Sequence record: OL960581
Direction: 5' to 3' (one strand)
Origin: Escherichia phage vB_EcoM_SA20RB
Length of the DNA: 64,000 nt
Of the stretch, positions 1 through 64,000 are shown one piece after another. A model generated the notes under the pieces. That model did not search any database. It was given only the letters and a program-made list of their open reading frames with translations, and had not been told where the DNA came from. The position numbers were made by a program, and so were the translations under genes. How positions within the stretch are numbered: the first letter of the stretch is position 1; the number at the start of each line of letters is the position of its first letter.

Positions 1-167
1 TTGCCAAAAAGCCCAAATGTGATGGCTTCTAACATAGTAGACTTACCACCGCCATTTCGTCCAGTAATAAGAGTTTTTTGAACCTTATCTAGTTGAATGT
101 CAATAGGATTTCCACCTACTGACATTATATTTTGATACCTAACTCGGTTTAGTTTAAAATTCTTCAC
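1..167 (-). CDS. 46: Recombination endonuclease subunit gp46 (Rad50/SbcC-like ATPase), N-terminal fragment running off the window
   Basis: Minus-strand translation from GTG at 167 gives VKNFKLNRVRYQNIMSVGGNPIDIQLDKVQKTLITGRNGGGKSTMLEAITFGLFG with a Walker A motif; matches the gp46 N-terminus from memory; SD-like AAGGA upstream; not in the ORF track because it is truncated. Confidence 0.8.
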   Translation of the reverse strand, partial: MKNFKLNRVRYQNIMSVGGNPIDIQLDKVQKTLITGRNGGGKSTMLEAITFGLFG

Positions 168-427
168 AAAAGATTCCTTTTAATGTATCTTTTAGACCAT
201 TCTATCATATCATCATAATCTAAAAAGTATTCATCAAATTCAGCCATGCAAACAACACCTTGTGCTGCTTTTGATGTGATATAAATTATTCCAACATATC
301 TAGAATCTTCTTCGGTGTAATCAATATTTGCTATGAATTCATCATTAATGTCAAATGTCGAAAACTTCACAGTATGCATCCTTAATACAAGATACAGCCA
401 TATCTTGTAATGATTTAGGTGTATCAT
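164..427 (-). CDS. Hypothetical small protein between 47 and 46 (46.1-like); true start may be the internal Met near 379
   Basis: ORF-track 87 aa; its TGA stop overlaps the GTG start of 46 (GTGA coupling). Confidence 0.45.
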   Translation of the reverse strand: MIHLNHYKIWLYLVLRMHTVKFSTFDINDEFIANIDYTEEDSRYVGIIYITSKAAQGVVCMAEFDEYFLDYDDMIEWSKRYIKRNLL

Positions 428-614
428 TATCTAAAATGTTGAAGTTAAAAGATACAGCCCAGTCAGTGCAGACCGTAACCTTTTTAATACAATTATCTTC
501 AACCTCTAGCGGTTCAAACCAATATTCAATAATTTCTTTATGCCCAATATCATCTTTTACTTCGCATTCAAAATGCTGACTCATCATAACATTTTTAAAT
601 TCATCAAAAGTCAT
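351..614 (-). CDS. Hypothetical small protein (46.2-like)
   Basis: ORF-track 87 aa; its ATG overlaps the gp47 stop (ATGA coupling). Confidence 0.5.
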   Translation of the reverse strand: MTFDEFKNVMMSQHFECEVKDDIGHKEIIEYWFEPLEVEDNCIKKVTVCTDWAVSFNFNILDNDTPKSLQDMAVSCIKDAYCEVFDI

Positions 615-1630
615 TGTGTTGCCTCTACATATAACTGATTTGCATATTGAATAAGTGCTTCGCGATCAGAATCAGTGATGTCTGGAATTGCATTAATGTA
701 TTCTTCCATCAACGTCTGAAGAGATTGAACTTCAACTTCTTCACTATCATCTGACTCGACAGAGTTATCAATCTTTGACACAACTCGTAATGAATGCACA
801 ACTTTTTCTAGTTCAGATTCGAACTTCGTCAGATTTTTGTCTACTTCAGTTACTATAACACGCACTGACAGATTTGTAAAATCTTTATAGTCAATTTTTC
901 CCTTAAATGGATATTGAATTCGACGATGCCAAGTAGTGTTGTTTGGAATAAATTCCATTCGTTCTGTTTCTGTATCAAACATCCAGAACCCACGAGGGTC
1001 ATTCTCGTCACCCGCAGTTAGTGTCCATGGTGTCCCAATATATCTGACGTTAGCAGCCTCAGAGATAGTATGGAAGTGACCAGACCACACTTCTTTGTAA
1101 GTCTTAAGGAAATCAGGTTCAAGACCGTGAGATTTCATTCCTTTATAAAAATAAAATCCATTCAGTTCCCAGTGACCAACACAAAAAGAAGCAGATGAAG
1201 TTTTGATGTGTTCAAGAATTTCACCAGTGTTTTCTTCACACATCCAAGGAATTAAATCAATCAAACATCCGTCAAAATCTACTGTAGTAGGCTTATCATA
1301 TACTTTAACATTAGGATATTTAGCCAAAAGCTCAGTAGAAGCATTTGGATGCATTACATTTTTATAGTGGAGATCGTGATTTCCTACAATAGTATGTAAT
1401 GTGATTCCAGCGGCATCAAGCATTTGAACTATTTCACGGGCAAACTCCATAGTTTTATGCGTGATCGCTTTTCGTACATCAAAAATATCACCGTATTGAA
1501 TCCATACAGTAATTCCATTTTTCTTAGAATATTCTATCGCTTGCTTAATTCCATCAATTTGAATACCGCGAATCCATTCATCATCAGCTTTAACGCCTAA
1601 ATGCCAATCACCCAAGTTTAGTATTTTCAT
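611..1630 (-). CDS. 47: Recombination endonuclease subunit gp47 (Mre11/SbcD-like phosphoesterase)
   Basis: 339 aa; N-terminus MKILNLGDWHLG and GNHD metallophosphatase motifs; length matches T4 gp47; adjacent to 46. Confidence 0.93.
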   Translation of the reverse strand: MKILNLGDWHLGVKADDEWIRGIQIDGIKQAIEYSKKNGITVWIQYGDIFDVRKAITHKTMEFAREIVQMLDAAGITLHTIVGNHDLHYKNVMHPNASTELLAKYPNVKVYDKPTTVDFDGCLIDLIPWMCEENTGEILEHIKTSSASFCVGHWELNGFYFYKGMKSHGLEPDFLKTYKEVWSGHFHTISEAANVRYIGTPWTLTAGDENDPRGFWMFDTETERMEFIPNNTTWHRRIQYPFKGKIDYKDFTNLSVRVIVTEVDKNLTKFESELEKVVHSLRVVSKIDNSVESDDSEEVEVQSLQTLMEEYINAIPDITDSDREALIQYANQLYVEATQ

Positions 1631-2231
1631 GGTGTCTTTTCCATCCTAATTTAGCTGCTTTTGAAACTAGTTCTTTAATTTTTCCTTTTGTCCATTCAGG
1701 ACCAGGAGGTTCATGACATAACATTTGCTTAACTCCGTTATTATACCATTTTTTACCTTTATTATGTGATGAAGCTTTAAATTTATTTGACCTTCCTTTT
1801 ACATAACCTTCTGGAATATACGGTAAAAAGGCAGATTTTCCTGTTAATGGGTCATGTGAATGTATGTTTCCTTTACAATTATGAGAACCATATAATGGAT
1901 GATTTTGTCCTTTAATATCTCTTCCAAATGAACCTTTTGGAGCAGCATATGACATATTAAAGAATAATGGATTTTTAACCGCATCATGCAAACGTTGATA
2001 ATATAGCTCGCATTTAATAGCTTCTTCGCGTGTATCAAATTCATCTAAAATGCATGAATCAAATAAATGTGGGTTATTTGAAAGTTCTTCATTATAAATT
2101 TTCTTATACTTTTTAGATAAAACTGATCCATGATATCCGGCTAAATGCCTGTCTAAAGATGTAGATCCAATATAAAAAGGAGGAAGTTTATCTCCACTAT
2201 ATATTGTTAAATAAGTTATATATTTTTTCAT
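1608..2231 (-). CDS. GIY-YIG-like endonuclease-like protein (Seg-like), putative
   Basis: 207 aa; N-terminal YLTIYSG...FYIGSTS resembles a GIY-(X8)-YIG module; basic Gly/Lys-rich C-terminal half; overlaps the gp47 start by 23 nt. Confidence 0.5.
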   Translation of the reverse strand: MKKYITYLTIYSGDKLPPFYIGSTSLDRHLAGYHGSVLSKKYKKIYNEELSNNPHLFDSCILDEFDTREEAIKCELYYQRLHDAVKNPLFFNMSYAAPKGSFGRDIKGQNHPLYGSHNCKGNIHSHDPLTGKSAFLPYIPEGYVKGRSNKFKASSHNKGKKWYNNGVKQMLCHEPPGPEWTKGKIKELVSKAAKLGWKRHHENTKLG

Positions 2232-2391
2232 ATATCAAGAACCGTCATTGAAATGCAAAATAAAATTATTGAAATAAATCCATCTGGAGTGCTAAAGAAC
2301 CCAATCCAACACGCTCTAGTGAATAGATAAAATGCGAGAAAAAGTATCACATATCCAAGAAATATCATTATATCAAACTCCGTATAAAGCT

Positions 2392-2409
2392 AAAGGGCCG
2401 AAGCCCTTT
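2392..2409 (-). terminator. GC-rich tetraloop hairpin AAAGGGC-CGAA-GCCCTTT just 3' of agt
   Basis: Perfect palindrome; T-rich flank on both strands. Confidence 0.5.
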
Positions 2410-3610
2410 ATTTTGTAATAATGTCAAACTGTTCTTTAAAGCAGAAGCTTGAATCTTGATGCTGATACAAAAATTCATAAGCTTTTTCGCGTTCACGGTC
2501 ATAAAGAGCTCGGTCAGATGACAGTTCTTTAATACGTTCAAATGTTGATTCCATGTCATTTTCATCAAACCAAACGATACCGCTATCATGAGAAATTAAC
2601 GGAGTATTATCAACACGGAATTTTAAATTTTCGCCAGTAGATTTCCAAAATACTGGAATTGTTCCACATGCACCAAGCTCGAGATGAGTATATTCTAAAG
2701 AACGTTGTAGATATTTTTTGTCCAACTTACTCAGCTGATAACCAAATCCGGATTTACTCATGCGCTCAAGCATTTCGCTATTTACATAACGGTCAAGAAT
2801 TTGCGTTGGCAAATTAGGAGCAATTTTAATTTGGTCTACTTGATGAAGACGATAATACTCGTATGGAATTCCTTTTTCTTTAATAGGAATGAACGCAGGA
2901 GAACGTTCCAGACCTTCCATAATAGTACTTAGCCCAGCAGGTTTAAGATGTTTTTCGTGAAAATCAAACATCTGATAAAAACCTTTCCATGTAGTCGTAC
3001 GACCAATCCAACGGTTGACATTCATGTTAATTTCAGAAACATCTTTCCAGTAGGTTGATCGAACCTTCGCAATATCCATAGGAGGCTGAAAGTTGTATAC
3101 AGTCGGTGCTTCTTCAATATCATCAAACAGAGAAACTGTTTCTGGATACCATTCTTTCATCAAAACTTTATTAAAATCACCATTATCAGAATGACTAAAA
3201 ATAACATCAGCTCGACGAACAGTTTCTTCTAATCCCAAATTTCGGCGCAAAGAAAGAGAAGAATGGTCATGTTGATAAACTACAACACGAACTGAAGGTT
3301 TAATGTTATCAATAATTTTTTTATAGTTATTAATAGTGTCTTCTTCGACTGAAGTAGCAGGAACTGAATTGATAATTAGAATATCACAATCATTTACCAG
3401 CTTAAGTGTTTTATCGTATTCTTTTGCCAATAAAACCGGAATTGAAAATGATTTATAATCATGCGCGCAATTACGAGTAAATGATTTATCTTTAGCATAA
3501 ACCAAAGTTACTTCATGACCATTTTTAATAAACCAATCACGCTGCTCGAGAGAAAATTTAGTTACGCCGCAACCTTCAAGACCTCGAGCCATAAAAATAC
3601 ATACTTTCAT
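2408..3610 (-). CDS. agt: DNA alpha-glucosyltransferase
   Basis: 400 aa, matches T4 alpha-gt length and N-terminus MKVCIFMARGLEGCGVTKF. Confidence 0.9.
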   Translation of the reverse strand: MKVCIFMARGLEGCGVTKFSLEQRDWFIKNGHEVTLVYAKDKSFTRNCAHDYKSFSIPVLLAKEYDKTLKLVNDCDILIINSVPATSVEEDTINNYKKIIDNIKPSVRVVVYQHDHSSLSLRRNLGLEETVRRADVIFSHSDNGDFNKVLMKEWYPETVSLFDDIEEAPTVYNFQPPMDIAKVRSTYWKDVSEINMNVNRWIGRTTTWKGFYQMFDFHEKHLKPAGLSTIMEGLERSPAFIPIKEKGIPYEYYRLHQVDQIKIAPNLPTQILDRYVNSEMLERMSKSGFGYQLSKLDKKYLQRSLEYTHLELGACGTIPVFWKSTGENLKFRVDNTPLISHDSGIVWFDENDMESTFERIKELSSDRALYDREREKAYEFLYQHQDSSFCFKEQFDIITK

Positions 3611-3660
3611 TTAATATCCTCATTGTTTTGGTTTATTTTACCAAAAATTTATAAAGCAAT

Positions 3661-3680
3661 ATAGGAGCCGAAGCTCCTAT
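3661..3680 (-). other. Hairpin ATAGGAGC-CGAA-GCTCCTAT in the agt leader region
   Basis: Perfect inverted repeat around a CGAA tetraloop. Confidence 0.4.
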
Positions 3681-3853
3681 CCGCATAATACACCATACAG
3701 AGGCTCATTAGAGCTTCTAAATTTTATACGTTTATGTGTTATAGTTCCTTCTGCTTTAGCTTTATCATGAGACTCTTTAAAGCGCCTCATCATTTCTACT
3801 TTAGAGGAACGAATTTTATTATAATCTATTTCACAAGTCTGGGCGTTCATCTT

Positions 3854-4060
3854 TCACAGTTGCCACCATTTTTTGACTTGATAGGAATCAACCCACACTT
3901 TCATATTAGGGTCTGCTCTTACAATAGGAGGATTAACTTCTTTAATTGAACTATCATGGTATTCTTTTTCAGAAATTTTCACGCAAAGATGACCATTCAA
4001 AGATTCAGTAAATCCTGCATTAATTTTAAGACGCTTGAATTTTACGCGTGTAAGCATCAA
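3854..4060 (-). CDS. Hypothetical protein
   Basis: ORF-track 68 aa, in the minus-strand early gene series. Confidence 0.4.
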   Translation of the reverse strand: MMLTRVKFKRLKINAGFTESLNGHLCVKISEKEYHDSSIKEVNPPIVRADPNMKVWVDSYQVKKWWQL

Positions 4061-4343
4061 TCATATCCTCAATCTGCGATCTAGTAGTCTTCCAAAGAAT
4101 ACTAATGAGTTCATCGTTATATGGCTGTTTTAGAATATCCCGACTTTTCTTGATAGCATATTCGTATTGAGCAAAATTATTGTTTTCAGCTGCAATCTGA
4201 GCGTGTTTATAAAGACGGTTCAGTTCGCGTTTGTTTTTAGACAATAACTTATTTGCTTTTCTTTCTGCTTCAAGACGGTTCTTTTCTTCAATAGAAGAAA
4301 TAAGCTTTTCCACTTCATCATTAATTTCGGGTTTATCAGTCAT
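4026..4343 (-). CDS. Hypothetical protein (charged, helical)
   Basis: ORF-track 105 aa. Confidence 0.5.
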   Translation of the reverse strand: MTDKPEINDEVEKLISSIEEKNRLEAERKANKLLSKNKRELNRLYKHAQIAAENNNFAQYEYAIKKSRDILKQPYNDELISILWKTTRSQIEDMIDAYTRKIQAS

Positions 4344-4344
4344 A

Positions 4345-4563
4345 TTATTTCTCTAATATAAAATAAAAATCATCATCTGTTAAATGATACCGATAGTTTA
4401 ATTCTACACCATTAGATTTAAAAGCGGTATCATACGGATTTTCTGGATCAATATCAATGTCAAGAGCTAAAACTTCCCTGAGATACATTTTAAGTAAATA
4501 GGGAATAGCTTCAACTTCAGGTATTTCTTCCAAGAATCCGGAGAGGTTAATCGTTAGCCTCAT
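4345..4563 (-). CDS. Hypothetical protein
   Basis: ORF-track 72 aa; overlaps the gene 55 stop. Confidence 0.5.
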
Positions 4564-5104
4564 ATAAAAAATCCAAACTAGGAGAATCGTCTACAACACT
4601 TTTCTTTTCAGCCCCCGGTGTTCTATAGGTTGATTCTTCGTAATGCGTCATTTTATCGTAGATGTCTTGAATAAAAGTTTCATCTACTAACGCAACCATA
4701 TCGTCGTCACGACTGTCATAGACATTGTGAACGAAGTAACTATATTTCTTTGCAACTTCCTTACGTTCTTTTTTAATACGTTGGACGAATGCATTAAAAC
4801 AAGCTTGAGTTATATATGCATGTGGGTTTTTATATTTCGTTTCATCAAAATTATGAAGCCCCTTAATAGAAGCTTCTATACCATCTGCAATCATTTCTTG
4901 TTTCCAAGATTGGGTGTATCCTGAAAAGTTGAAACGTTTAGATAAGCCTTCTGCAATAAGCATAATGGCTAATCCGATAGTATCATTCTGACGAACTACT
5001 TTATTTGGGTCTTTATTATTTGCTAATTCTGTTTTCCAATCAATAATAGCTTGTAAAAGCTCTTTATTGTTTACGTAATTATATTTAGGCTTAGTTTCTG
5101 ACAT
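4547..5104 (-). CDS. 55: Late-promoter sigma factor gp55
   Basis: ORF 4547..5110; second Met gives [23 protein letters not shown], 185 aa as in T4 gp55. Confidence 0.92.
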
Positions 5105-5182
5105 TTTCACCTCTTAGCTCAATTCATAGATCTATTATATCATAATATTTGAAGATCTATCTTAAAGCATAGAGGATATCAG

Positions 5183-5452
5183 TTATCTAAGTAAACAGTA
5201 TGCTTGGAACACTTTCTCCATCATCTTTTTAAATTCATGAATATCTATGTAATGACTAGTTAAATCAGCATGATATAAAAAGTCTAAAAACTTTTCATGT
5301 GTGCTAGCATATTCACTTTCATTTAATTCAGAAACATGGCTTTCCCAATATCCAACACCAGTCTTATTTGGGAAAAATGAAATTTTCATGTATTGGTCAA
5401 CATAGAAAATGCCATAATTTTCAATAGTAATAGAAATATTAATAAATTTCAT
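5183..5452 (-). CDS. Hypothetical protein
   Basis: ORF-track 89 aa. Confidence 0.5.
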   Translation of the reverse strand: MKFINISITIENYGIFYVDQYMKISFFPNKTGVGYWESHVSELNESEYASTHEKFLDFLYHADLTSHYIDIHEFKKMMEKVFQAYCLLR

Positions 5453-5670
5453 ACATTCATCAACTTAGCCGCTTCGAGAGCTGCATCTAGTGAATCAAAT
5501 TGGTCAACGTATTCAATCAATTCGCCATAATTAGCGTATAACCACCATTGGCTAAATTCATACTCAAGGATGAATCCATTTCCTTCAATTTGAGTTAAAC
5601 CAATGCCATTTGTATTTACTTCATATCCGGCAAGACGTAAATCGTTAATAAGAGCTTCGTTCATATTCAT
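5449..5670 (-). CDS. Hypothetical protein
   Basis: ORF-track 73 aa; 4-nt overlap with neighbours. Confidence 0.5.
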   Translation of the reverse strand: MNMNEALINDLRLAGYEVNTNGIGLTQIEGNGFILEYEFSQWWLYANYGELIEYVDQFDSLDAALEAAKLMNV

Positions 5671-5993
5671 ACCTTAGCAATTTTCAGGTCAGCAAATTTT
5701 TTCTTGCGTTGATTTTTCATACGACGAATAGTTTTATCGGAAATTTCATGCTTTTGATAAGCTTTAGATTCTACACCAAAAGCTTTAACATCAAATTCTG
5801 ACAAGATATATTGAACCAACAATTCACGGACAGTATTGCGTCCAATTTTCTGATCATTCTGTTTCATCGTCTGATGAAGTTCTTTTTCCCATTTATCCAA
5901 AATTTGAGGAGTTACAATATCGCCTTTTTCTAGCAGAGAAACTACTTTATCATATGCATAAGAATTGATGGCGTTTTTAATTTGAATAGTCAT
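5667..5993 (-). CDS. Hypothetical protein
   Basis: ORF-track 108 aa. Confidence 0.5.
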   Translation of the reverse strand: MTIQIKNAINSYAYDKVVSLLEKGDIVTPQILDKWEKELHQTMKQNDQKIGRNTVRELLVQYILSEFDVKAFGVESKAYQKHEISDKTIRRMKNQRKKKFADLKIAKV

Positions 5994-6025
5994 ACATTAT
6001 CCTCAATTGCGTTAAAATTTTATTA

Positions 6026-6048
6026 TCCAAAAAGGGCCGAAGCCCTTA
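6026..6048 (-). terminator. Rho-independent terminator-like hairpin AAGGGC-TTCG-GCCCTT followed by a U-run on the minus transcript
   Basis: Stem-loop followed by TTTTTGG on the minus strand. Confidence 0.5.
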
Positions 6049-6246
6049 GCTAAACTGTTTGGCACCCTTCCAGCCTTCGTACATCATTGCAGCTGATATT
6101 AATATTGCTCCTGCGCATTTTGAATATTTGTGATTCCAAAACCAGTTCAGAAAAACTTCGTCATCAATACCTTGGGCTATCATATTTTCAAAGAACTGAC
6201 GACGAGCTTCGGCAATTCGTTGTGATAATTTAGATTCAGGATTCAT
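6046..6246 (-). CDS. Hypothetical protein
   Basis: ORF-track 66 aa. Confidence 0.45.
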   Translation of the reverse strand: MNPESKLSQRIAEARRQFFENMIAQGIDDEVFLNWFWNHKYSKCAGAILISAAMMYEGWKGAKQFS

Positions 6247-6462
6247 TTAAATTTTCCAGTTACCGTTTTCATCAATGAATTTAATCCAGTCATTTACTGA
6301 CCACTTAGTCGTATCGCCTTTTGGAGCGACATTTAAAGTGTATAATCCTTGTTTAAAAAGCATGCGTTTGATATTCATATTTTCCTCAGCTGTAACGATA
6401 GCACTCGTTTGATTTACGCTTAGCAACTCGTTGAGAAGTATTGTAATCAAAATCATCGTCAA
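6247..6462 (-). CDS. Hypothetical protein (start may be the internal Met near 6381)
   Basis: ORF-track 71 aa; overlaps the next ORF. Confidence 0.4.
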   Translation of the reverse strand: MTMILITILLNELLSVNQTSAIVTAEENMNIKRMLFKQGLYTLNVAPKGDTTKWSVNDWIKFIDENGNWKI

Positions 6463-6724
6463 TGTAAACTGATTTTTTCAACTTTCTTACTTCACCACGC
6501 AATTGACGATTTAACTCATCTTTAACTTCTGAATCAATGCCTTTCATTCTACGCCATTTATCTGAGCGAAAAATGTTTTCAACCATATCTTTATGACTTA
6601 CACCATCAGGAGCTTTACGCTTTCCGAAATAGTCATAATCACGAACTTTCAAGTCTTTACGACGATACGTTTTACCCATGGAGTTTAATTTCCTTAGCAA
6701 CTGAACTAAATACAGCACGATCAC
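6386..6724 (-). CDS. Hypothetical basic protein (start may be the internal Met near 6679)
   Basis: ORF-track 112 aa, Arg/Lys-rich. Confidence 0.45.
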   Translation of the reverse strand: MIVLYLVQLLRKLNSMGKTYRRKDLKVRDYDYFGKRKAPDGVSHKDMVENIFRSDKWRRMKGIDSEVKDELNRQLRGEVRKLKKSVYIDDDFDYNTSQRVAKRKSNECYRYS

Positions 6725-6854
6725 AAATCATCTGTTTATGTAACTTGAGTATAAGATAATAAACTTCAAAACCGTTTACATAAGTAACACGAACAACATT
6801 ACCATTAATAAAATAATATTGTCCCTTTTTAATTTCTTTATCAACCACAACCAT
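6672..6854 (-). CDS. Hypothetical protein
   Basis: ORF-track 60 aa, immediately downstream of the early promoter at 6885-6914. Confidence 0.45.
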   Translation of the reverse strand: MVVVDKEIKKGQYYFINGNVVRVTYVNGFEVYYLILKLHKQMICDRAVFSSVAKEIKLHG

Positions 6855-6884
6855 ATCAAATCCTCAAAGGCAATTCATATGTTA

Positions 6885-6914
6885 ATAATACCATAGTTTG
6901 AACTTCTTGTAAAC
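6885..6914 (-). promoter_or_regulatory. T4-type early promoter (-35 GTTTAC, -10 TATTAT, AT-rich UP element)
   Basis: Minus strand reads aaaataatttcacaaagttGTTTACaagaagttcaaactatggTATTAT. Confidence 0.55.
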
Positions 6915-6983
6915 AACTTTGTGAAATTATTTTAGGGAACGATAAGAAGGGAACGATAGCTTAGAATGGTAATATACAGAATG

Positions 6984-7009
6984 CGAGAAAGAAAGGCCCA
7001 GAGGGCCCG
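6984..7009 (-). terminator. Terminator-like hairpin GGGCC-CUCU-GGGCC plus U-rich tail, 3' of nrdH
   Basis: Stem-loop followed by TTTCTTTCT on the minus strand. Confidence 0.5.
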
Positions 7010-7011
7010 TC

Positions 7012-7320
7012 TTAGTCTTCTATGATATCTCTATCATATCCAAGTGAAATGAGAGTTTCTTTGAAGTGTTTAATGTTCTTTTGTCTAGAATCATTGATGA
7101 AAATGACTGGATAACGAATGTTAAGAGATGTGAATCCAGCGCGTTTAGCAAGAGATACAATCAGTGGACGATCATACTCAATCTTACCATTATTTGTAAG
7201 AACTTTATAGAAAGTAAAAGGAGCATTGAGCTCCTTTAGAAGTTTTGTAACTGATTGACATCCAGGACAACGACCTACTTCATCTGGAATTCCATAGACT
7301 TCAATCTTATTTTGTTTCAC
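7012..7320 (-). CDS. nrdH: NrdH-like glutaredoxin
   Basis: 102 aa with CPGC redox motif (GRCPGCQSV); sits beside nrdG/nrdD. Confidence 0.85.
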   Translation of the reverse strand: MKQNKIEVYGIPDEVGRCPGCQSVTKLLKELNAPFTFYKVLTNNGKIEYDRPLIVSLAKRAGFTSLNIRYPVIFINDSRQKNIKHFKETLISLGYDRDIIED

Positions 7321-7322
7321 AA

Positions 7323-7535
7323 CTATTCCTTACTAAGAGCAGCATTCAGCTTATTAGTAATTTTATCCAGACGCTCATTGAACTCGCTAGAAGACAGTCC
7401 TTTTTCTGGAGAAATCAAACTAATCACGAAAAATATAACAATAAAAGGAATAAGGAAAATAGCTCCAACTGCCATAAACAAAAAGAATGTTACGGTTGTA
7501 AGAAAATCAGCTAAACCTTTACGAAATTTATACAT
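7323..7535 (-). CDS. Small hydrophobic (membrane) protein
   Basis: 70 aa; long hydrophobic stretch FLTTVTFFLFMAVGAIFLIPFIVIFFVISLI. Confidence 0.5.
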   Translation of the reverse strand: MYKFRKGLADFLTTVTFFLFMAVGAIFLIPFIVIFFVISLISPEKGLSSSEFNERLDKITNKLNAALSKE

Positions 7536-7650
7536 ATTTTACCCTTAATTGATTAACCAAGCATTGATAAGCACTAAACTATATTGCGAATAAAATTCTG
7601 GACCAAAATGAAAAATCATATCATTTATAGTGTCCATAATATAATTCAAT

Positions 7651-8121
7651 TTAATCATGTTTCCACACCCCATCGGTATTTGACCAAAGTCGCTGATTAT
7701 CTGATCCTCGCCACAGCTTTTTGGTAGGAAGATTTTTCTCATACTTCCCATCAATAATAACATCAACATATTTAAGCATTTCTAGTTGTTTAATATCTTC
7801 AAATTTATATCCTGTCCACAACCAAATGCTTTTATTGGAATAAAGATTTTTTACTGTTTGAACCACAGAGTGAATAACATCTCGGTTATCAGGATAGAGA
7901 GGGTCTCCTCCAGTTATAGTTAATCCTTCTATATAATCATTATTCAAACATTCAATTAATTGTTCTAGTGTTTCACCAGTGAATGGAACACCATTTCTAG
8001 CATTCCATGTTGATTTATTATAACACCCTTCGCATTTATGCAAACAACCTGTAACGAAAAGAACTGTCCTGCATCCAGGACCATTAACAAAGCAGCATGG
8101 GTATATTCTGTCATAATTCAT
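7651..8121 (-). CDS. nrdG: Anaerobic ribonucleotide reductase activating protein (radical SAM)
   Basis: 156 aa; CxxxCxxC cluster in GCLHKCEGCYN; length matches T4 NrdG. Confidence 0.92.
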   Translation of the reverse strand: MNYDRIYPCCFVNGPGCRTVLFVTGCLHKCEGCYNKSTWNARNGVPFTGETLEQLIECLNNDYIEGLTITGGDPLYPDNRDVIHSVVQTVKNLYSNKSIWLWTGYKFEDIKQLEMLKYVDVIIDGKYEKNLPTKKLWRGSDNQRLWSNTDGVWKHD

Positions 8122-8950
8122 TTATATATTTCCAATTATAGCCTTCAACACTTTTACGTTCGCCATTTAAACATTTTAAAATATTTCCTTTGCTAGAAAT
8201 ATTAAAATATTTTGCTGCGTCTGGTATATAATTAAATGTTTTTAAAAGAACACCATCTTTATATGCGCCAAATAAATTAAGAGTATATTTTTCTCGAAGA
8301 CGCTGATGTTTCCTTTTCATAACCTCAGGATTTGCATACGCCAACCTCAATGAATTTCTATGTTTTTCTTTTACTTCAGGTTTTTGCATTGCTAACTTAG
8401 TTAGCCTGGAAATTTTATTTCTAACTTCGTCAGTTTTCATTGCATTTGACAAATTTAATAAAGTTTTATTTCTAACTTCAGGTTTTTGCATTGCTAACTT
8501 AGTTAGTTCTCTATGTCTTTTTCTAAAATCGTCATCCTTCCATATATTTTTCGATAATTTTGACATAGAGCGGTGAAATAATTCCTTTTCACTGGAATAC
8601 AATTTAAAAATTTCATCCAATTCATCCGCATTAAATCTATCGGTATTCGAGTTTATCATTCTATGAAAGGCATAACACATTTTACTATTGCTTGTTTTAG
8701 CTAAATAGTAATGAGCTAACGCATGGTCATAATATGACAAATTAACAATATTCCATTTATCTGTTTTATATTCAGGAAATATAGATTTGGGAAGCACGTG
8801 ATGTGCTTCCGTTTTTCCTTTTATTTTAGGATTATTATAATTTTTTGTTATCAAATCAACATATGACAATAGTAAATCATTATTTTCTTCAAATATTAAA
8901 GCTAATTTATCATTCACAAAATCGCAAGGATAAAATCTATCGTAATTCAT
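8111..8950 (-). CDS. mobC: HNH-family homing endonuclease-like protein (MobC-like) between nrdD and nrdG
   Basis: 279 aa; HNH-like EAHHVLPKS...NIVNLSYYDHALAH; repeated TKLAMQKPEV module; same position as T4 mobC. Confidence 0.75.
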   Translation of the reverse strand: MNYDRFYPCDFVNDKLALIFEENNDLLLSYVDLITKNYNNPKIKGKTEAHHVLPKSIFPEYKTDKWNIVNLSYYDHALAHYYLAKTSNSKMCYAFHRMINSNTDRFNADELDEIFKLYSSEKELFHRSMSKLSKNIWKDDDFRKRHRELTKLAMQKPEVRNKTLLNLSNAMKTDEVRNKISRLTKLAMQKPEVKEKHRNSLRLAYANPEVMKRKHQRLREKYTLNLFGAYKDGVLLKTFNYIPDAAKYFNISSKGNILKCLNGERKSVEGYNWKYINEL

Positions 8951-10230
8951 TGGTGTTTAACCCTATGCATGATTTCTTTATTTTTTCCGAGATTAAATCC
9001 GCGTTCATTCGGATTTCCCAAATAACCACAAGTTCTTCTTATTGTGTTCATCTTTTTAGGATCAGTTTCTCCACAAATAGAACAAACAAATCCGTTTTCA
9101 GTAGGAGTCATTTCATGTGTACTTCCACATGTAAAACATTTATCTACTGGCATGTTAACACCAAAATAATCTAAATGTTGTGCAGCATAATCCCATACAG
9201 CCTCAAGACCTTTTAAGTTATTTTTCATATCAGGAAGTTCAACATAAGAAATGTGACCACCTGTCGCAATGAAATGATATGGGGCTTCGCGAGAAATCTT
9301 TTCAAATGGAGTGATATTTTCTTCTACTGAAACATGGAAACTATTAGTGTACCAGCCTTTATCAGTAACATCTTTTACACTTCCATATTTTTCAGTATCA
9401 AGTTTACAGAAGCGATAACAAAGGTTTTCAGCAGGTGTAGAATACAAGCTAAAAGCAAAACCAGTTCTTTCAGTCCACTGCTTAAGACGAGCATTCATTT
9501 TAGTTAAAATTTCCTGTCCAATATCACGACCGACAAGAATATTCAATTCGTGAATACCAATGTATCCTAGGGACACTGAACTTCTACCGTTTTTAAATAA
9601 CTCAATTATGTCGTCATCAGGTTTAAGACGAACCCCGAATGCACCTTCTTGGTAAAGAATAGGAGCAACAGTAGCTTTAACTCCTTTTAAGGAACTAATT
9701 CTACACATCAATGCTTCAAAACATAAATCCATTCTCTCATTGAACAATTCGGCAAATTTCTGTTCATTGAACTGTGTTCCAATATAAGAATCTAATGCGA
9801 TACGAGGAAGATTCAGTGTTACAACACCAAGATTATTACGTCCATCAAGAATTTCATTACCAGTCGAATCTTTCCATACGCTCAAGAAACTACGGCAACC
9901 CATTGGAGAAACAGGAACAGATGAACCAGTGATAGCTCTATTGTTCTTAGCTGAAATAATATCAGGATACATCCTTTTGCTTGCACACTCTAGAGCAAGC
10001 TGCTTAATATCATAGTTCGGATCGTCTTTGTAAAGATTAACACCTTCTTCAACGAACATGACAAGTTTAGGGAAAATAGGAGTTATCCCATCACGACCAA
10101 GACCTTTGATACGATTTTTCAGAATTGCTTTCTGAATCATTCGTTCAGTCCAGTCAGTTCCCGTACCAAATGTAATTGTTACAAAAGGCGTTTGACCATT
10201 AGAGCTGAAAAGTGTATTTACTTCATCATT
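8947..10230 (-). CDS. nrdD: Anaerobic ribonucleotide reductase NrdD, exon 2 (5' boundary approximate)
   Basis: C-terminal RRTCGYLG glycyl-radical motif and CxxC...CxxC zinc site; the ORF's first ~16 codons (TTG start) are intron read-through. Confidence 0.88.
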   Translation of the reverse strand, partial: NDEVNTLFSSNGQTPFVTITFGTGTDWTERMIQKAILKNRIKGLGRDGITPIFPKLVMFVEEGVNLYKDDPNYDIKQLALECASKRMYPDIISAKNNRAITGSSVPVSPMGCRSFLSVWKDSTGNEILDGRNNLGVVTLNLPRIALDSYIGTQFNEQKFAELFNERMDLCFEALMCRISSLKGVKATVAPILYQEGAFGVRLKPDDDIIELFKNGRSSVSLGYIGIHELNILVGRDIGQEILTKMNARLKQWTERTGFAFSLYSTPAENLCYRFCKLDTEKYGSVKDVTDKGWYTNSFHVSVEENITPFEKISREAPYHFIATGGHISYVELPDMKNNLKGLEAVWDYAAQHLDYFGVNMPVDKCFTCGSTHEMTPTENGFVCSICGETDPKKMNTIRRTCGYLGNPNERGFNLGKNKEIMHRVKHQ

Positions 10231-11273
10231 ATATTCAGCATGAGTCGCAAATTCATGCCCGTTTATATGAAACAACAAAATTTGGATAGTCCATAGATAT
10301 GCAACGTTCTTTTATAGTGCTAGGATGAAAATTTAGCGCTTTAGCTGCTTCTATATAAGACGTATACTTAATACCGTCAACAACCACATATTCAGGAACT
10401 TTATGAATAGTAGTCTTAATACTCAAAACAAGAGGATGAGTTTCGACTTCACTTTCAGTGCAATTTAAATATTCCGCTGCTTTTTTAAAACTTCTAAAAG
10501 TTTTATTTTTAAGCTTTATCGATACTTGTTTTTTACTTTTTCGACTATTGATATTATTTTGCACATGTTCCTTAGATCTTCCGTTTTTAGCATAATATTC
10601 AGCTACAGAAGATTTTATATTGTTTTTATGAGATTCGGATAACACTTTACCCTTATGAGCATCTCTTAATTTTTGAATATGTTCTTCAGTATCCGGATGC
10701 TTATAAAACTTTTTACCGCCTATGGATTTATTTAAACATTTTTTGCTATAAAAATATTTACGTATGACCTCTTCTTCATGTTTTAATGCATCTTTATAAC
10801 TATCAAATGTTTTTAAAATTATCCATTTAGTAGGTGTATCAGTTTTTAAGCGTTCATTTATATACTTAGATGACGTTGTGTAAGTTTTCCAGTTTGTGGG
10901 CTTGTTTTTAATTGTTCTAAATTTTTTATAACCGATATAAATGTCGCCATTAGAAAACTTAACTAAGTATGTAAATGCGTCTTTATCTTTTATTTTAGTA
11001 CAACGTCTTTTTATCCATTTCATTGTTTCACCTCGTATTCATAAGATAATCTTATTTATACAAGATGACTGCTGCATGTCGCCATGCAGATTAGACTATA
11101 TCTTCATCTTTCGATGCCGGCCGTTTCGAATAGCATTAGCTTCTATTCTACACCGTTACATTCATCACGGTTAGTCGTTAGGCATTTAGTTCAAAAGAAC
11201 ATTTAGCACGGGATTGTCTACTAGAGAGGTTCCCCGTTTAGACCGGTTTTACATGAGCCTGAATTAAATTAAC
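10231..11273 (-). mobile_element. Group I self-splicing intron in nrdD (sunY-type), boundaries approximate
   Basis: nrdD frame broken by a stop at 11264; about 1 kb insert carrying an endonuclease ORF; ribozyme-core-like sequence CUAAACGGGGAACCUCUCUAGUAGACAAUCCCGUGCUAAAUG on the minus strand near 11150-11250. Confidence 0.8.
10253..11023 (-). CDS. Intron-encoded GIY-YIG homing endonuclease (I-TevII-like)
   Basis: 256 aa inside the nrdD intron; N-terminal FTYLVKFSNGDIYIGYKK GIY-YIG module; T4 I-TevII is 258 aa. Confidence 0.8.
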   Translation of the reverse strand: MKWIKRRCTKIKDKDAFTYLVKFSNGDIYIGYKKFRTIKNKPTNWKTYTTSSKYINERLKTDTPTKWIILKTFDSYKDALKHEEEVIRKYFYSKKCLNKSIGGKKFYKHPDTEEHIQKLRDAHKGKVLSESHKNNIKSSVAEYYAKNGRSKEHVQNNINSRKSKKQVSIKLKNKTFRSFKKAAEYLNCTESEVETHPLVLSIKTTIHKVPEYVVVDGIKYTSYIEAAKALNFHPSTIKERCISMDYPNFVVSYKRA

Positions 11274-11809
11274 TCATACGCCTGGAATGCATCGTATACG
11301 TCTTTTTCTGTTTTAGACTGGGCATAATTCAACGCATCAGCGATTTGCCATTTTTCTGCATCCTCAATATGTTTTGCATAGGTGCGTTTAACATAAGGAG
11401 AAAGTACTTTATCTACATTAGCAAAAGTCGTTCCGCCGTACTGATGTGAAGCAACCTGTGCAGTAATTTGTGCCATAATTGCAGTAGCAACGCCAATTGA
11501 TTTAGGAGTTTCAATCTGTGCATTGCCGAGCTTAAATCCGTTCTCAAGCATTCCTTTTAAATCTACTAAACAGCAATTAGTAAATGGAAGAGCAGGGGAA
11601 TAATCAATATCGTGGAAATGGATAATTCCGCTTTCATGCGCTTTCATAATAAAAGACGGGACCATATTTTTGGCAATGTGTTTAGACACAATACCAGCCA
11701 TAAGGTCCCGTTGAGTTGGAAAAACACGAGAATCTTTATTAGCATTCTCGTTCAAAAGGTCTTTATTAGTTTTATGAATCAATCCTTCAATTTCTTTTTC
11801 AATTGTCAT
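11274..11809 (-). CDS. nrdD: Anaerobic ribonucleotide reductase NrdD, exon 1 (3' boundary approximate)
   Basis: N-terminus MTIEKEIEGLIHKTNKDLLNE; ORF runs into the intron until the stop at 11264. Confidence 0.85.
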
Positions 11810-12279
11810 TTTAAACTCTTTCTAAGCTGCTTCTTAAATGAAGCTATTAATTGTGTTTTAGTGTCAGATTCATTATATTCAAATCCTCTTTGAAGCATCT
11901 CAGCCATCATTTCCTCTTTTCCTAAACGAGAAAATTCCTTTGATTTATCTCCAACGAAGTTAGGGTGAATATTATTTTGGGTGTAATCGGATTTTAAATA
12001 AGTAAGTAAATTTTCTAACCATTCAAGATAATCAACGCCTTGTCCCTTTAAGCCAGAACGATTAAATTTGTGCTTCATTTGACCTTCCGCTGCATTGCAA
12101 AGATTACAGAGCAATCCACGTACCTTTCCTGCTTTTGGTCCATTTAATTCATGGTCATGGTCAAGGTGATTAGCTTGAACATCAGGATTTAGTTCTCGTT
12201 GGCAAATTAAGCATTTACCGTTTTGTGCATTATAAAATTTCTGTTTTTCTTCTTTATATAATTTGCCAGTCAATAACAT
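11806..12279 (-). CDS. 49: Endonuclease VII (Holliday junction resolvase) gp49
   Basis: 157 aa; Cys/His-rich CLICQ...HLDHDHE...CNLCN motif; length matches T4 gp49. Confidence 0.9.
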   Translation of the reverse strand: MLLTGKLYKEEKQKFYNAQNGKCLICQRELNPDVQANHLDHDHELNGPKAGKVRGLLCNLCNAAEGQMKHKFNRSGLKGQGVDYLEWLENLLTYLKSDYTQNNIHPNFVGDKSKEFSRLGKEEMMAEMLQRGFEYNESDTKTQLIASFKKQLRKSLK

Positions 12280-12320
12280 AATAAAACCCTTACCTTAAAT
12301 AGATAAGGGTATTTATTATT

Positions 12321-12497
12321 TCAAGTATTGTAAAACATTCGATGCAATCGTTTATATTGCCGAATCATCTTTTTAGTAGGACGAGAATAAGTTCCTACAC
12401 AAGTGGTCATATTAGGGTCTGTAGAATTTCCTTTAATAAAAAGTTTCCAAACCTTACCACCATTTAACTTTTCAGTATAAATCAATTCAGTTTTCAT
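12321..12497 (-). CDS. Small hypothetical protein (about 58 aa, below the ORF-track cut-off)
   Basis: Hand translation MKTELIYTEKLNGGKVWKLF...; its ATG overlaps the upstream stop by 1 nt. Confidence 0.35.
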   Translation of the reverse strand: MKTELIYTEKLNGGKVWKLFIKGNSTDPNMTTCVGTYSRPTKKMIRQYKRLHRMFYNT

Positions 12498-12961
12498 TAA
12501 AACGCTCGGTCAGAAAAAGAAATTTGAGTTTCAAGCCATTCAATATATTCTGCTGCAGCTTGCATCAAATTTCCTTCATAACCATCATTATTTTCTTGTG
12601 CAGCTAATTTAGCTAATGCATATGAAATACGTTCACCTTGAAAAGCGGCTTTAGGTTTATGAATAGCTTGATCAACTCGTTCTACAACTTCTTCAATTTC
12701 GCCATTTTCCGCTGATTCAGTATTCCACAAGCACCAATACGTAATTGGCTTATCGTAAATGTTAATAATCTTTCCATCAGAAAGTTCAATTTCAATAATT
12801 CCAGTATCAGGTTCTATGTCGTCTTCGCATTCTTTTGCAAGTTCACGAACTTTAAAGACAGTACCTGCACTAAGTTCTGGCCAGTAATTACACAGCCCTT
12901 TATCAGCACGATTAATTCTAAACCACTTATCTACTATAATCATGTCCCATCTCCATATCAA
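12497..12961 (-). CDS. pin: Pin-like protein (putative inhibitor of host Lon protease), by synteny
   Basis: 154 aa acidic protein in the T4 pin position between 49 and nrdC. Confidence 0.55.
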   Translation of the reverse strand: MIWRWDMIIVDKWFRINRADKGLCNYWPELSAGTVFKVRELAKECEDDIEPDTGIIEIELSDGKIINIYDKPITYWCLWNTESAENGEIEEVVERVDQAIHKPKAAFQGERISYALAKLAAQENNDGYEGNLMQAAAEYIEWLETQISFSDRAF

Positions 12962-13065
12962 TTAAGTCATTTATCGTAGGTTCATTATATACTGTTTCTT
13001 CATCAGTGTAAACCGGTTCTTCCGGCTCTGGCTCTACAGTTTCCCATCTAGCCGCCCACCAAGGT

Positions 13066-13275
13066 TTAACCCCGAAGCTTATTAAGTTCTTCATAATCAA
13101 TCCAGGATTCTAATCCTGATGGCAAATCAGATTCAATTTCCCAAAGAAGTTCTTCAATTTTATGAAGACGATCTAGTTCTTCAGCAGGAATAGTAACCAT
13201 TGACGGAGCTCTTGCTACACTAATATCGTAAATCATATTTACCCCAGTTTGACCATGCAATCGCCGTATTTCCAT
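13066..13275 (-). CDS. Hypothetical protein
   Basis: ORF-track 69 aa. Confidence 0.45.
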   Translation of the reverse strand: MEIRRLHGQTGVNMIYDISVARAPSMVTIPAEELDRLHKIEELLWEIESDLPSGLESWIDYEELNKLRG

Positions 13276-13454
13276 TTAGAAATAGACTTTTCACCGTTAG
13301 AATAATAAACTTCGAGTTTAGCACGATTATTTTTAATTTGAATAACCTTTGCTGTCATCAAAGTTCCATACCCGTAATAAACTGCAACCTCATCACCTAC
13401 ATATACCGCGCTTCCGCGGTAGTCATGGATATAATCAGTTCCTTCGAGCATCAT
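13239..13454 (-). CDS. Hypothetical protein
   Basis: ORF-track 71 aa. Confidence 0.45.
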   Translation of the reverse strand: MMLEGTDYIHDYRGSAVYVGDEVAVYYGYGTLMTAKVIQIKNNRAKLEVYYSNGEKSISKWKYGDCMVKLG

Positions 13455-13714
13455 TTAAAGTATTCCCGCAATTGGTCAAATCCACCAATATGACTTCCAT
13501 CAGGAGCAAATACTTGCGGCATTGTCAAACCAATTTGAGTATCACGACCTAGTTTCGTCAGAAGCTCAGCGATTTTCTCATCATCAAAAACACCTTTTTC
13601 CGGCATAATGTTGATAAATTCAAACGGCTGTTTCTTCACAGTCAAAAGACGTTTTGCATTATCGCAATACACACATTTGTGGATGTTGCTATCATAACCA
13701 TATACTTTAAACAT
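13451..13714 (-). CDS. nrdC: Thioredoxin/glutaredoxin NrdC
   Basis: 87 aa; CVYC active site; length matches T4 NrdC. Confidence 0.85.
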   Translation of the reverse strand: MFKVYGYDSNIHKCVYCDNAKRLLTVKKQPFEFINIMPEKGVFDDEKIAELLTKLGRDTQIGLTMPQVFAPDGSHIGGFDQLREYFK

Positions 13715-13715
13715 A

Positions 13716-13958
13716 TTATTCCTTAATTCCTAGTACTTGTTTAAAAGTCTCGTCGTAATCAAGACTTTGACCCGTTTGTTCTTTATGTTTGTATATAATA
13801 TCACTTACTTCTGATAGCATATTTTTATATGAACGAGTTAAAGCAGATTTAAGCACGCTGTATCTATCAGGAAATTTACCGTGTTCATTATAATACGCTA
13901 TTGCTAATTCACGGACTGCCTTTTCAGCAATCTCCATATATTCTTTACGCTTGGTCAT
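13716..13958 (-). CDS. Hypothetical protein (nrdC.1 position)
   Basis: ORF-track 80 aa. Confidence 0.5.
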
Positions 13959-14262
13959 TTTCTTCTCGGTTAAATCGGTGTTTACAATGACGACATTTAT
14001 AACGAAGATTACTAGTCTGCCAATGAATTAATTGAACCTGTTCAGTACCACATTTTGGACAGTTCGGAACATTCTTAGAAACCCTTTCGCGGCGTTCAAC
14101 CATAACCATAATGGCATCCCAGGCTGGAGGTTTAAAATCTAAATCATCACAACCATGAATCTTTCCACGCATTTCCAGATCGTCTTCTTCACCAGCCATA
14201 ATAATTTTAATTAGACTGGAATTACTTGAAGCTGCAATATCTTCTAATAGACGCTTTTTCAT
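13945..14262 (-). CDS. Zinc-ribbon-like hypothetical protein (nrdC.2 position)
   Basis: 105 aa; CPKC...CRHC four-Cys arrangement. Confidence 0.5.
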
Positions 14263-15188
14263 TTCAATACCTCAATAGCATTACGTAAACCATTTGCTTT
14301 TGCATTAAGAGCTTTTAACAATTTAGTGTGTTCGGCAATTTGGGCTTCAACTTCAATCAAACGAGCATTGAGATATTCGCGTTCTTCGCTCAAGCTATCA
14401 ACCTTTTCTACTTTAGGTTCTTTTACAACTGGCTTATATGTATTAGGGTTCTTCAGTTTAATTAGAATACGTGAACTGTATAACATTGAACCATTATTTT
14501 CGATTTCGTCATACATTTCTACTACGTCCATGATTTTTAACATCATGCGGAGTTTATAAGATAACGAACGAATAGTTTTGTTGTGCTTATTAATTTCTCT
14601 AGCTGTCATGGTGCCGAGATTACGTGAGTAATAATAAGGAACCTGGATATTAATTAACACTGATGAACCACCTGGCTTGTGTGTTACTTCATCAGCAATA
14701 ACCCAGTCCTTAACATGAACTGTATTTGTACGGTCATCACCAGCGGTAAATAGTTTGCGAGCATGCTTAAAAAGCATATTCACTTGGTCATTGAACTGAC
14801 AAGCAAATTTATCAGCAAATTTAGTTTCAGGAATGGTAGATAACCAATCAGCCAAATGAGTCTTTTTAACATCGTTAACAATAGTAAATTCAACCAAATC
14901 GGTTATAGATGTCGCAGATTTAATGAAGCTTGGCTTCATAAAGTTTTTAATGTTATCGCGAGCTACAGTAGAAGATAACATACGAGAACGTTTAAACCAT
15001 TCAAGCAAATTGCCTAACGAATGAGAATAAGCGTTTTGAGTATCTTTACAGATATGATTTTCCTGACCAACATATTGAAGGAAATCACGAAGAATATTAT
15101 TGATTACTGCTCTGTGTCCAATCTGATAACTACGGTGTTTAGTAATAAGACTGTCAAAATAATCAATATAATGTTTACGAGTTTTCAT
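14259..15188 (-). CDS. Paralog family member A with C-terminal coiled coil (nrdC.3 position)
   Basis: 309 aa; heptad-like C-terminus; shares the F..(A/S)(R/K)(K/L)L..G(D/S)D block with the next three ORFs. Confidence 0.6.
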   Translation of the reverse strand: MKTRKHYIDYFDSLITKHRSYQIGHRAVINNILRDFLQYVGQENHICKDTQNAYSHSLGNLLEWFKRSRMLSSTVARDNIKNFMKPSFIKSATSITDLVEFTIVNDVKKTHLADWLSTIPETKFADKFACQFNDQVNMLFKHARKLFTAGDDRTNTVHVKDWVIADEVTHKPGGSSVLINIQVPYYYSRNLGTMTAREINKHNKTIRSLSYKLRMMLKIMDVVEMYDEIENNGSMLYSSRILIKLKNPNTYKPVVKEPKVEKVDSLSEEREYLNARLIEVEAQIAEHTKLLKALNAKANGLRNAIEVLK

Positions 15189-15240
15189 GTTCTTCTCACT
15201 TGGTTAATGATTTATACTCCGAGCCATCCTTGGCTTTAAA

Positions 15241-16242
15241 TTACTTAATTAACTGTAAAGCTTGTTCAAGACGATCCAGGCGATTAACAGATTCTTCCCA
15301 AATCCTTTTAGCCTGCTCATATTCTTTCTGCGCTTTATTAGAAATTTCTAGAGCTTCTTTATAAGCTTTTTCTAGTGCAATAACTTCTGGACGAATTTCT
15401 ACAGGTTCAGGCGAATCATCAAGATTATCCATTAGTTCCTCAAGTGTAATTTCTTCTTTAGGAGTATTCACAATTTCATCACATTTTTGTTGGTAAATTT
15501 CTTTATCAGTCGGTGAGTACGCACATTTCACTTCACGAAGACTAACTACAATTTTATATCCTTCCCAACCACACATATTTTTGAAAGGATATGTATGAAT
15601 ATTTTCTACTGTTTCCATACAAAGTAATGCGGTTTCTAATTGACGAGTTATAGTGCTAGCAATTGAGAAAAATTTATTAATGTTCTTTTGGTTAGTTTCT
15701 GGTGTAAAAAATCCATAATTCACAAAAATAGATACTTTATTTTTATCAAGTTCATATTCTTTTATGATAATCATATCAGAAGCCAAAGGATGAATTTGAC
15801 GATAATCGCCATAACATAATTTAGAAGCTGATTTTAGAAGTTGCTTCTTGAAAAGTCTGAAATTACTAATCCAACGACGAGTAAAAATATTCTCAGGGTC
15901 TTCTTTATTATTAAGATGATAAGAATTAACATCACCGAACCAATTATATCCTACTACATCTTTGGTTCGTTTAATTTCTTTCCCAAAATTACCAAGAATA
16001 TCCCGATTAACCAAATATGAAAGAAGACGAGACTCTTTAAAGGTTTTCTTGATAACATCTTTATCTACACGGCTAGAAATTTTACGAATTTCATGAATAA
16101 ATTTAACAGAAGAAACAATACTTGCGTCAACACTATTGAGCCATTGATTGATAATAGAAATAACGCTATTTTGACCAAACATCGGTATAGCTTTATCATC
16201 AATAACACTATTGAATGATTTGATATATTCGTTACGAGTCAT
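15241..16242 (-). CDS. Paralog family member B with C-terminal coiled coil (nrdC.4 position)
   Basis: ORF 15241..16293; start moved to ATG 16242 (MTRNEYIK) because the early promoter at 16271-16300 lies inside the longer ORF and GAGGAG precedes this ATG. Confidence 0.6.
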   Translation of the reverse strand: MTRNEYIKSFNSVIDDKAIPMFGQNSVISIINQWLNSVDASIVSSVKFIHEIRKISSRVDKDVIKKTFKESRLLSYLVNRDILGNFGKEIKRTKDVVGYNWFGDVNSYHLNNKEDPENIFTRRWISNFRLFKKQLLKSASKLCYGDYRQIHPLASDMIIIKEYELDKNKVSIFVNYGFFTPETNQKNINKFFSIASTITRQLETALLCMETVENIHTYPFKNMCGWEGYKIVVSLREVKCAYSPTDKEIYQQKCDEIVNTPKEEITLEELMDNLDDSPEPVEIRPEVIALEKAYKEALEISNKAQKEYEQAKRIWEESVNRLDRLEQALQLIK

Positions 16243-16270
16243 ATTAATCTCCTCAGTAGAAAGTAAGAAC

Positions 16271-16300
16271 ATTATACCACATCCTTGTGGCAAAGTAAAC
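16271..16300 (-). promoter_or_regulatory. T4-type early promoter (-35 GTTTAC, -10 TATAAT)
   Basis: Minus strand reads GTTTACtttgccacaaggatgtggTATAAT. Confidence 0.6.
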
Positions 16301-17328
16301 TAGTTCAGTGCATTTAGTGCATTGTTCAGTTTAGAACGTTGCTTCGTGAGATTTTTGACTTTTTCTTGAGCTTTTTCTAGCATCTTTTCAGCTTCTAACA
16401 CTTCATTAGTTGCTTTAACGAGTTCATCATCTACTGCCTTGATAGACTTCTCAATCGCATCCGCGTGCCATTTTTCAACAGGTTTAAGACTCGGATTTTC
16501 AACAGGAAGAAAATTCGCTTTATTGAATTTCCATGCATCCTTATTACCTGAACTATACATCCAAAATTTAGGATCGTTTGATGAGTAATTGGATAAATTT
16601 AAATTTAAGTTATCTTGCACTTCTTGCTTTTTCTCTTGCGTGACTTCGTCCTTTCTCAAAAAATCGTATTTAAATGAAATGATCATATCAAGTTCATATG
16701 TTGTTGTGTCTAATTTAAATCGTTCGAAATGCTGTGAAATCTTAGACTGAACAGCAGCAACAACGTCCATATACTTAAATGCTTCTGTCAACTGTGATTT
16801 AAGGCATTCGCAAATTGAAAGAGAATTTTTTGTATTAGGTTTAAAGCTAATTCGTGCAGTTCTGTTATTTTCTTTTAATGGTCTTACTTCCATCTGAAGA
16901 GTATAACCATCAAATTTCAGATTCTTTAAGTTAATATCAGAACCTTTTAATCGACTCGCAGTTGATAAAATTTGCTTTAATTGTCTACGGAACAGAGCAA
17001 TAAATCTCCATTCAATACGATAATGATTTGGATTGAAAAATCCAGATGATAAATCGACCTTACTTTGACCAACGCCTTGAACAAATAGAGGATTTTTATA
17101 ATCGATAGTTTTACAGAAATCGGTGAGCTGCTCACGAGCCGTCATTTGTGTAATATAACCCGCTTTACTAAAATTACGCACCCATTCACTGCTATTCGTA
17201 TACTTAAAGTGATGAATAACACGATTAACTTTATCAGGGTCTAAATTATTTTCACACAAAAATGTCATAACATCACGAGTATAACTGGCATTACGAACCA
17301 TATCTTCAATTTGAGAACGAGTTTTCAT
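16300..17328 (-). CDS. Paralog family member C with C-terminal coiled coil (nrdC.5 position)
   Basis: 342 aa; EWRFIALFRRQLKQILSTASRLKGSD parallels RRWISNFRLFKKQLLKSASKLCYGD in member B. Confidence 0.6.
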   Translation of the reverse strand: MKTRSQIEDMVRNASYTRDVMTFLCENNLDPDKVNRVIHHFKYTNSSEWVRNFSKAGYITQMTAREQLTDFCKTIDYKNPLFVQGVGQSKVDLSSGFFNPNHYRIEWRFIALFRRQLKQILSTASRLKGSDINLKNLKFDGYTLQMEVRPLKENNRTARISFKPNTKNSLSICECLKSQLTEAFKYMDVVAAVQSKISQHFERFKLDTTTYELDMIISFKYDFLRKDEVTQEKKQEVQDNLNLNLSNYSSNDPKFWMYSSGNKDAWKFNKANFLPVENPSLKPVEKWHADAIEKSIKAVDDELVKATNEVLEAEKMLEKAQEKVKNLTKQRSKLNNALNALN

Positions 17329-17336
17329 GGTATTCC

Positions 17337-18263
17337 TTAAGATTTAAGTAAATCAACAATTTTAATTAACTTTTCACGCTCAGATTTAGCTTTACTACTC
17401 AATCCAGATAGTCTGAAAATTTCATCGTCATATTGTTGAATAGAAATATTCAGCTCTTCAATCTGCTTATTAAAATAATCAATTTGTTCAGAATGTTTTT
17501 CGTTACTACGAACTGGTACAGGTTTTGTAGGCAATTTAGTTGAACTGGATTCATCCGGACGATAAATTAAAATACAACTTGAACCAATAGGGCATTTTGC
17601 ACCAGATGAATATTCTAATGTTCCAGCTTCTTTTAAAACTTCAAAAGCTAAACAGAGATGATGCCCCATATTAACATAATCTGTAGAGTGAGCTCTGATA
17701 TAATAATCATCTCCACGAATACTAAATTTAAAGCATTTAAGGTCTTCTGTATTATTGGTCTTAAAAATCATTTGTTTATCTAGACCTTTAGCTAATCGAG
17801 CGCCTAATGCTAATAATCGTCGTTGATTTTCCCACAAATCTGCAATCATTTGGTCAAATGATAACTTCGGCATTAGTCGACCATAAAGGTCATATCCTTT
17901 ATTGTAATTACGAAGGATTTCACTCGCATTAATACGAGACAACGCTCCAATTTTATTAAGGGCTTTCATAATGCGATTAGATAAACTCATTCCAGACCCG
18001 TTTGTTCGCTGTAAATGTTTTTCTAATCCAAATCCAATATCAACTTTAAACTTATCTAAAATTTCAGCATGAACATCTCTGTCGATAACATTCAAATCCA
18101 AAGTTGGGTTAAATCTATGAAAAAATTTATCTGGCTCTCCACGGCGAAGTACAGTCCATTCATTCATCATTTTTTTATTAACTAAAGATTTAATTACTGC
18201 ATTGACATTATTAATTACTACTGACATATTTTCCTCACTCAATTTCAATTTTACTAAATACAC
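17337..18263 (-). CDS. Paralog family member D with C-terminal coiled coil (nrdC.6 position)
   Basis: 308 aa; ADLWENQRRLLALGARLAKGLD block and coiled-coil tail. Confidence 0.6.
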   Translation of the reverse strand: MYLVKLKLSEENMSVVINNVNAVIKSLVNKKMMNEWTVLRRGEPDKFFHRFNPTLDLNVIDRDVHAEILDKFKVDIGFGLEKHLQRTNGSGMSLSNRIMKALNKIGALSRINASEILRNYNKGYDLYGRLMPKLSFDQMIADLWENQRRLLALGARLAKGLDKQMIFKTNNTEDLKCFKFSIRGDDYYIRAHSTDYVNMGHHLCLAFEVLKEAGTLEYSSGAKCPIGSSCILIYRPDESSSTKLPTKPVPVRSNEKHSEQIDYFNKQIEELNISIQQYDDEIFRLSGLSSKAKSEREKLIKIVDLLKS

Positions 18264-18642
18264 AGAATATGATTGAACAGACTACATAAGCACCACACAC
18301 AGATTGAACTAATACCATCCCAAAGAACCAAACAATATTATCAAACAGTGTCTGTTTTACGTCGAAAGGACGTAAACTTACAGTAATATTATCACCTTTT
18401 TCTATTGAAGAATACATCTCTGGGGAAATATATTCACTAAATCTATAACCGTCTTTGAGTTCATATACGGCAATAAACGATAAACTAGACCCTTTTCCTT
18501 GTGTTCCTGTAATGGTATTAACTACAGTAACATCATAATCTTTATAATGCATATAATCATTAATTGCGTAATAACCATATGCAACTACTACACATAAACA
18601 ACATATCAATAAATTCAATCTTTTAATTATCAACTGTTTCAT
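18235..18642 (-). CDS. Membrane protein with two predicted transmembrane segments
   Basis: 135 aa; hydrophobic N- and C-terminal segments. Confidence 0.55.
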   Translation of the reverse strand: MKQLIIKRLNLLICCLCVVVAYGYYAINDYMHYKDYDVTVVNTITGTQGKGSSLSFIAVYELKDGYRFSEYISPEMYSSIEKGDNITVSLRPFDVKQTLFDNIVWFFGMVLVQSVCGAYVVCSIIFCVFSKIEIE

Positions 18643-18672
18643 AATAATCTCAATTAAAAGGGCTTAGAACCA

Positions 18673-18700
18673 TTATACCATCCTTGGTATAAAGCGGTTA
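18673..18700 (-). promoter_or_regulatory. Possible early promoter with extended -10 (TGgTATAAT), weak -35
   Basis: Minus strand reads ...ggatggTATAATgg upstream of the ORF starting at 18642. Confidence 0.35.
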
Positions 18701-19225
18701 TGCGAGTACCGTCTTTAACCGTTCTTCAAACTTCCGAAGAGTATTTTGGCGTTCAGCTCTTTGCTTTTTGTAAGTTTCAATACGCTCTGAAATGAGAGTG
18801 TATCGTTCATTTACTGATTCTTTCATAAAATCAGGAATTTCACGAGAAGCTTTAATCTCGTCAAATTTATCAATAACAGCTTGCTCTTCAGCAATTAAGT
18901 TATCATACATTAAAATATCTTTCTTGATGAACTCAATATCTTCTTGAGTTACACGAGATAATTTAGATGCTTTATCCTTTTTGTACTGTTCGTTAGTATC
19001 ACGAGACCAGTGCAATGTACGATTTTTATTCGTATTTTTGTAAATTTCTACAATACCGATCTCATCAATAATAACGATCCAATTCCAACGGGATTTGTAA
19101 ATTTGTCCTCCATCAACAGTGATTTCACCTCCGATTGAGATGTCGTTAAAGAACTTGCTTTGTGCTTCAGATTTAAATTTACCATCGTTGTAATTTACCA
19201 AGTTGAAAATATCTTTAGCGTTCAT
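18698..19225 (-). CDS. Hypothetical protein
   Basis: ORF-track 175 aa; preceded by an early promoter and GGAGGA SD. Confidence 0.6.
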   Translation of the reverse strand: MNAKDIFNLVNYNDGKFKSEAQSKFFNDISIGGEITVDGGQIYKSRWNWIVIIDEIGIVEIYKNTNKNRTLHWSRDTNEQYKKDKASKLSRVTQEDIEFIKKDILMYDNLIAEEQAVIDKFDEIKASREIPDFMKESVNERYTLISERIETYKKQRAERQNTLRKFEERLKTVLA

Positions 19226-19253
19226 TTTGTGTTCCTCCGTAGTTGATAGTTGT

Positions 19254-19283
19254 ATAGTACCACAGAGGAACAGTCTTGTAAAC
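19254..19283 (-). promoter_or_regulatory. T4-type early promoter (-35 GTTTAC, -10 TACTAT) with conserved leader ACAACTATCAACTACGGAGGA
   Basis: Minus strand reads GTTTACaagactgttcctctgtggTACTATacaactatcaactacggaggaacacaaaATG. Confidence 0.6.
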
Positions 19284-19285
19284 CA

Positions 19286-19600
19286 CTAAAAGAAACTTCT
19301 TTCACAATTTTTTCCACTGAACCAGGCGCTCACTGCTTTCTTAGTCTCAGGAGCAGTGTTATCCATAAACCATTCAAAGGCAGCCTTTTTATGATTCTGG
19401 AGGGCTTCTCGGGCTTTAATCTGCTCACGGTCTATTAACACTAACATATGAGCCTTTCTTGTCACCATGGGCTTCTTATGATTTTTTGAATACTCCCAGT
19501 CATTTGTCCATCGCATTGTCGTTGCGAACTGAAATACTGCTTCTTTAATTTTAGTTTCGTAAATTTCACGAGCCTTTGAGTATAACATCATTACCTCCAT
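19286..19600 (-). CDS. Hypothetical protein
   Basis: ORF-track 104 aa. Confidence 0.5.
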   Translation of the reverse strand: MEVMMLYSKAREIYETKIKEAVFQFATTMRWTNDWEYSKNHKKPMVTRKAHMLVLIDREQIKAREALQNHKKAAFEWFMDNTAPETKKAVSAWFSGKNCERSFF

Positions 19601-19689
19601 TCACCAGTTTAATTCTAGTCATCTTTTTAATGGCAGTCCATATAATCTATTTCTGAACTGCCTTTTTGTCATAGAAGTCCTCTTATGAA

Positions 19690-20658
19690 TTATTTCAGAA
19701 GAGTAACCTCAGCAATTTCTTCCCAACCGTTTTTGTCGGTCATAATAAAGTCAGCAAGATAAAGAGCAGTACGCAGTGAAACATTGCGTAAACGGTTAAC
19801 ATTAACTTTCATCCATGATAATGCTTTATAAGTTTCTTCATCAGAAAGACCGCGCTTTTGCATCATGTCAGTTGAAAGAATAACATCTTCAACCCTGACC
19901 ATAATTTCTTCATTAGTATGAACACCCAAATCCAAATAAACCGAGCGGGACACTAATGCTTGTAAATGTGGAGCAAGTTTAGTACCACGGTCTAATTCGC
20001 GGTCAATGTCAACGTTTGTGATAAAAACAATCGTTCCTTTAAATTCAAACTCACGCTCAATGCCTTTTTCTTCTAAGTAAGAAGACGCAGTGCTCCAGCA
20101 GACTTTACGGGTCTCTCCGGTGTCCAGAGCGGCTTTTAGAAGATTAAGAATGTCCATATCAGAGAAAACATCCACATCATCAATCAAAAGGACAGAATTC
20201 TCTTCACGATTATTCCAAAGCTGCTCATAAAGACCAATACCAGAGATTTTACCATTAATGCTTTTATATTCAATGTATCCAATATCATTTGCTTTATTTA
20301 AAGCTTTATCTAAAGAATACGTTTTACCAATACCTGCTGCACCAGAGATAATCAATGAACGAATATTTCCATTAATAATACCATTCGTCATCATTCCCAT
20401 AACATTAAATCTTTTATTAATGCGGGTTTTCATATCTTCATACGATTCTTTAACTTCTTCAACCTTTACACCATCATATGAAATATCTGATTTGTAAACC
20501 CAAACACCGCGACGTTTACCGTCAATTTCAACAAAAACTTTACCATCTCCTTGTGCATCTACCGGAGCATTATCTGGGAACCATTCGCCTAAGAGCTCAA
20601 AAGTTCCAGAGATTTCTTTACCGAAGTAGATACCCTTATTGATAGTTACAGTTTTCAT
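19690..20658 (-). CDS. P-loop NTPase (Walker A GAAGIGKT, Walker B VLLIDDVD), nrdC.10 position
   Basis: ORF 19690..20670 begins at TTG; the first ATG at 20658 (MKTVTINKG) follows a GGAG SD; Walker motifs read directly from the translation. Confidence 0.65.
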   Translation of the reverse strand: MKTVTINKGIYFGKEISGTFELLGEWFPDNAPVDAQGDGKVFVEIDGKRRGVWVYKSDISYDGVKVEEVKESYEDMKTRINKRFNVMGMMTNGIINGNIRSLIISGAAGIGKTYSLDKALNKANDIGYIEYKSINGKISGIGLYEQLWNNREENSVLLIDDVDVFSDMDILNLLKAALDTGETRKVCWSTASSYLEEKGIEREFEFKGTIVFITNVDIDRELDRGTKLAPHLQALVSRSVYLDLGVHTNEEIMVRVEDVILSTDMMQKRGLSDEETYKALSWMKVNVNRLRNVSLRTALYLADFIMTDKNGWEEIAEVTLLK

Positions 20659-20692
20659 TTTATTCTCCAAATCCGTATCAGTTGATAGTTGT

Positions 20693-20722
20693 ATAGTACC
20701 ATAAAGCTTTATGCTTGTAAAC
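20693..20722 (-). promoter_or_regulatory. T4-type early promoter (-35 GTTTAC, -10 TACTAT) with conserved leader
   Basis: Minus strand reads aaaattttttcacaaaacgGTTTACaagcataaagctttatggTACTATacaactatcaac. Confidence 0.6.
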
Positions 20723-20742
20723 CGTTTTGTGAAAAAATTTTG

Positions 20743-20771
20743 AAATAAAAAAGGGAGCCCGAAGGCTCCCT
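20743..20771 (-). terminator. Rho-independent terminator (GGGAGCC-UUCG-GGCUCCC plus U6)
   Basis: Perfect stem, tetraloop, then TTTTTTATTT on the minus strand immediately 3' of the ORF ending at 20773. Confidence 0.7.
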
Positions 20772-20772
20772 A

Positions 20773-21783
20773 TCATTTATAATAACTTCGGTGGTTTTCA
20801 AGATAAACCCTCTCAAGGAAGTCATCCCAGAAACCCATGTCTACTTTTTGTTGCATACCGTTCTTAGAAGCTTCAATAGATGCTGCTTCTACTTGATCGA
20901 CCACATCTTCCAAAAACTCTTGAACAGTTTTAAATGGATGTTTACCAAGCTTCACGTCGAGAATAAATGGAGCGTCTTGGAGTGGATAGACTAAGTCACC
21001 AGTTTTGTAAATTTCCAATAGTTGGAGTCCACCACGACAAGCATGACTCAGAGCTTTCCAGTCAATACCCTCATTCGCTTCAGCCTTACGAGCACGTTCA
21101 CCATATTCAGCATCAAGTTTATTCAAAGACTGCTTAAGCTCAATAAGAGAAAGAGTTGTCTGATATTTACGACCCAACACAGTGTAGAACGTTTGTGGGC
21201 CTGTTTTCTCATGATTATGGAATACCCATTCACAGAATTCGTTCTCTGGAAGACGATGCTTAATATCTTCAACTTTAGTTCGACGCTGCTTAATGGAACC
21301 GTCTTCTTGGTAATCAACCCATTGCTCAGGGATTTGATTAACTACTTTCAATACATCACGCAATGCGGCCAAACGAGAACCCTTGACACCATATTTAGAA
21401 GCTTGCTTGCGGACATATCCTAAATAAGATTTCATGTTAGTTGTATAAAAACGAGAACGATTGTCTTGAATAAACTTCCACACATCAGGTAAATCAGATT
21501 TAACCACTAGTTCAGGTGGAGTGTGAAGCATATCTAATGCTACGGTTTCACCATCTGCTGCTAATTTAAAGAAATATTTAAGACTGTATAGTTCATGGTC
21601 AATATCATCTTTAGTGTTTTTAGATGATGTGTTGTTGGTATTTTTACTCATATGCTCTTTAACATTTCCGATAAGAATATCACGAGCAGGAGGAACAAAG
21701 ATTTCTTTAAAATCTACATCAGATTCTGGGGTAGAAGTTCCATAAAGATGACTACCAAAATAACTTTTCATTACTGTTTTCAT
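20773..21783 (-). CDS. Nucleotidyltransferase-fold protein (GS-X10-DVD signature), nrdC.11 position
   Basis: 336 aa; N-terminal FGSHLYGTSTPESDVDF matches the minimal nucleotidyltransferase pattern hG[GS]-x(9-13)-Dh[DE]h. Confidence 0.6.
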   Translation of the reverse strand: MKTVMKSYFGSHLYGTSTPESDVDFKEIFVPPARDILIGNVKEHMSKNTNNTSSKNTKDDIDHELYSLKYFFKLAADGETVALDMLHTPPELVVKSDLPDVWKFIQDNRSRFYTTNMKSYLGYVRKQASKYGVKGSRLAALRDVLKVVNQIPEQWVDYQEDGSIKQRRTKVEDIKHRLPENEFCEWVFHNHEKTGPQTFYTVLGRKYQTTLSLIELKQSLNKLDAEYGERARKAEANEGIDWKALSHACRGGLQLLEIYKTGDLVYPLQDAPFILDVKLGKHPFKTVQEFLEDVVDQVEAASIEASKNGMQQKVDMGFWDDFLERVYLENHRSYYK

Positions 21784-22226
21784 TTAACATCCTTAAATTC
21801 TATCATAGGGCAGATTTTAGATTTACTAGCTTTAAGGTATTCAACGATTACACTATTAGGATGTTCAATACCGTTTTCTTCGTCTTGTTGACGCTTCCAC
21901 GCTCTATCATACCTGACTCCTTCCCATAAACCTGAAATCTTAGCTACAATATATGCTATACCTACTGCAATAACGACAATCGTAGCAAATATCAGTACAC
22001 CAAATACGGTTCCGCCTGCGTGTAGAAGCCAGAATCCTGTAACACCAAATTGACTTAAAATAGCTTGTCCTACCACCCAACTACCTAATAGCCCCGATGT
22101 GCAAATAACACCGATAACTAAGAACGTCCACGCCATTTTCCAGAAATATTTACACAAAGAATTCGGACGCTGCCAGTAAAAGAAATCATGCATACGAACG
22201 TGCCAAGAGTTTTCATTAATAATCAT
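21780..22226 (-). CDS. Integral membrane protein
   Basis: 148 aa; long hydrophobic core; 4-nt overlap with the upstream gene. Confidence 0.55.
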   Translation of the reverse strand: MIINENSWHVRMHDFFYWQRPNSLCKYFWKMAWTFLVIGVICTSGLLGSWVVGQAILSQFGVTGFWLLHAGGTVFGVLIFATIVVIAVGIAYIVAKISGLWEGVRYDRAWKRQQDEENGIEHPNSVIVEYLKASKSKICPMIEFKDVK

Positions 22227-22228
22227 AA

Positions 22229-22750
22229 TTATCCTTTCATTGAAGGTGTAACAGTTGTTAAATACTTAATCATAGCTTCAGCTTCTGATTTTGATAATGA
22301 AATTTCTCCATTGTTTTGACGAATAGAAATAAAATCCGGATGACGGTCACCACCAGCTTTTAAAATACACATATAAGTATCAGTTTCATCTTCAATATCT
22401 GAAATGATTGAAGCAGTTCCGCATGAATGCGGTTTTTGATAAATCAATGCAGCTTTTCTTCCACCGTTTGACTGTTCATAAACTTTTAACACATCAAACA
22501 AATCACTTCTTTTATCAATAGCTAAGATGTTGTTTTCATCTTCAATGTTAAATCCTTCGGATACTTCATAAAGTGTCACCCATAAATCACCTATATCGAT
22601 AGTAGCATTTCCTTTTCCACGACTTTCAAGAGTATGACAAATTTTCTTGATTTCGTCATAACTCATTTTAATAATATCATCTCCTTGAATAAGGAAGATG
22701 TCATTTTTAAATTCAACACGAATTAAACCGCTTTCACTTGAAATAAACAT
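22229..22750 (-). CDS. Hypothetical protein, paralog pair member 1
   Basis: 173 aa; C-terminus SKSEAEAMIKYLTTVTPSM parallels TKDEAIALKTYLDSVIPTM of the next ORF. Confidence 0.55.
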   Translation of the reverse strand: MFISSESGLIRVEFKNDIFLIQGDDIIKMSYDEIKKICHTLESRGKGNATIDIGDLWVTLYEVSEGFNIEDENNILAIDKRSDLFDVLKVYEQSNGGRKAALIYQKPHSCGTASIISDIEDETDTYMCILKAGGDRHPDFISIRQNNGEISLSKSEAEAMIKYLTTVTPSMKG

Positions 22751-22756
22751 ATTTCC

Positions 22757-23314
22757 TCACTTTGAAATCATAGTTGGAATGACAGAATCAAGATAAGTCT
22801 TTAGCGCAATGGCTTCGTCTTTGGTAAATGTGACAATATGTGATCGAAAATCATCAATTTGACGAATAGTTAAGACATCTCCCTCTTCATAACATTTTGA
22901 TACATTTAAAAGAGTTTCATCATTCTGATTGCAATCGTTAGTAATAATAGCATTGCAATTTTTGAGCCATTTTAAACTATGTTTTCTTTCATTAGAATAA
23001 TAAAAATATTTAATCTTAGCTATAAAACTATCCCAATGAATAACTGATAAACACATTGACTCACTTTTAATATTAAATCCTGGGCATGAAGAATAAAAAT
23101 GAATTTTGTGCTCATCATTGATGCTTACTATTTTATCAGTATAAGGATATTCAATTTGGGTTAAATGAATGATTTCACTAGGCGTAAAATACAGCATATC
23201 GTCTTCTTGCGTCAAACGATACATGTTATTTACTTTTTCTATAGCCAATTCACCAAAAAGCGGACTAACTTCTAATACTAATCGTTTCATATTGATTCTC
23301 TTCGACTCATTCAC
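22757..23314 (-). CDS. Hypothetical protein, paralog pair member 2
   Basis: 185 aa; shared C-terminal motif with 22229..22750. Confidence 0.55.
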   Translation of the reverse strand: MNESKRINMKRLVLEVSPLFGELAIEKVNNMYRLTQEDDMLYFTPSEIIHLTQIEYPYTDKIVSINDEHKIHFYSSCPGFNIKSESMCLSVIHWDSFIAKIKYFYYSNERKHSLKWLKNCNAIITNDCNQNDETLLNVSKCYEEGDVLTIRQIDDFRSHIVTFTKDEAIALKTYLDSVIPTMISK

Positions 23315-23449
23315 AATTACATACTCCTTTGAATAATATCAATAATGTTGTTCACCAGATTATAAGTAAACATCGGGTGATAATATTGAATCATCACATA
23401 CACAACAAACAAAACTTTCATTCTCTTCTCCTTGGCAGTTGACAAGATT

Positions 23450-23479
23450 ACTATACCATAACCTTGCCAACTTGTAAAC
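23450..23479 (-). promoter_or_regulatory. T4-type early promoter (-35 GTTTAC, -10 TATAGT)
   Basis: Minus strand reads GTTTACaagttggcaaggttatggTATAGT. Confidence 0.5.
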
Positions 23480-23481
23480 CA

Positions 23482-23655
23482 TTAAATGACGTTTTCAATA
23501 AAATTCTGAAGCTTTGTGTGAGCATCAACCATGATTTTCATTTCTTCCTTTGCGAAAGCTGTACCTCTTTCACGAGAAGAATACTCATAGTCAGAAACTG
23601 CATTAGCATATTCTTCAATTAGCTTCATTAAAAACATCTGCTTTTCAGTTTTCAT
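23482..23655 (-). CDS. Small hypothetical protein (about 57 aa, below the ORF-track cut-off)
   Basis: Hand translation MKTEKQMFLMKLIEEYANAVSDYEY... Confidence 0.3.
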   Translation of the reverse strand: MKTEKQMFLMKLIEEYANAVSDYEYSSRERGTAFAKEEMKIMVDAHTKLQNFIENVI

Positions 23656-23839
23656 TATTCCACCTAATCATTTCAAGATATTGAACTAACTTAGCTTTAG
23701 ATTTATCCAAATCCTTTTTAGCTGCTTCTATACCATCGTATGAATATCCTTCACAATGCTCAACTGCCAATTGGTATGAATCTATTTCAATATCACGTGC
23801 TAATTTAATGATTTTTTCAAACTGTTCACGTGTTAGCAT
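23645..23839 (-). CDS. Hypothetical protein
   Basis: ORF-track 64 aa. Confidence 0.45.
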   Translation of the reverse strand: MLTREQFEKIIKLARDIEIDSYQLAVEHCEGYSYDGIEAAKKDLDKSKAKLVQYLEMIRWNNEN

Positions 23840-23841
23840 AC

Positions 23842-24045
23842 TTAAACTCTCGTATTATGATCGATAATTTCATCAAGAAACATATCTAAAGCTTCTACAG
23901 CATTATCAACTTTAGCTTCAAGTTCTTCAGCGCCTTTATTTGCAATGCCTGACGAAAACCAAGCAAAGTCACTAAGTTCCTCATCTGCTTTGCGAATTAA
24001 AGCTACCAATTCTTTAATTTTATCTGCTTGTTCGATACTAATCAT
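23842..24045 (-). CDS. Hypothetical protein (trimmed to the internal Met)
   Basis: ORF 23842..24081; start at 24045 removes the overlap with the upstream gene (TAATG junction). Confidence 0.4.
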   Translation of the reverse strand: MISIEQADKIKELVALIRKADEELSDFAWFSSGIANKGAEELEAKVDNAVEALDMFLDEIIDHNTRV

Positions 24046-24233
24046 TATTCCACCACATATGAAAGAGAGAATATTGCACACGCCATATGAGTTGCAGCTT
24101 CATCACACATATCATAACGTTTCTTAAGAAGTTTTTCAAGTTCTTCACTGGTAACTTCATCCATGTTGACGAAAAAATCACCATTAATGATGACGTAGAT
24201 ATTTCCTTCTTGATTAAGTGCTTCAATTTTCAT
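24045..24233 (-). CDS. Hypothetical protein (trimmed to the first ATG downstream of the promoter)
   Basis: ORF 24045..24278; the promoter at 24262-24291 lies inside the long ORF; ATG 24233 follows AAGAGGAGAA. Confidence 0.45.
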
Positions 24234-24261
24234 GATGTTCTCCTCTTTATCTGATGGTTGT

Positions 24262-24291
24262 ATAGTATCACAGCTCAAATGGAAAGTAAAC
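24262..24291 (-). promoter_or_regulatory. T4-type early promoter (-35 GTTTAC, -10 TACTAT)
   Basis: Minus strand reads GTTTACtttccatttgagctgtgaTACTATacaaccatcagataaagaggagaac. Confidence 0.6.
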
Positions 24292-24297
24292 CGGTAA

Positions 24298-24325
24298 AAT
24301 GAAAAAAGTCTCCCGAAGGAGACTA
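24298..24325 (-). terminator. Rho-independent terminator (AGUCUCC-UUCG-GGAGACU plus U-run)
   Basis: Hairpin followed by TTTTTTCATTTT on the minus strand, 3' of the ORF ending at 24329. Confidence 0.65.
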
Positions 24326-24328
24326 ATG

Positions 24329-24715
24329 TTATTCGAGGGAAAGAAGATATTTACTTTGATAAAACATTCCAGTAATATCATCTATCGTGCTTTGAATGGC
24401 TGGAGGCATTTCTTTATAAATGCTGTTAGATTGGTCTAGTATGCGATCAATCATTTTAATTGTGTCGGTAGGAAGTTTACTAGCATCTGGAATTGAAGGT
24501 GTGTATTTTCTACCAGAATACCCCAAATATTGCTCACCAAATTTATCAATCAAATCTGGTAACTCAGAGAAAATAAAATCGTATGCTTTATGTCTAGCAT
24601 AACTTTTAGTTTCAAAATGCGCAGAATGAAAATAAGCTTGTGCAGCCATTAATAAACCTAAGTATTCATCTGCCTTTGAAGGTTTTCCACTTTGTGAAAA
24701 GTCGCTGAATTTCAT
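24329..24715 (-). CDS. Hypothetical protein (rI.-1 position)
   Basis: ORF-track 128 aa; 4-nt overlap with the rI stop. Confidence 0.55.
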
Positions 24716-25005
24716 TCAGTCTCCAATTTAATGTTCATAATTCTAGCGTATGATTGTGCCATCTCCGCGCCTCGCTCTATACATTCAAAATCGGAAGAGC
24801 ACGGGTCATTTTTATAGGTCGTTCGCATAAAACTATAGAACTGTTCAGATGATTCTACGCTTTTATTTTCAAAAAGCATATAAACATGTCTAATGCCAGA
24901 TTCCATAAATTTATCAAAATGAGGATCGACATTTGCTTCAATCGGTGGAGATAAAGCAAACGCTAATCCTAGCATGGCAAATAGTGCCGTTGCTTTTAAG
25001 GCCAT
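24712..25005 (-). CDS. rI: Lysis inhibition regulator rI (membrane-anchored periplasmic protein)
   Basis: 97 aa; N-terminal signal-anchor MALKATALFAMLGLAFALS; length and position match T4 rI. Confidence 0.8.
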   Translation of the reverse strand: MALKATALFAMLGLAFALSPPIEANVDPHFDKFMESGIRHVYMLFENKSVESSEQFYSFMRTTYKNDPCSSDFECIERGAEMAQSYARIMNIKLETE

Positions 25006-25017
25006 AAAGGCCTCCTA

Positions 25018-25230
25018 TCATTTTTGTCCTGTATTTACTTTATGCCGATGCACGGCCTTAACTTTATCAAGGTATTTTTCAAAATTTCGCAATCTAGTAT
25101 AGTCTGCCGGAGATTGGTTGAGTGATACTTCTCGACGCAAAGCTGAAATGATATTTCCAACTTCCCTACGAATTTCATCTAATTGAAGAACAGTAAGATT
25201 GCGAAGTTGCTTTTCAGTTAATTGTAGCAT
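25018..25230 (-). CDS. Hypothetical protein (rI.1 position)
   Basis: ORF-track 70 aa. Confidence 0.5.
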
Positions 25231-25272
25231 ATATACCCCTTTAGTTAGATAAACCTATTTATAACTTTTGCA

Positions 25273-25854
25273 CTAACCGAGCTTTTTAGTTAATTCATTC
25301 CAATGTTTTCTGCACAAAGAAACATAAATTTCATCACCAATACAGATTTGATTACCTTCTTTAACTGGTGTTCCATCTTCCATTAATCGAGCTGTCATAA
25401 TAGCTTTTTTACCACAATGACAAACTGCTTTTAGTTCAATAAGTTTATCTGCAATCGCCAAAAGTTCTTTAGAACCTTCAAATAATTTTCCAGCGAAATC
25501 AGTCCTTAGTCCATAAGCCATAACAGGAACATTATATGTATCAACAATTCGGCTTAATTGATGCACCTGTTCAGTTTTTAAAAACTGAGCTTCATCTACA
25601 AATACGCAATGAATATCTTTTTGTGCTTCAGCCCATTTATAGAACTCAAAAATATCCATATCATCCGTAATAATATTCGCTTCCTGTTTAATTCCAATGC
25701 GAGAAACGACTTCACAAACAGAATCGCGAGTATCAATAGCAGGTTTAAGAACTAATACACCCATTCCGCGTTCTTTATAATTATGCGCAGCAGTTAAAAG
25801 AGAAGCAGATTTTCCAGCATTCATTGCTGCATAAGTAAAAATTAAACTCGCCAT
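25273..25854 (-). CDS. tk: Thymidine kinase
   Basis: 193 aa; P-loop MNAGKSASLL and C-terminal zinc-ribbon CxxC; length matches T4 Tk. Confidence 0.92.
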   Translation of the reverse strand: MASLIFTYAAMNAGKSASLLTAAHNYKERGMGVLVLKPAIDTRDSVCEVVSRIGIKQEANIITDDMDIFEFYKWAEAQKDIHCVFVDEAQFLKTEQVHQLSRIVDTYNVPVMAYGLRTDFAGKLFEGSKELLAIADKLIELKAVCHCGKKAIMTARLMEDGTPVKEGNQICIGDEIYVSLCRKHWNELTKKLG

Positions 25855-25863
25855 ATCACCTTC

Positions 25864-26049
25864 TTAAAGCGTATTCACATAAGCTATTAATTCGTTTTCT
25901 TTCTTATCAAACCGGTCAGCAAATTCTTCTTGCTGTTCGGGAGATAGCGGGCCGTATTCATCATAAAAGGTGTTTGCTTCTGTATGCTCATCTAGAAGTT
26001 CATGGATAAGCTCAAACAATTTATCTTTTTGTTCTTTACTCAGACTCAT
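25864..26049 (-). CDS. Hypothetical acidic protein (tk.1 position)
   Basis: ORF-track 61 aa. Confidence 0.5.
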   Translation of the reverse strand: MSLSKEQKDKLFELIHELLDEHTEANTFYDEYGPLSPEQQEEFADRFDKKENELIAYVNTL

Positions 26050-26215
26050 ATATTAATTTCCAGGAGTTTTAAAATAATTCGCTTTTGCTTAAATATTTCC
26101 ATAGTTAAATGGTCAGTATCTTTTTGACCGATTCCAATAGCAAAACCTTTATTAACAGCGAGTTCAATTAAATTATCAAGCTCACGTAACACTTCATATT
26201 GTAACTCAAAACTAT

Positions 26216-26443
26216 TCATTTTGGTTTACCTTCTTTAACGAAATCGGGATAAGGATAAAATCCTGAATAAAATCCTTCACCTTTATGATTGATGCATCCT
26301 TTATTAGAACAATAGCACCAATAGTCGAAATCACAAGCCATTTCATCATTACATAAAGCAAAAACAACCGGCCATTTACACTTTTCACAATGGGCATTTT
26401 TAAGAATACTAGTTTGGCTCATAACCATGTAACCTTTAAGCAA
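26216..26443 (-). CDS. Cys-rich small protein (putative zinc-binding), tk.2 position
   Basis: 75 aa with 9 Cys (CEKCKW...CNDEMACDFDYWCYCSNKGC). Confidence 0.5.
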   Translation of the reverse strand: MLKGYMVMSQTSILKNAHCEKCKWPVVFALCNDEMACDFDYWCYCSNKGCINHKGEGFYSGFYPYPDFVKEGKPK

Positions 26444-26631
26444 TATTCTTCTACATGTTGTTTACGACCTTTCCTATCAATAAAGGTATATTCAACAAAT
26501 GTTCCAATATAGTCTTTATCTACATCATGAGGACTATTAATTGGGCATTTAGTACGGCAAATGCGTTCCCATTGACGAATAATTTCTGCTTTGTTTTTAG
26601 GATCAAACGGATGCGGGTAATGTACTTTCAT
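26419..26631 (-). CDS. Hypothetical protein (tk.3 position)
   Basis: ORF-track 70 aa. Confidence 0.5.
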   Translation of the reverse strand: MKVHYPHPFDPKNKAEIIRQWERICRTKCPINSPHDVDKDYIGTFVEYTFIDRKGRKQHVEEYCLKVTWL

Positions 26632-27082
26632 AATCCACCACTATTAAATCAATATCAGGAGTAAACATGTCGATTAATTTAGAAACCTTATCCCAATCAC
26701 CGCCAGCAATACCACAACCTATGCGTGGAATGTAAATTACTGGTTTAAACAAAAGGGTCTCTGCCTGTAGATTTAATTCTATCATGCAGTTTACTAAAGC
26801 ACCATAATCAAGATTAGGACCCGGTTCGTATTGCGTATACAGGTTATAGCATATACCAAATCCCGTAGGACTATGTTTAAAAACAATAGACATATCGCCT
26901 AATTTATCGCGAGAACCGTACTCGGTAGTAGTTTTATCTATTTCTAAAATTTTAGGATAGGCCCTCGCTAATTGACCCGCTACACCTGAACCCATAGTAT
27001 GAAAGCAGTTGCACCCGTGCGCAATAATATTACCTTGAAGAAATAGGGCGACAATATCGCCCTTGATATATTTTACAATCAT
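26603..27082 (-). CDS. Macro-domain-like protein (putative ADP-ribose binding/hydrolase), tk.4 position
   Basis: 159 aa; HGCNCFHTMGSGVAGQL and IPRIGCGIAGGDWDKV resemble macro-domain glycine-rich loops. Confidence 0.55.
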   Translation of the reverse strand: MIVKYIKGDIVALFLQGNIIAHGCNCFHTMGSGVAGQLARAYPKILEIDKTTTEYGSRDKLGDMSIVFKHSPTGFGICYNLYTQYEPGPNLDYGALVNCMIELNLQAETLLFKPVIYIPRIGCGIAGGDWDKVSKLIDMFTPDIDLIVVDYESTLPASV

Positions 27083-27426
27083 CTAGTACTCAATCCTCGA
27101 TTATAAGAATCTACCAAACGGTCAACCATTGAATGACAAGCGGCTTTATCTTTCTCCTCCGCAACTGAACATTCTAAGGTATTCCACTTTTTAGCATATC
27201 GTTTTAACAATGTATCATTTTTATATCTACTTGATTTATCTCTTTCTCCGTCTTTATATGCATATATTAATTTCTGCGCAAATTCAGCTTGGCATGCTTT
27301 ATTTTTCCCACAATAATCTGCCGCAGTGCGATTTACATATTCTCTAATTTCAGTATATGATGTATCTGCTGACGCAGAAGCAGAAAATGAAATTAATCCT
27401 ATACATAAAACCAAAATTTTAGTCAT
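27079..27426 (-). CDS. Secreted small protein in the T4 vs position (115 aa as T4 Vs); function uncertain
   Basis: N-terminal signal peptide MTKILVLCIGLISFSASASA; synteny only. Confidence 0.45.
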   Translation of the reverse strand: MTKILVLCIGLISFSASASADTSYTEIREYVNRTAADYCGKNKACQAEFAQKLIYAYKDGERDKSSRYKNDTLLKRYAKKWNTLECSVAEEKDKAACHSMVDRLVDSYNRGLSTR

Positions 27427-27964
27427 TTACTATTTCCAAAAGTTTATTATTTTTAAGGTAATTAGCCTTTTCTAGGACTTCAGAAGCATATTTAGAACCT
27501 GCTTTAACATTCCATCCCGAATTATAAGAGGATATTGCTTTTCTTATATCACCCTTATGTATATTTAACCAATAAGAAAGTTCAATGTACGCCCAGGAAG
27601 CTGAATTGGATCGTTTATTCAACATTCTTTTTATTTCGGCATCGGTCATATTATAACCAAGTTCCTTAACTCTTGCTCGCATAGTAGGCAAATAATTTTG
27701 GAACATTCCGTAGGCGTGATGCTTTGGTTTAGATTTTAAATTAACTCCGGCAGAGCTTTCTTGCCATAAAATAGCAGCCATTATATGACCCAATCCGCTC
27801 TTGTGGATGTTTTTGTGTGTTTTATATTTTCCATCCTTAGAAAATTGTTCCCCGAATTGATATGCGTAGCGCATGTTATCGAGTTGGACATTACTGAAAG
27901 TATGCTCGGAGCTATGTGCCATCATTGAAATGGCCAATAGACCAGCGAGTAGTGCTTTTCTCAT
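27419..27964 (-). CDS. Secreted lytic transglycosylase-like protein (vs.1 position)
   Basis: 181 aa; signal peptide; SLT-like WQESS...AYGMFQ motif. Confidence 0.55.
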   Translation of the reverse strand: MRKALLAGLLAISMMAHSSEHTFSNVQLDNMRYAYQFGEQFSKDGKYKTHKNIHKSGLGHIMAAILWQESSAGVNLKSKPKHHAYGMFQNYLPTMRARVKELGYNMTDAEIKRMLNKRSNSASWAYIELSYWLNIHKGDIRKAISSYNSGWNVKAGSKYASEVLEKANYLKNNKLLEIVND

Positions 27965-27971
27965 GCTTACC

Positions 27972-28433
27972 TCATTGAGTTTTAATTACGGCTTTAGAAG
28001 CCTTTCCTGGTAAACGACGACTGTTGATAATTGCCATCCTACATTGAAGTGACGGGTCTTTGAACTTCGCGTTAGGTTTACAAACTGTAAATCCAAGCCA
28101 AAGATTTCCATCTGTGATTTCTAAACGTCCAGGACGATATTCAACCCCATCAATAAAATCCTCGTCAATGTCAGGACGCGGAGGCATACTCAGGAATTCA
28201 TTAACTTCTAAAACATGGTCTTTTATTTTGTGGAATAATTCAAAAACATATGTCTCATCAATCTCCCGTTGAATTGCACGATCAAGAAGATGTTGAGAAT
28301 ATTTTAGATGAAACGATGAGACCCCTGCTGCTTTTGATGCCTCACGAATCTCATTGTTAATTTGACGAAACTCCGACTCAAAGTGACGACGAAGTTTATT
28401 TCGACGGATAAAAACTTCTGTATTGATAGTCAT
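27972..28433 (-). CDS. regB: Site-specific endoribonuclease RegB
   Basis: 153 aa; N-terminus MTINTEVFIRRNKLRRHFESEF; length and position match T4 RegB; early promoter directly upstream. Confidence 0.85.
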   Translation of the reverse strand: MTINTEVFIRRNKLRRHFESEFRQINNEIREASKAAGVSSFHLKYSQHLLDRAIQREIDETYVFELFHKIKDHVLEVNEFLSMPPRPDIDEDFIDGVEYRPGRLEITDGNLWLGFTVCKPNAKFKDPSLQCRMAIINSRRLPGKASKAVIKTQ

Positions 28434-28460
28434 GTTATTCTCCTCTTAACTGATAGAAAA

Positions 28461-28490
28461 ATTATACCACAGTCAAGAGGAAAAGTAAAC
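28461..28490 (-). promoter_or_regulatory. T4-type early promoter (-35 GTTTAC, -10 TATAAT) for regB
   Basis: Minus strand reads GTTTACttttcctcttgactgtggTATAATttttctatcagttaagaggagaataacATG. Confidence 0.65.
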
Positions 28491-28492
28491 AA

Positions 28493-28813
28493 TTATTCTT
28501 TAAATCTAATCAATTTATTCATAGACTTTGTAACTTCTGCACGAACCTCATGTAGGTTTTTAAGCTGTTCAAGACGCTGCTCATAGTAAGCAATTTCATC
28601 TTCTTCGAGACAGTCCTGTGAATCTTCTTTAAGATAACGTGCATAGTCCTGGAAAGCTTTACGGACTACTTCCTGGAAGTCATCAAGACTTTGAATTTTC
28701 TTAGGAGCAACAGATACACGACGAGGGGCAGTATAATACTCATAACCAAACCCTGCGCTTAATTGGGCCATTAATATTTTTCCTCTGGTTGGAACACAGC
28801 ACGACAAGCCCAC
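28493..28813 (-). CDS. Hypothetical protein (vs.3 position)
   Basis: ORF-track 106 aa. Confidence 0.5.
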
Positions 28814-29037
28814 ATACTGGCTTCTTTGAGTTTCGTTTTAGCAATAGTTAACTGATCGAGACTTTCAGCATAATTCTTCGCGAATTCACAGTCTTCACAA
28901 TTATTTAGTGCTTCCCAGAATTCATCATACAAAGCATCAAAGATAAGTCCTAAACGAACTTCAGCGTCTTTGATAGCATTCACTTTACCGATTTTCTCTT
29001 CAGTATGTGGTTTATAACCTTTAATGTCTTCAATCAT
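28771..29037 (-). CDS. Vs.4-position protein, possible Acb2-like cyclic-oligonucleotide sponge (by synteny)
   Basis: 88 aa helical acidic protein, second ORF after regB; assignment from memory that T4 Vs.4 is Acb2. Confidence 0.45.
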
Positions 29038-29251
29038 ATTTTACTTCCTCACCAGTACCTAAATCATATTCAACTAAACGAATAGGCTCATGAATGCCAT
29101 AACCCTGAACAGAAATTTCTGTCGTAGGATAAATTCCATCAATATCACCCATATTCCATGCTTCATTAAATTGCTGTTCGCCTGAATTACTAAACCACTC
29201 GGCGAAAGCATTTAGCACATCTTTAGAACCTTCAATAATTATCTTTGCCAT
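29030..29251 (-). CDS. Hypothetical protein (vs.5 position)
   Basis: ORF-track 73 aa. Confidence 0.5.
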   Translation of the reverse strand: MAKIIIEGSKDVLNAFAEWFSNSGEQQFNEAWNMGDIDGIYPTTEISVQGYGIHEPIRLVEYDLGTGEEVKYD

Positions 29252-29613
29252 TACAAACTCTCAGTAAAGGTACGAGCGATAACGTCGCGCTGCTGTTCCG
29301 GAGTTAGAGAGTTAAAGCGAACTGCATAACCGGATACACGGATGGTCAGCTGCGGATATTTTTCCGGATGCTTAACTGCATCTTCCAGAGTTTCACGACG
29401 CAGAACGTTAACGTTCAGGTGTTGACCACCTTCAATTTTAACTGTAGGCTGTTGCTCAATTTCAATTTCACGGGCATGCAAACCATAGAAAATTTCTGGG
29501 TCTACAAAAGAGTCCTCTTTAAAGGTTTTAGAGACAATAATTCGTGCTTGAATACCATCTTCAAAATAAATAGTACCTTTATGTGTGCCTTCAAGAATTT
29601 GATATGCTTTCAT
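29251..29613 (-). CDS. GrcA/YfiD-like autonomous glycyl-radical cofactor (vs.6 position)
   Basis: 120 aa; C-terminal [56 protein letters not shown] is a glycyl-radical domain signature. Confidence 0.8.
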
Positions 29614-29620
29614 ATAAACC

Positions 29621-29848
29621 TCAATTAGAAAATAAATTTATCCAAGATTGTTCTTTAATTAAAAATGGCTCAGAATCATATGCCATTAAACTCTGTGTGA
29701 TTAGTCCTTTAAAAGGCCCATCAATAAATTCCATGGTAAAATATGGAATTTTATTCATTAGCCGTGCATTAGGAGCCGTGCACAAAACTCTGCATCCTTT
29801 GAATACGCCTTTTTGTAATTTGTATTGCTTAGGATAAAATTCGCTCAA
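29621..29848 (-). CDS. Hypothetical protein (vs.7 position)
   Basis: ORF-track 75 aa. Confidence 0.5.
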
Positions 29849-29948
29849 AATGTTATTTTTTTTGCCAAAATTTCAAAATGATTCACCAATTTATTTTTAA
29901 TAGTTTTTGGTGAAAAATAAAGATATTCGAAAAGCTGAGTGTCTGTCA

Positions 29949-30491
29949 TCATTGCATTCCGATTACGAAAAACTGCGGACGAGTAATACCACCAATGCAG
30001 CATTTACTATTGCAGCAGTGTTGCACAGTTTCAATATGAATATCGTAAATTTTATCCATATCAGGAGATTTAACAGGCTCATCGATTATATACAAAATTC
30101 GAGAAAGCGATAAACCTCTGAACTTGCTACCTCTATTACCAACAAAACTACGGACAGAATCAGTAAATAAACGGAATCGAATATCATCGCTAGAATAACG
30201 AGAAAATTCTTTTTTAATGCGGCCCGCAGAAATTTTAGCGTAAGCTGAAGTATTAGAAAGAACAATAACTGTTCCACCATCATACAACCAATTAGCGGCA
30301 AAATTAGTTACTGCAGTTGATTTACCAGATTGTCTGCCACCATCTAAACGAAGTGTACAATATTCTTTAAATAAATGCGACGAATCAGGTACATAAAATC
30401 CACTATTACAAATTTCTTCTACTCTAGCATCAGAATGGTGTGTAAAAGCATTCATCAGGGATAGATAAGGACCAGTTAAAAATGTTCTCAT
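29949..30491 (-). CDS. Small P-loop NTPase-like protein (Walker A GGRQSGKST, Walker B-like ILYIIDEP)
   Basis: 180 aa; motifs read from the translation; sits where T4 has vs.8/denV. Confidence 0.5.
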   Translation of the reverse strand: MRTFLTGPYLSLMNAFTHHSDARVEEICNSGFYVPDSSHLFKEYCTLRLDGGRQSGKSTAVTNFAANWLYDGGTVIVLSNTSAYAKISAGRIKKEFSRYSSDDIRFRLFTDSVRSFVGNRGSKFRGLSLSRILYIIDEPVKSPDMDKIYDIHIETVQHCCNSKCCIGGITRPQFFVIGMQ

Positions 30492-30631
30492 TTCTTCTCT
30501 CTAAGTTTGGGCCATTCCATGGCGCATGAATTGTCCATTTCTGTATTTACCCATTACCGCACTTGGGCTCGACCTTATTACAGGTTGGCGGGAATCCCTC
30601 ACAGAATCATGAGGTCCAGGTTGTTCCCATA

Positions 30632-31105
30632 TTATTTGAACGATTTAACGTACTGAATAGAACCTTTACTATTCACGAAAGCGATTTTACCATTTTTATT
30701 ATACATGGTAGCAGTACGCTGATAGCCATAAGTTTGCTTACCAGATTGATAACCAACTAATGCAAAATTATCTTCACCCATTTTATTCTGTTTAGCACGA
30801 ATGCGTTCATGACCATGTGCCATAAGAACCTTAGCATCACCAGTTGCAATGGATCTACGAGTTTTTTCATCTTCAACTGTATTAACAAAGTCGTCAAATG
30901 AATCAAATTTAGCATGAGATTTATTATACAGTTTTCCATCTACTGCATAATTATATCCCTGTACATCCATCTCAACTTCTGTACCATCATCCAATACAGC
31001 AGTGATTTTCTGTCCTTTTTTAAATTTCAAAAGATCAGTAAAAGATTCAGCAATAATTTGAGAATTAATAGCTGCTTCAGTAATAAATTCTTGATATGTT
31101 TTCAT
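30632..31105 (-). CDS. Internal-protein-like protein with capsid-targeting-sequence-like N-terminus
   Basis: 157 aa; N-terminus MKTYQEFITEAAINS resembles the ipI leader MKTFKEFTST; occupies the T4 ipII/ipIII locus next to e; early promoter upstream. Confidence 0.55.
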   Translation of the reverse strand: MKTYQEFITEAAINSQIIAESFTDLLKFKKGQKITAVLDDGTEVEMDVQGYNYAVDGKLYNKSHAKFDSFDDFVNTVEDEKTRRSIATGDAKVLMAHGHERIRAKQNKMGEDNFALVGYQSGKQTYGYQRTATMYNKNGKIAFVNSKGSIQYVKSFK

Positions 31106-31159
31106 GTGTTTCCTTTAAATATTTTAATTAGTAATCTATTTATTTAAGTAACTGTGAAT

Positions 31160-31189
31160 ATACTATCACAGTTTTAGGAGAAAGTAAAC
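31160..31189 (-). promoter_or_regulatory. T4-type early promoter (-35 GTTTAC, -10 TAGTAT)
   Basis: Minus strand reads GTTTACtttctcctaaaactgtgaTAGTAT. Confidence 0.5.
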
Positions 31190-31193
31190 AACT

Positions 31194-32162
<969 letters not shown>

Positions 32163-32181
<19 letters not shown>

Positions 32182-32525
32182 TCAATCACAAACTCTTTCA
32201 TTGATTCATTTTCAATATAAGACATGTAGCTATTATATTCTTTTAATTGTATTTTGTAATCCTTTTTTCTTTGCCAATTTATTTTAAAATTATCATAATG
32301 AAAATATAACATGGTACCAAAGAATGAAAATGATGAAATCGCTATAGTATAGTGAAGTTCACTCCAAACTTCTGTTATATTTACTGTGCCGTCGATGTTT
32401 AAAATAAGACAGTCAATTAACAATCCAAAAAGACTACCCGCAAGAGCTGCAGCCAACGCCACAGCAAAAATTAAAAATGACTCAGGAAGAGAATATTTGG
32501 CTTTATTTAGTTTTGGCTTTTGCAT
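32163..32525 (-). CDS. Membrane protein (e.2 position)
   Basis: 120 aa; hydrophobic segment FLIFAVALAAALAGSLFGLLIDCLIL. Confidence 0.5.
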
Positions 32526-32920
32526 CGTGATTCCTTAACAAATTTCATAATTTCATTAAATTCATACATATCAAGTTTAAGCTGATGTTCCTTTTTAATC
32601 TTTTTACACTGAGCTTTCCATTCACGTACACGTTTACGATAATGTCTTCCTTGATACCAGTATCCTACCCAATTTACGGGTACTAATAAAAGTGGAACTA
32701 TTAATGGAAGAATTAGCATTAACACAAGTATTTCGCCAGAATCAATATCAGTCATAACATCTAAAACACCTCCAATAATCAGTAGAATTACAAATGATAT
32801 GAGTATAACAGGACCTATTAATACATCAGTAGAAATTATCTGGCGCTTTAATTCATACTTTAAGGGTTTACTTGGAAGATACATTGATGGCTTTGACATA
32901 TTCTCTACATTCCTTAACAA
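32507..32920 (-). CDS. Membrane protein (e.3 position)
   Basis: 137 aa; two hydrophobic segments. Confidence 0.5.
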   Translation of the reverse strand: MLRNVENMSKPSMYLPSKPLKYELKRQIISTDVLIGPVILISFVILLIIGGVLDVMTDIDSGEILVLMLILPLIVPLLLVPVNWVGYWYQGRHYRKRVREWKAQCKKIKKEHQLKLDMYEFNEIMKFVKESRCKSQN

Positions 32921-33479
32921 ATTTTTCTAGTAATAAATCGCTTTCAAAATTAGGATTTTCCACGAATTTATCAAAAAGATCATCAACAATGGTTAAAATA
33001 TTCTTTTTGCTAAGAATACGTTTATTTTCATGCTTCGTTTCAGAATCAACTATAAGAGTAAAGAAATATTTCTTTCCCTGAAATTTTACCGTAGTATCAA
33101 TATAAAATAAATTTGACTTTTGTAAATTACGTTTAAACCATGCGTCACTTAAACTATAAACGCCAAGATAATCATAATCGTCGTTTAAATAACAAACTGT
33201 CCATTCAGGAGAAATGAAATCAGTAAATTCAACATCAAAATCACACGTCAATGAATGAATTGATTCAATACTTTTAATGAGTATTCCAGGACGTATTAAA
33301 GACTTTTTACCTCTGGAAAATCTTCCAGAAAGACTTTCATTAGTTTCATATGAAGAACCCCAATAATAATTACGTCCTTCTGCCATACGTTTAAGAGCAT
33401 TTAATAATTGGTCTGGAACATCAACCTGTCTTTGGAACTCTTCAAACATTGAATTGAAATCAATTTGCATTCTTCTCAT
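32868..33479 (-). CDS. Hypothetical protein (e.4 position)
   Basis: ORF-track 203 aa. Confidence 0.55.
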   Translation of the reverse strand: MRRMQIDFNSMFEEFQRQVDVPDQLLNALKRMAEGRNYYWGSSYETNESLSGRFSRGKKSLIRPGILIKSIESIHSLTCDFDVEFTDFISPEWTVCYLNDDYDYLGVYSLSDAWFKRNLQKSNLFYIDTTVKFQGKKYFFTLIVDSETKHENKRILSKKNILTIVDDLFDKFVENPNFESDLLLEKFVKECREYVKAINVSSK

Positions 33480-33499
33480 TCCTATTTACTCCAAGTAAT

Positions 33500-33515
33500 A
33501 GGGGCCGAAGCCCCT
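33500..33515 (-). other. Hairpin AGGGGC-CGAA-GCCCCT (stability element or weak terminator)
   Basis: Perfect GC stem with tetraloop; few following U residues. Confidence 0.4.
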
Positions 33516-33520
33516 TATCA

Positions 33521-34114
33521 TTATTTCAGAGAATTAATGTATTCCTGAACATCGGCAGAGGTAGTTTCAACCCCAGAAATATTACCATTAAAGGTTTCAA
33601 CTCGAGCAAGAGTATCTTCAATATCAACTTTAGTCAGTGCTGCAATTTCAACTACATCATCAGCAGTACTAATTCCGAGGGCATTTGCGGCGCGAGTTTC
33701 ACGGATATATTCCAATTTAACTGCAAGTTCTTGGCGAGCATCATCCAATTCAACTACTTTCTTGGCGATTTCAATTCGCATTTCAGCATAACCATCAGCT
33801 TTAGTAGTCAACTGCTCAGCTGTTCGACGATATAGTAAACCAAGTTTAGCATGCATTGTTACATCTTGACCTTCGGAAAGGAGCTTGCGAATTTCACGCT
33901 CTTTTGATTCGGCCTGTTTATTCTTTTCAATAACAAGTTCACGAATACGTTTTTCTTCATTAATAGATTTAATAGAAGCAGTTTTTAGATCTTTAATTTT
34001 ATCAAGCAATTTTGCTGCTGCGGCAGTATACTGCTCTTCAACAGATAGATTTTTAGCCATAGCAGAACCAAGTTTAGTGCGAATAAAATCAACAATTTTC
34101 TTCAGTGTGTTCAT
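33521..34114 (-). CDS. Long alpha-helical coiled-coil protein (e.5 position), weakly PspA/IM30-like
   Basis: 197 aa; charged heptad-rich composition. Confidence 0.5.
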
Positions 34115-34160
34115 AGTATTTCCTTAGGTTGATTAAGATTTAAAATCCATGAGAGTATTA

Positions 34161-34334
34161 TACTCCGGATAGTTTGTAAACTATTTTAACATCGCCTTTT
34201 GCTGCTTTATAACCTTCAGCCCAAGATACAACCGAGTTTTTATCCGAAGATTCAAATTCTGGCATTGGGCTTTCGCCAATGTTCACGCAGTATGTTTCTT
34301 CATTTTCGTCAAACCAAATAATTAAAGTAGTCAT
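34161..34334 (-). CDS. Small hypothetical protein (about 57 aa; e.6 position)
   Basis: Hand translation MTTLIIWFDENEETYCVNIGESPMPEFESSDKNSVVSWAEGYKAAKGDVKIVYKLSGV. Confidence 0.35.
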
Positions 34335-34403
34335 TTATTTCTCCGTTTCTGTATTTGTTTTTGATAAGTCTATAATAACACCGTCCTTGGTGTTTGTACA
34401 CAA

Positions 34404-34679
34404 TTATTTCATATTATTGAAATATTCTTCTGCGATTTCGTCGTTATCATGGTAAACTTTAGAAGACAGTTTAACATAACTTTCAGCAGTGAACATGTTA
34501 ATCACAACCTTTACAGTATACCACTGACCATCTTCATTACCCATTACTGCGTAAGTTTCAAACATCGGATGGTCAGGACCGATAACTTTAATATCATTCA
34601 CTGTACGACCGAAATCTTCTGAAACGCATTTCATAAAGAAGTTGAACAGTTCGCCGTAATTATCCATTTCATTCTCCAA
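34404..34679 (-). CDS. Hypothetical protein (e.7 position)
   Basis: ORF-track 91 aa; early promoter and conserved leader upstream. Confidence 0.55.
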   Translation of the reverse strand: MENEMDNYGELFNFFMKCVSEDFGRTVNDIKVIGPDHPMFETYAVMGNEDGQWYTVKVVINMFTAESYVKLSSKVYHDNDEIAEEYFNNMK

Positions 34680-34710
34680 GTTATTTTCTGTATCAGTAGT
34701 TGATAGTTGT

Positions 34711-34740
34711 ATAGTACCATGGAAGAACGGGGATGTAAAC
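34711..34740 (-). promoter_or_regulatory. T4-type early promoter (-35 GTTTAC, -10 TACTAT) with conserved leader
   Basis: Minus strand reads aaaaaattttttcacaaaactGTTTACatccccgttcttccatggTACTATacaactatcaactac. Confidence 0.6.
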
Positions 34741-34872
34741 AGTTTTGTGAAAAAATTTTTTAAAAAGTTTTAGGGAATTCTAGGACAGGGAGGGGAAATC
34801 AAAGGATAGGATAATATATTATAAAGGGTATAAACTAAATGATGCCTAGAGAGGCCCGGAAAGGCCTAGATA

Positions 34873-34903
34873 CCAAAAAGCCCCAACCTTTTGGTCGGGG
34901 CTA
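34873..34903 (-). terminator. Rho-independent terminator (AGCCCCGACC-AAAA-GGUUGGGGCU plus U-run)
   Basis: Stem-loop followed by TTTTTGG on the minus strand, directly 3' of the ORF ending at 34910. Confidence 0.7.
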
Positions 34904-34909
34904 AGAATG

Positions 34910-35383
34910 TTATTTGATTTGTTTAGCAGACCAAATGCGATCTTTAATAATTTTTTGGATGTCTTCAACATACTCTAGGTCATGAGCATGTGGATTATCT
35001 TTGAAACTATGAGCTCGCGCAAGTTTCTGGCCTTCGGTCTTAATTATCAAAAGTTCTTTAAGAATTGCTTCATACCTAGAGATAATTCCTTTAGCAATAT
35101 TTTTTTCTTGTGCTGCTTTAGGGTCAGCCTTAGGAGCAGGTTTACCTGAAGCCTTTGCAAAAGCAGCTCCAGTAGCAACTAAACTTTTCCAGGCCATACT
35201 AACTGCATTCCCTGTAAATCCTTCGGCTTTCATATCACGAGCAAATTGGAATCGTGATTCATCGGAAGCATCTTTATAGGAATATTTACCCGCGGCAATG
35301 GCTGCTTTTGCGACAGCTTGAATTTCGGTGCTAGATGCTTCATTTAACGCCGCTTCATTTAAAAATTGAGCATATGATTTCAT
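34910..35383 (-). CDS. Late-expressed protein with capsid-targeting-sequence-like N-terminus (e.8 position)
   Basis: 157 aa; N-terminus MKSYAQFLNEAALNEAS parallels MKTYQEFITEAAINS of 30632..31105; exact late promoter TATAAATA upstream; flanked by terminators. Confidence 0.6.
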   Translation of the reverse strand: MKSYAQFLNEAALNEASSTEIQAVAKAAIAAGKYSYKDASDESRFQFARDMKAEGFTGNAVSMAWKSLVATGAAFAKASGKPAPKADPKAAQEKNIAKGIISRYEAILKELLIIKTEGQKLARAHSFKDNPHAHDLEYVEDIQKIIKDRIWSAKQIK

Positions 35384-35419
35384 CTTATTTCCTGTTTTAA
35401 TTCGTGGTTTTAATATACT

Positions 35420-35427
35420 TATTTATA
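35420..35427 (-). promoter_or_regulatory. Late promoter TATAAATA
   Basis: Exact TATAAATA on the minus strand about 37 nt upstream of the ATG at 35383. Confidence 0.6.
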
Positions 35428-35458
35428 CTAAAAAGCCCCAACCTTTCGGTCGGGGCTA
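35426..35458 (-). terminator. Rho-independent terminator (AGCCCCGACC-GAAA-GGUUGGGGCU plus U5) ending the stable-RNA/tRNA transcript
   Basis: Stem-loop followed by TTTTT on the minus strand. Confidence 0.7.
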
Positions 35459-35461
35459 AGC

Positions 35462-35770
35462 CTTGCGGCAACCTTGTCGGGGTTCCACCTGCTAAGGCAA
35501 GTGTTTGTACGAAACGCCGGGATTCGAACCCGGTTATTAAGCAGTTGACGCTACTCAATATTTTTAAAAGGCCATATCTCGACCATATCCGAACGTTCCG
35601 TCAAAAACGCTACTCGGCTTACGGCAAAGATATTTCCTCGAATCGATAATTCGGTGCGCCGTTTCTGCTGTGATGTAAGAGGGCATCAATAAACGCAAAG
35701 ATTATTAACGCAATTCCTTACTCAGGGAACATCAGTCCGACGACTTACCGGTAGCGACCCGGTTTCTCAT
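35462..35770 (-). ncRNA. Small stable RNA region (T4 rnaC/rnaD-like), boundaries not resolved
   Basis: Non-coding stretch between tRNA-Arg and the terminator; contains a tRNA-like T-arm CCGGGTTCGAATCCCGG (minus strand, near 35517-35533). Confidence 0.4.
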
Positions 35771-35771
35771 T

Positions 35772-35848
35772 TGGTCGAGGCAGAAGGATTCTAACCTTCA
35801 ACCAACGGATTAGAAATCCGTTGCTCTATACAATTGAGCTATGCCCCG
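35772..35848 (-). tRNA. tRNA-Arg (anticodon UCU), CCA encoded
   Basis: Hand fold: acceptor CGGGGCA/UGCCUCG, D stem GCUC/GAGC, anticodon stem ACGGA/UCCGU with loop UUUCUAA, T stem GAAGG/CCUUC. Confidence 0.8.
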
Positions 35849-35851
35849 TAA

Positions 35852-36517
35852 TTAAAATTTCATTTTTCGACCTTTAAACCATCCTTCTGGAATTGGGTCA
35901 GTTTTCTTAATACGTTTAGAAACTTTTTCATCTAATGAATGAATCCACATCATACCAAATTGGGAATTCTTTTCACCCTGTTGATGTTTATTTCTGGCGT
36001 GAGATTCTTTCATTTTATTAATAGTTTCAGGAGTATGGGTCTTACCCAAGAAAGATTTAGTATTTAAAAATTTCTCTCTATACTTAGGATTATCCCAAAG
36101 CTGTTTAAACCTTTCTGAACCCATTTTACGATATTTTTCTTTAAGGTCTGGGTCGTTCTCAAATCTGGTTTTAAAAGCAGCAGCCCCTTTTAAGGAAGCT
36201 TCTTTCTTTTTATCCAAATATTCTTTAGTGTTTAAATGGTCCCAACCACCTTCACCACCTAATTTCAAATTATAAACATCAAGGCGCTTTAAAAACTCTT
36301 CAGTCACAATATTCTTTTCTGACTCAAACATAGAGGTTTTATCGTCAAAGAACTCTAATATTTCTTTAGAGAAATTTTCTATACCATACTTGTCTTGGGC
36401 TCTTTTTAATAATTTACCAGAACCCATATATCCATCATCTAAATTTTCGGTAGAATGAGCGCCTATATAGATTTTATTATTAATTTTATTTGTTATTTTA
36501 TAAGTGTAATGGAACAT
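35852..36517 (-). CDS. segB: GIY-YIG homing endonuclease SegB
   Basis: 221 aa; N-terminal YTYKITNKINNKIYIGAHST GIY-YIG motif; lies inside the tRNA cluster as T4 segB does. Confidence 0.85.
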   Translation of the reverse strand: MFHYTYKITNKINNKIYIGAHSTENLDDGYMGSGKLLKRAQDKYGIENFSKEILEFFDDKTSMFESEKNIVTEEFLKRLDVYNLKLGGEGGWDHLNTKEYLDKKKEASLKGAAAFKTRFENDPDLKEKYRKMGSERFKQLWDNPKYREKFLNTKSFLGKTHTPETINKMKESHARNKHQQGEKNSQFGMMWIHSLDEKVSKRIKKTDPIPEGWFKGRKMKF

Positions 36518-36558
36518 AAATATCTCCTATTTCTAAGAGTATTTATGTTCCCAAAATA

Positions 36559-36630
36559 TGGCCCTGGGTGGAATTGAACCACCATCTGGCGATTATGAGT
36601 CGCTTGCTTGAACCTTCCAGCTACAGGGCC
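36559..36630 (-). tRNA. tRNA with CAU anticodon (Ile by T4 synteny; Met-like anticodon)
   Basis: Hand fold: acceptor GGCCCUG/CAGGGCC, anticodon loop CUCAUAA, T arm GGUGG-UUCAAUU-CCACC. Confidence 0.75.
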
Positions 36631-36636
36631 TTGATA

Positions 36637-36709
36637 TGCTGATTGACGGAATCGAACCGCCGACCTTCTCATTACAAGTGAGTTGCTCTACCTACTGAGC
36701 TAAATCAGC
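36637..36709 (-). tRNA. tRNA-Thr (UGU)
   Basis: Hand fold: acceptor GCUGAUU/AAUCAGC, anticodon stem ACUCA/UGAGA with loop CUUGUAA, T arm GGCGG-UUCGAUU-CCGUC. Confidence 0.8.
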
Positions 36710-36716
36710 GAAATTA

Positions 36717-36803
36717 CGGAGGCGATAGGATTTGAACCTATGAGTCGCCGGAGCGACTGCCGGTTTTCAAGACCGGTGCATTAAACCACTCTGCCACGCC
36801 TCC
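36717..36803 (-). tRNA. tRNA-Ser (UGA), long variable arm
   Basis: Hand fold: acceptor GGAGGCG/CGCCUCC, anticodon loop CUUGAAA, variable arm, T arm UUCAAAU. Confidence 0.8.
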
Positions 36804-36805
36804 AG

Positions 36806-36879
36806 TCTCCGCGGCAGGATTTGAACCTGCGACATTCTGCTCCCAAAGCAGACGCTCTACCAAACTGAGCTACACGGAG
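36806..36879 (-). tRNA. tRNA-Pro (UGG)
   Basis: Hand fold: anticodon stem UCUGC/GCAGA with loop UUUGGGA; T arm GCAGG-UUCAAAU-CCUGC. Confidence 0.8.
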
Positions 36880-36891
36880 TAAATTAAATTT

Positions 36892-36963
<72 letters not shown>

Positions 36964-36969
36964 AAACTT

Positions 36970-37056
36970 TGGTACGAGAAGTGGGACTCGAACCCACAAG
37001 GAAATCATTCCGCAGCATTTTAAGTGCTGTGCCTTTACCAATTTGGCCATTCTCGC
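36970..37056 (-). tRNA. tRNA-Leu (UAA), long variable arm, CCA encoded
   Basis: Hand fold: anticodon stem CAGCA/UGCUG with loop CUUAAAA; T arm GUGGG-UUCGAGU-CCCAC. Confidence 0.8.
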
Positions 37057-37057
37057 G

Positions 37058-37130
37058 CTGGGAATAAAGGACTCGAACCTTTGCATCTAGCAGTCAAAGT
37101 GCTGTGCCTTACCAACTTGGCTAATTCCCA
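37058..37130 (-). tRNA. tRNA-Gln (UUG)
   Basis: Hand fold: acceptor UGGGAAU/AUUCCCA, anticodon loop CUUUGAC, T arm AAAGG-UUCGAGU-CCUUU. Confidence 0.8.
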
Positions 37131-37227
37131 ATTATTAACAAAGGCTCTCAAACAAGAACCCTTGATGATAGATGGTATTAATCAGTGCGGTATGAGTTAA
37201 TAATAACAAATAATTCTTAAAGCATAT

Positions 37228-37521
37228 TTACCATTTATGATAATACATATTTACGATGCATTCAAGACCCAAAGGATTCTTGAAAATATCATATTCAAGA
37301 GGACCTTTTTCTGTTTCAATAAAGAAATCAAAATTTACTGTATTAAATGTACGGTCTTCCTTTACTAATTTAACTTGAGAAGATGAACGGTCAATGTAAA
37401 CCTTTTCAACTTCAAAATATGTTAAAATGCCATAATCATCAATCAAGGCTTTAGCTGCTTCTTGATCATATTTATATCCATTTTCAATGGATGATACTTT
37501 CGCATAAAGAATCATTATCAA
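37228..37521 (-). CDS. Hypothetical protein
   Basis: ORF-track 97 aa; 4-nt overlap with the upstream gene. Confidence 0.5.
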   Translation of the reverse strand: MIMILYAKVSSIENGYKYDQEAAKALIDDYGILTYFEVEKVYIDRSSSQVKLVKEDRTFNTVNFDFFIETEKGPLEYDIFKNPLGLECIVNMYYHKW

Positions 37522-37898
37522 CCTTCATCAACAATAGTGTGCGTATTGGCATTTACAATTTGCCACCAATCAAAGCGATTGGAACCATAATCTGGTTTGT
37601 TTTCATTTTCTTTGATAATGTCACGGAGTTCATCTTCGGTAGCGGCTTTCGCTATTAAATCAGCATATCCACCACGAGGATAATAATTATCACCTGCAAA
37701 AAGTAAAAAGTTTGGTTTAATGTTATTGAACTCTTCAAGAGTAATAACTTTTCCTGACGGTTGAACAATCTCTACATATTTATATCCCAATTTTTGAGCA
37801 GCATCTACTGCTTCAAGCAAAGTATCATGAGCCCATCCAATTTGACAACCTGGCTTTTCAGATGGATTAGCCTGATAATCCGCATACACTTTGTACAT
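37518..37898 (-). CDS. Hypothetical protein (start trimmed to the Met at 37898 to avoid overlap)
   Basis: ORF 37518..37937 (139 aa); internal start MYKVYADYQ. Confidence 0.5.
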   Translation of the reverse strand: MYKVYADYQANPSEKPGCQIGWAHDTLLEAVDAAQKLGYKYVEIVQPSGKVITLEEFNNIKPNFLLFAGDNYYPRGGYADLIAKAATEDELRDIIKENENKPDYGSNRFDWWQIVNANTHTIVDEG

Positions 37899-37899
37899 T

Positions 37900-38085
37900 C
37901 TATTCACCTTTAGAAATTTTATCCATAACGATAGCAATTAAACCAATTAAAAATGCTACTACAAGTGAAAAAACATTTTCTGCTGTAGTCAATAATCCGC
38001 ATATAAATCCAACAAACATTGAAAAACTAAAAGCAGAAGCAGAAATTGCAATAGCAACATTTCGAATTAATTCACAACGTTTCAT
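37900..38085 (-). CDS. Small membrane protein
   Basis: 61 aa, mostly hydrophobic; early promoter upstream. Confidence 0.5.
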   Translation of the reverse strand: MKRCELIRNVAIAISASAFSFSMFVGFICGLLTTAENVFSLVVAFLIGLIAIVMDKISKGE

Positions 38086-38113
38086 TTTATTCTCCTCGGT
38101 AGTTGATAGGGTA

Positions 38114-38143
38114 ATAGTATCACAACTAAAACCCTATGTAAAC
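38114..38143 (-). promoter_or_regulatory. T4-type early promoter (-35 GTTTAC, -10 TACTAT)
   Basis: Minus strand reads aatatttcacaaagttGTTTACatagggttttagttgtgaTACTATtaccctatcaactaccgaggag. Confidence 0.6.
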
Positions 38144-38161
38144 AACTTTGTGAAATATTTA

Positions 38162-38449
38162 TTACAAAAGATTTTTAGCAATAATCTTGAGATGTGCTGC
38201 AGAAATGTGTTTAGCTTTAAACAACGCAGTTTCTTCGGCAGGAGAGATAACGATTGTAGCACCATCCTTTTTAGCAGACCACCCATCACCTAGGTAAACA
38301 GTACCTTTGATTTCTTCGCCATCAACCAAGCTAATCATTGGTTTACCTTCTCGTCCTTTATTTGCTTTAATAACTTCAGAAGTAAGAGTAGCTTCAGTAA
38401 TAGTAGAAACCGGGGTAGTTGTAGAAGTAAATTCTTTGAAAGTTTTCAT
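38162..38449 (-). CDS. ipI: Internal protein I precursor (packaged head protein with capsid-targeting leader)
   Basis: 95 aa as T4 IPI precursor; N-terminus MKTFKEFTSTTTP; adjacent to 57B. Confidence 0.75.
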   Translation of the reverse strand: MKTFKEFTSTTTPVSTITEATLTSEVIKANKGREGKPMISLVDGEEIKGTVYLGDGWSAKKDGATIVISPAEETALFKAKHISAAHLKIIAKNLL

Positions 38450-38479
38450 TTTATTTTCCTAATTAATTTTGATGAGATA

Positions 38480-38509
38480 ATAGTATCACTACCTCATCAA
38501 CGTGTAAAC
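38480..38509 (-). promoter_or_regulatory. T4-type early promoter (-35 GTTTAC, -10 TACTAT) upstream of ipI
   Basis: Minus strand reads taatttcacaaagttGTTTACacgttgatgaggtagtgaTACTAT. Confidence 0.6.
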
Positions 38510-38521
38510 AACTTTGTGAAA

Positions 38522-39218
<697 letters not shown>

Positions 39219-39219
<1 letters not shown>

Positions 39220-39932
39220 TATAGTACCTTTAGTGTATTTTTAATTTTAGAAAAAAGTTCTTCAAGAGAACCATCGTTTGTAATTACTAAATCGCCATCA
39301 CGAATTGGCAATCCAGCTTCTGTAATATGTGTATCATTGGATTTTTGACCAGGACGAACTACATGAATTACTGTAGCACCCATCGCCCTAGCCGCATCCA
39401 TTTCATGATCTTGACGAGTATCAGGAACAATATAGTAATCATAACCTGAGTTAAATTTATCAAGATAATCTAAAGCAAATAATTTTACCCAATACATGCG
39501 GTCGAAGTTATTAACAATCAAATCCGTACCTAGGGCTTGCATCAGACGACGGACTGACCATTGATCTTCAATATTATTTATAACGTCAGCAATCTTGTTA
39601 AATGCTACGAAATTAACTGCGTCATCAAAAACAAACACACCTTTAATTGGACTTTTACTATTAAGATAGCAAAATGCTTGTCCCATAATCGTAATTACTT
39701 CTAATTTAGTCAGATTTAAATTAGTCTCACGATCATAGTCAATTCCTTCAAACTCTTTACGAGTTAAGCAAGGATAGTCAGTGTTTGCTGCAAATACGCC
39801 CCATGCATAAGCCAATGCATCCTTAATAGGACCAGCAAGTTGATATTTAACTGCAGAATAATTATTCATAATAAAATCTGCAGTAGTATCTTTTCCACTA
39901 CGCTTTACACCACTTAAAAAGATTAGTTTCAT
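39219..39932 (-). CDS. 1: Deoxynucleoside monophosphate kinase gp1
   Basis: 237 aa; P-loop GVKRSGKDT; position matches T4 gene 1. Confidence 0.88.
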
Positions 39933-39981
39933 ATGTTTCTCCTCAAATTTAGTTAAGATTATAACACATGAAACTGAAGCA

Positions 39982-40512
39982 TTAAACTTCTGCTATAATT
40001 TTTCCATCTTTTTCTACTTGAAAATACGTATAAGGAATCGTTGCTGTGCATACTAAGGCTGGGTCTGAATCTTCTGTGTAGCTAAATTCTACTTCAGACA
40101 GGTCAGAAACCCAAGGCTTATAAAAATTTATTGACATCACGATTTCAGTTTTACTATTATCTAAAATGTAAAGCGTAATGTATTCAGGACCTGTTTTTTG
40201 GGCAGTATTTTCGCCTGTAAGATAGTTGCTAGTTCCTAGCATCCATTCATACATTCCTATCCACGACTTAAGTTCTTCATCAACTATAAATCTCACAATG
40301 AGTGGGTCGTACTCAAATGTAACACCTGGACGTTGTGCTCGGCCTAGTCCAAACGGCCCAGTCACGGTATCAGTAACAGGTATCCTAATTCCCGGAATAG
40401 GAACTGACTGAGCATTTAAAGTAAAAGCAGATGTAGTATTACTATGCGGTATTGATACTACAAAGTTAGTTGTATTTGCTTGGTTAAAAATTTGTTGTAG
40501 TGCTTGCGACAT
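39982..40512 (-). CDS. 3: Tail completion / tube terminator protein gp3
   Basis: ORF 39982..40593 trimmed to MSQALQQIF... (176 aa, matching T4 gp3). Confidence 0.8.
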   Translation of the reverse strand: MSQALQQIFNQANTTNFVVSIPHSNTTSAFTLNAQSVPIPGIRIPVTDTVTGPFGLGRAQRPGVTFEYDPLIVRFIVDEELKSWIGMYEWMLGTSNYLTGENTAQKTGPEYITLYILDNSKTEIVMSINFYKPWVSDLSEVEFSYTEDSDPALVCTATIPYTYFQVEKDGKIIAEV

Positions 40513-40618
40513 ATATTCCTCATAATGCTTCATAAATGTTAGTGGTATAATGGGTCTAAGTCCCTTCCATTCAATTCCAATTAGAACAAACAATAGAAAA
40601 GAATGGAAGATAATAGAA

Positions 40619-41443
40619 TTAGATATTTGACCAGACTTTGTTTGCAGAGAAACGTTTTCCTTTTGAAACGAACTGCTGAAGTGGCATTAACACAACGTTC
40701 GCCCAGTCTTTCGGGGCGATTTCAACAAGGCTACCCATAATATTACCAGGTATATATGCCTTAATCATTTGGTCTGCACCCCTAAATCCTTTCACTTGAC
40801 TCCAATCAATTTTTAATTTCGTTTTATTAGTAATAGTAGGTGTATTCGAATATTGCTTTAAAAGCTCTTCTAGAAATTGCTGACGAGCTTTAGGTGGAAT
40901 ATAGTGCAAGTTCAATCCGTACATTAAATTATGTTTACCTAAACCAAGGTAAATTATCAAAGGAAATTTATCCCAGTAAGGAAGAGTTTCCTTGTGTTTA
41001 GCATCATAAGCAAAAGCATATATTCGCCCCGGCTGCGGGCGAACAACTTTATGTCCTTTTACTTGCTTAATAGTTTCAGCAAACCACTTTCTGGTTTTAT
41101 TATTAATTGCTGCACCTTCATTACGAATTTTATCACGCAATGTTTGCCTGAATGAATTTATCATAAGCAGTTGTCTTTCTTGCTTATTGAGCTTATTCAT
41201 TGGTTTTGATTCAAGATTTTGAATCTTTTCGGCAGTTTTAATTCCTGAAGCATATTTTGACATTGCCGAAGTAAACGTAGAGTATTTGATTCCTCTTTCT
41301 TCAGCAAATTGCTTTCCTGTCATTCCTTTTGCTTTGGCCTTTTTGTATTCAAGACCTATCTGAATCCATTTCTTTTCGTTTAATGATTGCTTAACCTTTG
41401 GAACTTGGGGATTGCTTTCATTAATTATTTGAAAAATAGCCAT
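40619..41443 (-). CDS. 2: DNA end-protector protein gp2
   Basis: 274 aa; length and position match T4 gp2. Confidence 0.88.
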
Positions 41444-41895
41444 TATGCCCCCTTAAAGCCAAGAGCTCGTAATCCATCTTCTGTTAGAATTCTAAATTTT
41501 ATTCCACGTTTTTCAGCTAAAGCTTGCGCTGCTTTCCATTTATCAGTATTAACGGAATATGTATAAATTTCATTCATAAATCTTTTCTTCGCTGCGGTTG
41601 TTAGATGTGCCGGTTTAACTGGTGGTTGTGTTTCTTTTTTAGGCTTTATTTCAATAAAAAATTCTTGTCCAGAAGAATCTTTCATCCAAATATCCATGAA
41701 GTATCTACGTTTTTTCCCTTCTGCATTACAAAAATAAGGAATTACTGCTGTTTCACTACCCCATGCAATAATTTCTGGATTTTTATCTAACCATTCAAAA
41801 AAGAATTTTTCCCAATTTGATCTATACGTAATTTTTTTAGGGTCACCTCTATATTTTGATATATTTTTAGGAACCCATTTTCCAGAATATGCCAT
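41443..41895 (-). CDS. 4: Head completion protein gp4
   Basis: 150 aa; length and position match T4 gp4. Confidence 0.88.
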
Positions 41896-41906
41896 TGGAT
41901 TCTCCT

Positions 41907-41914
41907 TATAAATA
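41907..41914 (+). promoter_or_regulatory. Late promoter TATAAATA for gene 53
   Basis: Exact TATAAATA on the plus strand 29 nt upstream of the gene 53 ATG. Confidence 0.6.
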
Positions 41915-41921
41915 GATAATA

Positions 41922-41929
41922 TATTTATA
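41922..41929 (-). promoter_or_regulatory. Late promoter TATAAATA for gene 4 (divergent from the gene 53 promoter)
   Basis: Exact TATAAATA on the minus strand about 27 nt upstream of the gene 4 ATG. Confidence 0.6.
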
Positions 41930-41942
41930 AACAGGAGGGCCC

Positions 41943-42533
41943 ATGCTCTTTACATTTTTTGATCCGATTGAATATGCGGCCAAAACGGTGAATAAAAACG
42001 CGCCGACTATTCCTATGACAGATATTTTTAGAAACTATAAAGACTATTTCAAACGTGCTCTTGCAGGATACCGCTTACGTACTTATTATATTAAAGGTTC
42101 ACCACGCCCGGAAGAATTAGCAAATGCTATATATGGAAATCCGCAGTTGTATTGGGTTTTATTGATGTGTAATGATAATTATGATCCGTATTATGGATGG
42201 ATTACTTCGCAAGAAGCTGCTTATCAAGCATCTATACAAAAATACAAAAACGTAGGTGGAGACCAAATAGTATATCATGTGAATGAGAACGGTGAAAAAT
42301 TTTATAATTTAATATCATACGATGATAATCCATATGTTTGGTATGACAAAGGCGATAAAGCTAGAAAATATCCTCAATATGAAGGAGCACTTGCTGCGGT
42401 CGATACGTATGAAGCTGCTGTTCTTGAAAATGAAAAACTTCGTCAAATAAAAATAATAGCAAAATCAGACATCAATTCATTTATGAACGACCTTATACGT
42501 ATAATGGAGAAATCTTATGGAAATGATAAGTAA
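41943..42533 (+). CDS. 53: Baseplate wedge protein gp53
   Basis: 196 aa; length and position match T4 gp53. Confidence 0.9.
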   Translation: MLFTFFDPIEYAAKTVNKNAPTIPMTDIFRNYKDYFKRALAGYRLRTYYIKGSPRPEELANAIYGNPQLYWVLLMCNDNYDPYYGWITSQEAAYQASIQKYKNVGGDQIVYHVNENGEKFYNLISYDDNPYVWYDKGDKARKYPQYEGALAAVDTYEAAVLENEKLRQIKIIAKSDINSFMNDLIRIMEKSYGNDK

Positions 42534-44244
42534 TAACCTTAATTGGTTTGTTGGTGTTGTTGAAGATAGAATGGACCCATTAAAATTAGGTCGTGTTCGT
42601 GTTCGTGTAGTTGGTCTGCATCCACCTCAAAGAGCCCAAGGCGATGTAATGGGTATTCCAACTGATAAATTACCATGGATGTCAGTTATTCAACCTATAA
42701 CTTCTGCAGCAATGTCTGGAATTGGAGGCTCCGTTACTGGTCCAGTAGAAGGAACTAGAGTTTATGGTCATTTTTTAGACAAATGGAAAACTAACGGAAT
42801 TGTCCTTGGCACGTATGGTGGAATAGTTCGCGAAAAGCCTAATAGACTTGAAGGATTTTCTGACCCGACTGGACAGTATCCTAGACGTCTAGGAAATGAT
42901 ACTAACGTATTAAACCAAGGCGGAGAAGTAGGATATGATTCGTCTTCTAATATTATCCAAGATAGCAATCTAGACACTGCGATAAATCCTGATGATAGAC
43001 CGCTATCAGAAATTCCAACTGATGATAATCCAAATATGTCAATGGCTGAAATGCTTCGCCGTGATGAAGGATTAAGACTAAAAGTTTATTGGGATACTGA
43101 AGGATATCCGACAATTGGCATTGGTCATCTTATCATGAAGCAGCCAGTTCGTGATATGACTCAAATTAATAAAGTTTTATCAAAACAAGTTGGTCGTGAA
43201 ATTACTGGAAATCCAGGTTCTATTACAATGGAAGAAGCGGTAACTTTATTTGAACGTGATTTAGCTGATATGCAACGTGACATTAAATCGCATTCTAAAG
43301 TTGGCCCAGTTTGGCAGGCAGTTAATCGTTCTCGTCAAATGGCATTAGAAAATATGGCATTTCAGATGGGTGTTGGCGGTGTAGCTAAATTTAACACAAT
43401 GTTAACTGCTATGTTAGCCGGAGATTGGGAAAAAGCATATAAAGCTGGTCGTGATTCATTGTGGTATCAACAAACAAAAGGCCGTGCATCCCGTGTTACC
43501 ATGATTATTCTTACGGGAAATTTGGAATCATACGGTATTGAAGTGAAAACACCGGCTAGGTCTTTGTCAGCAATGGCTGCTACTGTAGCAAAGTCTTCTG
43601 ACCCGGCTGACCCTCCTATTCCGAATGATTCAAGAATTTTATTCAAAGAACCTGTTTCTTCATATAAAGGTGAATATCCGTATGTTCACACAATGGAAAC
43701 TGAAAGCGGTCATATTCAGGAATTTGATGATACCCCGGGACAAGAACGATACAGATTAGTTCATCCGACTGGAACATATGAGGAAGTATCACCGTCAGGA
43801 AGAAGAACAAGAAAAACTGTTGATAATTTGTATGATATAACAAATGCTGATGGTAATTTTTTGGTAGCTGGCGATAAAAAGACTAACGTCGGTGGATCAG
43901 AAATTTATTACAACATGGATAATCGTCTTCACCAAATAGATGGAAGCAATACAATATTTGTACGTGGCGATGAAACTAAGACGGTTGAAGGTAATGGAAC
44001 TATCCTAGTAAAAGGTAATGTTACTATTGTAGTTGAAGGTAATGCTGACATTACAGTTAAAGGAGATGCTACCACTTTAGTTGAAGGAAATCAGACTAAT
44101 ACAGTAAATGGAAATCTTTCTTGGAAAGTTGCTGGGACAGTTGATTGGGACGTTGGCGGTGATTGGACAGAAAAAATGGCATCTATGAGTTCTATTTCAT
44201 CTGGTCAATACACAATTGATGGATCGAGGATTGACATTGGCTAA
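42517..44244 (+). CDS. 5: Baseplate hub / cell-puncturing protein gp5 with lysozyme domain
   Basis: 575 aa; internal lysozyme domain (MAEMLRRDEGLRLKVYWDTEGYPTIGIGHL) paralogous to e; C-terminal VEGN beta-helix repeats. Confidence 0.95.
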   Translation: MEMISNNLNWFVGVVEDRMDPLKLGRVRVRVVGLHPPQRAQGDVMGIPTDKLPWMSVIQPITSAAMSGIGGSVTGPVEGTRVYGHFLDKWKTNGIVLGTYGGIVREKPNRLEGFSDPTGQYPRRLGNDTNVLNQGGEVGYDSSSNIIQDSNLDTAINPDDRPLSEIPTDDNPNMSMAEMLRRDEGLRLKVYWDTEGYPTIGIGHLIMKQPVRDMTQINKVLSKQVGREITGNPGSITMEEAVTLFERDLADMQRDIKSHSKVGPVWQAVNRSRQMALENMAFQMGVGGVAKFNTMLTAMLAGDWEKAYKAGRDSLWYQQTKGRASRVTMIILTGNLESYGIEVKTPARSLSAMAATVAKSSDPADPPIPNDSRILFKEPVSSYKGEYPYVHTMETESGHIQEFDDTPGQERYRLVHPTGTYEEVSPSGRRTRKTVDNLYDITNADGNFLVAGDKKTNVGGSEIYYNMDNRLHQIDGSNTIFVRGDETKTVEGNGTILVKGNVTIVVEGNADITVKGDATTLVEGNQTNTVNGNLSWKVAGTVDWDVGGDWTEKMASMSSISSGQYTIDGSRIDIG

Positions 44245-44773
44245 TATACTTCCAATGAGCGCTGATTTAGGAGAATCCATGGAAGGTTCTTCTATCGACG
44301 TCACCTTTACCGCTCAATTAGAAACAGGTGAAACGTTAGTATCTATAAATATAACTAGTTACGAAGAAACTTCTGGGGTTTTAGTAGAAGAAAATCGTTT
44401 ATATGGAACGTATGAATCTGTATTTGGATTTGGAAATGACGCATTGAAATATCGTTTAGATAATGAATTTAAAACTGCTGCTTCATGGGAAGACCTTCCA
44501 ACTGATTCTAATACTCAGTTATATTTATGGAAAGCTCCTCAAAACCTCCAGAAGACATTCACTTACGAAGTAACATTAATATATGACTACCAAGAACAAG
44601 GTGAATCTGGAGGTTCTGGCAGTAATTCTAGGTCATCTTCTGATACTACTGAACCGACGAATCCTCCAGCTCCAATAAGAAAAACTCTTGTTAAAAATTA
44701 CACAAAAACTATAGTTGGAAATTGGAGTCGTTGGGCTAATAAATTGAGAAGCTACGTGTATGAGAGGCCATAA
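44216..44773 (+). CDS. 5.1: Gene 5.1-like hypothetical protein
   Basis: 185 aa ORF between 5 and 5.4. Confidence 0.6.
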
Positions 44774-45067
44774 ATGTCAGGATTGAGTTATGATAAGTGT
44801 GTTACTGCCGGCCATGAAGCATGGCCTCCAACAGTTGTGAATGCTACACAAAGTAAAGTATTCACTGGAGGAATTGCTGTTCTCGTAGCAGGCGATCCAA
44901 TTACAGAACATACAGAAATTAAAAAGCCATATGAAACACATGGCGGAGTGACACAACCTAGAACTTCTAAGGTATATGTCACTGGAAAGAAAGCTGTTCA
45001 AATGGCTGATCCAATATCATGCGGTGATACTGTGGCTCAGGCATCATCTAAAGTATTCATTAAATAG
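44774..45067 (+). CDS. 5.4: PAAR-repeat spike-tip protein gp5.4
   Basis: 97 aa; length and position match T4 gp5.4. Confidence 0.8.
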
Positions 45068-45075
45068 GATTTAAA

Positions 45076-47058
45076 ATGGCAAATACCCCTGTAAATTATC
45101 AATTAACAAGAACAGCAAATGCTATTCCCGAGATATTCGTCGGGGGTACATTTGCTGAAATAAAACAAAACCTCATTGAATGGCTTAATGGCCAAAATGA
45201 ATTTTTGGATTATGATTTTGAAGGCTCAAGATTAAACGTTCTGTGCGACCTTTTGGCTTATAATACATTATACATTCAGCAGTTTGGTAATGCTGCCTTG
45301 TATGAAAGCTTTATGCGTACTGCTAATTTGCGTAGTTCAGTAGTTCAAGCTGCACAAGATAATGGATATTTACCTACTTCAAAATCAGCTGCTCAAACTG
45401 AAATTATGCTAACTTGTACAGATGCATTGAATAGAAATTACATTACTATTCCTCGTGGTACTCGCTTTTTAGCATATGCAAAAGATACTTCCGTTAATCC
45501 TTACAACTTTGTATCTACTGAAGATGTTATTGCTATTCGTGATAAAAATAACCAATATTTTCCACGTTTAAAATTGGCCCAGGGACGTATAGTAAGAACT
45601 GAAATCATTTATGATAAATTAACACCTATTATCATTTATGACAAAAATATAGATAGAAACCAAGTTAAATTATACGTTGATGGAGCAGAATGGATTAACT
45701 GGACAAGAAAGTCAATGGTTCATGCTGGTTCTACATCAACAATTTACTACATGCGTGAAACTATTGATGGAAATACCGAGTTTTATTTTGGTGAAGGCGA
45801 GATTTCTGTTAATGCGGCAGAAGGAGCATTGACTGCTAATTATATTGGAGGTCTTAAACCTACCCAGAACTCTACGATTGTTATTGAGTACATCAGTACT
45901 AACGGTGCAGATGCGAATGGCGCAGTCGGATTTTCATATGCAGATACATTAACAAATATAACTGTCATCAATATTAATGAAAATCCAAACGATGACCCAG
46001 ATTTTGTTGGGGCAGATGGCGGCGGTGATCCAGAAGATATTGAGCGTATTCGCGAATTGGGTACTATTAAACGCGAAACCCAGCAACGCTGCGTAACTGC
46101 GACTGACTATGATACATTCGTTTCAGAGAGATTTGGTTCTATTATTCAAGCAGTTCAGACGTTCACTGATTCTACTAAACCTGGTTATGCATTTATTGCT
46201 GCTAAACCTAAATCAGGTCTGTATTTAACTACCGTACAGCGCGAAGATATTAAAAATTATCTCAAAGACTATAATTTAGCTCCTATTACACCATCAATTA
46301 TTTCTCCTAATTATCTTTTTATTAAGACTAATTTAAAAGTCACATATGCTTTAAATAAGCTGCAAGAATCCGAACAGTGGCTCGAAGGTCAAATAATTGA
46401 TAAAATTGATCGTTATTATACAGAAGATGTAGAAATTTTTAACTCATCTTTCGCTAAATCTAAGATGTTGACATATGTAGATGATGCAGATCATTCTATC
46501 ATTGGTTCATCAGCGACAATTCAAATTGTTCGTGAAGTACAAAACTTCTATAAAACGCCTGAAGCGGGTATTAAATACAATAATCAAATAAAAGATCGTT
46601 CTATGGAATCTAATACGTTTTCATTTAATTCTGGACGAAAGGTTGTAAATCCTGATACTGGTTTAGAAGAAGATGTATTATATGACGTCCGCATAGTATC
46701 AACAGACCGAGATTCTAAAGGAATTGGTAAAGTTATTATTGGTCCATTTGCTTCTGGCGATGTTACAGAAAATGAAAACATTCAGCCGTATACAGGCAAC
46801 GATTTTAACAAATTAGCAAATTCTGATGGACGCGACAAATACTATGTTATCGGTGAAATAAATTATCCAGCTGACATGATTTATTGGAATATCGCTAAAA
46901 TTAATTTAACATCTGAAAAATTTGAAGTTCAGACTATTGAATTATATTCTGACCCAACCGATGATGTTATCTTTACTCGTGATGGTTCACTGATTGTATT
47001 TGAAAATGACTTACGTCCACAATACTTAACTATCGATTTGGAGCCTATATCACAATGA
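45076..47058 (+). CDS. 6: Baseplate wedge protein gp6
   Basis: 660 aa; length and position match T4 gp6. Confidence 0.93.
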   Translation: MANTPVNYQLTRTANAIPEIFVGGTFAEIKQNLIEWLNGQNEFLDYDFEGSRLNVLCDLLAYNTLYIQQFGNAALYESFMRTANLRSSVVQAAQDNGYLPTSKSAAQTEIMLTCTDALNRNYITIPRGTRFLAYAKDTSVNPYNFVSTEDVIAIRDKNNQYFPRLKLAQGRIVRTEIIYDKLTPIIIYDKNIDRNQVKLYVDGAEWINWTRKSMVHAGSTSTIYYMRETIDGNTEFYFGEGEISVNAAEGALTANYIGGLKPTQNSTIVIEYISTNGADANGAVGFSYADTLTNITVININENPNDDPDFVGADGGGDPEDIERIRELGTIKRETQQRCVTATDYDTFVSERFGSIIQAVQTFTDSTKPGYAFIAAKPKSGLYLTTVQREDIKNYLKDYNLAPITPSIISPNYLFIKTNLKVTYALNKLQESEQWLEGQIIDKIDRYYTEDVEIFNSSFAKSKMLTYVDDADHSIIGSSATIQIVREVQNFYKTPEAGIKYNNQIKDRSMESNTFSFNSGRKVVNPDTGLEEDVLYDVRIVSTDRDSKGIGKVIIGPFASGDVTENENIQPYTGNDFNKLANSDGRDKYYVIGEINYPADMIYWNIAKINLTSEKFEVQTIELYSDPTDDVIFTRDGSLIVFENDLRPQYLTIDLEPISQ

Positions 47059-50000
47059 CAGTAAAAGCACCTTCAGTCACTAGTCTCAGAATTTCCAAGT
47101 TATCCGCAAATCAGGTGCAAGTACGCTGGGATGACGTTGGTGCTAATTTCTACTATTTTGTAGAAATCGCTGAGACAAAAACAAACTCGGGGGAAAATCT
47201 CCCGAGTAATCAATACAGATGGATTAACTTAGGATATACTGCAAATAACAGCTTCTTTTTTGATGATGCTGATCCATTGACATCATACATTATCAGAGTA
47301 GCTACAGCTGCGCAAGATTTTGAGCAGTCTGATTGGATTTATACCGAAGAGTTTGAAACTTTTGCTACAAATGCTTATACATTTCAAAACATGATTGAAA
47401 TGCAATTAGCCAATAAATTCATTCAGGAAAAATTTACTCTTAATAATTCTGATTATGTCAATTTTAATAATGACACTATAATGGCTGCATTGATGAATGA
47501 ATCATTTCAATTCAGCCCATCATATGTTGATGTTTCATCAATAAGTAATTTTATTATTGGTGAAAATGAGTATCATGAAATACAAGGTTCTATTCAGCAA
47601 GTATGTAAGGATATTAACCGAGTTTATTTGATGGAATCAGAAGGGATTTTATACCTTTTTGAGCGCTATCAGCCTGTAGTTAAAGTATCCAATGATAAAG
47701 GACAAACTTGGAAAGCTGTAAAGCTCTTCAATGACCGTGTAGGATATCCTTTATCTAAGACAGTATATTACCAATCTGCGAACACAACATACGTTCTAGG
47801 ATACGATAAGATTTTCTATGGCCGCAAATCGACTGATGTTAGATGGTCAGCTGATGATGTCAGATTTAGTTCTCAGGATATAACATTTGCTAAACTTGGC
47901 GACCAATTACATTTAGGATTTGATGTAGAAATTTTTGCCACCTACGCAACTTTGCCAGCGAATGTATATCGCATTGCAGAAGCTATTACTTGCACCGATG
48001 ATTACATTTACGTTGTCGCCAGAGACAAAGTTAGATACATAAAAACTAGTAATGCACCTATAGATTCTGATCCATTATCTCCAACATATTCGGAAAGGCT
48101 TTTTGAACCTGATACAATGACTATAACCGGAAATCCTAAAGCAGTATGCTATAAAATGGATTCTATTGGTGATAAAGTTTTTGCTCTTATTATTGGTGAA
48201 GTTGAAACATTAAATGCTAATCCTAGAACATCAAAAATAATTGATTCTGCTGATAAAGGAATATATGTTTTAAATCACGACACAAAAACATGGAAAAGAG
48301 TTTTTGGCAACACTGAAGAAGAAAGAAGACGTATTCAACCAGGATATGCGAATATGTCAACTGACGGTAAATTAGTTTCTCTATCATCGAGTAATTTTAA
48401 ATTTTTAAGTGATAATGTTGTTAATGACCCTGAAACTGCAGCAAAATATCAGTTAATCGGTGCTGTTAAATATGAATTTCCTCGTGAATGGTTAGCTGAT
48501 AAGCATTATCATATGATGGCATTTATAGCAGATGAAAAGTCTGATTGGGAAACTTTTACTCCTCAGCCGATGAAATACTATGCAGAACCATTCTTTAACT
48601 GGTCTAAAAAATCTAACACACGTTGTTGGATAAACAACTCAGATAGGGTTGTAGTAGTTTATGCTGATTTAAAATACACTAAAGTTATAGAAAATATTCC
48701 GGAAACATCACCAGATAGATTAGTTCATGAATACTGGGATGATGGCGATTGTACTATAGTAATGCCAAATGTTAAATTCACTGGATTTAAAAAATATGCA
48801 TCTGGGATGCTTTTCTATAAAGCCTCTGGTGAAATAATTTCTTACTATGATTTTAACTATCGTGTTAGAGACACTGTCGAAATTATTTGGAAGCCAACTG
48901 GAGTATTTTTAAAAGCATTTTTACAAAACCAAGAGCACGAAACCCCTTGGTCGCCTGAAGAAGAGCGTGGATTAGCTGACCCTGATTTAAGACCATTGAT
49001 TGGCACAATGATGCCTGATTCTTATTTGTTGCAGGATTCGAATTTTGAGGCATTTTGCGAAGCATATATTCAGTATCTTTCTGATGGATATGGAACCCAG
49101 TATAACAATTTACGAAATTTAATTCGTAACAAATATCCACGAGAAGAGCATGCATGGGAATATTTGTGGTCAGAGATATATAAAAGAAACATTTATTTAA
49201 ATGCTGACAAACGTGATGCTGTTGCAAGATTTTTCGAATCACGTAGCTATGATTTTTATTCTACTAAAGGAATTGAAGCATCATACAAATTTCTTTTTAA
49301 AGTTCTTTATAATGAAGAGGTTGAAATTGAAATTGAATCTGGGGCTGGTACTGAATATGATATAATCGTTCAATCTGATTCTTTGACTGAAGACTTAGTA
49401 GGACAAACGATTTATACAGCTACAGGAAGATGTAATGTTACTTATATAGAAAGAAGCTATTCTAATGGTAAATTGCAATGGACCGTAACTATTCATAATC
49501 TTTTGGGAAGATTGATTGCCGGTCAAGAAGTTAAAGCAGAAAGACTTCCTAGTTTTGAAGGCGAAATTATTCGTGGAGTTAAAGGGAAGGATTTGCTTCA
49601 AAATAATATAGACTATATTAATAGAAGTCGATCATATTATGTAATGAAAATTAAATCCAATTTACCTTCTTCCCGCTGGAAATCTGACGTTATTCGTTTT
49701 GTTCATCCAGTAGGATTTGGATTTATAGCAATTACCCTTTTAACGATGTTTATTAATGTTGGTTTAACTCTTAAACATACAGAGACCATAATTAATAAAT
49801 ACAAAAACTATAAATGGGATTCTGGATTGCCTACTGAATATGCTGATAGAGTAGCTAAATTGACTCCGACTGGTGAAATTGAGCATGATTCGGTAACAGG
49901 CGAAGCAATTTATGAGCCTGGCCCAATGGCTGGTGTAGAATATCCTCTTCCTGATGACTATAATGCTGAAAATAACAATTCAATATTTCAAGGTCAATTG

Positions 50001-50153
50001 CCGTCTGAACGACGTAAATTAATGAGTCCTCTATTTGACGCATCTGGAACAACATTTGCACAATTTAGGGATTTAGTTAATAAACGTCTAAAAGATAATA
50101 TAGGAAATCCAAGAGACCCTGAAAATCCAACACAGGTTAAAATAGATGAATGA
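47055..50153 (+). CDS. 7: Baseplate wedge protein gp7
   Basis: 1032 aa; length and position match T4 gp7. Confidence 0.93.
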   Translation: MTVKAPSVTSLRISKLSANQVQVRWDDVGANFYYFVEIAETKTNSGENLPSNQYRWINLGYTANNSFFFDDADPLTSYIIRVATAAQDFEQSDWIYTEEFETFATNAYTFQNMIEMQLANKFIQEKFTLNNSDYVNFNNDTIMAALMNESFQFSPSYVDVSSISNFIIGENEYHEIQGSIQQVCKDINRVYLMESEGILYLFERYQPVVKVSNDKGQTWKAVKLFNDRVGYPLSKTVYYQSANTTYVLGYDKIFYGRKSTDVRWSADDVRFSSQDITFAKLGDQLHLGFDVEIFATYATLPANVYRIAEAITCTDDYIYVVARDKVRYIKTSNAPIDSDPLSPTYSERLFEPDTMTITGNPKAVCYKMDSIGDKVFALIIGEVETLNANPRTSKIIDSADKGIYVLNHDTKTWKRVFGNTEEERRRIQPGYANMSTDGKLVSLSSSNFKFLSDNVVNDPETAAKYQLIGAVKYEFPREWLADKHYHMMAFIADEKSDWETFTPQPMKYYAEPFFNWSKKSNTRCWINNSDRVVVVYADLKYTKVIENIPETSPDRLVHEYWDDGDCTIVMPNVKFTGFKKYASGMLFYKASGEIISYYDFNYRVRDTVEIIWKPTGVFLKAFLQNQEHETPWSPEEERGLADPDLRPLIGTMMPDSYLLQDSNFEAFCEAYIQYLSDGYGTQYNNLRNLIRNKYPREEHAWEYLWSEIYKRNIYLNADKRDAVARFFESRSYDFYSTKGIEASYKFLFKVLYNEEVEIEIESGAGTEYDIIVQSDSLTEDLVGQTIYTATGRCNVTYIERSYSNGKLQWTVTIHNLLGRLIAGQEVKAERLPSFEGEIIRGVKGKDLLQNNIDYINRSRSYYVMKIKSNLPSSRWKSDVIRFVHPVGFGFIAITLLTMFINVGLTLKHTETIINKYKNYKWDSGLPTEYADRVAKLTPTGEIEHDSVTGEAIYEPGPMAGVEYPLPDDYNAENNNSIFQGQLPSERRKLMSPLFDASGTTFAQFRDLVNKRLKDNIGNPRDPENPTQVKIDE

Positions 50154-51150
50154 TTCAAGTGTTATCTATCGTGCGATAGTTACTTCAAAATTTAGAACAG
50201 AAAAAATGTTGAATTTTTATAATTCAATTGGAAGTGGTCCGGATAAAAACACTATCTTTATCACATTTGGAAGATCAGAACCATGGTCATCAAATGAAAA
50301 TGAGGTGGGCTTTGCTCCACCTTATCCTACCGATTCCGTATTAGGTGTAACTGACATGTGGACTCATATGATGGGAACCGTAAAGGTTCTTCCATCTATG
50401 CTTGATGCAGTTATTCCTCGTCGAGATTGGGGAGATACTAGATATCCGGATCCATACACATTTAGAATTAACGATATTGTAGTGTGTAACTCAGCTCCTT
50501 ACAATGCTACTGAATCAGGCGCAGGCTGGTTAGTATATCGCTGTTTAGATGTTCCTGATACCGGAATGTGTTCAATAGCATCTTTAACTGATAAAGATGA
50601 ATGCCTTAAGTTAGGTGGAAAATGGACTCCTTCTGTTAGGTCAATGACTCCTCCTGAAGGTCGAGGAGACGCGGAAGGAACAATCGAACCCGGCGACGGA
50701 TATGTTTGGGAATATCTTTTTGAGATTCCGCCTGATGTATCTATAAATAGATGCACGAATGAATATATCGTGGTTCCTTGGCCTGAGGAATTAAAAGAAG
50801 ACCCGGCTAGATGGGGATATGAAGATAATCTCACTTGGCAACAAGATGATTTTGGATTAATTTACCGTGTTAAGGCAAATACTATTCGTTTTAAAGCATA
50901 TTTAGATTCAGTTTATTTTCCTGAGGCTGCATTGCCGGGAAATAAAGGATTTAGACAAATATCAATAATCACGAATCCTCTTGAAGCTAAAGCTCATCCA
51001 AATGACCCAAACGTTAAAGCTGAAAAGGATTATTATGATCCGGAAGATTTAATGAGGCATTCGGGCGAAATGATTTATATGGAAAATAGGCCACCTATTA
51101 TCATGGCAATGGATCAAACAGAAGAAATCAATATTCTGTTTACATTTTAA
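50146..51150 (+). CDS. 8: Baseplate wedge protein gp8
   Basis: 334 aa; length and position match T4 gp8. Confidence 0.93.
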   Translation: MNDSSVIYRAIVTSKFRTEKMLNFYNSIGSGPDKNTIFITFGRSEPWSSNENEVGFAPPYPTDSVLGVTDMWTHMMGTVKVLPSMLDAVIPRRDWGDTRYPDPYTFRINDIVVCNSAPYNATESGAGWLVYRCLDVPDTGMCSIASLTDKDECLKLGGKWTPSVRSMTPPEGRGDAEGTIEPGDGYVWEYLFEIPPDVSINRCTNEYIVVPWPEELKEDPARWGYEDNLTWQQDDFGLIYRVKANTIRFKAYLDSVYFPEAALPGNKGFRQISIITNPLEAKAHPNDPNVKAEKDYYDPEDLMRHSGEMIYMENRPPIIMAMDQTEEINILFTF

Positions 51151-51155
51151 CTTAA

Positions 51156-51182
51156 GGGAGCCCATGGGCTCCCTTTTTCTTT
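51156..51182 (+). terminator. Rho-independent terminator (GGGAGCCC-AUGGGCUCCC plus U-run) after gene 8
   Basis: GC-rich palindrome followed by TTTTTCTTT on the plus strand. Confidence 0.7.
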
Positions 51183-51189
51183 ATAAATA
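51182..51189 (+). promoter_or_regulatory. Late promoter TATAAATA for gene 9
   Basis: Exact TATAAATA about 25 nt upstream of the gene 9 ATG. Confidence 0.6.
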
Positions 51190-51213
51190 CTATAAACTCA
51201 TAAGGAAACCGCT

Positions 51214-52080
51214 ATGTTCATTCAAGAACCAAAGAAATTGATTGATACCGGCGAAATTGGTAACGCTTCTACTGGTGATATCTTATTCGACGGTGGTAAT
51301 AAAATTAATAGTGATTTTAACGCAATTTATAATGCGTTTGGCGATCAACGTAAAATGGCAGTAGCAAATGGAACTGGAGCAGATGGCCAAATTATCCATG
51401 CTACTGGATATTATCAAAAACACTCTATTGCAGAGTACGCAACTCCGGTAAAAGTTGGCACTAGGCATGATATTGATACCTCTACTGTAGGTGTTAAAGT
51501 TATCATTGAAAGAGGCGAACTTGGCGATTGCGTTGAATTTATTAACTCAAATGGATCTATATCAGTTACTAATCCTTTAACGATTCAAGCGATTGATTCA
51601 ATTAAAGGTGTTTCGGGTAATTTAGTAGTAACTAGCCCATATAGTAAAGTAACTTTACGCTGTATTTCATCTGATAATTCTACATCGGTTTGGAATTATT
51701 CTATTGAAAGCATGTTTGGACAAAAGGAATCACCAGCTGAAGGTACATGGAATATTTCTACATCCGGATCAGTTGATATTCCATTATTTCATCGCACTGA
51801 ATACAATATGGCTAAATTGCTAGTTACATGCCAATCAGTAGATGGAAGAAAAATTAAAACAGCAGAAATAAATATTCTTGTGGATACTGTTAATTCAGAG
51901 GTCATTTCTTCTGAATATGCTGTCATGCGGGTTGGGAATGAAACCGAAGAAGACGAAATCGCTAATATTGCATTTAGTATTAAAGAAAATTATGTAACGG
52001 CGACTATAAGTTCTCCAACTGTCGGTATGAGAGCAGCAGTTAAAGTTATCGCTACGCAGAAAATCGGGGTGGCTCAATAA
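51214..52080 (+). CDS. 9: Baseplate wedge / long-tail-fibre socket protein gp9
   Basis: 288 aa; length and position match T4 gp9. Confidence 0.93.
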   Translation: MFIQEPKKLIDTGEIGNASTGDILFDGGNKINSDFNAIYNAFGDQRKMAVANGTGADGQIIHATGYYQKHSIAEYATPVKVGTRHDIDTSTVGVKVIIERGELGDCVEFINSNGSISVTNPLTIQAIDSIKGVSGNLVVTSPYSKVTLRCISSDNSTSVWNYSIESMFGQKESPAEGTWNISTSGSVDIPLFHRTEYNMAKLLVTCQSVDGRKIKTAEINILVDTVNSEVISSEYAVMRVGNETEEDEIANIAFSIKENYVTATISSPTVGMRAAVKVIATQKIGVAQ

Positions 52081-53888
52081 TGAAACAAAATATTAATATC
52101 GGTAATGTTGTTGATGATGGTACCGGTGACTACCTGCGTAAAGGTGGTATAAAAATAAATGAAAACTTTGATGAGCTTTATTATGAGCTTGGTGATGGAG
52201 ATGTTCCATATTCAGCCGGTGCCTGGAAAACTTATGATGCTTCATCTGGTCAAACATTAAAAGCTGAATGGGGAAAATCATACGCTATTAATACCTCTTC
52301 TGGAAGAGTAACTATAAATCTTCCAAAAGGAACTGTCAATGATTACAACAAGGTAATTAGAGCTAGAGACGTATTTGCTACATGGAACGTCAATCCAGTT
52401 ACACTAGTAGCTGCTTCCGGCGATACGATTAAAGGGTCTGCAGTACCAGTTGAAATTAATGTTCAATTCAGCGATTTGGAATTAGTGTATTGTGCCCCAG
52501 GACGTTGGGAATATGTCAAAAATAAGCAAATTGACAAAATTACCAGTTCAGACATTAGTAATGTAGCTCGTAAAGAATTTTTAGTCGAAGTCCAAGGACA
52601 AACTGACTTTTTAGATGTTTTCCGTGGAACTAGTTATAATGTAAATAACATCAGAGTAAAACATCGCGGTAACGAATTGTATTACGGCGATGTATTTAGT
52701 GAAAACAGCGATTTTGGCTCTCCGGGCGAAAACGAAGGTGAATTAGTTCCTCTTGATGGATTTAATATTCGATTAAGACAGCCTTGTAATATTGGTGATA
52801 CTGTTCAAATTGAAACATTTATGGATGGCGTATCACAGTGGAGAAGTTCATATACAAGACGTCAAATTAGAGTGTTAGATTCAAAATTAACGTCAAAAAC
52901 TTCTTTAGAAGGAAGCATTTACGTTACTGATTTATCAACAATGAAATCAATTCCGTTTTCAGCTTTTGGATTAATTCCAGGTGAACCTATTAATCCTAAT
53001 TCTCTTGAGGTCCGTTTTAATGGAATTTTACAAGAATTGGCTGGAACAGTTGGAATGCCATTATTTCATTGCGTTGGTGCCGATTCAGACGATGAAGTAG
53101 AATGCTCTGTTTTAGGTGGAACTTGGGAACAGTCTCATACAGACTATTCAGTTGAAACTGATGAAAACGGCATACCGGAAATTTTACATTTCGATAGAGT
53201 ATTTGAGCATGGCGATATTATCAATATCACCTGGTTTAATAATGATTTAGGTACATTATTAACAAAAGATGAGATTATTGATGAAACTGATAATCTCTAT
53301 GTATCGCAAGGACCAGGAGTAGATATTTCCGGTGATGTAAATTTAACAGACTTCGATAAAATTGGTTGGCCAAATGTAGAAGCAGTTCAATCTTATCAAC
53401 GTGAATTTAATGCTGTTTCAAATATCTTTGATACGATTTATCCTATTGGAACTATATATGAAAACGCTGTTAATCCAAATAACCCTGTTACATATATGGG
53501 ATTCGGCTCATGGAAATTATTTGGGCAAGGAAAAGTTTTAGTTGGATGGAATGAAGATATTTCGGACCCTAACTTTGCTCTAAATAACAACGATTTAGAT
53601 TCGGGCGGAAATCCTTCACATACTGCAGGCGGAACAGGTGGTTCTACTTCTGTTACATTGGAAAATGCTAATCTTCCTGCAACTGAGACAGATGAAGAAG
53701 TTCTAATAGTTGATGAAAATGGATCAGTCATTGTTGGTGGATGTCAATACGATCCAGATGAATCCGGTCCAGTTTACACGAAATACCGTGAAGCTAAAGC
53801 ATCTACTAACTCTACTCACACTCCGCCAACATCAATAACTAACATTCAACCATATATTACAGTTTATCGTTGGATAAGGATTGCATAA
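52080..53888 (+). CDS. 10: Baseplate wedge protein gp10
   Basis: 602 aa; length and position match T4 gp10. Confidence 0.93.
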
Positions 53889-54547
53889 TGAGTTTACTTA
53901 ATAATAAAGCGGGAGTTATTTCCCGCTTAGCCGATTTTCTTGGTTTTAGACCTAAAACTGGTGACATCGATGTAATGAATCGTCAATCGGTTGGGTCAGT
54001 GACAATTTCTCAATTAGCGAAAGGATTTTATGAACCAAACGTAGAATCAGCTATTAATGATGTTCATAATTTTTCTATAAAAGACGTTGGTACAATTATT
54101 ACTAATAAAACTGGCGTTTCTCCTGAGGGTGTTTCTCAAACTGATTATTGGGCATTTTCAGGAACTGTGACAGATGATTCGCTTCCTCCTGGTTCTCCTG
54201 TTACTGTATTAGTATTTGGTCTTCCAGTTTCAGCAACAACCGGAATGACAGCTATCGAGTTTGTTGCCAAAGTTCGTGTTGCGCTACAAGAAGCTATTGC
54301 GTCATTTACTGCTATTAATTCATATAAAGACCATCCAACTGACGGTAGTAAATTAGAAGTTACTTATTTAGATAATCAGAAACATGTATTAAGCACATAT
54401 TCTACATATGGAATAACTATTTCCCAAGAAATTATTTCAGAATCTAAGCCTGGATATGGCACATGGAATTTGCTTGGTGCACAAACTGTAACTTTAGATA
54501 ATCAGCAAACTCCAATAGTACTTTATCATTTTGAGAGAACAGCATGA
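53888..54547 (+). CDS. 11: Baseplate wedge protein gp11
   Basis: ORF 53870..54547 trimmed to the ATG at 53888 (MSLLNNK, 219 aa as T4 gp11); TAATG overlap with the gene 10 stop. Confidence 0.9.
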
Positions 54548-56127
54548 GTAATAATACATATCAACACGTTTCTAATGAATCTCGCTATGTAAAATTTGAT
54601 CCAACTGGTACAAATTTTCCAGCAGAGATTACTGATGTTCAGGCTGCTATAGCAGCCATTTCTCCTGCTGGTGTAAATGGAGTTCCTGACGCATCATCAA
54701 CAACAAAGGGAATTTTATTTCTTGCCACTGAACAGGAAGTTATCGACGGAACTGATAATACCAAAGCAGTTACACCAGCAACGTTGGCAACAAGATTATC
54801 TTATCCAAACGCAACTGAAACTGTTTACGGATTAACAAGATATTCAACCAATGATGAAGCAATTGCCGGAGTTAATAATGAATCTTCTATAACTCCTGCT
54901 AAATTTACTGTTGCCCTTAATAATGTCTTTGAAACACGAGTTTCAACTGAATCATCAAATGGAGTTATTAAAATTTCATCTCTACCACAAGCATTAGCTG
55001 GCGCAGATGATACTACTGCGATGACTCCATTAAAAACACAGCAGTTAGCTATTAAATTAATTGCGCAAATCGCTCCTTCTGAAACCACAGCTACCGAATC
55101 GGACCAAGGTGTTGTTCAATTAGCGACAGTAGCTCAAGTTCGTCAAGGAACCTTAAGAGAAGGCTATGCAATTTCTCCTTATACGCTAATGAATTCTACT
55201 GCTACTGAAGAATATAAAGGCGTAATTAAATTAGGAACACAATCAGAAGTTAACTCGAATAATGCTTCTGTTGCGGTTACTGGCGCAACTCTTAATGGTC
55301 GTGGTTCTACAACGTCAATGAGAGGCGTAGTTAAATTAACTACAACCGCCGGCTCACAGAGTGGAGGTGATGCTTCATCAGCACTAGCTTGGAATGCTGA
55401 CGTTATCCACCAAAGAGGTGGTCAAACGATTAATGGAACACTTCGCATTAATAATACGCTCACAATAGCTTCAGGCGGAGCAAATATTACCGGAACAGTT
55501 AACATGACTGGTGGTTATATTCAAGGTAAGCGTGTTGTAACGCAGAATGAAATAGATAGAACTATTCCTGTCGGAGCTATTATGATGTGGGCGGCTGATA
55601 GCCTTCCTAGTGATGCTTGGCGCTTCTGTCATGGCGGAACTGTTTCAGCATCAGATTGTCCATTATATGCTTCTAGAATTGGAACAAGATACGGCGGAAG
55701 TTCATCAAATCCTGGATTACCTGATATGCGTGGCCTTTTTGTTCGCGGCTCTGGTCGTGGCTCTCACTTAACAAATCCAAACGTTAATGGTAATGACCAA
55801 TTTGGCAAGCCTAGATTAGGCGTAGGTTGTACCGGTGGATATGTTGGCGAAGTACAAAAACAGCAGATGTCTTATCATAAACACGCTGGCGGATTTGGTG
55901 AGCATGATGATTCTGGAGCATTCGGTAATACCCGTAGATCAAATTTTGTTGGTACACGTAAAGGACTTGACTGGGATAACCGTTCATACTTCACCAATGA
56001 CGGTTATGAAATTGACCCAGCATCACAACGAAATTCCAAATATACACTAAATCGTCCTGAATTAATTGGAAATGAAACACGTCCATGGAACATTTCTTTA
56101 AACTACATAATTAAGGTAAAAGAATGA
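54544..56127 (+). CDS. 12: Short tail fibre protein gp12
   Basis: 527 aa; length and position match T4 gp12. Confidence 0.93.
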
Positions 56128-57587
56128 CAGATATTGTACTGAATGACTTACCATTCGTTGACGGCCCTCCTGCAGAGGGCCAGAGCCGCATTTCCTGGAT
56201 TAAAAACGGCGAAGAAATATTAGGAGCTGACACACAGTATGGAAGTGAAGGTTCAATGAATAGACCTACAGTTTCTGTACTAAGAAATGTTGAAGTTCTT
56301 GATAAAAACATTGGAATACTTAAAACATCTTTAGAATCCGCGAATAGTGATATTAAAACAATTCAGGGCATCTTAGATGTATCTGGTGATATTGAAGCTT
56401 TGGCCCAAATAAGTATCAATAAAAAGGATATTTCTGACCTTAAAACGCTAACCAGTGAACATACAGAAATATTAAATGGGACTAATAGTACGGTTGACAG
56501 CATTCTTGCTGATATTGGTCCATTTAACTCCGAGGCCAACTCTGTATACAGAACGATCAGAAATGATTTACTATGGATAAAGCGTGAACTTGGACAATAC
56601 ACAGGTCAAGATATTAATGGTCTTCCTGTTGTAGGAAATCCTAGCACAGGAATGAAGCATCGCATTATTAATAATACTGATGTCATCACTTCACAGGGAA
56701 TACGTTTAAGCGAATTAGAAGCAAAATTCATTGAATCTGATGTAGGTTCTTTGACTATTGAAGTTGGTAATCTTCGCGAAGAGCTTGGACCGAAACCACC
56801 TTCATTTTCACAAAACATCTACAGTCGTTTAAATGAAATTGACACTAAACAGACAACAGTTGAGTCTGACATTAGTGCTATTAAGACCTCAATAGGATAT
56901 CCAGGAAATAATTCGATTATTACGAGTGTTAATACAAACACTGATAATATTGCATCTATTAATTTAGAGCTAAATCAAAGTGGAGGTATTAAACAGCGTT
57001 TAACCGTTATTGAAACTTCTATTGGTTCAGATGATATTCCTTCGAGTATTAAAGGCCAAATCAAAGATAATACAACTTCAATCGAAGCTCTAAATGGAAT
57101 CGTCGGTGAAAACACTTCATCTGGTTTAAGAGCGAATGTTTCGTGGTTAAACCAAATTGTTGGAACTGATTCTAGCGGTGGACAACCTTCTCCTCCTGGG
57201 TCTCTTTTAAACCGAGTTTCTACAATTGAAACTTCTGTTTCAGGCTTGAATAACGATGTTCAAAACCTACAAGTAGAGATTGGTAATAACAGCACAGGAA
57301 TTAAAGGGCAAGTTGTAGCGTTAAATACTTTAGTAAATGGAACTAATCCAAACGGTTCAACTGTTGAAGAACGCGGATTAACCAATTCAATAAAAGCTAA
57401 CGAAACCAACATTGCGTCAGTTACACAAGAAGTGAATACAGCCAAAGGTAGTATATCTTCTCTGCAAGGCGATGTTCAAGCTCTACAAGAAGCAGGTTAT
57501 ATTCCTGAAGCTCCAAAAGATGGTCAAGCTTACGTTCGTAAAGACGGCGAGTGGGTATTACTTTCTACCTTTTTATCACCAGCATAA
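56124..57587 (+). CDS. wac: Fibritin (whisker antigen control protein)
   Basis: 487 aa; extended coiled-coil; C-terminal foldon-like [27 protein letters not shown]. Confidence 0.95.
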
Positions 57588-57590
57588 CAT

Positions 57591-59321
<1,731 letters not shown>

Positions 59322-59362
59322 TAAATATTATAAACTAATTAAAGCCCAGATTAGGAGAAATC

Positions 59363-62503
<3,141 letters not shown>

Positions 62504-62531
62504 TATTAAAGCATATTAAAGAGGATTAAAA

Positions 62532-64000
62532 ATGACTTTATTATCTCCGGGCATTGAGCTCAAAGAAACTACGGTTCAAAGCACCGTGGTTAATAACTCT
62601 ACTGGTACAGCAGCTTTGGCCGGTAAATTCCAGTGGGGTCCTGCTTTTCAGATCAAACAGGTTACAAATGAAGTAGATTTAGTTAATACTTTTGGTCAAC
62701 CTACAGCTGAAACTGCTGACTATTTTATGTCTGCAATGAATTTCTTACAATACGGAAATGATTTGCGAGTTGTGCGTGCTGTCGATAGAGATACCGCTAA
62801 AAACTCATCTCCGATTGCTGGTAATATTGAATACACTATTTCTACCCCAGGTAGTAACTACGCGGTTGGAGATAAAATCACAGTTAAGTATGTTTCAGAA
62901 GACATTGAAACGGAAGGTAAAATTACCGAAGTAGATGCTGATGGAAAAATTAAGAAAATTAATATTCCTACCGCAAAAATTATCGCTAAAGCGAAAGAAG
63001 TTGGTGAATATCCAGCATTAGGTTCTAACTGGACCGCGGAAATTTCTTCGTCTTCCTCTGGTTTAGCTGCAGTAATAACCCTTGGAAAAATTATTACTGA
63101 TTCTGGTATTTTATTAGCTGAAATTGAAAATGCTGAAGCTGCCATGACAGCGGTTGAATTTCAAACAAATCTTGAAAAATATGGAATTCCAGGAGTAGTA
63201 GCTCTTTATCCAGGTGAGTTGGGCGATAAAATCGAAATTGAAATCGTATCTAAAGCTGACTACGCAAAAGGTGCTTCTGCATTACTCCCAATTTATCCAG
63301 GTGGCGGAACACGCGCATCTACTGCCAAAGCAGTGTTTGGATATGGACCACAAACTGATTCACAATACGCTATTATAGTTCGTCGCAATGATGCTATTGT
63401 TCAAAGCGTTGTTCTTTCAACAAAGCGCGGTGAAAAAGATATTTACGATAGTAACATCTATATTGATGACTTTTTCGCAAAAGGTGGTTCAGAATATATT
63501 TTCGCAACTGCACAAAACTGGCCAGAAGGCTTCTCTGGAATTTTAACTCTGTCTGGCGGATTATCATCAAATGCTGAAGTAACAGCAGGAGATTTGATGG
63601 AAGCTTGGGACTTTTTTGCTGACCGTGAATCCGTTGATGTTCAGTTGTTTATTGCTGGCTCTTGTGCCGGTGAATCTTTAGAAACAGCATCTACTGTCCA
63701 AAAACATGTTGTTTCAATCGGGGATGCTCGCCAAGATTGCTTGGTATTGTGCTCACCACCGCGTGAAACTGTAGTTGGAATTCCTGTAACTCGTGCTGTT
63801 GATAACTTAGTCAATTGGAGAACTGCAACTGGTTCATACACTGATAATAACTTTAATATCAGTTCAACCTATGCAGCAATTGATGGTAACTACAAGTATC
63901 AGTATGACAAATATAATGATGTAAATCGTTGGGTTCCATTAGCAGCTGATATTGCTGGTTTATGCGCAAGAACTGATAACGTTTCTCAGACTTGGATGTC
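62532..64000 (+). CDS. 18: Tail sheath protein gp18, N-terminal part (runs off the window)
   Basis: Translation from ATG 62532 gives MTLLSPGIELKETTVQSTVVNNSTGTAALAGKFQWGPAFQIKQV, read as the gp18 N-terminus from memory; open to the window end. Confidence 0.9.
   Translation, partial: MTLLSPGIELKETTVQSTVVNNSTGTAALAGKFQWGPAFQIKQVTNEVDLVNTFGQPTAETADYFMSAMNFLQYGNDLRVVRAVDRDTAKNSSPIAGNIEYTISTPGSNYAVGDKITVKYVSEDIETEGKITEVDADGKIKKINIPTAKIIAKAKEVGEYPALGSNWTAEISSSSSGLAAVITLGKIITDSGILLAEIENAEAAMTAVEFQTNLEKYGIPGVVALYPGELGDKIEIEIVSKADYAKGASALLPIYPGGGTRASTAKAVFGYGPQTDSQYAIIVRRNDAIVQSVVLSTKRGEKDIYDSNIYIDDFFAKGGSEYIFATAQNWPEGFSGILTLSGGLSSNAEVTAGDLMEAWDFFADRESVDVQLFIAGSCAGESLETASTVQKHVVSIGDARQDCLVLCSPPRETVVGIPVTRAVDNLVNWRTATGSYTDNNFNISSTYAAIDGNYKYQYDKYNDVNRWVPLAADIAGLCARTDNVSQTWM

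Follow-up and report, generated by a model that had tools for sequence, protein, structure and literature searches.

Gene order and signals in the tk-vs interval

The gene analyzed here lies in a window of 64,000 nucleotides, i.e. the whole stretch of Escherichia phage vB_EcoM_SA20RB (OL960581) that was studied, in which the ORF list gives a 159-aa ORF at 26603-27082 on the minus strand. Its ATG was read at 27080-27082 and its TGA at 26603-26605. A Shine-Dalgarno sequence (GAGGA; 27094-27098, minus strand, direct sequence read) is found 11 nt upstream of the ATG, and the 28 nt upstream of the ORF are identical in T4. The ATG overlaps the stop codon of vs (27079-27081) as ATGA, an arrangement suggesting that the translation of the two genes is coupled, and the 3' end of the ORF overlaps tk.3 by 29 nt. 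A terminator-like hairpin at 27045-27063 was rejected, as it falls in a coding stretch that T4 shares without change and has a poor T-tail. The opposite-strand ORFs under the gene (e.g. 26455-26664, plus strand) were likewise discarded, as they are short, match no family and are unannotated in related phages.

The gene content around the ORF is that of a Tequatrovirus (T4-like phage). Over a span of 24 kb, the window is approximately 95-96% identical to several Tequatrovirus genomes, and it is fully identical to none. The gene order, vs - ORF - tk.3, is that of tk.4 in T4 (NC_000866), which agrees with the initial annotation of the sequence in placing the gene between tk and vs. The flanks named there were also recovered. 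The Cys-rich ORF at 26216-26443 matches Pfam Phage_zn_bind (E=2e-29 for its 68-aa ATG form, 26216-26422), and the stretch at 27079-27964, taken to encode secreted proteins, consists of vs and vs.1, whose N termini appear signal-peptide-like by inspection. The vs.1 product contains an SLT domain. No ART gene was found among the neighbors vs, vs.1 and tk.3.

By a consensus scan, a sigma-70-like promoter match was located ahead of regB (TTTACT-17-TATAAT with an upstream TG; 28461-28489, minus strand). This site is a weak candidate for an early promoter of the co-oriented and tightly packed regB-vs.1-vs-tk.4-tk.3 run. The remaining sigma-70-like sites in the region were not retained as promoters, since the scan total was no higher than in shuffled sequence (11 sites, against 15.4 expected by chance).

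Fold, class and active site of the protein

Two glycine-rich loops had led the initial annotation to propose a macro domain in the 159-aa product. Both motifs were found, at residues 22-38 and 118-133. The first, HGCNCFHTMGSGVAGQL (codons 22-38; 26969-27019, minus strand), which was delimited by alignment invariants and by MAFFT alignment against reference macrodomains, aligns with the catalytic/substrate loop of macrodomains, and the second, IPRIGCGIAGGDWDKV (codons 118-133; 26684-26731, minus strand; MAFFT alignment and sequence read), with their phosphate-binding loop. Against Pfam Macro (PF01661), the product scored 32 bits where the gathering threshold is 22 (E=1.3e-7, spanning positions 2-117 of the 118-position profile), and PHROG 335 was matched with E=1e-71. 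An AlphaFold2 model based on an alignment of 105 homologs (mean pLDDT 94.2, pTM 0.89) displays a macro fold with the two Gly-rich ligand loops, so that the proposed domain is upheld by profile search and structure prediction alike. The macrodomain ORF is thereby confirmed far beyond chance.

When the model was compared with the PDB by Foldseek, the neighbors were TARG1, Poa1p, BT1257 and the DarG proteins of Taq and Mtb (E 5e-10 to 1e-7, TM ~0.7-0.8). The family profile, searched against PDB sequences, retrieved BT1257 (1.4e-18), TARG1 (6e-16), SCO6735 (2e-15), Poa1p (8e-15) and Mtb DarG (2e-11). As the nearest neighbors in both searches all come from the ALC1/TARG1-like class, the product is a single-domain macrodomain of this class. 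Since its sequence similarity to Poa1p, TARG1, SCO6735 and DarG is about equal, homology by itself does not reveal which substrate is preferred.

This bears on the names under which the gene is filed. In DNA sequence the ORF is the same as in Citrobacter phage CrRp10 (100% identity) and almost the same as in Escherichia phage HY01 (99.6%), and tblastn with the protein gave matches in 2789 phage records. The HY01 copy is annotated as "Macro domain-containing protein", other records as "phosphatase", "RNase III inhibitor" or hypothetical, and the RefSeq note on T4 tk.4 reads "A1pp phosphatase motif". Taken literally, the phosphatase names would point to a small-molecule hydrolase, either an ADP-ribose-1''-phosphate phosphatase (Poa1p-like, "A1pp") or an O-acetyl-ADP-ribose deacetylase, that serves housekeeping or the degradation of ADPr-derived immune signals. 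The Appr1p phosphatase label rests on the domain name, and Poa1p is matched no better than the DNA-ADPr hydrolases are. We hold this reading to be very improbable. The labels "phosphatase" and "RNase III inhibitor" are misleading for this gene.

The active site was mapped by HMM alignment to TARG1/BT1257 and with a MAFFT set of T4 Tk.4, BT1257, SCO6735, TARG1, two DarG macrodomains and PhiKZ gp104, where SCO6735 residues were counted in the PDB sequence and compared with those named in PMC9411070. In all 105 homologs, H22, G23, N25, C26, G33, A35, D49, N80, Y82, Q84, P119 and W130 are invariant. H22, N25 and Q84 align with H24, N27 and Q85 of SCO6735, and N25 is also the counterpart of N22 in Taq DarG and N23 in PhiKZ AdfM (gp104). 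Gln84 (codon CAA, 26831-26833, minus strand) stands where DarG (K80) and TARG1 (K84) have their catalytic Lys, and is equivalent to the essential Gln85 of SCO6735, an enzyme without the Lys/Asp residues that is inactivated by the mutations Q85A/E (Hloušek-Kasun et al., PMC9411070). SCO6735 and BT1257 (PDB 5E3B and 2FG1/2AFC, respectively) thus share the Gln-type site with the phage protein, and also the phosphate loop PRIGCG[IL]AGG-W (theirs is PRIGCGLAGG-W). The differences are that identity is 26%, that K34 of SCO6735 is Ser32 in the phage protein, and that SCO6735 is the product of a bacterial DNA-damage-inducible gene, whereas the window gene is a predicted phage early gene.

The mobile loop between Q84 and Y93 has 8 residues, as in TARG1, compared to 14 in BT1257 and 13-14 in SCO6735; among the 105 family members, 76 have 8 residues and 25 have 11. 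Consequently, the phage protein possesses the Gln and the His24/Asn27 equivalents by which the SCO6735/Bt_1257 subclass is recognized, but not its mobile loop, which exceeds that of DarG/TARG1 by about 5 (5-6) residues. Homology indicates that the protein would work like this subclass without being a strict member of it, and to transfer the SCO6735 mechanism is an extrapolation, because the longer mobile loop is absent.

Human TARG1/OARD1 (PDB 4J5S) is the top Foldseek match (E=5e-10, TM 0.72-0.81) and has the same mobile-loop length, but sequence identity is 22%, and the Lys84/Asp125 dyad of TARG1 is replaced by Gln84/Ala126. The position of TARG1 among the best structural matches, together with the action of TARG1 and SCO6735 on auto-modified PARP1 E988Q (PMC9411070), could be taken to favor a protein de-mono-ADP-ribosylase, i.e. 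an enzyme removing Glu/Asp-linked ADPr set by a host defense ART, or off-target Alt/ModA/ModB marks. Against this, the TARG1 dyad for ester-linked ADPr is precisely what is absent here (Q84, A126). T4-like phages do encode ARTs, a point in favor of such an enzyme, and the initial annotation had accordingly considered that the protein might reverse the marks of the phage's own Alt, ModA and ModB. That suggestion is not supported, as these marks are arginine-linked and the activities reported for the relatives concern thymine- and uracil-ADPr and PARP1 E988Q. Cleavage of arginine-ADPr is not reported for the nearest characterized relatives (PMC9411070, PMC13036486), and the sole phenotype found for the T4 ortholog, described below, is directed against the DNA-modifying DarTG2. 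A main role in protein de-mono-ADP-ribosylation is hence quite improbable, and protein de-MARylation as a side activity is possible.

DarG itself (5M31/5M3E from T. aquaticus, 5M3I from M. tuberculosis) carries its catalytic Lys in an FPTK motif, where the phage protein has Gln. The protein was rejected as a DarG equivalog by NCBIfam NF048014 (27.7 bits, where the cut-off is 250), and PADLOC DarG gave 27.5 bits, for the macro part only. Of the 338 positions of the DarG profile, just 2-142 are matched by the 159-aa phage protein. Since the Lys is absent, as are the C-terminal DarT-binding domain and an adjacent darT gene, it does not qualify as a DarG equivalog. In vitro, PhiKZ gp104, a macrodomain that was independently named AdfM, strips a DNA oligonucleotide of the ADP-ribose attached by DarT2, an activity that is reduced in the N23A mutant (PMC13309987). 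In contrast to the window protein, gp104 carries the FPTK Lys and is a close relative of DarG (E=9e-25 to Mtb DarG); the two are approximately 21% identical, and BLASTP aligns them with E=0.001 over 23 residues. Judged from these alignments, T4-type AdfM has an SCO6735-like Gln-type site that would set it mechanistically apart from DarG and PhiKZ "AdfM", and the name AdfM covers two subfamilies with different catalytic residues.

T4 tk.4 and the two alleles of the locus

An A1pp (macro) domain in tk.4 orthologs was described in a 2006 comparison of T4-like genomes (PMC1524935), and the "A1pp/macro" annotation of tk.4 dates from 2003-2006. In November 2025, a bioRxiv preprint (10.1101/2025.11.20.689424) reported tk.4 as the single significant hit when a T4 transposon library was grown on a DarTG2 host. 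A clean tk.4 deletion sensitized T4 to DarTG2, and the gene was renamed adfM, for anti-DarT factor Macrodomain, with the proposal that the product removes ADP-ribose from DNA enzymatically (10.1101/2025.11.20.689424). The idea in the initial annotation that a phage macrodomain could reverse defense-related ADP-ribosylation had thus already been published for the T4 ortholog through the DarTG2 sensitivity of the knockout. The anti-DarTG2 evidence for T4 tk.4 is solely genetic and comes from this preprint; biochemical work on a Tk.4 protein from any T-even phage was not found in the literature. T4 without adfA and adfN had been seen to remain fully DarTG2-resistant (PMC11825919), which is explained by an anti-DarTG2 role of tk.4. 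Both the macro/A1pp domain (2003-2006) and this role (November 2025 preprint) are therefore known. What the present analysis adds to the published record is a divergent common allele, the Gln-type catalytic position and the non-DarG status, and the basic picture is unchanged.

The window protein and T4 Tk.4 align without gaps over 155 residues at 58% identity (E=1e-70), inside flanks that are otherwise 97-100% identical. The window protein is 4 residues longer, and the two differ at 65 of the 155 residues. They share the same slot (vs, tk.4, tk.3), the single-domain macro architecture and the residues H22, N25, T83-Q84 and W130, and the macrodomain ORF is the positional ortholog of T4 tk.4 (adfM), in the form of a second, strongly diverged allele (26603-27082, minus strand, as supported by the ORF list, Pfam Macro, the AF2 model and homology to T4 Tk.4). 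The neighboring proteins are much closer to those of T4, with identities of 100% for Vs, 99.4% for Vs.1, 99.3% for RegB, 99% for Tk and 93% for Tk.3. In a 60-nt profile, DNA identity to T4 is 95-100% across regB-vs.1-vs and the first 38 nt of the ORF, falls to 45-85% in the rest of the ORF, and is 88-95% in tk.3. Codon by codon, the first 38 nt (12 codons) are identical, after which 65 non-synonymous and 38 synonymous codon differences follow; these comparisons delimit a divergent allele cassette from codon 13 to the stop (26603-27044, minus strand). Only five of 76 syntenic genes are less than 70% identical to T4, namely ipII (33%), tk.2 (54%), trna.3 (56%), tk.4 (58%) and nrdC.3 (61%). Among them, ipII is an internal-protein gene that has diverged from T4 along with tk.4.

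Both alleles are common. By full-length megablast, the window type was matched in 313 phage records and the T4 type in 377. The window-type allele is present in about half of the Tequatrovirus records examined, and protection against DarTG2 is known from the T4 allele only, this being the one that was tested experimentally. No DarTG2 phenotype data for phages with the window allele were found in the literature, the BASEL T-even phages included. The BASEL phage AndreasVesalius has an allele 98.7% identical to that of the window. The window-type allele has graded relatives at 97, 82, 79, 76, 73 and 65% identity and keeps all nearly invariant family residues. The T4-type allele is isolated, with all relatives not of the T4 type at 59% identity or less. 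Its phosphate loop reads GAGIGKG (A126G, G127K), versus the consensus GCGIAGG in the window allele, and a Lys in this loop, as in the T4 type, occurs in three of the 105 sequences. On these comparisons, the window allele is closer to the family consensus and the allele tested against DarTG2 is the atypical one. Activity of the canonical window allele thereby becomes more likely, though it is not assured.

The exchange boundary falls at codon 12-13, and each allele is present in several hundred otherwise near-identical Tequatrovirus genomes. One tentative interpretation, which we consider unlikely on balance, is that tk.4/adfM forms a two- or multi-allele specificity locus under balancing selection, whose alleles neutralize different DarT2 variants or different base-ADP-ribosylating toxins. 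Were this so, what distinguishes the alleles could be the substrate or sequence context they prefer, or a direct binding of the toxin of the kind described for SCO6735, and the mainstream allele could have a broader or a different spectrum.

Proposed role against DarTG2

The window allele is probably an anti-DarTG2 thymine-ADPr glycohydrolase, as judged from its homology to T4 Tk.4 and to characterized DNA-ADPr hydrolases. Among these, SCO6735 removes thymidine-ADPr from DNA faster than DarG or TARG1 does and relieves the toxicity of DarT, which it can also bind and inhibit; water-mediated catalysis was proposed for this enzyme (PMC9411070). In the same study, thymidine-ADPr reversal is described as a unifying activity of the ALC1-like class (PMC9411070). 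For the window allele, the sequence of events would begin with expression of the macrodomain gene as part of the early regB-vs.1-vs-tk.4-tk.3 run, as co-orientation, overlapping stop and start codons and the promoter-like site suggest. In a DarTG2 host, the toxin DarT2 ADP-ribosylates thymidines of phage ssDNA at the TNTC motif and blocks replication, as has been published. From homology, the macrodomain is expected to bind the ADP-ribose in its two-loop cleft and to hydrolyze the thymine-ribose bond, whereupon the DNA would return to normal and free ADP-ribose would be released. Catalysis would probably be of the SCO6735 type, an activated water being placed by Q84, H22 and N25, and would not take the Lys-dependent route of DarG/TARG1.

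RNA rather than DNA might be the main target, in which case the protein would be an RNA base de-ADP-ribosylase acting on uracil-linked or other ADPr on phage or host RNA. TARG1, which has both thymine- and uracil-ADPr hydrolase activity, DarG and especially SCO6735 are able to reverse uracil-ADPr on ssRNA (PMC13036486), and a defense that targets RNA through an ART and is directed against T-even phages exists in CmdTAC (PMC11618068). The adenine modification made by CmdT is described as irreversible, however (PMC13036486), and CmdTAC is reported to be robust against T-even phages despite their tk.4 (PMC11618068). Furthermore, no bacterial defense toxin that ADP-ribosylates uracil was found in the studies consulted, and the CmdTAC paper makes no link between this system and a phage macrodomain (PMC11618068). 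A primary role on RNA, while chemically plausible, seems to us highly doubtful.

The last of the alternatives concerns whether chemistry is needed at all, as the protein could be a stoichiometric inhibitor or sponge that binds DarT2 or sequesters ADP-ribose ligands, with catalysis being dispensable. In vitro, DarT is inhibited by each of the catalytically dead mutants SCO6735 Q85A, DarG K80A and TARG1 K84A, most strongly by that of SCO6735 (PMC9411070), and the rapid surface divergence between the two alleles would fit a protein-protein interface under selection. On the other hand, H22, N25 and Q84 are invariant in 105 homologs down to approximately 40% identity, which argues for retained chemistry, and the 159-aa protein is without the dedicated DarT-binding C-terminal domain of DarG. 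We consider a purely binding role extremely unlikely, and return to the glycohydrolase as the favored reading.

As such, the gene would be one layer of the anti-DarTG counter-defenses of T-even phages, beside AdfA and AdfN. The latter (T4 30.3) is also an orphan antitoxin-like ADP-ribosylglycohydrolase of T-even phages that erases DarT marks from DNA, but it has a NADAR fold, acts on guanine-ADPr, is encoded at another locus and counters DarTG1, not DarTG2 (PMC11825919). The gene is relevant to predicting the host range of phages and to phage therapy directed at Enterobacteria that carry DarTG2. Regarding the wider family, a homolog in Pelagimonas P0094, 40% identical, is located among housekeeping neighbors with no DarT/ART nearby, which indicates from this one locus that the family is not intrinsically tied to DarT. 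A bacterial origin beside a DarT toxin was also considered, and receives no support from this single locus. Lastly, 4.6 kb from the macrodomain gene lies the gene of a NudE Nudix hydrolase, for which RefSeq notes activity on ADP-ribose, and it may be speculated that NudE acts on the ADP-ribose freed by the macrodomain.

The tk-to-tk.4 interval and other divergence from T4

The entire interval from tk to tk.4, the T4 orthologue of the macrodomain ORF, is a variable island. In place of the T4 tk.1/tk.2 region, two small ORFs without T4 counterpart were found (26046-26443, minus strand), namely a Cys-rich protein of 68 aa (26216-26422, minus strand) with the Pfam domain Phage_zn_bind (PF23895, E=2e-29) and a 57-aa protein assigned to no family (26046-26219, minus strand). 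The DUF7438 ORF that comes next after the latter (25864-26049) has just 54% identity to T4 Tk.2.

Codons 7-13 of the macrodomain ORF are spanned by a hairpin (AGGGCGATATTGTCGCCCT, 27045-27063) whose stem is 8 bp long. T4 is identical to the window through the end of this hairpin, and directly after it identity between the two alleles collapses. The hairpin may mark a recombination boundary or be an mRNA element, or its position may be a coincidence.

By comparing window positions 1-42000 with T4 30-80 kb, further strongly diverged alleles were identified, i.e. ipII (33%), trna.3 (56%), nrdC.3 (61%), 55.3 (72%) and nrdG (79%). Over the same ranges, tblastn gave zero matches for T4 denV, ipIII, 49.2, 49.3, e.2, e.7 and tk.1. 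At about 8126-8848, an ORF resembling homing endonucleases shares just 27-38% identity with T4 mobB/C/D.

Relatives of the macrodomain ORF and the name AdfM

The name AdfM (anti-DarT factor Macrodomain) has been used twice, by two unrelated groups, for PhiKZ gp104 (PMC13309987) and for T4 Tk.4 (bioRxiv 10.1101/2025.11.20.689424). The former is Lys-type and a close relative of the antitoxin DarG, whereas the latter is Gln-type, with SCO6735/BT1257 nearest. The two share about 21% identity and fall into separate subfamilies within the ALC1-like class.

A bacterial homologue (152 aa, 40% identity) is found in the Pelagimonas phthalicica chromosome, at 6001-6459 of locus L003. It is a standalone gene with housekeeping neighbors (peroxiredoxin, M23 peptidase and tryptophan halogenase), and no DarT-like partner was found at this one locus, an arrangement like that of SCO6735.

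The neighboring vs genes and nudE

The genes vs ("valyl-tRNA synthetase modifier") and vs.1 occupy 27079-27964 (minus strand). The vs product is 100% identical to that of T4, and vs.1 contains an SLT transglycosylase domain (E=5e-5). By inspection, both N termini are signal-peptide-like (MTKILVLCIGLISFSASASA... and MRKALLAGLLAISMMAHS..., respectively), an odd start for vs as a supposed modifier of a cytoplasmic tRNA synthetase. In minimal medium, vs was the gene with the strongest depletion (HIDEN-SEQ preprint).

Lastly, a nudE orthologue (31729-32181, minus strand) has 97% identity to T4 NudE, according to RefSeq a Nudix hydrolase active on ADP-ribose. A functional link between nudE and the macrodomain ORF is speculation. 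ADP-ribose is also what the macrodomain is predicted to release.

What the first reader, a model, noticed from the sequence alone, without database searches (positions are those of the whole stretch)
27079..27964. Two consecutive signal-peptide proteins, one lytic-transglycosylase-like
Both ORFs start with cleavable-looking signal peptides. The second carries an SLT-like ES...AYGMFQ motif, so it may act on peptidoglycan from the periplasm. The first sits where T4 vs (a modifier of valyl-tRNA synthetase) is expected, and a secreted product would be odd for that function; either the synteny call is wrong or the leader is not a signal peptide.
Basis: partly seen in the sequence, partly recalled or inferred. 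Interest (0 to 1): 0.4.

Follow-up and report, generated by a model that had tools for sequence, protein, structure and literature searches.

The report
T4 vs and vs.1: exported proteins
These two genes are phage T4's own vs.1 and vs: vs.1 looks like a secreted cell-wall-cutting enzyme, as already published, and vs, long labelled a modifier of a cytoplasmic tRNA synthetase, carries every sequence hallmark of a secreted, disulfide-bonded protein, so that label needs re-testing.

Summary
Both ORFs are on the minus strand of a T4-like genome. ORF 27079..27426 is 100% identical to T4 Vs, and ORF 27419..27964 is 180/181 identical to T4 Vs.1, so the synteny call is correct.

**Vs.1.** It passes Pfam's SLT threshold. 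Its E-S, G-x-F-Q and Y-N-x-G motifs are invariant. Its AlphaFold model matches lytic transglycosylases (MltD, Slt, Slt70). This similarity was published in 2003 and 2006.

**Leaders.** Both proteins keep a Sec-type leader across all full-length homologues, although the leader sequence itself drifts.

**Vs.**
- The residue at -1 of the predicted cleavage site is Ala in 12 of 12 homologues.
- Four cysteines in the mature part are conserved and flank the two helical-hairpin loops.
- The model is disordered for residues 1-21.
- No internal start codon could give a leaderless form.
- One distant homologue has a lipoprotein lipobox in place of the leader.
- The family has only 8 representatives among 1.84 billion proteins, all seen in T4-like contexts and always directly 3' of vs.1.

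The conflict lies in T4's own annotation: the "valyl-tRNA synthetase modifier" looks periplasmic. In published transposon data, vs and vs.1 insertions share a low abundance, and vs is the T4 gene most depleted in minimal medium. The genes are known. The localisation conflict is real, testable and moderately interesting.

The parts
27419..27964 (-). vs.1 coding sequence (181 aa), a predicted periplasmic family-1 (GH23/SLT) lytic transglycosylase
   Evidence: The ORF is. It is 180/181 identical to T4 Vs.1. It matches PHROG 600 at E=5.6e-69 and Pfam SLT PF01464 at 23.4 bits against a cut-off of 21.3. The AF2 model has pLDDT 87.9, and its best PDB matches are lytic transglycosylases.
27911..27964 (-). 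Vs.1 signal peptide, residues 1-18 (MRKALLAGLLAISMMAHS); predicted cleavage after A-H-S
   Evidence: Hydrophobicity and the -3/-1 rule are. In 24 aligned homologues the leader is 31% identical against 57% for the mature part, yet it keeps its basic N-terminus, has no acidic residue and keeps small residues at -3 and -1. The AF2 model has low confidence for residues 1-20.
27503..27784 (-). SLT domain of Vs.1 (residues 61-154), holding the E-S, G-x-F-Q and Y-N-x-G motifs
   Evidence: Pfam matches residues 61-154 to profile positions 16-101 of 117. E69, G86, F88, Q89, Y147, N148 and G150 are invariant in 24 homologues that go down to about 42% identity.
27758..27760 (-). codon GAA for Glu69, the predicted single catalytic acid of Vs.1
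   Evidence: Read directly from the sequence. It is invariant in alignment A2. It is also kept in the Kuttervirus, Felixounavirus, Aeromonas-phage and Acinetobacter-phage relatives.
27079..27426 (-). vs coding sequence (115 aa), annotated in T4 as valyl-tRNA synthetase modifier and read here as an exported four-helix protein
   Evidence: It is 100% identical to T4 Vs. It matches PHROG 1256 and the precomputed Pfam family PF26829, ValRS_modifier. The AF2 model has pLDDT 79.3, with helices 22-39, 43-62, 69-86 and 91-112.
27367..27426 (-). Vs signal peptide, residues 1-20 (MTKILVLCIGLISFSASASA); predicted cleavage A-S-A|D
   Evidence: Sequence features are. In 12 of 12 homologues the aligned -1 residue is Ala and -3 is A, V, T, S or G, with no acidic residue in the leader. 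Leader identity is 40% against 58% for the mature part. pLDDT is below 50 for residues 1-21. A distant homologue, P0096, has the lipobox LSGC here.
27079..27366 (-). mature Vs (residues 21-115, 11.0 kDa, pI 8.9) with Cys39, Cys45, Cys86 and Cys97
   Evidence: The four cysteines are conserved in all full-length homologues, including the remote ones in the pattern CX5-6C...CX9-10C. They lie at the ends of helix 1 and helix 3 and near the starts of helix 2 and helix 4.
27419..27426 (-). 8-nt overlap of the vs.1 stop with the vs start (..AAATGACTAA..), with no clear Shine-Dalgarno sequence for vs; probable translational coupling
   Evidence: The junction sequence is. Vs.1 and vs abut or overlap in the same way in L003, L004, L005, L007 and L011.
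27079..27082 (-). ATGA overlap of the vs stop with the tk.4 start, which is also a mosaic boundary
   Evidence: The junction is. Vs is 100% identical to T4 but Tk.4 only 58%.
28461..28489 (-). sigma-70-like promoter (TTTACT-17-TATAAT with an upstream TG) ahead of regB; a candidate early promoter for regB-vs.1-vs-tk.4
   Evidence: This is a consensus scan only, with 10 of 12 matches. The number of promoter-like sites in the region is not above the shuffled expectation. The original T4 record places a -10 element at the equivalent spot and a further candidate promoter for ORF 61.4 inside the regB 3' end.

Best explanation
The two ORFs are phage T4's vs.1 and vs. They lie in the same orientation, downstream of a candidate early promoter ahead of regB, and are probably translationally coupled. 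Both are made as precursors with Sec-type, signal-peptidase-I leaders and work outside the cytoplasm.

Vs.1 (about 18.8 kDa mature) is a soluble periplasmic family-1 lytic transglycosylase. It has the GH23/SLT fold and a single catalytic Glu69, and it cleaves the MurNAc-GlcNAc bond of the host sacculus.

Vs (95 residues, 11.0 kDa mature) is a four-helix protein whose two helical hairpins are each stapled by a disulfide (Cys39-Cys45 and Cys86-Cys97). It most likely acts in the envelope in the same pathway as Vs.1, as a partner or modulator rather than an enzyme.

On this reading, the sequence does not explain the label "valyl-tRNA synthetase modifier" on this ORF. Either the small factor meets ValRS only after cells are broken open, or a fraction of the protein escapes export, or the classical vs function was attached to the wrong ORF.

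**Shown:** identity with the T4 genes, leader and cysteine conservation, the SLT fold and motifs, and the conserved adjacency. **Inferred:** export, cleavage, the disulfides, the enzymatic activity and any Vs-Vs.1 functional link.
For: **Identity.** Vs is 100% and Vs.1 99% identical to the T4 proteins.

**Leaders.**
- Only rI (known to be periplasmic), vs and vs.1 give a convincing signal-peptide pattern among 105 window ORFs.
- The pattern is kept in 11/13 and 72/77 homologue clusters, while leader identity is lower than that of the mature part (0.40 against 0.58 for Vs, 0.31 against 0.57 for Vs.1).
- For Vs, Ala is at -1 in 12 of 12 homologues.

**Vs specifically.**
- Four cysteines are conserved in the mature part even in remote members.
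- Homologue P0096 swaps the leader for a lipobox, LSGC. This makes sense only for an exported protein.
- The AF2 model leaves residues 1-21 disordered and folds 22-112 into four helices.
- There is no in-frame ATG, GTG or TTG between codons 6 and 72, so no leaderless isoform is possible.
- N-terminally His-tagged full-length Vs was insoluble in E. coli (PMC8076793).

**Vs.1 as a lytic transglycosylase.** Evidence comes from Pfam SLT, invariant E69/G86/F88/Q89/Y147/N148/G150, and Foldseek probability about 1.0 to MltD, Slt, Slt70, a GH23 chitinase and g-type lysozyme.

**Linkage.**
- Vs lies directly 3' of vs.1, abutting or overlapping it, in every context read: T4, L004/L005, L003/L002, Acinetobacter phage AC4 and L011.
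- In HIDEN-SEQ Data S8, insertions in vs and vs.1 have similar, roughly 10-fold lower abundance than the flanking genes in LB (26.6 and 22.6, against regB 178.6 and tk.4 289.6).
- Both fall in M9 (log2FC -2.19 and -0.87), whereas tk.4 does not.

**Host range.** The listed hosts of phages carrying Vs.1 relatives are almost all Gram-negative bacteria.
Against: - No dedicated signal-peptide predictor and no experiment was available. Export, cleavage and the disulfides are inferred.
- Classical T4 work (own knowledge, papers not held here: Neidhardt, Marchin, McClain, Mueller 1966-1980) reports a roughly 10-kDa phage factor bound to ValRS, and genetic interaction of vs mutations with host valS(ts). 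That points to a cytoplasmic role if those mutations lie in this ORF.
- A defect specific to minimal medium also fits a role in aminoacylation when amino acids must be synthesised.
- Vs.1 relatives occur without any detectable Vs in many phages (2084 records against 795), so Vs.1 does not need Vs.
- The vs.1 insertion phenotype could be partly a polar effect on vs.
- T4-like early regions are broadly syntenic, so adjacency alone is weak evidence of a functional link.
Confidence: 0.6

Rival explanations
1. The annotation is right as it stands. Vs acts in the cytoplasm by binding host valyl-tRNA synthetase. Its hydrophobic N-terminus is not used for export, is used inefficiently, or forms part of the binding surface. 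Vs.1 is an unrelated neighbour.
For: - Classical biochemistry and genetics of T4 vs (own knowledge; the papers are not in the held library).
- All databases carry the name.
- The vs deletion has a plaque defect only on minimal medium, where amino-acid supply limits growth (10.1101/2025.11.20.689424).
- The mature-size estimate of 11.0 kDa and the full-length 13.1 kDa are both near the roughly 10 kDa reported for the factor.
Against: - The leader keeps signal-peptide grammar in every full-length homologue, with Ala at -1 in 12 of 12.
- One homologue has a lipoprotein signal instead.
- Four conserved cysteines are placed as hairpin staples.
- The leader is disordered in the model.
- No alternative start exists.
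- The original sequence record left this ORF unnamed as ORF 60.9, so the name was attached later, on grounds I could not retrieve.
Confidence: 0.2
2. Vs is a dedicated periplasmic inhibitor or immunity protein for the Vs.1 transglycosylase, or for another muralytic enzyme. This would parallel T4 Spackle (gp61.3), which is secreted, helical and disulfide-bonded and blocks the gp5 lysozyme.
For: - The size, leader, helical fold and cysteines parallel those of Spackle (PMC7650644).
- The vs.1-vs order is conserved and translationally coupled.
- Vs evolves faster than Vs.1 in some lineages. In L011 the Vs.1 homologue stays close to the Tevenvirinae consensus, while Vs scores only E=1.7e-4 against the family profile.
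Against: - Foldseek gives no match to Spackle or to any known lysozyme or transglycosylase inhibitor. The best PDB E-value is 2.2.
- More than a thousand phage genomes carry Vs.1 relatives without Vs.
- In an antidote model, vs.1 insertions, which remove the enzyme, should be fitter than vs insertions. In LB both are equally low, at 22.6 and 26.6.
Confidence: 0.2
3. The leaders are uncleaved signal anchors or SAR-type domains. Vs.1 and Vs would then stay tethered to the inner membrane, and Vs.1 would be released only on membrane depolarisation, as with SAR endolysins.
For: - The Vs.1 hydrophobic stretch is rich in Ala, Gly and Ser (ALLAGLLAISMMA), as SAR domains are.
- T4 rI in the same window is a known case of an unstable signal-anchor-release domain (own knowledge; the ORF is).
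Against: - The hydrophobic cores are only 11-13 residues long, too short to span a membrane.
- They are followed by conserved small residues at -3 and -1.
- Vs.1 is in an early-gene cluster, not the lysis cassette, and T4 already has holin T and endolysin E.
Confidence: 0.08

Closest known systems
Family-1 lytic transglycosylases of glycoside hydrolase family 23 (E. coli Slt70, P. aeruginosa Slt and MltD; Pfam PF01464 SLT)
   Same: - Lysozyme-like helical fold.
- A catalytic Glu in an E-S motif at the end of a helix.
- The G-x-(M/F)-Q and (A/S)-Y-N-x-G motifs.
- A Sec leader and a periplasmic site of action.
   Different: - Vs.1 is a bare catalytic domain of about 160 residues, with no superhelical, LysM or lipoprotein module.
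- Sequence similarity is marginal: Pfam E=4.8e-5, and no PDB sequence hit.
- It is encoded in a phage early-gene cluster.
- Its activity and product have never been assayed, as far as the held literature shows.
T4 Spackle (gp61.3)
   Same: It is a small T4 protein with a cleaved N-terminal secretion signal of about 20 residues, helical, with a disulfide. It acts in the periplasm on a muralytic enzyme (PMC7650644). This is the nearest precedent for what Vs may be.
   Different: - There is no detectable sequence or fold similarity to Vs.
- Spackle's target, gp5, is encoded elsewhere in the genome.
- Export and target binding are experimentally shown for Spackle and only inferred for Vs.
The classical T4 'tau' factor, product of gene vs (modifier of host valyl-tRNA synthetase)
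   Same: The ORF is the one that all T4 annotations call vs, at 100% identity. The predicted mature mass of 11.0 kDa is close to the roughly 10 kDa reported for the factor (own knowledge).
   Different: A factor that modifies a cytoplasmic enzyme in vivo should not carry a conserved cleavable leader, paired cysteines or, in a homologue, a lipobox. The link between the classical mutations or factor and this particular ORF could not be checked here.
Virion-associated phage lytic transglycosylases (phiKZ gp144, PRD1 P7) and SLT-type endolysins
   Same: They share the GH23/SLT catalytic domain in a phage. phiKZ gp144 appears among the fold matches (rank 31).
   Different: Those enzymes enter with the virion or are released by a holin late in infection. 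Vs.1 carries its own Sec leader and sits in an early-gene cluster, so on this reading it would reach the wall independently of holin-mediated lysis.

Membership tests
SLT / family-1 lytic transglycosylase (GH23, Pfam PF01464) | Match to the family profile above the curated threshold | tested here: met
   Vs.1 scores 23.4 bits against a gathering score of 21.3, with E=4.8e-5 over residues 61-154. The margin is small. Nolan et al. 2006 found E values of 0.012-0.74 for six orthologues.
SLT / family-1 lytic transglycosylase (GH23, Pfam PF01464) | Lysozyme-like GH23 fold | tested here: met
   The AF2 model has pLDDT 87.9. Its top Foldseek PDB matches are MltD, a GH23 chitinase, g-type lysozyme, Slt and Slt70, at probability 0.9-1.0 and TM about 0.45-0.54. 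The E-values are only 7e-3 to 0.5.
SLT / family-1 lytic transglycosylase (GH23, Pfam PF01464) | Catalytic Glu in an E-S motif, plus the G-L-M-Q-like and A-Y-N-x-G-like motifs | tested here: met
   E69 is invariant and S70 at least 90% conserved. G86, F88, Q89, Y147, N148 and G150 are invariant in 24 homologues that go down to about 42% identity. The motifs are also kept in remote phage relatives.
SLT / family-1 lytic transglycosylase (GH23, Pfam PF01464) | Non-hydrolytic cleavage giving 1,6-anhydroMurNAc products (as opposed to g-type lysozyme hydrolysis) | not testable with these tools
   No conserved acidic residue follows E69 in the 70-86 stretch. This favours a single-acid transglycosylase, but the product must be measured.
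Sec-dependent, signal-peptidase-I secreted proteins | Basic n-region, hydrophobic h-region of 7-15 residues, c-region with small residues at -3 and -1, and no later membrane span | tested here: met
   Both proteins meet this. It is conserved in homologues. The highest 19-residue hydropathy after residue 30 is -0.15 for Vs and 0.78 for Vs.1. The test was rule-based, with no trained predictor.
Sec-dependent, signal-peptidase-I secreted proteins | Demonstrated export and cleavage | not testable with these tools
   This needs fractionation, PhoA fusions or N-terminal sequencing, as was done for Spackle.
T4 Vs family (Pfam PF26829 ValRS_modifier, PHROG 1256) | Sequence membership | tested here: met
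   It is 100% identical to T4 Vs and matches PHROG 1256 at E=1.7e-39. PF26829 is precomputed on all homologues.
T4 Vs family (Pfam PF26829 ValRS_modifier, PHROG 1256) | Binding to, and modification of, host valyl-tRNA synthetase in the cytoplasm | tested here: inconclusive
   Binding cannot be tested here. The sequence features point to an extracytoplasmic location, which conflicts with the named function. The minimal-medium phenotype fits either reading.
Known periplasmic lysozyme or transglycosylase inhibitors (Spackle, Ivy, MliC/PliC, LprI/DUF1311) | Sequence or fold similarity to a characterised inhibitor | tested here: not met
   No Pfam hit to these families for any of 14 Vs members at E<=10. 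Foldseek against the PDB gives a best E of 2.2. A DUF1311 structure (3gi7) appears only at E=5.3 and TM 0.26.

The most novel reading that the evidence does not exclude
T4 Vs is not a cytoplasmic modifier of valyl-tRNA synthetase in vivo. It is a secreted, disulfide-stapled periplasmic protein that works with the neglected third T4 muralytic enzyme, Vs.1. The classical Vs-ValRS complex would then form only after cell breakage, or the classical gene was assigned to the wrong ORF. The strong minimal-medium requirement for vs would then be an envelope phenotype rather than a translation phenotype.
Probability: 0.35. Interest if true: 0.6.

Novelty: already known. Interest (0 to 1): 0.4.

Why it matters
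T4 is the reference phage. The name "valyl-tRNA synthetase modifier" has been copied onto about 800 phage genomes and into a Pfam family. A 2025 transposon screen found vs to be the T4 gene most needed in minimal medium and read this through the ValRS label.

If Vs is in fact periplasmic, that phenotype, a 50-year-old textbook item and hundreds of annotations all need revising. T4 would also have an early, secreted wall-remodelling module (Vs.1 plus Vs) in addition to its two recognised lysozymes.

If Vs does act on ValRS, then how a protein with a conserved cleavable leader reaches its target is itself a question. Either way, simple experiments can decide it.

Tried and rejected
- **PDB sequence searches** with Vs, Vs.1 and their profiles gave only chance-level hits.
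- **Fold search for Vs** against the PDB found nothing (best E 2.2). Against viral models it found only the protein's own family.
- **LprI/DUF1311.** I considered a resemblance to this lysozyme-inhibitor family (about 100 residues, helical, four cysteines by my recollection). I rejected it: no Pfam hit in 14 members, and 3gi7 matched only at E=5.3 and TM 0.26.
- **Spackle-like fold:** not found.
- **Weak Pfam and NCBIfam hits** (Cauli_AT, LA_2478 family) are below threshold and were ignored.
- **Lipobox in T4 Vs itself.** L-V-L-C8 is not a lipobox, and Cys8 is not conserved.
- **Internal start** that could give a leaderless Vs: none exists.
- **SAR or signal-anchor reading:** the hydrophobic cores are too short.
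- **Defence or anti-defence models:** no PADLOC hit.
- **Remote cellular relatives of Vs:** none. There are only 8 representatives among 1.84 billion proteins.
- **Literature.** The original vs papers, the 1986 sequence paper and the 2003 T4 genome review are not in the held library. Text searches gave no paper that discusses a signal peptide on Vs. I therefore could not establish how ORF 60.9 came to be called vs.
- **Complex prediction** (Vs with Vs.1, Vs with ValRS) could not be run.
Full report
**What is there.** The window is a Tequatrovirus genome segment. The 1.2 kb around the finding is 97.8% identical to Shigella phage Shfl2 and about 96.6% to T4. The two ORFs lie on the minus strand at 27419..27964 (181 aa) and 27079..27426 (115 aa). 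RegB is upstream (27972..28433) and the macrodomain gene tk.4 is downstream (26603..27082). The 115-aa product is 100% identical to T4 Vs, and the 181-aa product is 180/181 identical to T4 Vs.1.

**Checking the observation.**
- Vs begins MTK-ILVLCIGLISF-SASASA|D, and Vs.1 begins MRK-ALLAGLLAISMMA-HS|S.
- I ran a simple n/h/c plus (-3,-1) rule over 105 non-overlapping ORFs of the window. It picks out only these two, the known periplasmic antiholin rI (24712..25005) as a positive control, and one weak, implausible hit in the Nudix hydrolase ORF.
- The same rule is passed by 11 of 13 Vs and 72 of 77 Vs.1 homologue clusters. The failures are truncated sequences or an Asn in the c-region.
- In the alignments the leaders are less conserved in sequence than the mature parts (0.40 against 0.58 for Vs, 0.31 against 0.57 for Vs.1). 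They still always keep one or two basic residues at the N-terminus, no acidic residue, a hydrophobic core and small residues at -3 and -1. For Vs the -1 residue is Ala in 12 of 12.
- This pattern, conserved in physical character but not in sequence, is what signal peptides show. No trained predictor was available, so this remains a rule-plus-conservation argument.

**Vs.1.**
- It passes Pfam's SLT gathering score, narrowly (23.4 against 21.3 bits, residues 61-154).
- E69, G86, F88, Q89, Y147, N148 and G150 are invariant in 24 homologues that go down to about 42% identity, and S70 is at least 90% conserved. Together these make up the three family-1 lytic-transglycosylase motifs.
- The AlphaFold model is confident (pLDDT 87.9). 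Its best PDB matches are MltD, a GH23 chitinase, g-type lysozyme, P. aeruginosa Slt, Cj0843 and E. coli Slt70, at probability 0.9-1.0.
- No conserved second acidic residue follows E69. This favours a transglycosylase over a g-type lysozyme, but that is an inference.
- Relatives with the same leader and motifs occur in 2084 phage records, and the listed hosts are almost all Gram-negative. They include Straboviridae of Aeromonas and Acinetobacter, and also Kuttervirus and Felixounavirus.
- The SLT similarity of vs.1 is already published (Nolan et al. 2006, PMC1524935, which cites the T4 genome review), and UniRef names the protein accordingly. A 2020 paper still counts only two lysozyme genes in T4, e and 5. 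Vs.1 is a known but neglected candidate third muralytic enzyme.

**Vs.**
- This is where the finding has substance. The mature part has four cysteines (39, 45, 86, 97). They are conserved in every full-length homologue.
- They are also kept in remote members as CX5-6C...CX9-10C: an Acinetobacter phage AC4 ORF, the metagenomic contig L003, P0095 and P0096.
- The AlphaFold model (pLDDT 79.3) leaves residues 1-21 below pLDDT 50 and folds the rest into four helices: 22-39, 43-62, 69-86 and 91-112. Each cysteine pair therefore brackets one hairpin loop. I infer two stapling disulfides.
- One distant homologue, P0096, has a canonical lipoprotein lipobox (LSGC) in place of the signal-peptidase-I site. 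Such a swap makes sense only for a protein that leaves the cytoplasm.
- There is no in-frame start codon between codons 6 and 72, so a leaderless cytoplasmic isoform cannot be made by internal initiation.
- Full-length Vs with an N-terminal His tag was insoluble in E. coli (PMC8076793). This is compatible with the reading but not diagnostic.
- The fold has no match in the PDB (best E 2.2). In the viral model library it matches only its own family.
- The family is tiny, with 8 representatives among 1.84 billion proteins. It has no cellular relative.

**Linkage of the two genes.**
- The vs start overlaps the vs.1 stop by 8 nt, and there is no clear Shine-Dalgarno sequence.
- In every context I read, vs lies directly 3' of vs.1, abutting or overlapping it. 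The contexts are T4, two distant Tevenvirinae-like contigs (L004, L005), a contig whose Vs.1 is only 40% identical (L003/L002), Acinetobacter phage AC4 (L007) and L011.
- Vs.1 relatives nevertheless exist without Vs in Kuttervirus, Felixounavirus and Aeromonas phage AS-gz. Vs is found in 795 phage records against 2084 for Vs.1. The enzyme does not depend on Vs.

**Published functional data.**
- The HIDEN-SEQ preprint (10.1101/2025.11.20.689424) reports vs as the T4 gene most depleted in M9 glucose relative to LB. It confirms a plaque defect of a vs deletion on M9, and interprets this through the ValRS label.
- Its Data S8 gives vs a log2FC of -2.19 (adjusted p 0) and vs.1 -0.87 (p 0.0055, adjusted 0.155). 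The flanking tk.4 is unchanged (-0.07) and regB rises (+1.17).
- In the LB control, insertions in vs and vs.1 have similar mean counts (26.6 and 22.6). These are about ten-fold below regB (178.6), tk.4 (289.6) and vs.3 (652).
- The two genes therefore share a fitness signature that their neighbours lack. Polarity of vs.1 insertions on vs could contribute to this.
- The equal LB values argue against a simple toxin-antidote relationship.

**Interpretation.**
- My best explanation (confidence about 0.6 overall; about 0.85 for export of Vs.1 and 0.8 for Vs; about 0.35 for a shared pathway) is that Vs.1 is a Sec-exported soluble lytic transglycosylase. Vs would be a Sec-exported, disulfide-stapled four-helix protein acting in the envelope, probably with Vs.1.
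- The classical function rests on 1966-1980 work that I know only from memory and could not retrieve. That work describes a roughly 10-kDa factor bound to ValRS in extracts, and genetic interplay with valS(ts).
- The original 1986 sequence record left the ORF unnamed as ORF 60.9, so the name came later.
- The predicted mature mass (11.0 kDa) would fit the factor. A periplasmic protein could meet ValRS once cells are broken open.
- The main rival (0.2) is that the label is right and the leader is not used, or only partly used, for export. The minimal-medium phenotype suits that reading too.
- A Spackle-like inhibitor role for Vs (0.2) has a good precedent (PMC7650644) but no structural support, and the LB insertion data count against it.
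- A signal-anchor or SAR reading (0.08) is unlikely because the hydrophobic cores are only 11-13 residues long.

**Verdict.**
- The genes are T4's own, and the SLT call is published, so as objects they are already known.
- I found one point discussed nowhere in the held literature: the protein annotated on about 800 genomes, and in Pfam, as a modifier of a cytoplasmic synthetase carries consistent, family-wide marks of secretion.
- That is a genuine annotation conflict in the reference phage. It is directly testable by fractionation, leader mutants and a spheroplast-versus-whole-cell ValRS assay.
- Interest is 0.4.

Noticed in passing
window 26603..27082 (-), boundary at 27079..27082: The macrodomain gene tk.4 is only 58% identical (90/155) to T4 Tk.4, although the abutting vs is 100% identical to T4. 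This is a sharp mosaic breakpoint at the ATGA stop/start overlap. T4 Tk.4 was recently named AdfM, an anti-DarTG2 factor, so this window carries a divergent allele of an anti-defence gene.
   Followed up: partly
window 24712..25005 (-): The rI antiholin ORF (97 aa) is the only other convincing signal-peptide ORF among 105 in the window. It served as the positive control for the leader rule.
   Followed up: yes
L007 2321..2746 and 2746..3045; L011 3324..3743: In Acinetobacter phage AC4 and in a metagenomic T4-like contig, a third exported ORF of about 140 aa follows vs. The two ORFs resemble each other at the start of the mature part (AAWEQL... in L007, NAWEKL... in L011). In AC4 a fourth ORF with a hydrophobic N-terminus follows. 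This makes a small cluster of secreted proteins between vs.1 and the macrodomain gene.
   Followed up: no
L006 2417..2857 (Aeromonas phage AS-gz): A 146-aa ORF with a lipoprotein-like leader (..LSVYGC..) sits one ORF before the macrodomain gene, with a 75-aa ORF lacking any leader between it and vs.1. It has no evident similarity to Vs. An exported protein is kept in this interval, but a different one.
   Followed up: no
public records hit: The names are muddled across databases. Vs is often called "valyl-tRNA synthetase" (the enzyme itself). Vs.1 or its fragments are called "endoribonuclease RegB domain-containing protein", "valyl--tRNA ligase modifier" or "endoribonuclease". Some T4-like contigs are filed under Escherichia, Shigella, Bacillus or Enterococcus.
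   Followed up: no
window 27045..27063, both strands: A 19-nt G+C-rich hairpin (AGGGCGATATTGTCGCCCT) lies inside the 5' end of tk.4. It scores as terminator-like on both strands. It lies just downstream of the mosaic boundary.
   Followed up: no
window 31726..32166 (-): The NudE-like ORF has a short hydrophobic N-terminal stretch ([10 protein letters not shown]) that trips a lenient signal-peptide rule. It is followed at once by EDKD and has no nearby cleavage site. I judged it a false positive.
   Followed up: partly

Follow-up and report, generated by a model that had tools for sequence, protein, structure and literature searches.

On sequence grounds, the minus-strand open reading frame (ORF) at 28771..29037 of the window, the whole 64,000-nucleotide stretch of DNA analysed here, is the orthologue of T4 vs.4 (now acb2), a known anti-CBASS gene. 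Its product is very probably a working anti-CBASS sponge, an Acb2 (Vs.4) of the T4 subtype. For hexamer assembly, ligand binding, immune evasion in vivo and the timing of expression, we infer from experiments on T4 that the protein would behave likewise.

Coding evidence

The ORF listing of the window gives an ATG-to-TAA frame of 88 codons at this position. The product has a mass of 10.2 kDa and is acidic, with a calculated pI of 4.75. The gene itself is described by two features:

28771..29037, minus strand: vs.4/acb2 coding sequence, 88 amino acids plus TAA, orthologue of T4 Vs.4 (ORF, 7UQ2, PF24729, PHROG 717)
29037..28774, minus strand: tblastn match of T4 Vs.4, 98.9% identity

The window is part of a T4-like (Tequatrovirus) genome. 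Of the phage records, 904 match the 4.7 kb around vs.4, with identities of up to ~97%, and a 24-kb piece of the window finds its best match among phage records at ~96%. Compared directly, the window and T4 genes differ at 9 of 264 coding nucleotides; eight of the differences are synonymous, and the ninth produces D45N. Since 19% of random single-base changes would be synonymous, the chance of finding at least eight among nine is ~1e-5. The gene of phage FelixPlatter differs at seven nucleotides, all synonymous, and the two proteins are 100% identical. This synonymous excess (8:1 against T4, 7:0 against FelixPlatter) indicates a real gene, on which strong purifying selection acts. A chance ORF or a feature called on the wrong strand was considered for 28771..29037 and rejected by the substitution pattern together with the matches to curated families.

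Family assignment and predicted fold

Among all PDB sequences, phmmer ranks T4 Vs.4 (PDB 7UQ2) first, with 87 of 88 residues identical (E 8.9e-57) and D45N as the sole residue difference from this protein, which was crystallised with cGAMP. The same search gives a weak but full-length match to Acb2 of Pseudomonas phage PaMx33 ('p26', 8H2J/8IXZ; E 0.014). The Pfam model PF24729 (Acb2_Tad1_hairpin) is matched over all of its positions (1-58 of 58) with 71.2 bits, where the gathering threshold is 27, and PHROG 717, the family by which Jenson et al. gathered 198 Vs.4 homologues (PMC10097602), is matched with an E-value of 1.7e-32. Scores beyond the thresholds of curated models, together with orthology to the characterised T4 member, place the product in the Acb2/Vs.4 family. 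An NCBIfam scan of this product and of the acb1 orthologue found elsewhere in the window returned no family match, so no curated NCBI name is on offer for either. Public records already contain an identical protein from FelixPlatter (Bas40; QXV78667.1), labelled hypothetical, and most deposited relatives of Vs.4 still carry the label 'hypothetical protein'.

A single-sequence AlphaFold2 model of the monomer (pLDDT 77.5, moderate) predicts helices at residues 13-45 and 47-81, and thus the protomer fold of two long antiparallel helices with short terminal segments. In a Foldseek search of the PDB with this model, the chains of 7UQ2 come first (E 4e-10), followed by the Acb2 entries 8H2X/8H2J (E 0.01-0.02), and all remaining matches have E-values of at least 0.4. 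The TM-score to 7UQ2 is modest (0.58); generic designed helical hairpins reach higher TM-scores to the model, but with poor E-values. The low TM-score probably reflects a monomer model, built without an alignment, that misses the conformation of the hexamer. The structural match supports the assignment, yet with a moderate pLDDT and a TM-score of ~0.58 it adds little beyond sequence.

The first-pass annotation had described an acidic, helical protein of 88 amino acids, in agreement with the calculated pI and mass and the two predicted helices, and its coordinates are exactly those of the ORF. It had further proposed a possible Acb2-like sponge from position and size. That proposal is now borne out by the 87 of 88 residues shared with 7UQ2, by PF24729 and PHROG 717, and by the retention of the functional residues described below. 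The comparison with Acb2 that it had called for shows clear similarity, with 7UQ2 first in both alignment and Foldseek and PaMx33 Acb2 next; a lack of similarity in alignment or structure, which it had named as the outcome that would count against the idea, is clearly not what was found.

Gene order and junctions

Mapping of T4 proteins by tblastn gives the following genes around the ORF:

27082..27426: vs
27422..27964: vs.1
27975..28433: regB
28496..28771, minus strand: vs.3 (T4 Vs.3 maps to 28771..28496)
28774..29037, minus strand: vs.4

The order in the T4 reference annotation (vs, vs.1, regB, vs.3, vs.4) is identical. Because the window keeps this order, 28771..29037 is the second ORF past regB. 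The first-pass annotation had put it four slots beyond regB; the count of four holds, but from vs rather than from regB.

At its two ends the gene is joined closely to its neighbours by these elements:

29046..29050, minus strand: Shine-Dalgarno-like motif GAGGA, within the 3' end of vs.5 and 8 nt before the vs.4 ATG (GGTGAGGAAGTAAAAT, directly followed by the ATG)
29030..29037, minus strand: 8-nt overlap of the vs.5 stop and the vs.4 start, ATGATTGA (ORF coordinates and sequence)
28769..28773, minus strand: TAATG junction, in which the vs.4 stop and the vs.3 ATG overlap by one base (sequence)

The GAGGA is a putative ribosome-binding site for vs.4. The 8-nt overlap is annotated identically in FelixPlatter, RB32 and RB68, and suggests translational coupling of vs.5 and vs.4. 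At the other end of the gene, the T4 annotation has the same single shared base (vs.3 62800..63078, vs.4 63078..63344). The tight packing of vs.4 with its neighbours suggests translation from a polycistronic message. A scan of 27900..31800 for sigma-70 promoters and terminators found no dedicated vs.4 promoter; it is uninformative, as 12 promoter-like sites were found against 13.6 expected. The sole good promoter consensus near vs.4 lies upstream of regB (28489..28461). The eight tRNAs at 35.8-37.1 kb were the only matches in an Rfam scan of both strands of the whole window, and no match lay near vs.4.

The upstream neighbour vs.5 (29030..29251, minus strand) encodes 73 amino acids, as in FelixPlatter, RB32 and RB68. 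The T4 vs.5 is annotated with 58 amino acids and stops 36 nt short of vs.4, whereas that of the window extends 8 nt into vs.4. The alignment of the annotated T4 gene to the window falls into two frames, and compared with the common form the T4 reference vs.5 appears to carry a frameshift or a truncation.

Functional residues and position 45

The affinity of T4 Vs.4 for 3',3'-cGAMP corresponds to a Kd of ~30 nM, and its hexamer contains three cGAMP molecules, each in a pocket between two protomers (PMC10097602). For the T4 protein, inhibition of CBASS effectors has been demonstrated both in vitro and in vivo (PMC10097602). The bases of the ligand are stacked by Y8 and F82, with hydrogen bonds or salt bridges contributed by Y8, H11, K23 and R79 (PMC10097602). 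Mutations at Y8 or F82, or at the interface residues L29, A66, A73 and A77, abolish inhibition of the CBASS effector CapV, as do the screen mutations A77I, T12I and S74N (PMC10097602). F33A destabilises the hexamer, and the interface roles of L29, F33, A66, A73 and A77 come from mutagenesis and ultracentrifugation (PMC10097602).

All 13 named positions (Y8, H11, T12, K23, L29, F33, L60, A66, A73, S74, A77, R79 and F82) are kept in the window protein, among them the six residues of the cyclic-dinucleotide pocket (Y8, H11, K23, S74, R79, F82) and the five of the hexamer interface (L29, F33, A66, A73, A77). In an alignment of ten sequences (window, T4, FelixPlatter, T2, RB32, ZCKP1, RB68, PG7, Kpn35c1 and PaMx33 Acb2), K23 and R79 never change, and the conservation of Y8, H11, S74 and F82 is at least 90%. 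The N-terminal (5-32) and C-terminal (66-88) segments hardly vary. Variation is found in residues 34-65, with D, N, G or H at position 45. D45N therefore lies in the least constrained part of the protein, at the hairpin tip or turn between the predicted helices. Position 45 is absent from the published lists of ligand-contact and interface residues (PMC10097602), and its placement relative to ligand and interfaces is taken from these lists and from the alignment.

D45N is the sole difference from the characterised T4 protein, and it might shift the ligand preference or the stability of Acb2, for example towards weaker affinity for the Panoptes decoy 2',3'-c-di-AMP with cGAMP binding kept. N45 is rare in the T4-like background, as only 2 of 1231 phage records match the window sequence (T4-like, N45) at 99% or more, and the Panoptes system has been proposed to exert selective pressure on the specificity of Acb2 (PMC12657218; PMC12393519). 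However, the change from D to N is conservative and lies in the variable hairpin tip, outside the published contact and interface residues, and one replacement beside eight synonymous changes does not point to positive selection. Beyond the rarity of N45 nothing speaks for such a shift, which is improbable. An adaptive role for the substitution, in which altered hexamer dynamics or discrimination between CBASS signal and Panoptes decoy would keep CBASS evasion while triggering Panoptes less, is distinctly improbable.

Another reading would make the protein an Acb2-family sponge for a different signal, such as the 3'cADPR of type I Thoeris, instead of CBASS dinucleotides. The Acb2 proteins directed against Thoeris are distant homologues with a different pocket, in which L6/V7 lie on a beta strand (PMC12393519). 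The window protein, on the other hand, keeps Y8 and F82 and is 99% identical to T4 Acb2, for which binding of cyclic dinucleotides (CDNs) was established by crystallography and isothermal titration calorimetry (PMC10097602). This identity to a characterised CBASS sponge makes the Thoeris-directed reading implausible; it was rejected on residue content and retains hardly any probability.

Comparison with known anti-defence proteins

One of the closest known systems is T4 Vs.4 itself (NP_049728; 7UQ2; Jenson et al. 2023, PMC10097602). The two proteins have the same length of 88 amino acids, and share the genomic slot, the TAATG junction to vs.3, the contact and interface residues, D61 and T68. 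They differ by D45N in the hairpin tip, and the genes by eight further, synonymous nucleotide changes. The FelixPlatter (Bas40) protein QXV78667.1 is 100% identical, N45 included, and its gene shares the vs.5/vs.4 overlap and the gene order. The differences from FelixPlatter consist of the seven synonymous changes in vs.4 and of the flanks, where the FelixPlatter vs.7 is intact.

PaMx33 Acb2 (8H2J, 8H2X, 8IXZ; Huiting et al. 2023 as cited in PMC10312549) belongs to the same family and has the same fold, with an alignment over the full length, but is only ~25-27% identical to the window protein. Its pocket residues Y11 and K26 correspond to Y8 and K23 here. It forms a hexamer with three CDNs and shares the sponge mechanism of the T4 type (PMC10312549). 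PaMx33 Acb2 also binds cyclic trinucleotides, via R67 and T74, whereas the T4 type has D61 at the position of R67 (PMC10312549). T4 Acb2 binds dinucleotides and not cA3 or cAAG, and D61R does not rescue this binding (PMC10312549). The residues of the dual-pocket subtype (PaMx33/JBD67 type, R67 and T74) are not found in the window protein, which has D61 and T68 as in T4 and can for this reason be assigned to the T4, dinucleotide-only subtype.

T2 Vs.4 (YP_010073770.1), from the same locus, is 94% identical over the aligned part. It has 86 amino acids (NC_054931 10591..10851), and its N-terminus is two residues shorter and rearranged (M-KILRDKPH). The pocket residues G7 and Y8 are missing from the T2 protein; both are kept in that of the window. 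The T2 allele is regarded as probably defective in CDN binding, with a probable mutation of the binding site (PMC12657218). A decaying or inactivated acb2 of the kind proposed for T2, kept only through the conserved position in the operon, is highly improbable here. Natural loss-of-function alleles do exist, as the T2 alignment and the remark in PMC12657218 indicate, and the nearby vs.7 is frameshifted in the window. Against this, the frame of the window vs.4 is full-length, its pocket and interface residues, ribosome-binding site and coupling junctions are intact, and synonymous to non-synonymous ratios of 8:1 against T4 and 7:0 against FelixPlatter argue against decay. A T2-like inactivated allele was rejected at the sequence level, as G7 and Y8 are both present, and a functional, T4-type Acb2 remains the preferred reading.

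Two further proteins share parts of this strategy. Tad1 (Thoeris anti-defence 1) has the PF24729 hairpin and the sponge strategy in common with Acb2, but forms a separate family and binds gcADPR in addition to cyclic oligonucleotides. Acb1 (T4 57B) targets the same CBASS signals as Acb2 and is encoded in the same window:

38525..38980, minus strand: acb1/57B orthologue, 99.3% identical to T4 57B over 152 amino acids, an anti-CBASS cyclic-oligonucleotide phosphodiesterase

Acb1 degrades the signal, whereas Acb2 sequesters it. With this orthologue and acb2 both in the window, the phage carries both known T4 anti-CBASS genes. T4 itself has been noted to carry both acb1 and acb2 (PMC10312549).

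Proposed mode of action

The vs region of T4 is expressed early. By the gene arrangement and what is generally known of T4, vs.4 would be expressed soon after infection as part of a leftward polycistronic unit running from vs.8 to regB. By analogy with T4, protomers of 10 kDa, each a two-helix hairpin, would assemble into a hexamer with three pockets at its dimer interfaces, and each pocket would clamp one cyclic dinucleotide (3',3'-cGAMP or related CDNs). Within the pocket, Y8 and F82 would stack on the bases, Y8, H11, K23 and R79 would provide hydrogen bonds and salt bridges, and S74 would adjoin the ligand. The CBASS second messenger would in this way be sequestered and not cleaved. CapV, a phospholipase, and other effectors would therefore stay off, and the phage could complete its cycle. 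Binding of cyclic trinucleotides would not be expected, as in T4 Acb2.

In hosts with Panoptes, which senses the loss of its decoy 2',3'-c-di-AMP, the protein would be expected to act as a liability. T4 Acb2 binds this dinucleotide and is both necessary and sufficient for triggering of the Panoptes guard system, which is abolished by Y8A and F82C (PMC12657218). The presence of acb2 thus predicts restriction by Panoptes-carrying hosts (PMC12657218), while acb2 and acb1 together predict evasion of most cGAMP-type CBASS systems. Such predictions are useful for estimating host range and for the design of phage therapy. Otherwise the value of the assignment is one of annotation: the ORF should be labelled acb2 (vs.4), anti-CBASS cyclic-dinucleotide sponge, a gene ordinary for a T4-type phage. 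It is already known and well characterised, differs by one conservative substitution and opens no new biological question.

Other features of the window

Upstream of vs.5, the vs.7 homologue (29621..30003, minus strand) is split into ORFs of 52 and 75 amino acids by an indel at ~29863. The cause is a poly-A run two nucleotides longer (A8, in GGCAAAAAAAATAAC) than that of T4 (A6), and residues 1-31 and 31-109 of T4 Vs.7 map to different frames. The split may reflect a homopolymer error in sequencing, a pseudogene or slippage. The gene vs.8 (29949..30602, minus strand) contains an in-frame TAG at 30501..30503 and is without the 9-nt tandem duplication of T4, CTTATAGAG. Owing to this stop and the missing duplication, the window gene is the 180-amino-acid form, starting at an internal ATG. 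That length agrees with the FelixPlatter annotation and with the PHROG 1488 profile (177), and the 219-amino-acid form of T4 looks like the exception.

Several T4 genes are missing from the window. Homologues of T4 denV and ipIII were not detectable anywhere in it, and tk.1, e.2 and e.7 are likewise absent. In 30491..31194, between vs.8 and the lysozyme gene e, lies a single internal virion protein of 157 amino acids (phrog_3155), the same size as the T2 gene annotated as ipIV. T4 ipII gives a weak match only (33% identity) to this ORF.

The Tk.4 macro-domain protein ('A1pp phosphatase'; 26603..27082, minus strand) is 58% identical to T4 Tk.4, compared with 93-100% for the flanking genes, and tk.2 is merely 54% identical to its T4 counterpart. 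Judged by these identities, the Tk.4 region looks like a locally divergent, mosaic segment. The tRNA genes form one cluster:

35775..37130, minus strand: tRNA cluster of eight genes, as in T4 (Rfam)

Within this cluster lies a homologue of the homing endonuclease gene segB (35855..36517), 83% identical to T4 SegB.

Follow-up and report, generated by a model that had tools for sequence, protein, structure and literature searches.

Why should a T4-like phage carry a gene for a small glycyl radical protein, which enzyme does the protein serve, and where does the gene come from? These questions were raised by an open reading frame (ORF) in the 64,000-nucleotide stretch of Escherichia phage vB_EcoM_SA20RB (sequence record OL960581) that is here, in its entirety, referred to as the window. 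An earlier note, made from the DNA letters alone, had taken the ORF for a GrcA/YfiD-like spare part of the type that repairs oxygen-damaged pyruvate formate-lyase (PFL). Our main reading, which we hold with a probability of about 0.88, is that the ORF is T4 gene vs.6 encoding protein Y06I, a phage version of the GrcA/YfiD spare part, and that the gene has a mosaic history.

The ORF encodes 120 amino acids at positions 29251-29613 on the minus strand, starts with an ATG located 6 nt 3' of a Shine-Dalgarno GAGG, and its stop codon overlaps the start codon of the following gene, vs.5, in the sequence TAATG. The window phage is T4-like (Tequatrovirus) and the ORF is T4 gene vs.6, protein Y06I. The vs.6 region is approximately 98% identical in DNA to many Tequatrovirus genomes, the gene itself is 98.9% identical to that of T4 across all 363 nt, and the protein differs from Y06I of T4 GT7 by a single residue (Q54 instead of P54). 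Residues 1-120, i.e. the full length, match phrog_1209 (E=5.7e-63), and RefSeq phage records call the product 'autonomous glycyl radical cofactor GrcA'. In phage AR1 the gene order is tk, tk.4, vs, vs.1, regB, vs.3, vs.4, (vs.5), vs.6, vs.7, vs.8, ip4, e, nudE, and the location of vs.6 between vs.7 and vs.5 in this tk-vs-regB-e early region is conserved in AR1, T4, JS09 and Klebsiella phages. By this position and by the match along its whole length, the ORF belongs to the T4 vs.6 orthologue group (phrog_1209). Neither a promoter nor a terminator of its own was found adjoining vs.6 above shuffle expectation which, with the tight packing of the genes, is consistent with co-transcription of vs.6 in the vs cluster.

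Two neighbouring genes deserve a comment. The gene on the 5' side, vs.7 (29621-30003, minus strand), is broken into two ORFs of 52 and 75 amino acids by an A-run near 29850-29860 that is 2 nt longer than in T4 GT7 and AR1 (A8 vs A6), reflecting either a homopolymer sequencing error or a true frameshift/pseudogene. Two genes 3' of vs.6, vs.4 (28771-29037, minus strand) contains a Pfam Acb2/Tad1 hairpin domain (8e-20), a family of phage cyclic-nucleotide sponges that counter the CBASS and Thoeris defence systems.

The earlier note had read the C-terminal 60 residues as a glycyl radical domain, and this was borne out by domain and structure searches. Residues 60-101 match the last 42 positions of the Pfam Gly_radical model (E=2.5e-18, 67 bits with a cutoff of 22.2), and no further Pfam domain was found in the 120-residue product. 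The best match in the PDB is 6OWR, 'Autonomous glycyl radical cofactor' (E=9e-42), and in this alignment residues 61-120 of vs.6 are all identical to residues 68-127 of E. coli GrcA. The second-best PDB matches are to the C-terminus of PFL, with vs.6 residues 58-120 corresponding to PflB 697-759 (E=5e-26) and the domains being approximately 80% identical. Absence of the radical glycine, which would have spoken against the note's interpretation, was not observed: the predicted glycyl radical residue Gly95 (codon at 29329-29331, minus strand) lies in a radical loop of the PFL type (R92-V93-S94-G95-Y96), and in the translation it aligns with G102 of GrcA and G734 of PflB (residue numbering as in PMC12338860).

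Assignment to the GrcA family rests on the small stand-alone size, the PFL-type RVSGY glycine and a homologous N-terminal half. The NCBIfam equivalog TIGR04365 is the top-ranked family for vs.6 and is covered from position 25 to 126 of its 126 profile positions, but the 154.9 bits obtained fall short of the curated cutoff, set at 170 (E. coli GrcA reaches 234), because the N-terminal half has diverged to only ~31% identity with host GrcA. When profiles of the N-terminal halves from 10 phage and 22 bacterial GrcA proteins were compared with hhalign, a probability of 88% was obtained (E=2.9e-6, 42 columns, 31% identity), and an ARxxVxK…ED…REi.iE..P.V motif is conserved between the phage and host halves. 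The profiles thus point to a weak but significant homology, and the idea that vs.6 is a host fragment fused to an unrelated phage ORF was rejected on account of this profile-profile match. Among 10 T4-like phages 26 of 59 columns in the N-terminal half are invariant. The most fitting description of the protein is that of a phage branch (vs.6/Y06I) within the GrcA family, the C-terminal domain of which is identical to that of the host.

At the DNA level the two halves of the gene are strikingly different. The 5' half (29434-29613, minus strand) has a GC content of 0.33 and no DNA match in any of 5426 complete E. coli genomes. The 3' half has a GC content of 0.48, and all 5426 genomes match vs.6 exclusively at gene nt 179-363, with their grcA genes at 96.8-98.4% identity. 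The alignment is dominated by a 175-nt run of perfect identity to E. coli grcA (29261-29435, minus strand; gene nt 179-353), which extends from TTGAAGGTGG… through …ACTGA, encodes the structured glycyl radical domain, and is bordered on its left side by essentially random similarity. The last three codons and the stop (29251-29260, minus strand) are of phage type, with GAG AGT TTG TAA corresponding to GAA AGC CTG TAA in E. coli, and the right edge of the host-identical tract is found at these codons in every phage examined. As compared with E. coli grcA the 3' half is 98.4% identical and has synonymous differences in 3 of 60 codons, all of them in the last three codons, and the numbers for other hosts are 90.7% and 17/60 for Citrobacter, 86% and 21/58 for K. 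pneumoniae, and 82% and 28/58 for Salmonella. A control search of window positions 17001-42000 (25 kb) against all the E. coli genomes gave matches only to grcA and, at 79.5%, to pflB. The tract is the only host-like DNA within the 25 kb searched, and pflB was rejected as its donor (~80% identity vs 97-98% for grcA).

Within the tract, the codon for Leu103 (29305-29307, minus strand) is CTA in the window and CTG in T4, and CTA also occurs in a rare E. coli allele; grcA of strain 401651 is alone among the E. coli genomes listed in matching vs.6 at 98.4%, the others listed being at 97.8%. A separate conversion, a recurrent mutation and a transfer from phage to host cannot be told apart by this single site.

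The tract recurs in a large number of phages. With full-length E. coli grcA, matches were obtained in 752 phage records, for 630 of which the identity is 95-99%, and the matches always begin at grcA nt 199-202, so that the 5' half is never covered. K. pneumoniae grcA matches 106 Klebsiella-phage records at 95-99% (98.2% for KPV15). The Klebsiella T4-like phages have the same 120-residue gene with a 5' half that is 74% identical in nucleotides to the window, and their 3' half has a GC content of 0.54-0.56 and the signature TLLDAVEHP at the position where the window type reads TLEDAVKHP. For one Klebsiella phage the identity to K. pneumoniae grcA was 93-96%, as compared with 85% to E. coli grcA, and its match to the former included 173 nt at 96.0% with an exact run of 107 nt. 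In a neighbour-joining tree of 170 nt of the tract, Escherichia grouped with Tequatrovirus and Mosigvirus in 299 of 300 bootstraps, and the Klebsiella phage grouped with K. pneumoniae in 194 of 300, which is moderate support.

Comparison of the window with the Mosigvirus JS09 gave nucleotide identities of 71% for the flanking vs.5 and 75% for the flanking vs.7, 88% for the 5' half of vs.6 and 97% for its 3' half, and synonymous differences were seen in 13 of 53 codons in the 5' half vs 4 of 60 in the 3' half (Fisher p=0.016). Similarity thus forms an island at the tract, whether one phage genus is compared with the other or the phage with the host. No near-identical tract was found in phages for the 3' halves of grcA from Salmonella (best 83.8%), Enterobacter (best 88.7%) or Yersinia (best 81%), so that within the phage collection searched the pattern is confined to the lineages of Escherichia and Klebsiella. 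The tracts of Slopekvirus and Pseudotevenvirus reach no more than 79-85% identity with any host sampled, and the range is 67-86% when these are taken together with the homologues from T5-like phages, Krischvirus and jumbo phages. Which type of tract is present goes with the lineage of the phage rather than with the isolation host in its name: the Klebsiella type occurs in Salmonella phage PSE-D1 (97.1%), and the E. coli type is present in Tequatroviruses named after Yersinia (Yersinia phage PST), Salmonella and Proteus (Proteus phage Isf-Pm2).

Some of the public records encountered appear to carry wrong labels. PLSDB lists as plasmids some Klebsiella and E. coli records that have the size of a chromosome (e.g. 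Klebsiella sp. WOUb02, and CP125156.1 with 5.37 Mb), and the assembly of 'Vagococcus sp.' WN89Y contains an enterobacterial grcA at 91% identity.

As to function, only two glycyl radical spare-part proteins have been validated, YfiD of E. coli and Y06I of T4 (PMC8683613), and the spare-part mechanism and the roles of the domains have been described (PMC8683613, PMC12338860). According to PMC8683613, which cites Wagner et al. 2001, the radical of Y06I is installed by the PFL-activating enzyme (PFL-AE), as is that of YfiD, and once activated the protein associates in a complex with oxygen-cleaved PFL, making the enzyme active again in vitro. The proposal of the earlier note that vs.6 is a PFL spare part is hence supported, albeit by biochemistry that was already published; it contains no new idea and, with the databases already naming vs.6 GrcA, adds no knowledge as it was stated. 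The literature searched yielded no in vivo data from infected cells that bear on the function of vs.6. During infection, oxygen would destroy the glycyl radical of host PflB, leading to cleavage of the chain at G734, and the vs.6 protein would bind to the cleaved PflB with its own C-terminal glycyl radical domain placed in the active site. A radical put on G95 of vs.6 by PflA, the radical-SAM activase of the host, would then allow pyruvate conversion into acetyl-CoA plus formate to restart. The likely benefit would be that the fermentative energy metabolism is kept going in the infected cell. Since host gene expression is switched off by T4, the cell would be unable to produce GrcA or replace PflB, which may be why the phage supplies the spare part.

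A different client has to be considered, since the anaerobic ribonucleotide reductase system is encoded in the same window, as the earlier note had correctly pointed out. The activase gene nrdG is located at 7651-8121 (minus strand; Pfam Fer4_12 2.4e-48, Radical_SAM 1.7e-7), and the class III reductase gene nrdD at 8947-11809 (minus strand) in two exons, 8947-10278 and 11264-11809, with Pfam matches to NRDD (1.3e-122 and 1.2e-40) and Gly_radical (1e-25). The nrdD intron contains an ORF for a GIY-YIG endonuclease with NUMOD domains (10253-11023, minus strand; SegE_GIY-YIG 7e-6), and a second NUMOD-like ORF (8111-8950) is situated between nrdD and nrdG. Could vs.6 then serve the phage NrdD as spare part or radical donor, being activated by NrdG and contributing to nucleotide supply instead of fermentation? 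Besides the shared window, this idea is favoured by gene arrangements elsewhere, in that a GrcA-like gene (427-789) is found directly between nrdD and nrdG in the jumbo phage A4 (Asteriusvirus, 355 kb), and in Vibrio phage D479 such a gene (419-790) adjoins and follows nrdB; moreover, an early comparative paper (PMC1524935), with the Pfam hit as its sole basis, put forward a function in nucleotide metabolism. In the lineages of A4 and D479, the placement suggests that the gene is regulated jointly with nucleotide reduction. Against the idea, BLASTP of vs.6 with the NrdD of the window, its radical domain included, detects no similarity (E=1.7), and vs.6 is located ~17 kb away from nrdD, while its own domain is completely identical to that of host GrcA and close to the PflB C-terminus, and PMC8683613 reports PFL-AE as the activase and PFL as the rescued enzyme. 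The spare-part idea for NrdD was rejected on the BLASTP result, and as an explanation of vs.6 we consider it very unlikely. The absence of NrdD similarity and the reported activation by host PflA make the link of vs.6 to NrdD and NrdG one of shared anaerobic context, not a demonstrated partnership.

It could also be envisaged that the phage N-terminal half retargets or alters the host-like domain for something other than simple PFL repair, for example action on TdcE, PflD or YbiW, or sequestration of PflA or PflB that redirects the pyruvate flux of the host. Residues 61-127 of YfiD reproduce the radical domain of PFL, and residues 1-60 are disordered, yet required for binding of cleaved PFL and for efficient activation (PMC8683613), and a diverged phage N-terminal half might therefore behave differently. 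That the invariant columns of this half in T4-like phages are combined with low identity to host GrcA, and that vs.6 scores below the TIGR04365 equivalog cutoff, agrees with such a change of role. On the other hand, the phage and host halves are still homologous over 42 columns, including the conserved motif, the vs.6 sequence gives no hint of an added domain, and Y06I is reported to act like YfiD in vitro (PMC8683613), so that we regard retargeting as improbable. An artefact is the last of the alternatives, i.e. that the near-identity to E. coli grcA stems from contaminating host reads or a chimeric assembly, and a GC-rich run of 175 host-identical nt in an AT-rich phage genome does resemble what a chimeric assembly might produce. 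Identical junctions are nevertheless present in ~630 independently sequenced phage genomes, T4 included, the reading frame of vs.6 is continuous, with its last three codons and the overlapping vs.5 start being of phage type, and Klebsiella phages have an equivalent tract from their own host. The artefact explanation was rejected because the junctions recur across hundreds of independent genomes, and its probability is negligible.

The preferred reading thus remains a phage GrcA with a composite gene. The vs.6 gene is a mosaic, and its host-type tracts are lineage-specific. The simplest reading of its history is that of an old phage copy of grcA, the still-homologous 3' part of which was recently overwritten by host sequence. 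The 5' half would then represent the old, phage-adapted and diverged GrcA homologue, and most of the 3' half (~175 nt) would have been overwritten from host grcA by gene conversion, a mechanism that we infer from the sequence pattern and that would be confined to the stretch where phage gene and host grcA are still homologous. At least two conversions would be required, one giving the E. coli-type tract in Tequatrovirus and Mosigvirus, the other the K. pneumoniae-type tract in the Klebsiella T4-like phages. Such homology-limited conversion fits the left edge that the tracts have in common where the conserved stretch coding for EGGQ begins, and it also fits the phage-type terminal GAGAGTCTATAA kept in JS09, Slopekvirus and Pseudotevenvirus. 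That the 3' half is a recent host grcA patch differing by phage lineage, with the 5' half and the last three codons being phage-type throughout, is in our estimation more probable than not. The conversion may be neutral and not adaptive, because no more than two residues separate the E. coli domain from that of Klebsiella.

T4 is a strictly lytic phage that degrades the DNA of its host. If the proposed history is true, vs.6 provides a clean natural example of repeated, homology-limited conversion from a bacterial chromosome into a lytic phage that degrades host DNA, and the part of the protein that interacts with the host, plugging into PflB and PflA, is kept matched to the current host. If confirmed, the tract could serve as a simple marker for recent recombination between phage and host and for the principal host of a phage lineage, and it would constitute a natural experiment on the need for the glycyl radical plug to match PflB and PflA of the host. 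The novelty of the host-derived tract is uncertain: no description of the tract or its lineage versions was found in the literature searched, and key older papers lay outside that search.

How does vs.6 compare with the known systems? The closest one is Y06I of T4, which has the same neighbours as vs.6 of the window (vs.8, vs.7, vs.6, vs.5, vs.4, vs.3 and regB) and exhibits only strain-level differences, with 2 nt in the 5' half and 2 nt in the 3' half, one of the latter giving the CTA codon of Leu103. GrcA/YfiD of E. coli (6OWR; TIGR04365; IPR011140) shares the two-part layout and the RVSGY radical loop, but vs.6 is 7 residues shorter, lacks the conserved host motif NSFWLLD and, unlike E. coli GrcA, belongs to a cluster of phage early genes, with no promoter to itself. 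The C-terminal domain of PflB (PDB 1H16, 2PFL) is the same fold element as in vs.6 and is the part that is lost upon oxygen cleavage, whereas vs.6 has no catalytic barrel and is only ~80% identical to pflB in DNA. The genes of T5 (T5.056), Epseptimavirus, Krischvirus, Asteriusvirus and Vibrio phages are built in the same way, with a variable N-terminal half ahead of a region containing RVSGYAVRF…RTFT, but their 3' halves have only 67-79% DNA identity to any sampled host grcA, and they therefore carry no recent host-derived tract. Their genomic contexts are also unlike that of vs.6, the GrcA-like gene being located beside tRNA genes in T5 and between nrdD and nrdG in A4.

Follow-up and report, generated by a model that had tools for sequence, protein, structure and literature searches.

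Introduction

The internal proteins of T4-type phages are encoded at two ip loci, one located between e and vs.8 and the other near gene 57B. The N-terminal ten residues of IpIII are sufficient for packaging, and mutagenesis of this leader indicated that residues 4 and 7 govern targeting while residues 8 and 10 govern processing, the prohead protease gp21 cutting after the motif L/I-X-E (PMC9026906). In the T4 record X04567, residues -10 to -1 of both IpII and IpIII are given as removed peptide.

The internal proteins whose targets have been described act on type IV restriction. T4 Ip1, Ip2 and Ip3 inhibit type IV restriction enzymes of the GmrSD type, a different one in each case; T2 and T6, which do not carry Ip2 and Ip3, are restricted by those GmrSD enzymes, and the authors of that work predict that all proteins of both ip loci target GmrSD variants (PMC12373910). 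Loss of ipIII renders T4 unable to infect ECOR17 (PMC9391042), and another leader-bearing protein, Bas37_0260, inhibits McrBC (bioRxiv 10.1101/2025.11.20.689424).

Here we analyse the e to vs.8 locus of Escherichia phage vB_EcoM_SA20RB (record OL960581) in a stretch of 64,000 nucleotides, the whole of which is referred to as the window. On balance we favour the reading that the window carries a T2-type allele of the T4-family e to vs.8 variable locus, with a single internal protein gene, ip4, whose product would act as set out in the last section.

Organization of the locus

All genes across 27-34 kb of the window are encoded by the minus strand, in the same order as in T4. The order is vs, vs.1, regB, vs.3, vs.4, vs.5, vs.6 and vs.7, followed by an ORF of 180 aa, an ORF of 157 aa, the e lysozyme gene and nudE. 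The coordinates of the features are collected in Table 1. Judged from their sequences, the flanking genes e, vs.8, vs.7 and vs.6 are ordinary T4 orthologs. The nearest complete genome is that of Yersinia phage fPS-2, with 96% identity across 24 kb, indicating that the window derives from a mosaic Tequatrovirus.

Table 1. Features of the e to vs.8 locus and its flanks (positions are those of the window)
Feature	Position	Strand	Remarks
vs.6 (GrcA-like gene)	29251-29613	minus	
vs.7, split into 52-aa and 75-aa ORFs (downstream flank)	29621-30003	minus	PHROG 2049
vs.8 ortholog, 180-aa P-loop ORF	29949-30491	minus	87% identity to T4 Vs.8; PHROG 1488
Conserved non-coding stretch, 140 bp	30492-30631	minus	Between ip4 stop codon and vs.8 ATG
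Core of candidate structured RNA motif, 45 nt, CCGCCAACCUGUAAUAAGGUCGAGCCCAAGUGCGGUAAUGGGUAA	30547-30591	minus	Covariance model
ip4, 157-aa internal virion protein precursor, 17.8 kDa	30632-31105	minus	Pfam DUF7412; PHROG 3155
ip4 codons 1-10, capsid-targeting sequence MKTYQEFITE	31076-31105	minus	
Stem-loop AACUGUGA-UAGUAUAU-UCACAGUU	31150-31173	minus	Between e and ip4
e, T4 lysozyme gene (upstream flank)	31194-31688	minus	97% identity to T4 lysozyme (tblastn); Pfam Phage_lysozyme match

The vs.7 gene was found to be broken by a +2 frameshift in a run of A residues (A8 at positions 29856-29863 versus A6 in T4 and IME537), PHROG 2049 hitting both halves and tblastn returning two pieces, each of them 100% identical. 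The start of vs.7 overlaps the end of vs.8. Neither the frameshifted vs.7 nor the conserved non-coding stretch listed in Table 1 had been recorded in a first-pass annotation of this DNA, which was made from the sequence without database searches.

Breakpoints relative to T4

Pairwise blastn against T4 showed that positions 29600-30632 of the window correspond without interruption to positions 3907-4943 of the T4 locus (L001), and that this homology stops at the stop codon of ip4 in the window and of denV in T4. On the other side the homology extends from position 31740 down to 31074 and comprises e, the first 32 nt of the ip gene and the intergenic region that lies between them. The exchanged segment measures 1,441 bp in T4 (locus L001, 4944-6384), where it contains denV, ipII and the body of ipIII, and 441 bp in the window (30633-31073), where it contains the body of Ip4. 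The shared leader codons form the upstream homology boundary of this cassette swap and, as read from the alignment, the single gene ip4 occupies the place of ipIII, ipII and denV of T4. The first-pass annotation had described the whole T4 block, vs.8 included, as replaced; this description is correct for denV, ipII and the ipIII body, while vs.8 was retained.

Searches of the whole 64-kb window with T4 proteins by tblastn revealed no match for DenV (E up to 1e-3), in agreement with the earlier observation that no endonuclease V product is visible, and no match for IpIII, while IpII gave only a weak match (E 1.7e-4) on the 157-aa ORF that corresponds to the shared leader. DenV is common elsewhere, being present in 1,119 phage records; the T2 locus is likewise without denV. 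The UV-repair gene v (denV) has long been known to be lacking in T2-type phages, and the gene was classically defined by the observation that T2 is more sensitive to UV than T4. The absence of denV from the window is therefore expected.

Other phages show further arrangements of the same genes. The order is e - denV - ip4 - vs.8 in MLF4 and fD1 and e - ip (RB69-like) - denV - Ip4 - vs.8 in ime09, while ZX14, MX01 and Clarke_MM3 carry other ip/denV combinations. The window phage presents the minimal layout, with ip4 alone, whereas ime09, MLF4 and fD1 have additional genes upstream of ip4, either denV, a second ip gene or both. The locus is a well-known plastic region and the arrangement found here is not a new event.

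This pattern, in which ip/denV cassettes are present or absent and reshuffled between conserved flanks, is similar to that of the promoter/stem-loop cassette boundaries (PeSLs) and of the hyperplastic regions in T4-like genomes (PMC4122927), and the likeness includes a conserved hairpin and a predicted early promoter ahead of the ip gene. At the site equivalent to the stem-loop located between e and ip4, T4 has UUGUGA/UCACAA, which constitutes a compensatory change, and a similar hairpin also precedes T4 ipII. The stem-loop overlaps a 'predicted early promoter' annotated in fPS-2 (L006 11162-11191, equivalent to positions 31160-31189 of the window) and thus resembles a promoter/stem-loop cassette boundary. 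Unlike in PeSLs, however, one of the breakpoints in the window lies inside the leader coding sequence and not in the hairpin.

The vs.8 gene

Both ORFs described in the first-pass annotation, the 180-aa ORF with the motifs GGRQSGKST and ILYIIDEP and the 157-aa ORF starting with MKTYQEFITEAAINS, are present at the positions given in Table 1. Alignment of the 180-aa protein with T4 Vs.8 (NP_049732, annotated as hypothetical protein) revealed 157/180 identities over T4 residues 41-219 (E 3e-121), and the protein matches PHROG 1488 (E 5e-78), a family of unknown function. In the T4 record vs.8 (219 aa annotated) sits between vs.7 and denV, and the ORF of the window has the same position and orientation, adjoining vs.7. 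The P-loop ORF, which had been taken for a replacement of a missing vs.8, is thus its ortholog.

A novel two-gene cassette, made up of a P-loop ATPase and an injected effector, in place of vs.8, denV, ipII and ipIII was the reading of the first-pass annotation, and the adjacency and common orientation of the two ORFs speak for it. The P-loop ORF, however, is the vs.8 ortholog in its T4 position, lying inside the uninterrupted T4 homology (29600-30632), and Ip4 is found together with vs.8 alleles differing by 13-16%, as well as with denV on its other side, which argues that vs.8 and ip4 do not form one cassette. The orthology of vs.8 and the continuous blastn homology to T4 refute a joint cassette and leave it next to no probability.

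The annotated T4 protein carries 40 extra N-terminal residues that lie outside the ORF in the window, MLF4, ime09 and fPS-2. In the window the frame of this extension closes at a TAG located nine bases ahead of the vs.8 ATG. Most Vs.8 homologs (32 clusters) measure 172-181 aa and share the same starting Met, only a few being annotated at 194-196 aa, and MLF4, ime09 and fPS-2 annotate vs.8 at 540-543 nt, which suggests that the start of T4 Vs.8 was probably over-extended.

Vs.8 harbors a Walker A motif, DGGRQSGKS (K57), and a Walker B motif, IIDEP (D137, E138). The Walker A pattern DGGRQSGK[ST] is invariant in the family, as are two arginines; among 23 Vs.8 sequences there is no variation at G-R-Q-S-G-K57 or E138, and almost none at D137. 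The AlphaFold2 model of Vs.8 is confident (pLDDT 83.4), and Foldseek with this model returned only generic RecA-like ATPase domains (helicases, RecD, large terminases) with TM below 0.5. Comparison with the N-terminal ATPase of large terminases gave a match to PHROG 2 (E 1.6e-6 over ~100 residues), a score of 15.1 bits for Pfam Terminase_6N, under the cut-off of 22, and a Foldseek TM of 0.46 for the P74-26 large-terminase ATPase. Both Walker motifs and the RecA-like fold, taken from sequence and model, are those of a P-loop (ASCE) NTPase, and Vs.8 is predicted to be a stand-alone, conserved, small NTPase of this class that is separate from the swap.

Identity and distribution of Ip4

Database searches indicated that the 157-aa protein belongs to Pfam DUF7412 (E 6e-96, 319.4 bits versus a cut-off of 27, residues 1-157) and to PHROG 3155, 'internal virion protein' (E 6e-102). 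The protein is 100% identical in T2, RB33, teqskov and fD1, and the gene is named Ip4 in ime09. Analysis by tblastn located Ip4 in 470 phage records, 290 of them at at least 99% identity and 160 at 60-80% identity, those listed in the latter group being T4-like phages of Klebsiella and Salmonella. The same measure gave 261 records for T4 IpIII and 198 for IpII, both fewer than for Ip4, and these counts make Ip4 the most frequent leader-bearing protein of the e to vs.8 locus. The novelty attributed to the 157-aa protein in the first-pass annotation was therefore not upheld, since it is an annotated protein that is commoner than IpII and IpIII. In T2, RB33, ime09, fD1 and other Tequatrovirus, Ip4 is found at the same locus with the same leader, and its sequence is either identical or no less than 99% identical. 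Both proteins, Ip4 and Vs.8, were already known from the T2-type allele of this classic variable locus. The finding of the first-pass annotation is the rediscovery of a T2-type allele of a classic polymorphic locus and has little significance.

The Ip4 family is narrow: 5.8 billion proteins yielded 14 clusters, none of them below 61% identity. Among 1.84 billion representative proteins a search retrieved four full-length members of the family, namely one close homolog already found and three distant relatives (P0047, P0048 and P0049) carrying leaders of the MNFxxFLNES type; of the other three matches, two were fragments and one was due to a spurious repeat. Comparison with T2 showed that 11 of the 474 nucleotides of ip4 differ with no amino-acid change, which indicates purifying selection on a real gene.

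A search of Ip4 against solved structures in the PDB gave nothing below E 0.6, and the PADLOC anti-defence library and NCBIfam gave nothing meaningful. The AlphaFold2 model of Ip4, built with 13 family members, is unreliable (mean pLDDT 50.7) and thus lends no structural support to an inhibitor role.

Leader, predicted processing and presence in particles

Alignment of the N-termini revealed that nine of the ten residues of the Ip4 leader are shared with T4 IpII and IpIII (MKTYQEFIAE). Tyr4, Phe7, Ile8 and Glu10 of IpIII are retained and Ala11 follows, in agreement with the capsid-targeting leader and Glu-Ala site that had been recognised on this protein, at the ipII/ipIII locus, from the sequence alone. 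The gp21 motif fits at I8-T9-E10/A11, and a second candidate is located at I18-A19-E20/S21; both are predicted sites, and Glu10 and Glu20 are invariant across the family. The predicted mature protein, beginning after Glu10, would have 147 aa and 16.5 kDa, with a computed pI of 9.1 as compared to 9.6 for IpII and 9.7 for IpIII. In its leader residues, gp21 motif and position between e and vs.8, Ip4 has the features of a T4-type internal protein. The only other leader-bearing ORF of the window is located at 38162-38449 and presumably has the IPI sequence.

Ip4 is therefore similar to T4 IpII and IpIII in its locus, its near-identical ten-residue leader, its gp21 site and its basic mature protein, and it presumably shares their life history of packaging, processing and injection. 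The mature domain, on the contrary, is different: BLASTP of Ip4 without its leader gave E 0.46 against IpII and E 5.2 against IpIII, i.e. no detectable similarity. The P-loop ORF is clearly homologous to vs.8, a gene of the T4 block, which in spirit goes part of the way towards the homology that the first-pass annotation had named as speaking against its reading.

The product of g129 of Yersinia phage fD1 (HE956711) is 100% identical to the Ip4 of the window and was identified by LC-MS/MS in purified particles in the published fD1 proteome, while the fD1 vs.8 ortholog, g128, was not flagged as a particle protein in it. The presence in virions anticipated for the 157-aa protein was thus observed for an identical protein, in a data set that is permissive, 113-137 of 277 phage proteins plus 672 host proteins having been called particle-associated. 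The detection is for this reason weak proof of packaging; it is consistent with the packaging of Ip4 and does not constitute specific proof of it.

The non-coding stretch between ip4 and vs.8

The 140-bp stretch is 94-98% identical among six T4-like phages, while vs.8 itself is only 84-87% identical to T4, T2 and fPS-2, less than the stretch in several comparisons. It corresponds to the 40-aa N-terminal extension annotated for T4 Vs.8, the frame of which is broken by a TAG in the window. A coding function was rejected since no frame is open in all copies and the variable sites are distributed 7/8/6 by codon position, with no third-position bias. A remnant of denV was also rejected, the stretch being homologous to T4 sequence downstream of denV.

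Sensitive blastn showed that the centre of the stretch is 88-95% identical in unrelated phages, namely the Vequintavirus Murica and HdK5, Pseudomonas phage PsgM04F and a record named Campylobacter phage C14. Pattern scans for the core found 16 loci in viral contigs and 16 in metagenome contigs, and 100,044 genomes of bacteria and archaea contained none; the idea of an RNA that phages had borrowed from bacteria was rejected on the latter result. In the Tevenvirinae genera sampled the element is located just upstream of vs.8, and in Clarke_MM3 upstream of the ip gene that precedes vs.8. The copies of Murica, PsgM04F and four of five metagenomic contigs are associated with tRNA genes, being located up to ~600 nt upstream of a tRNA array or inside the array, and are co-oriented with it. 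The core thus recurs, almost unchanged, in three settings, namely bordering the ip/denV cassette region of several Tevenvirinae genera, upstream of Vequintavirus tRNA arrays, and in a Pseudomonas phage and unrelated metagenomic phage contigs.

The 22-sequence model alignment showed that 28 of the 45 core positions are invariant, and covariance model R1 detected one copy per locus at 46-72 bits, the copy of the window scoring 70.7 bits. In the proposed structure ..((((((((......))))...(((.......)))..).))).. 96.6% of cells pair, as compared to 15-44% in slid controls. Double changes were found in 5 of 11 pairs and none of 500 shuffles reached the observed values, the core sequences falling into few related groups with few independent covariation events. 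Compensatory changes (CG/UA/GC and AU/UA/UG) are present at each of the four closing-stem pairs, and the G-U pairs of the core fit the vs.8-sense strand only. The inner fold is ambiguous; in the alternative inner fold one pair fails in 12 of 27 sequences.

No match (E <=1) to Rfam 15 was found in positions 29000-32000 of the window or at the element in three further loci (L007, L008 and L009), and ARAGORN found neither tRNA nor tmRNA in the 140-bp stretch. The fold of the T4-like copies is not thermodynamically unusual (z-scores +0.78 and -0.72), only the copies of the Pseudomonas phage and of the metagenomic contigs folding significantly (z -3.0 and -3.7). A hairpin flush with the 5' side of the core, which on visual inspection seemed to covary, was discarded because a crude shuffle control behaved similarly (mean 4.6 bp observed versus 4.3 bp shuffled).

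We tentatively propose that the 140 bp may be an undescribed phage-specific structured RNA, and not a spacer or an extension of Vs.8, with a core composed of a covarying closing stem and two small hairpins. The element is a candidate structured RNA, not an established one, and could act as a stable small RNA, as a ligand- or protein-binding element or as a cis-regulator of vs.8. It has no Rfam match, is unannotated in the records examined, is apparently confined to phages and may be new.

Proposed function of Ip4

In the mechanism that we infer, ip4 would be translated as a 157-aa precursor, the first ten residues of which would target it to the prohead scaffolding core. The gp21 protease would cut Ip4 after Glu10 (I-T-E/A), with a possible second cut after Glu20 (I-A-E/S), and the basic mature protein of ~16.5 kDa would stay in the head with the DNA and be injected along with it. 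In the host, the most likely action of Ip4 would be to bind and block a single variant among the modification-dependent restriction enzymes (type IV, GmrSD- or McrBC-like) that attack glucosyl-hydroxymethylcytosine DNA.

The injected anti-restriction role put forward in the first-pass annotation is plausible in view of the leader, the Glu-Ala site, the ip locus and the identical protein in fD1 virions, and inhibition of a type IV enzyme is favoured because Ip1, Ip2, Ip3 and Bas37_0260 all block such enzymes. We hold this last step at slightly less than even odds, since the mature domain offers no clue in sequence or structure and since Ip4 is almost invariant within Tequatrovirus, as judged from the 290 records mentioned above, a pattern unexpected for a fast arms race. 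A literature search found no paper on Ip4 function. T2-type phages with an ip4 gene are subject to restriction by those GmrSD variants against which Ip2 and Ip3 act, so that Ip4 does not replace the activities of Ip2 and Ip3.

The near-invariance of Ip4 in hundreds of Tequatrovirus genomes fits structural constraint better than an arms race, and Ip4 might mainly be a bulk internal head protein, basic and abundant, that neutralises or organises the packaged DNA or takes part in core assembly, with no specific host target. Its mature pI, near those of IpII and IpIII, would agree with such a role, as would the contacts of internal-protein lysines with DNA phosphates in T4 heads (PMC3012670). IpII and IpIII are nevertheless equally basic and yet are specific GmrSD inhibitors (PMC12373910), and related phages hold different or additional ip genes at this locus, which indicates that no particular internal protein is required for head assembly. 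We consider a mainly structural role unlikely.

Slightly less likely still is an injected effector directed against a target other than a type IV enzyme, for example a different first-line defence that targets DNA or a housekeeping protein of the host. The mature sequence of Ip4 has no relationship to those of Ip1, Ip2 and Ip3, and a defined fold or active surface is suggested by the large number of Gly, Tyr, Asn, Lys and His residues that do not vary in the family; no enzyme family was detected in Ip4, however, and every leader-bearing protein of an ip locus with a known target (Ip1, Ip2, Ip3 and Bas37_0260) blocks a type IV enzyme.

Inhibition of a type IV restriction enzyme by injected Ip4 is thus the function that we tentatively prefer. 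Ip4 is an obvious next candidate for such inhibition and the question is a tractable one, the published screening strategy, which uses wild hosts with the O-antigen barrier removed, being directly applicable to Ip4.

Conserved RNA-like element between ip4 and vs.8

Analysis of the gap between ip4, which codes for the 157-aa internal virion protein, and vs.8 revealed a conserved RNA-like stretch with a 45-nt motif at its core, of which the closing stem covaries; in the T4 annotation the same stretch is given as the N-terminus of Vs.8. No match to the 45-nt motif was found in Rfam and none in the bacterial genomes searched. Vequintavirus, Pseudomonas phage PsgM04F and metagenomic phage contigs have near-identical cores, which lie upstream of tRNA arrays. 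In the region compared from the record of a phage T2 'escape mutant' (PV648364; L004 3004-3650), the annotation of vs.8 consists of three small fragments, and the core carries a G-to-T change by which one hairpin pair is broken; the covariance-model score of this core is down to 61 bits.

Positions of the features in the window and in the phage loci compared (L-numbers)
Feature	Location	Strand	Remark
vs.3	window 28493-28813	minus	
vs.3 ortholog	IME537, L002 794-1114		
vs.5	window 29030-29251	minus	73-aa ORF
A-run within vs.7 (29621-30003)	window 29856-29863	minus	A8
RNA-like stretch	window 30492-30631, core 30547-30591	minus	between ip4 and vs.8
Further copies of 45-nt core	L007 1502-1546; L008 1496-1540; L009 1494-1538; also L017-L045		
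Hairpin AACUGUGA-loop-UCACAGUU	window 31150-31173	minus	in front of ip4
Second leader-bearing ORF	window 38162-38449	minus	95 aa; starts MKTFKEFTSTTTPVSTITE|A
denV	T4, L001 4940-5356		between ipII and vs.8
denV	MLF4, L003 2915-3331		between e and ip4
denV	fD1, L046 5269-5685		between e and ip4
denV	ime09, L005 1575-1991		between another ip gene and Ip4

Annotation of vs.7, vs.5 and vs.3

The window vs.7 is split by its A-run into ORFs of 52 aa and 75 aa, each of them 100% identical to T4 Vs.7. The same site reads A6 in T4 and IME537 and AAATAA in MLF4. The split reflects either an error in sequencing the homopolymer or a frameshift of very recent origin. The window Vs.5 ORF aligned in two frames to the 58-aa Vs.5 annotated in T4, and since vs.5 is annotated at 222 nt in IME537, MLF4, fPS-2 and fD1, a length shared by the window gene, it is the T4 reference that deviates from the rest. 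In RefSeq, the vs.3 ortholog of IME537 is named 'putative pyrimidine dimer DNA glycosylase'. This name looks like an annotation trap, since a reader could mistakenly take the gene for a substitute for denV, the T4 endonuclease V gene. Window Vs.3 is 97% identical to T4 Vs.3, and neither an NCBIfam family match nor similarity to DenV was found for it.

Internal proteins and the position of denV

The second leader-bearing ORF has a sequence that we take to be that of T4 IPI, and if so, the internal-protein set of this phage consists of IPI and Ip4, without IpII and IpIII. The hairpin in front of ip4 has its counterpart at the same place in T4, where UUGUGA/UCACAA represents a compensatory change, and a similar hairpin also precedes T4 ipII. 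The fPS-2 annotation has a 'predicted early promoter' that overlaps the position of the window hairpin, and the hairpin is therefore similar to a cassette boundary of the promoter/stem-loop type. In MLF4, denV takes the place of window positions 31121-31145 only. The slot occupied by denV differs from phage to phage, and denV therefore behaves as a movable cassette.
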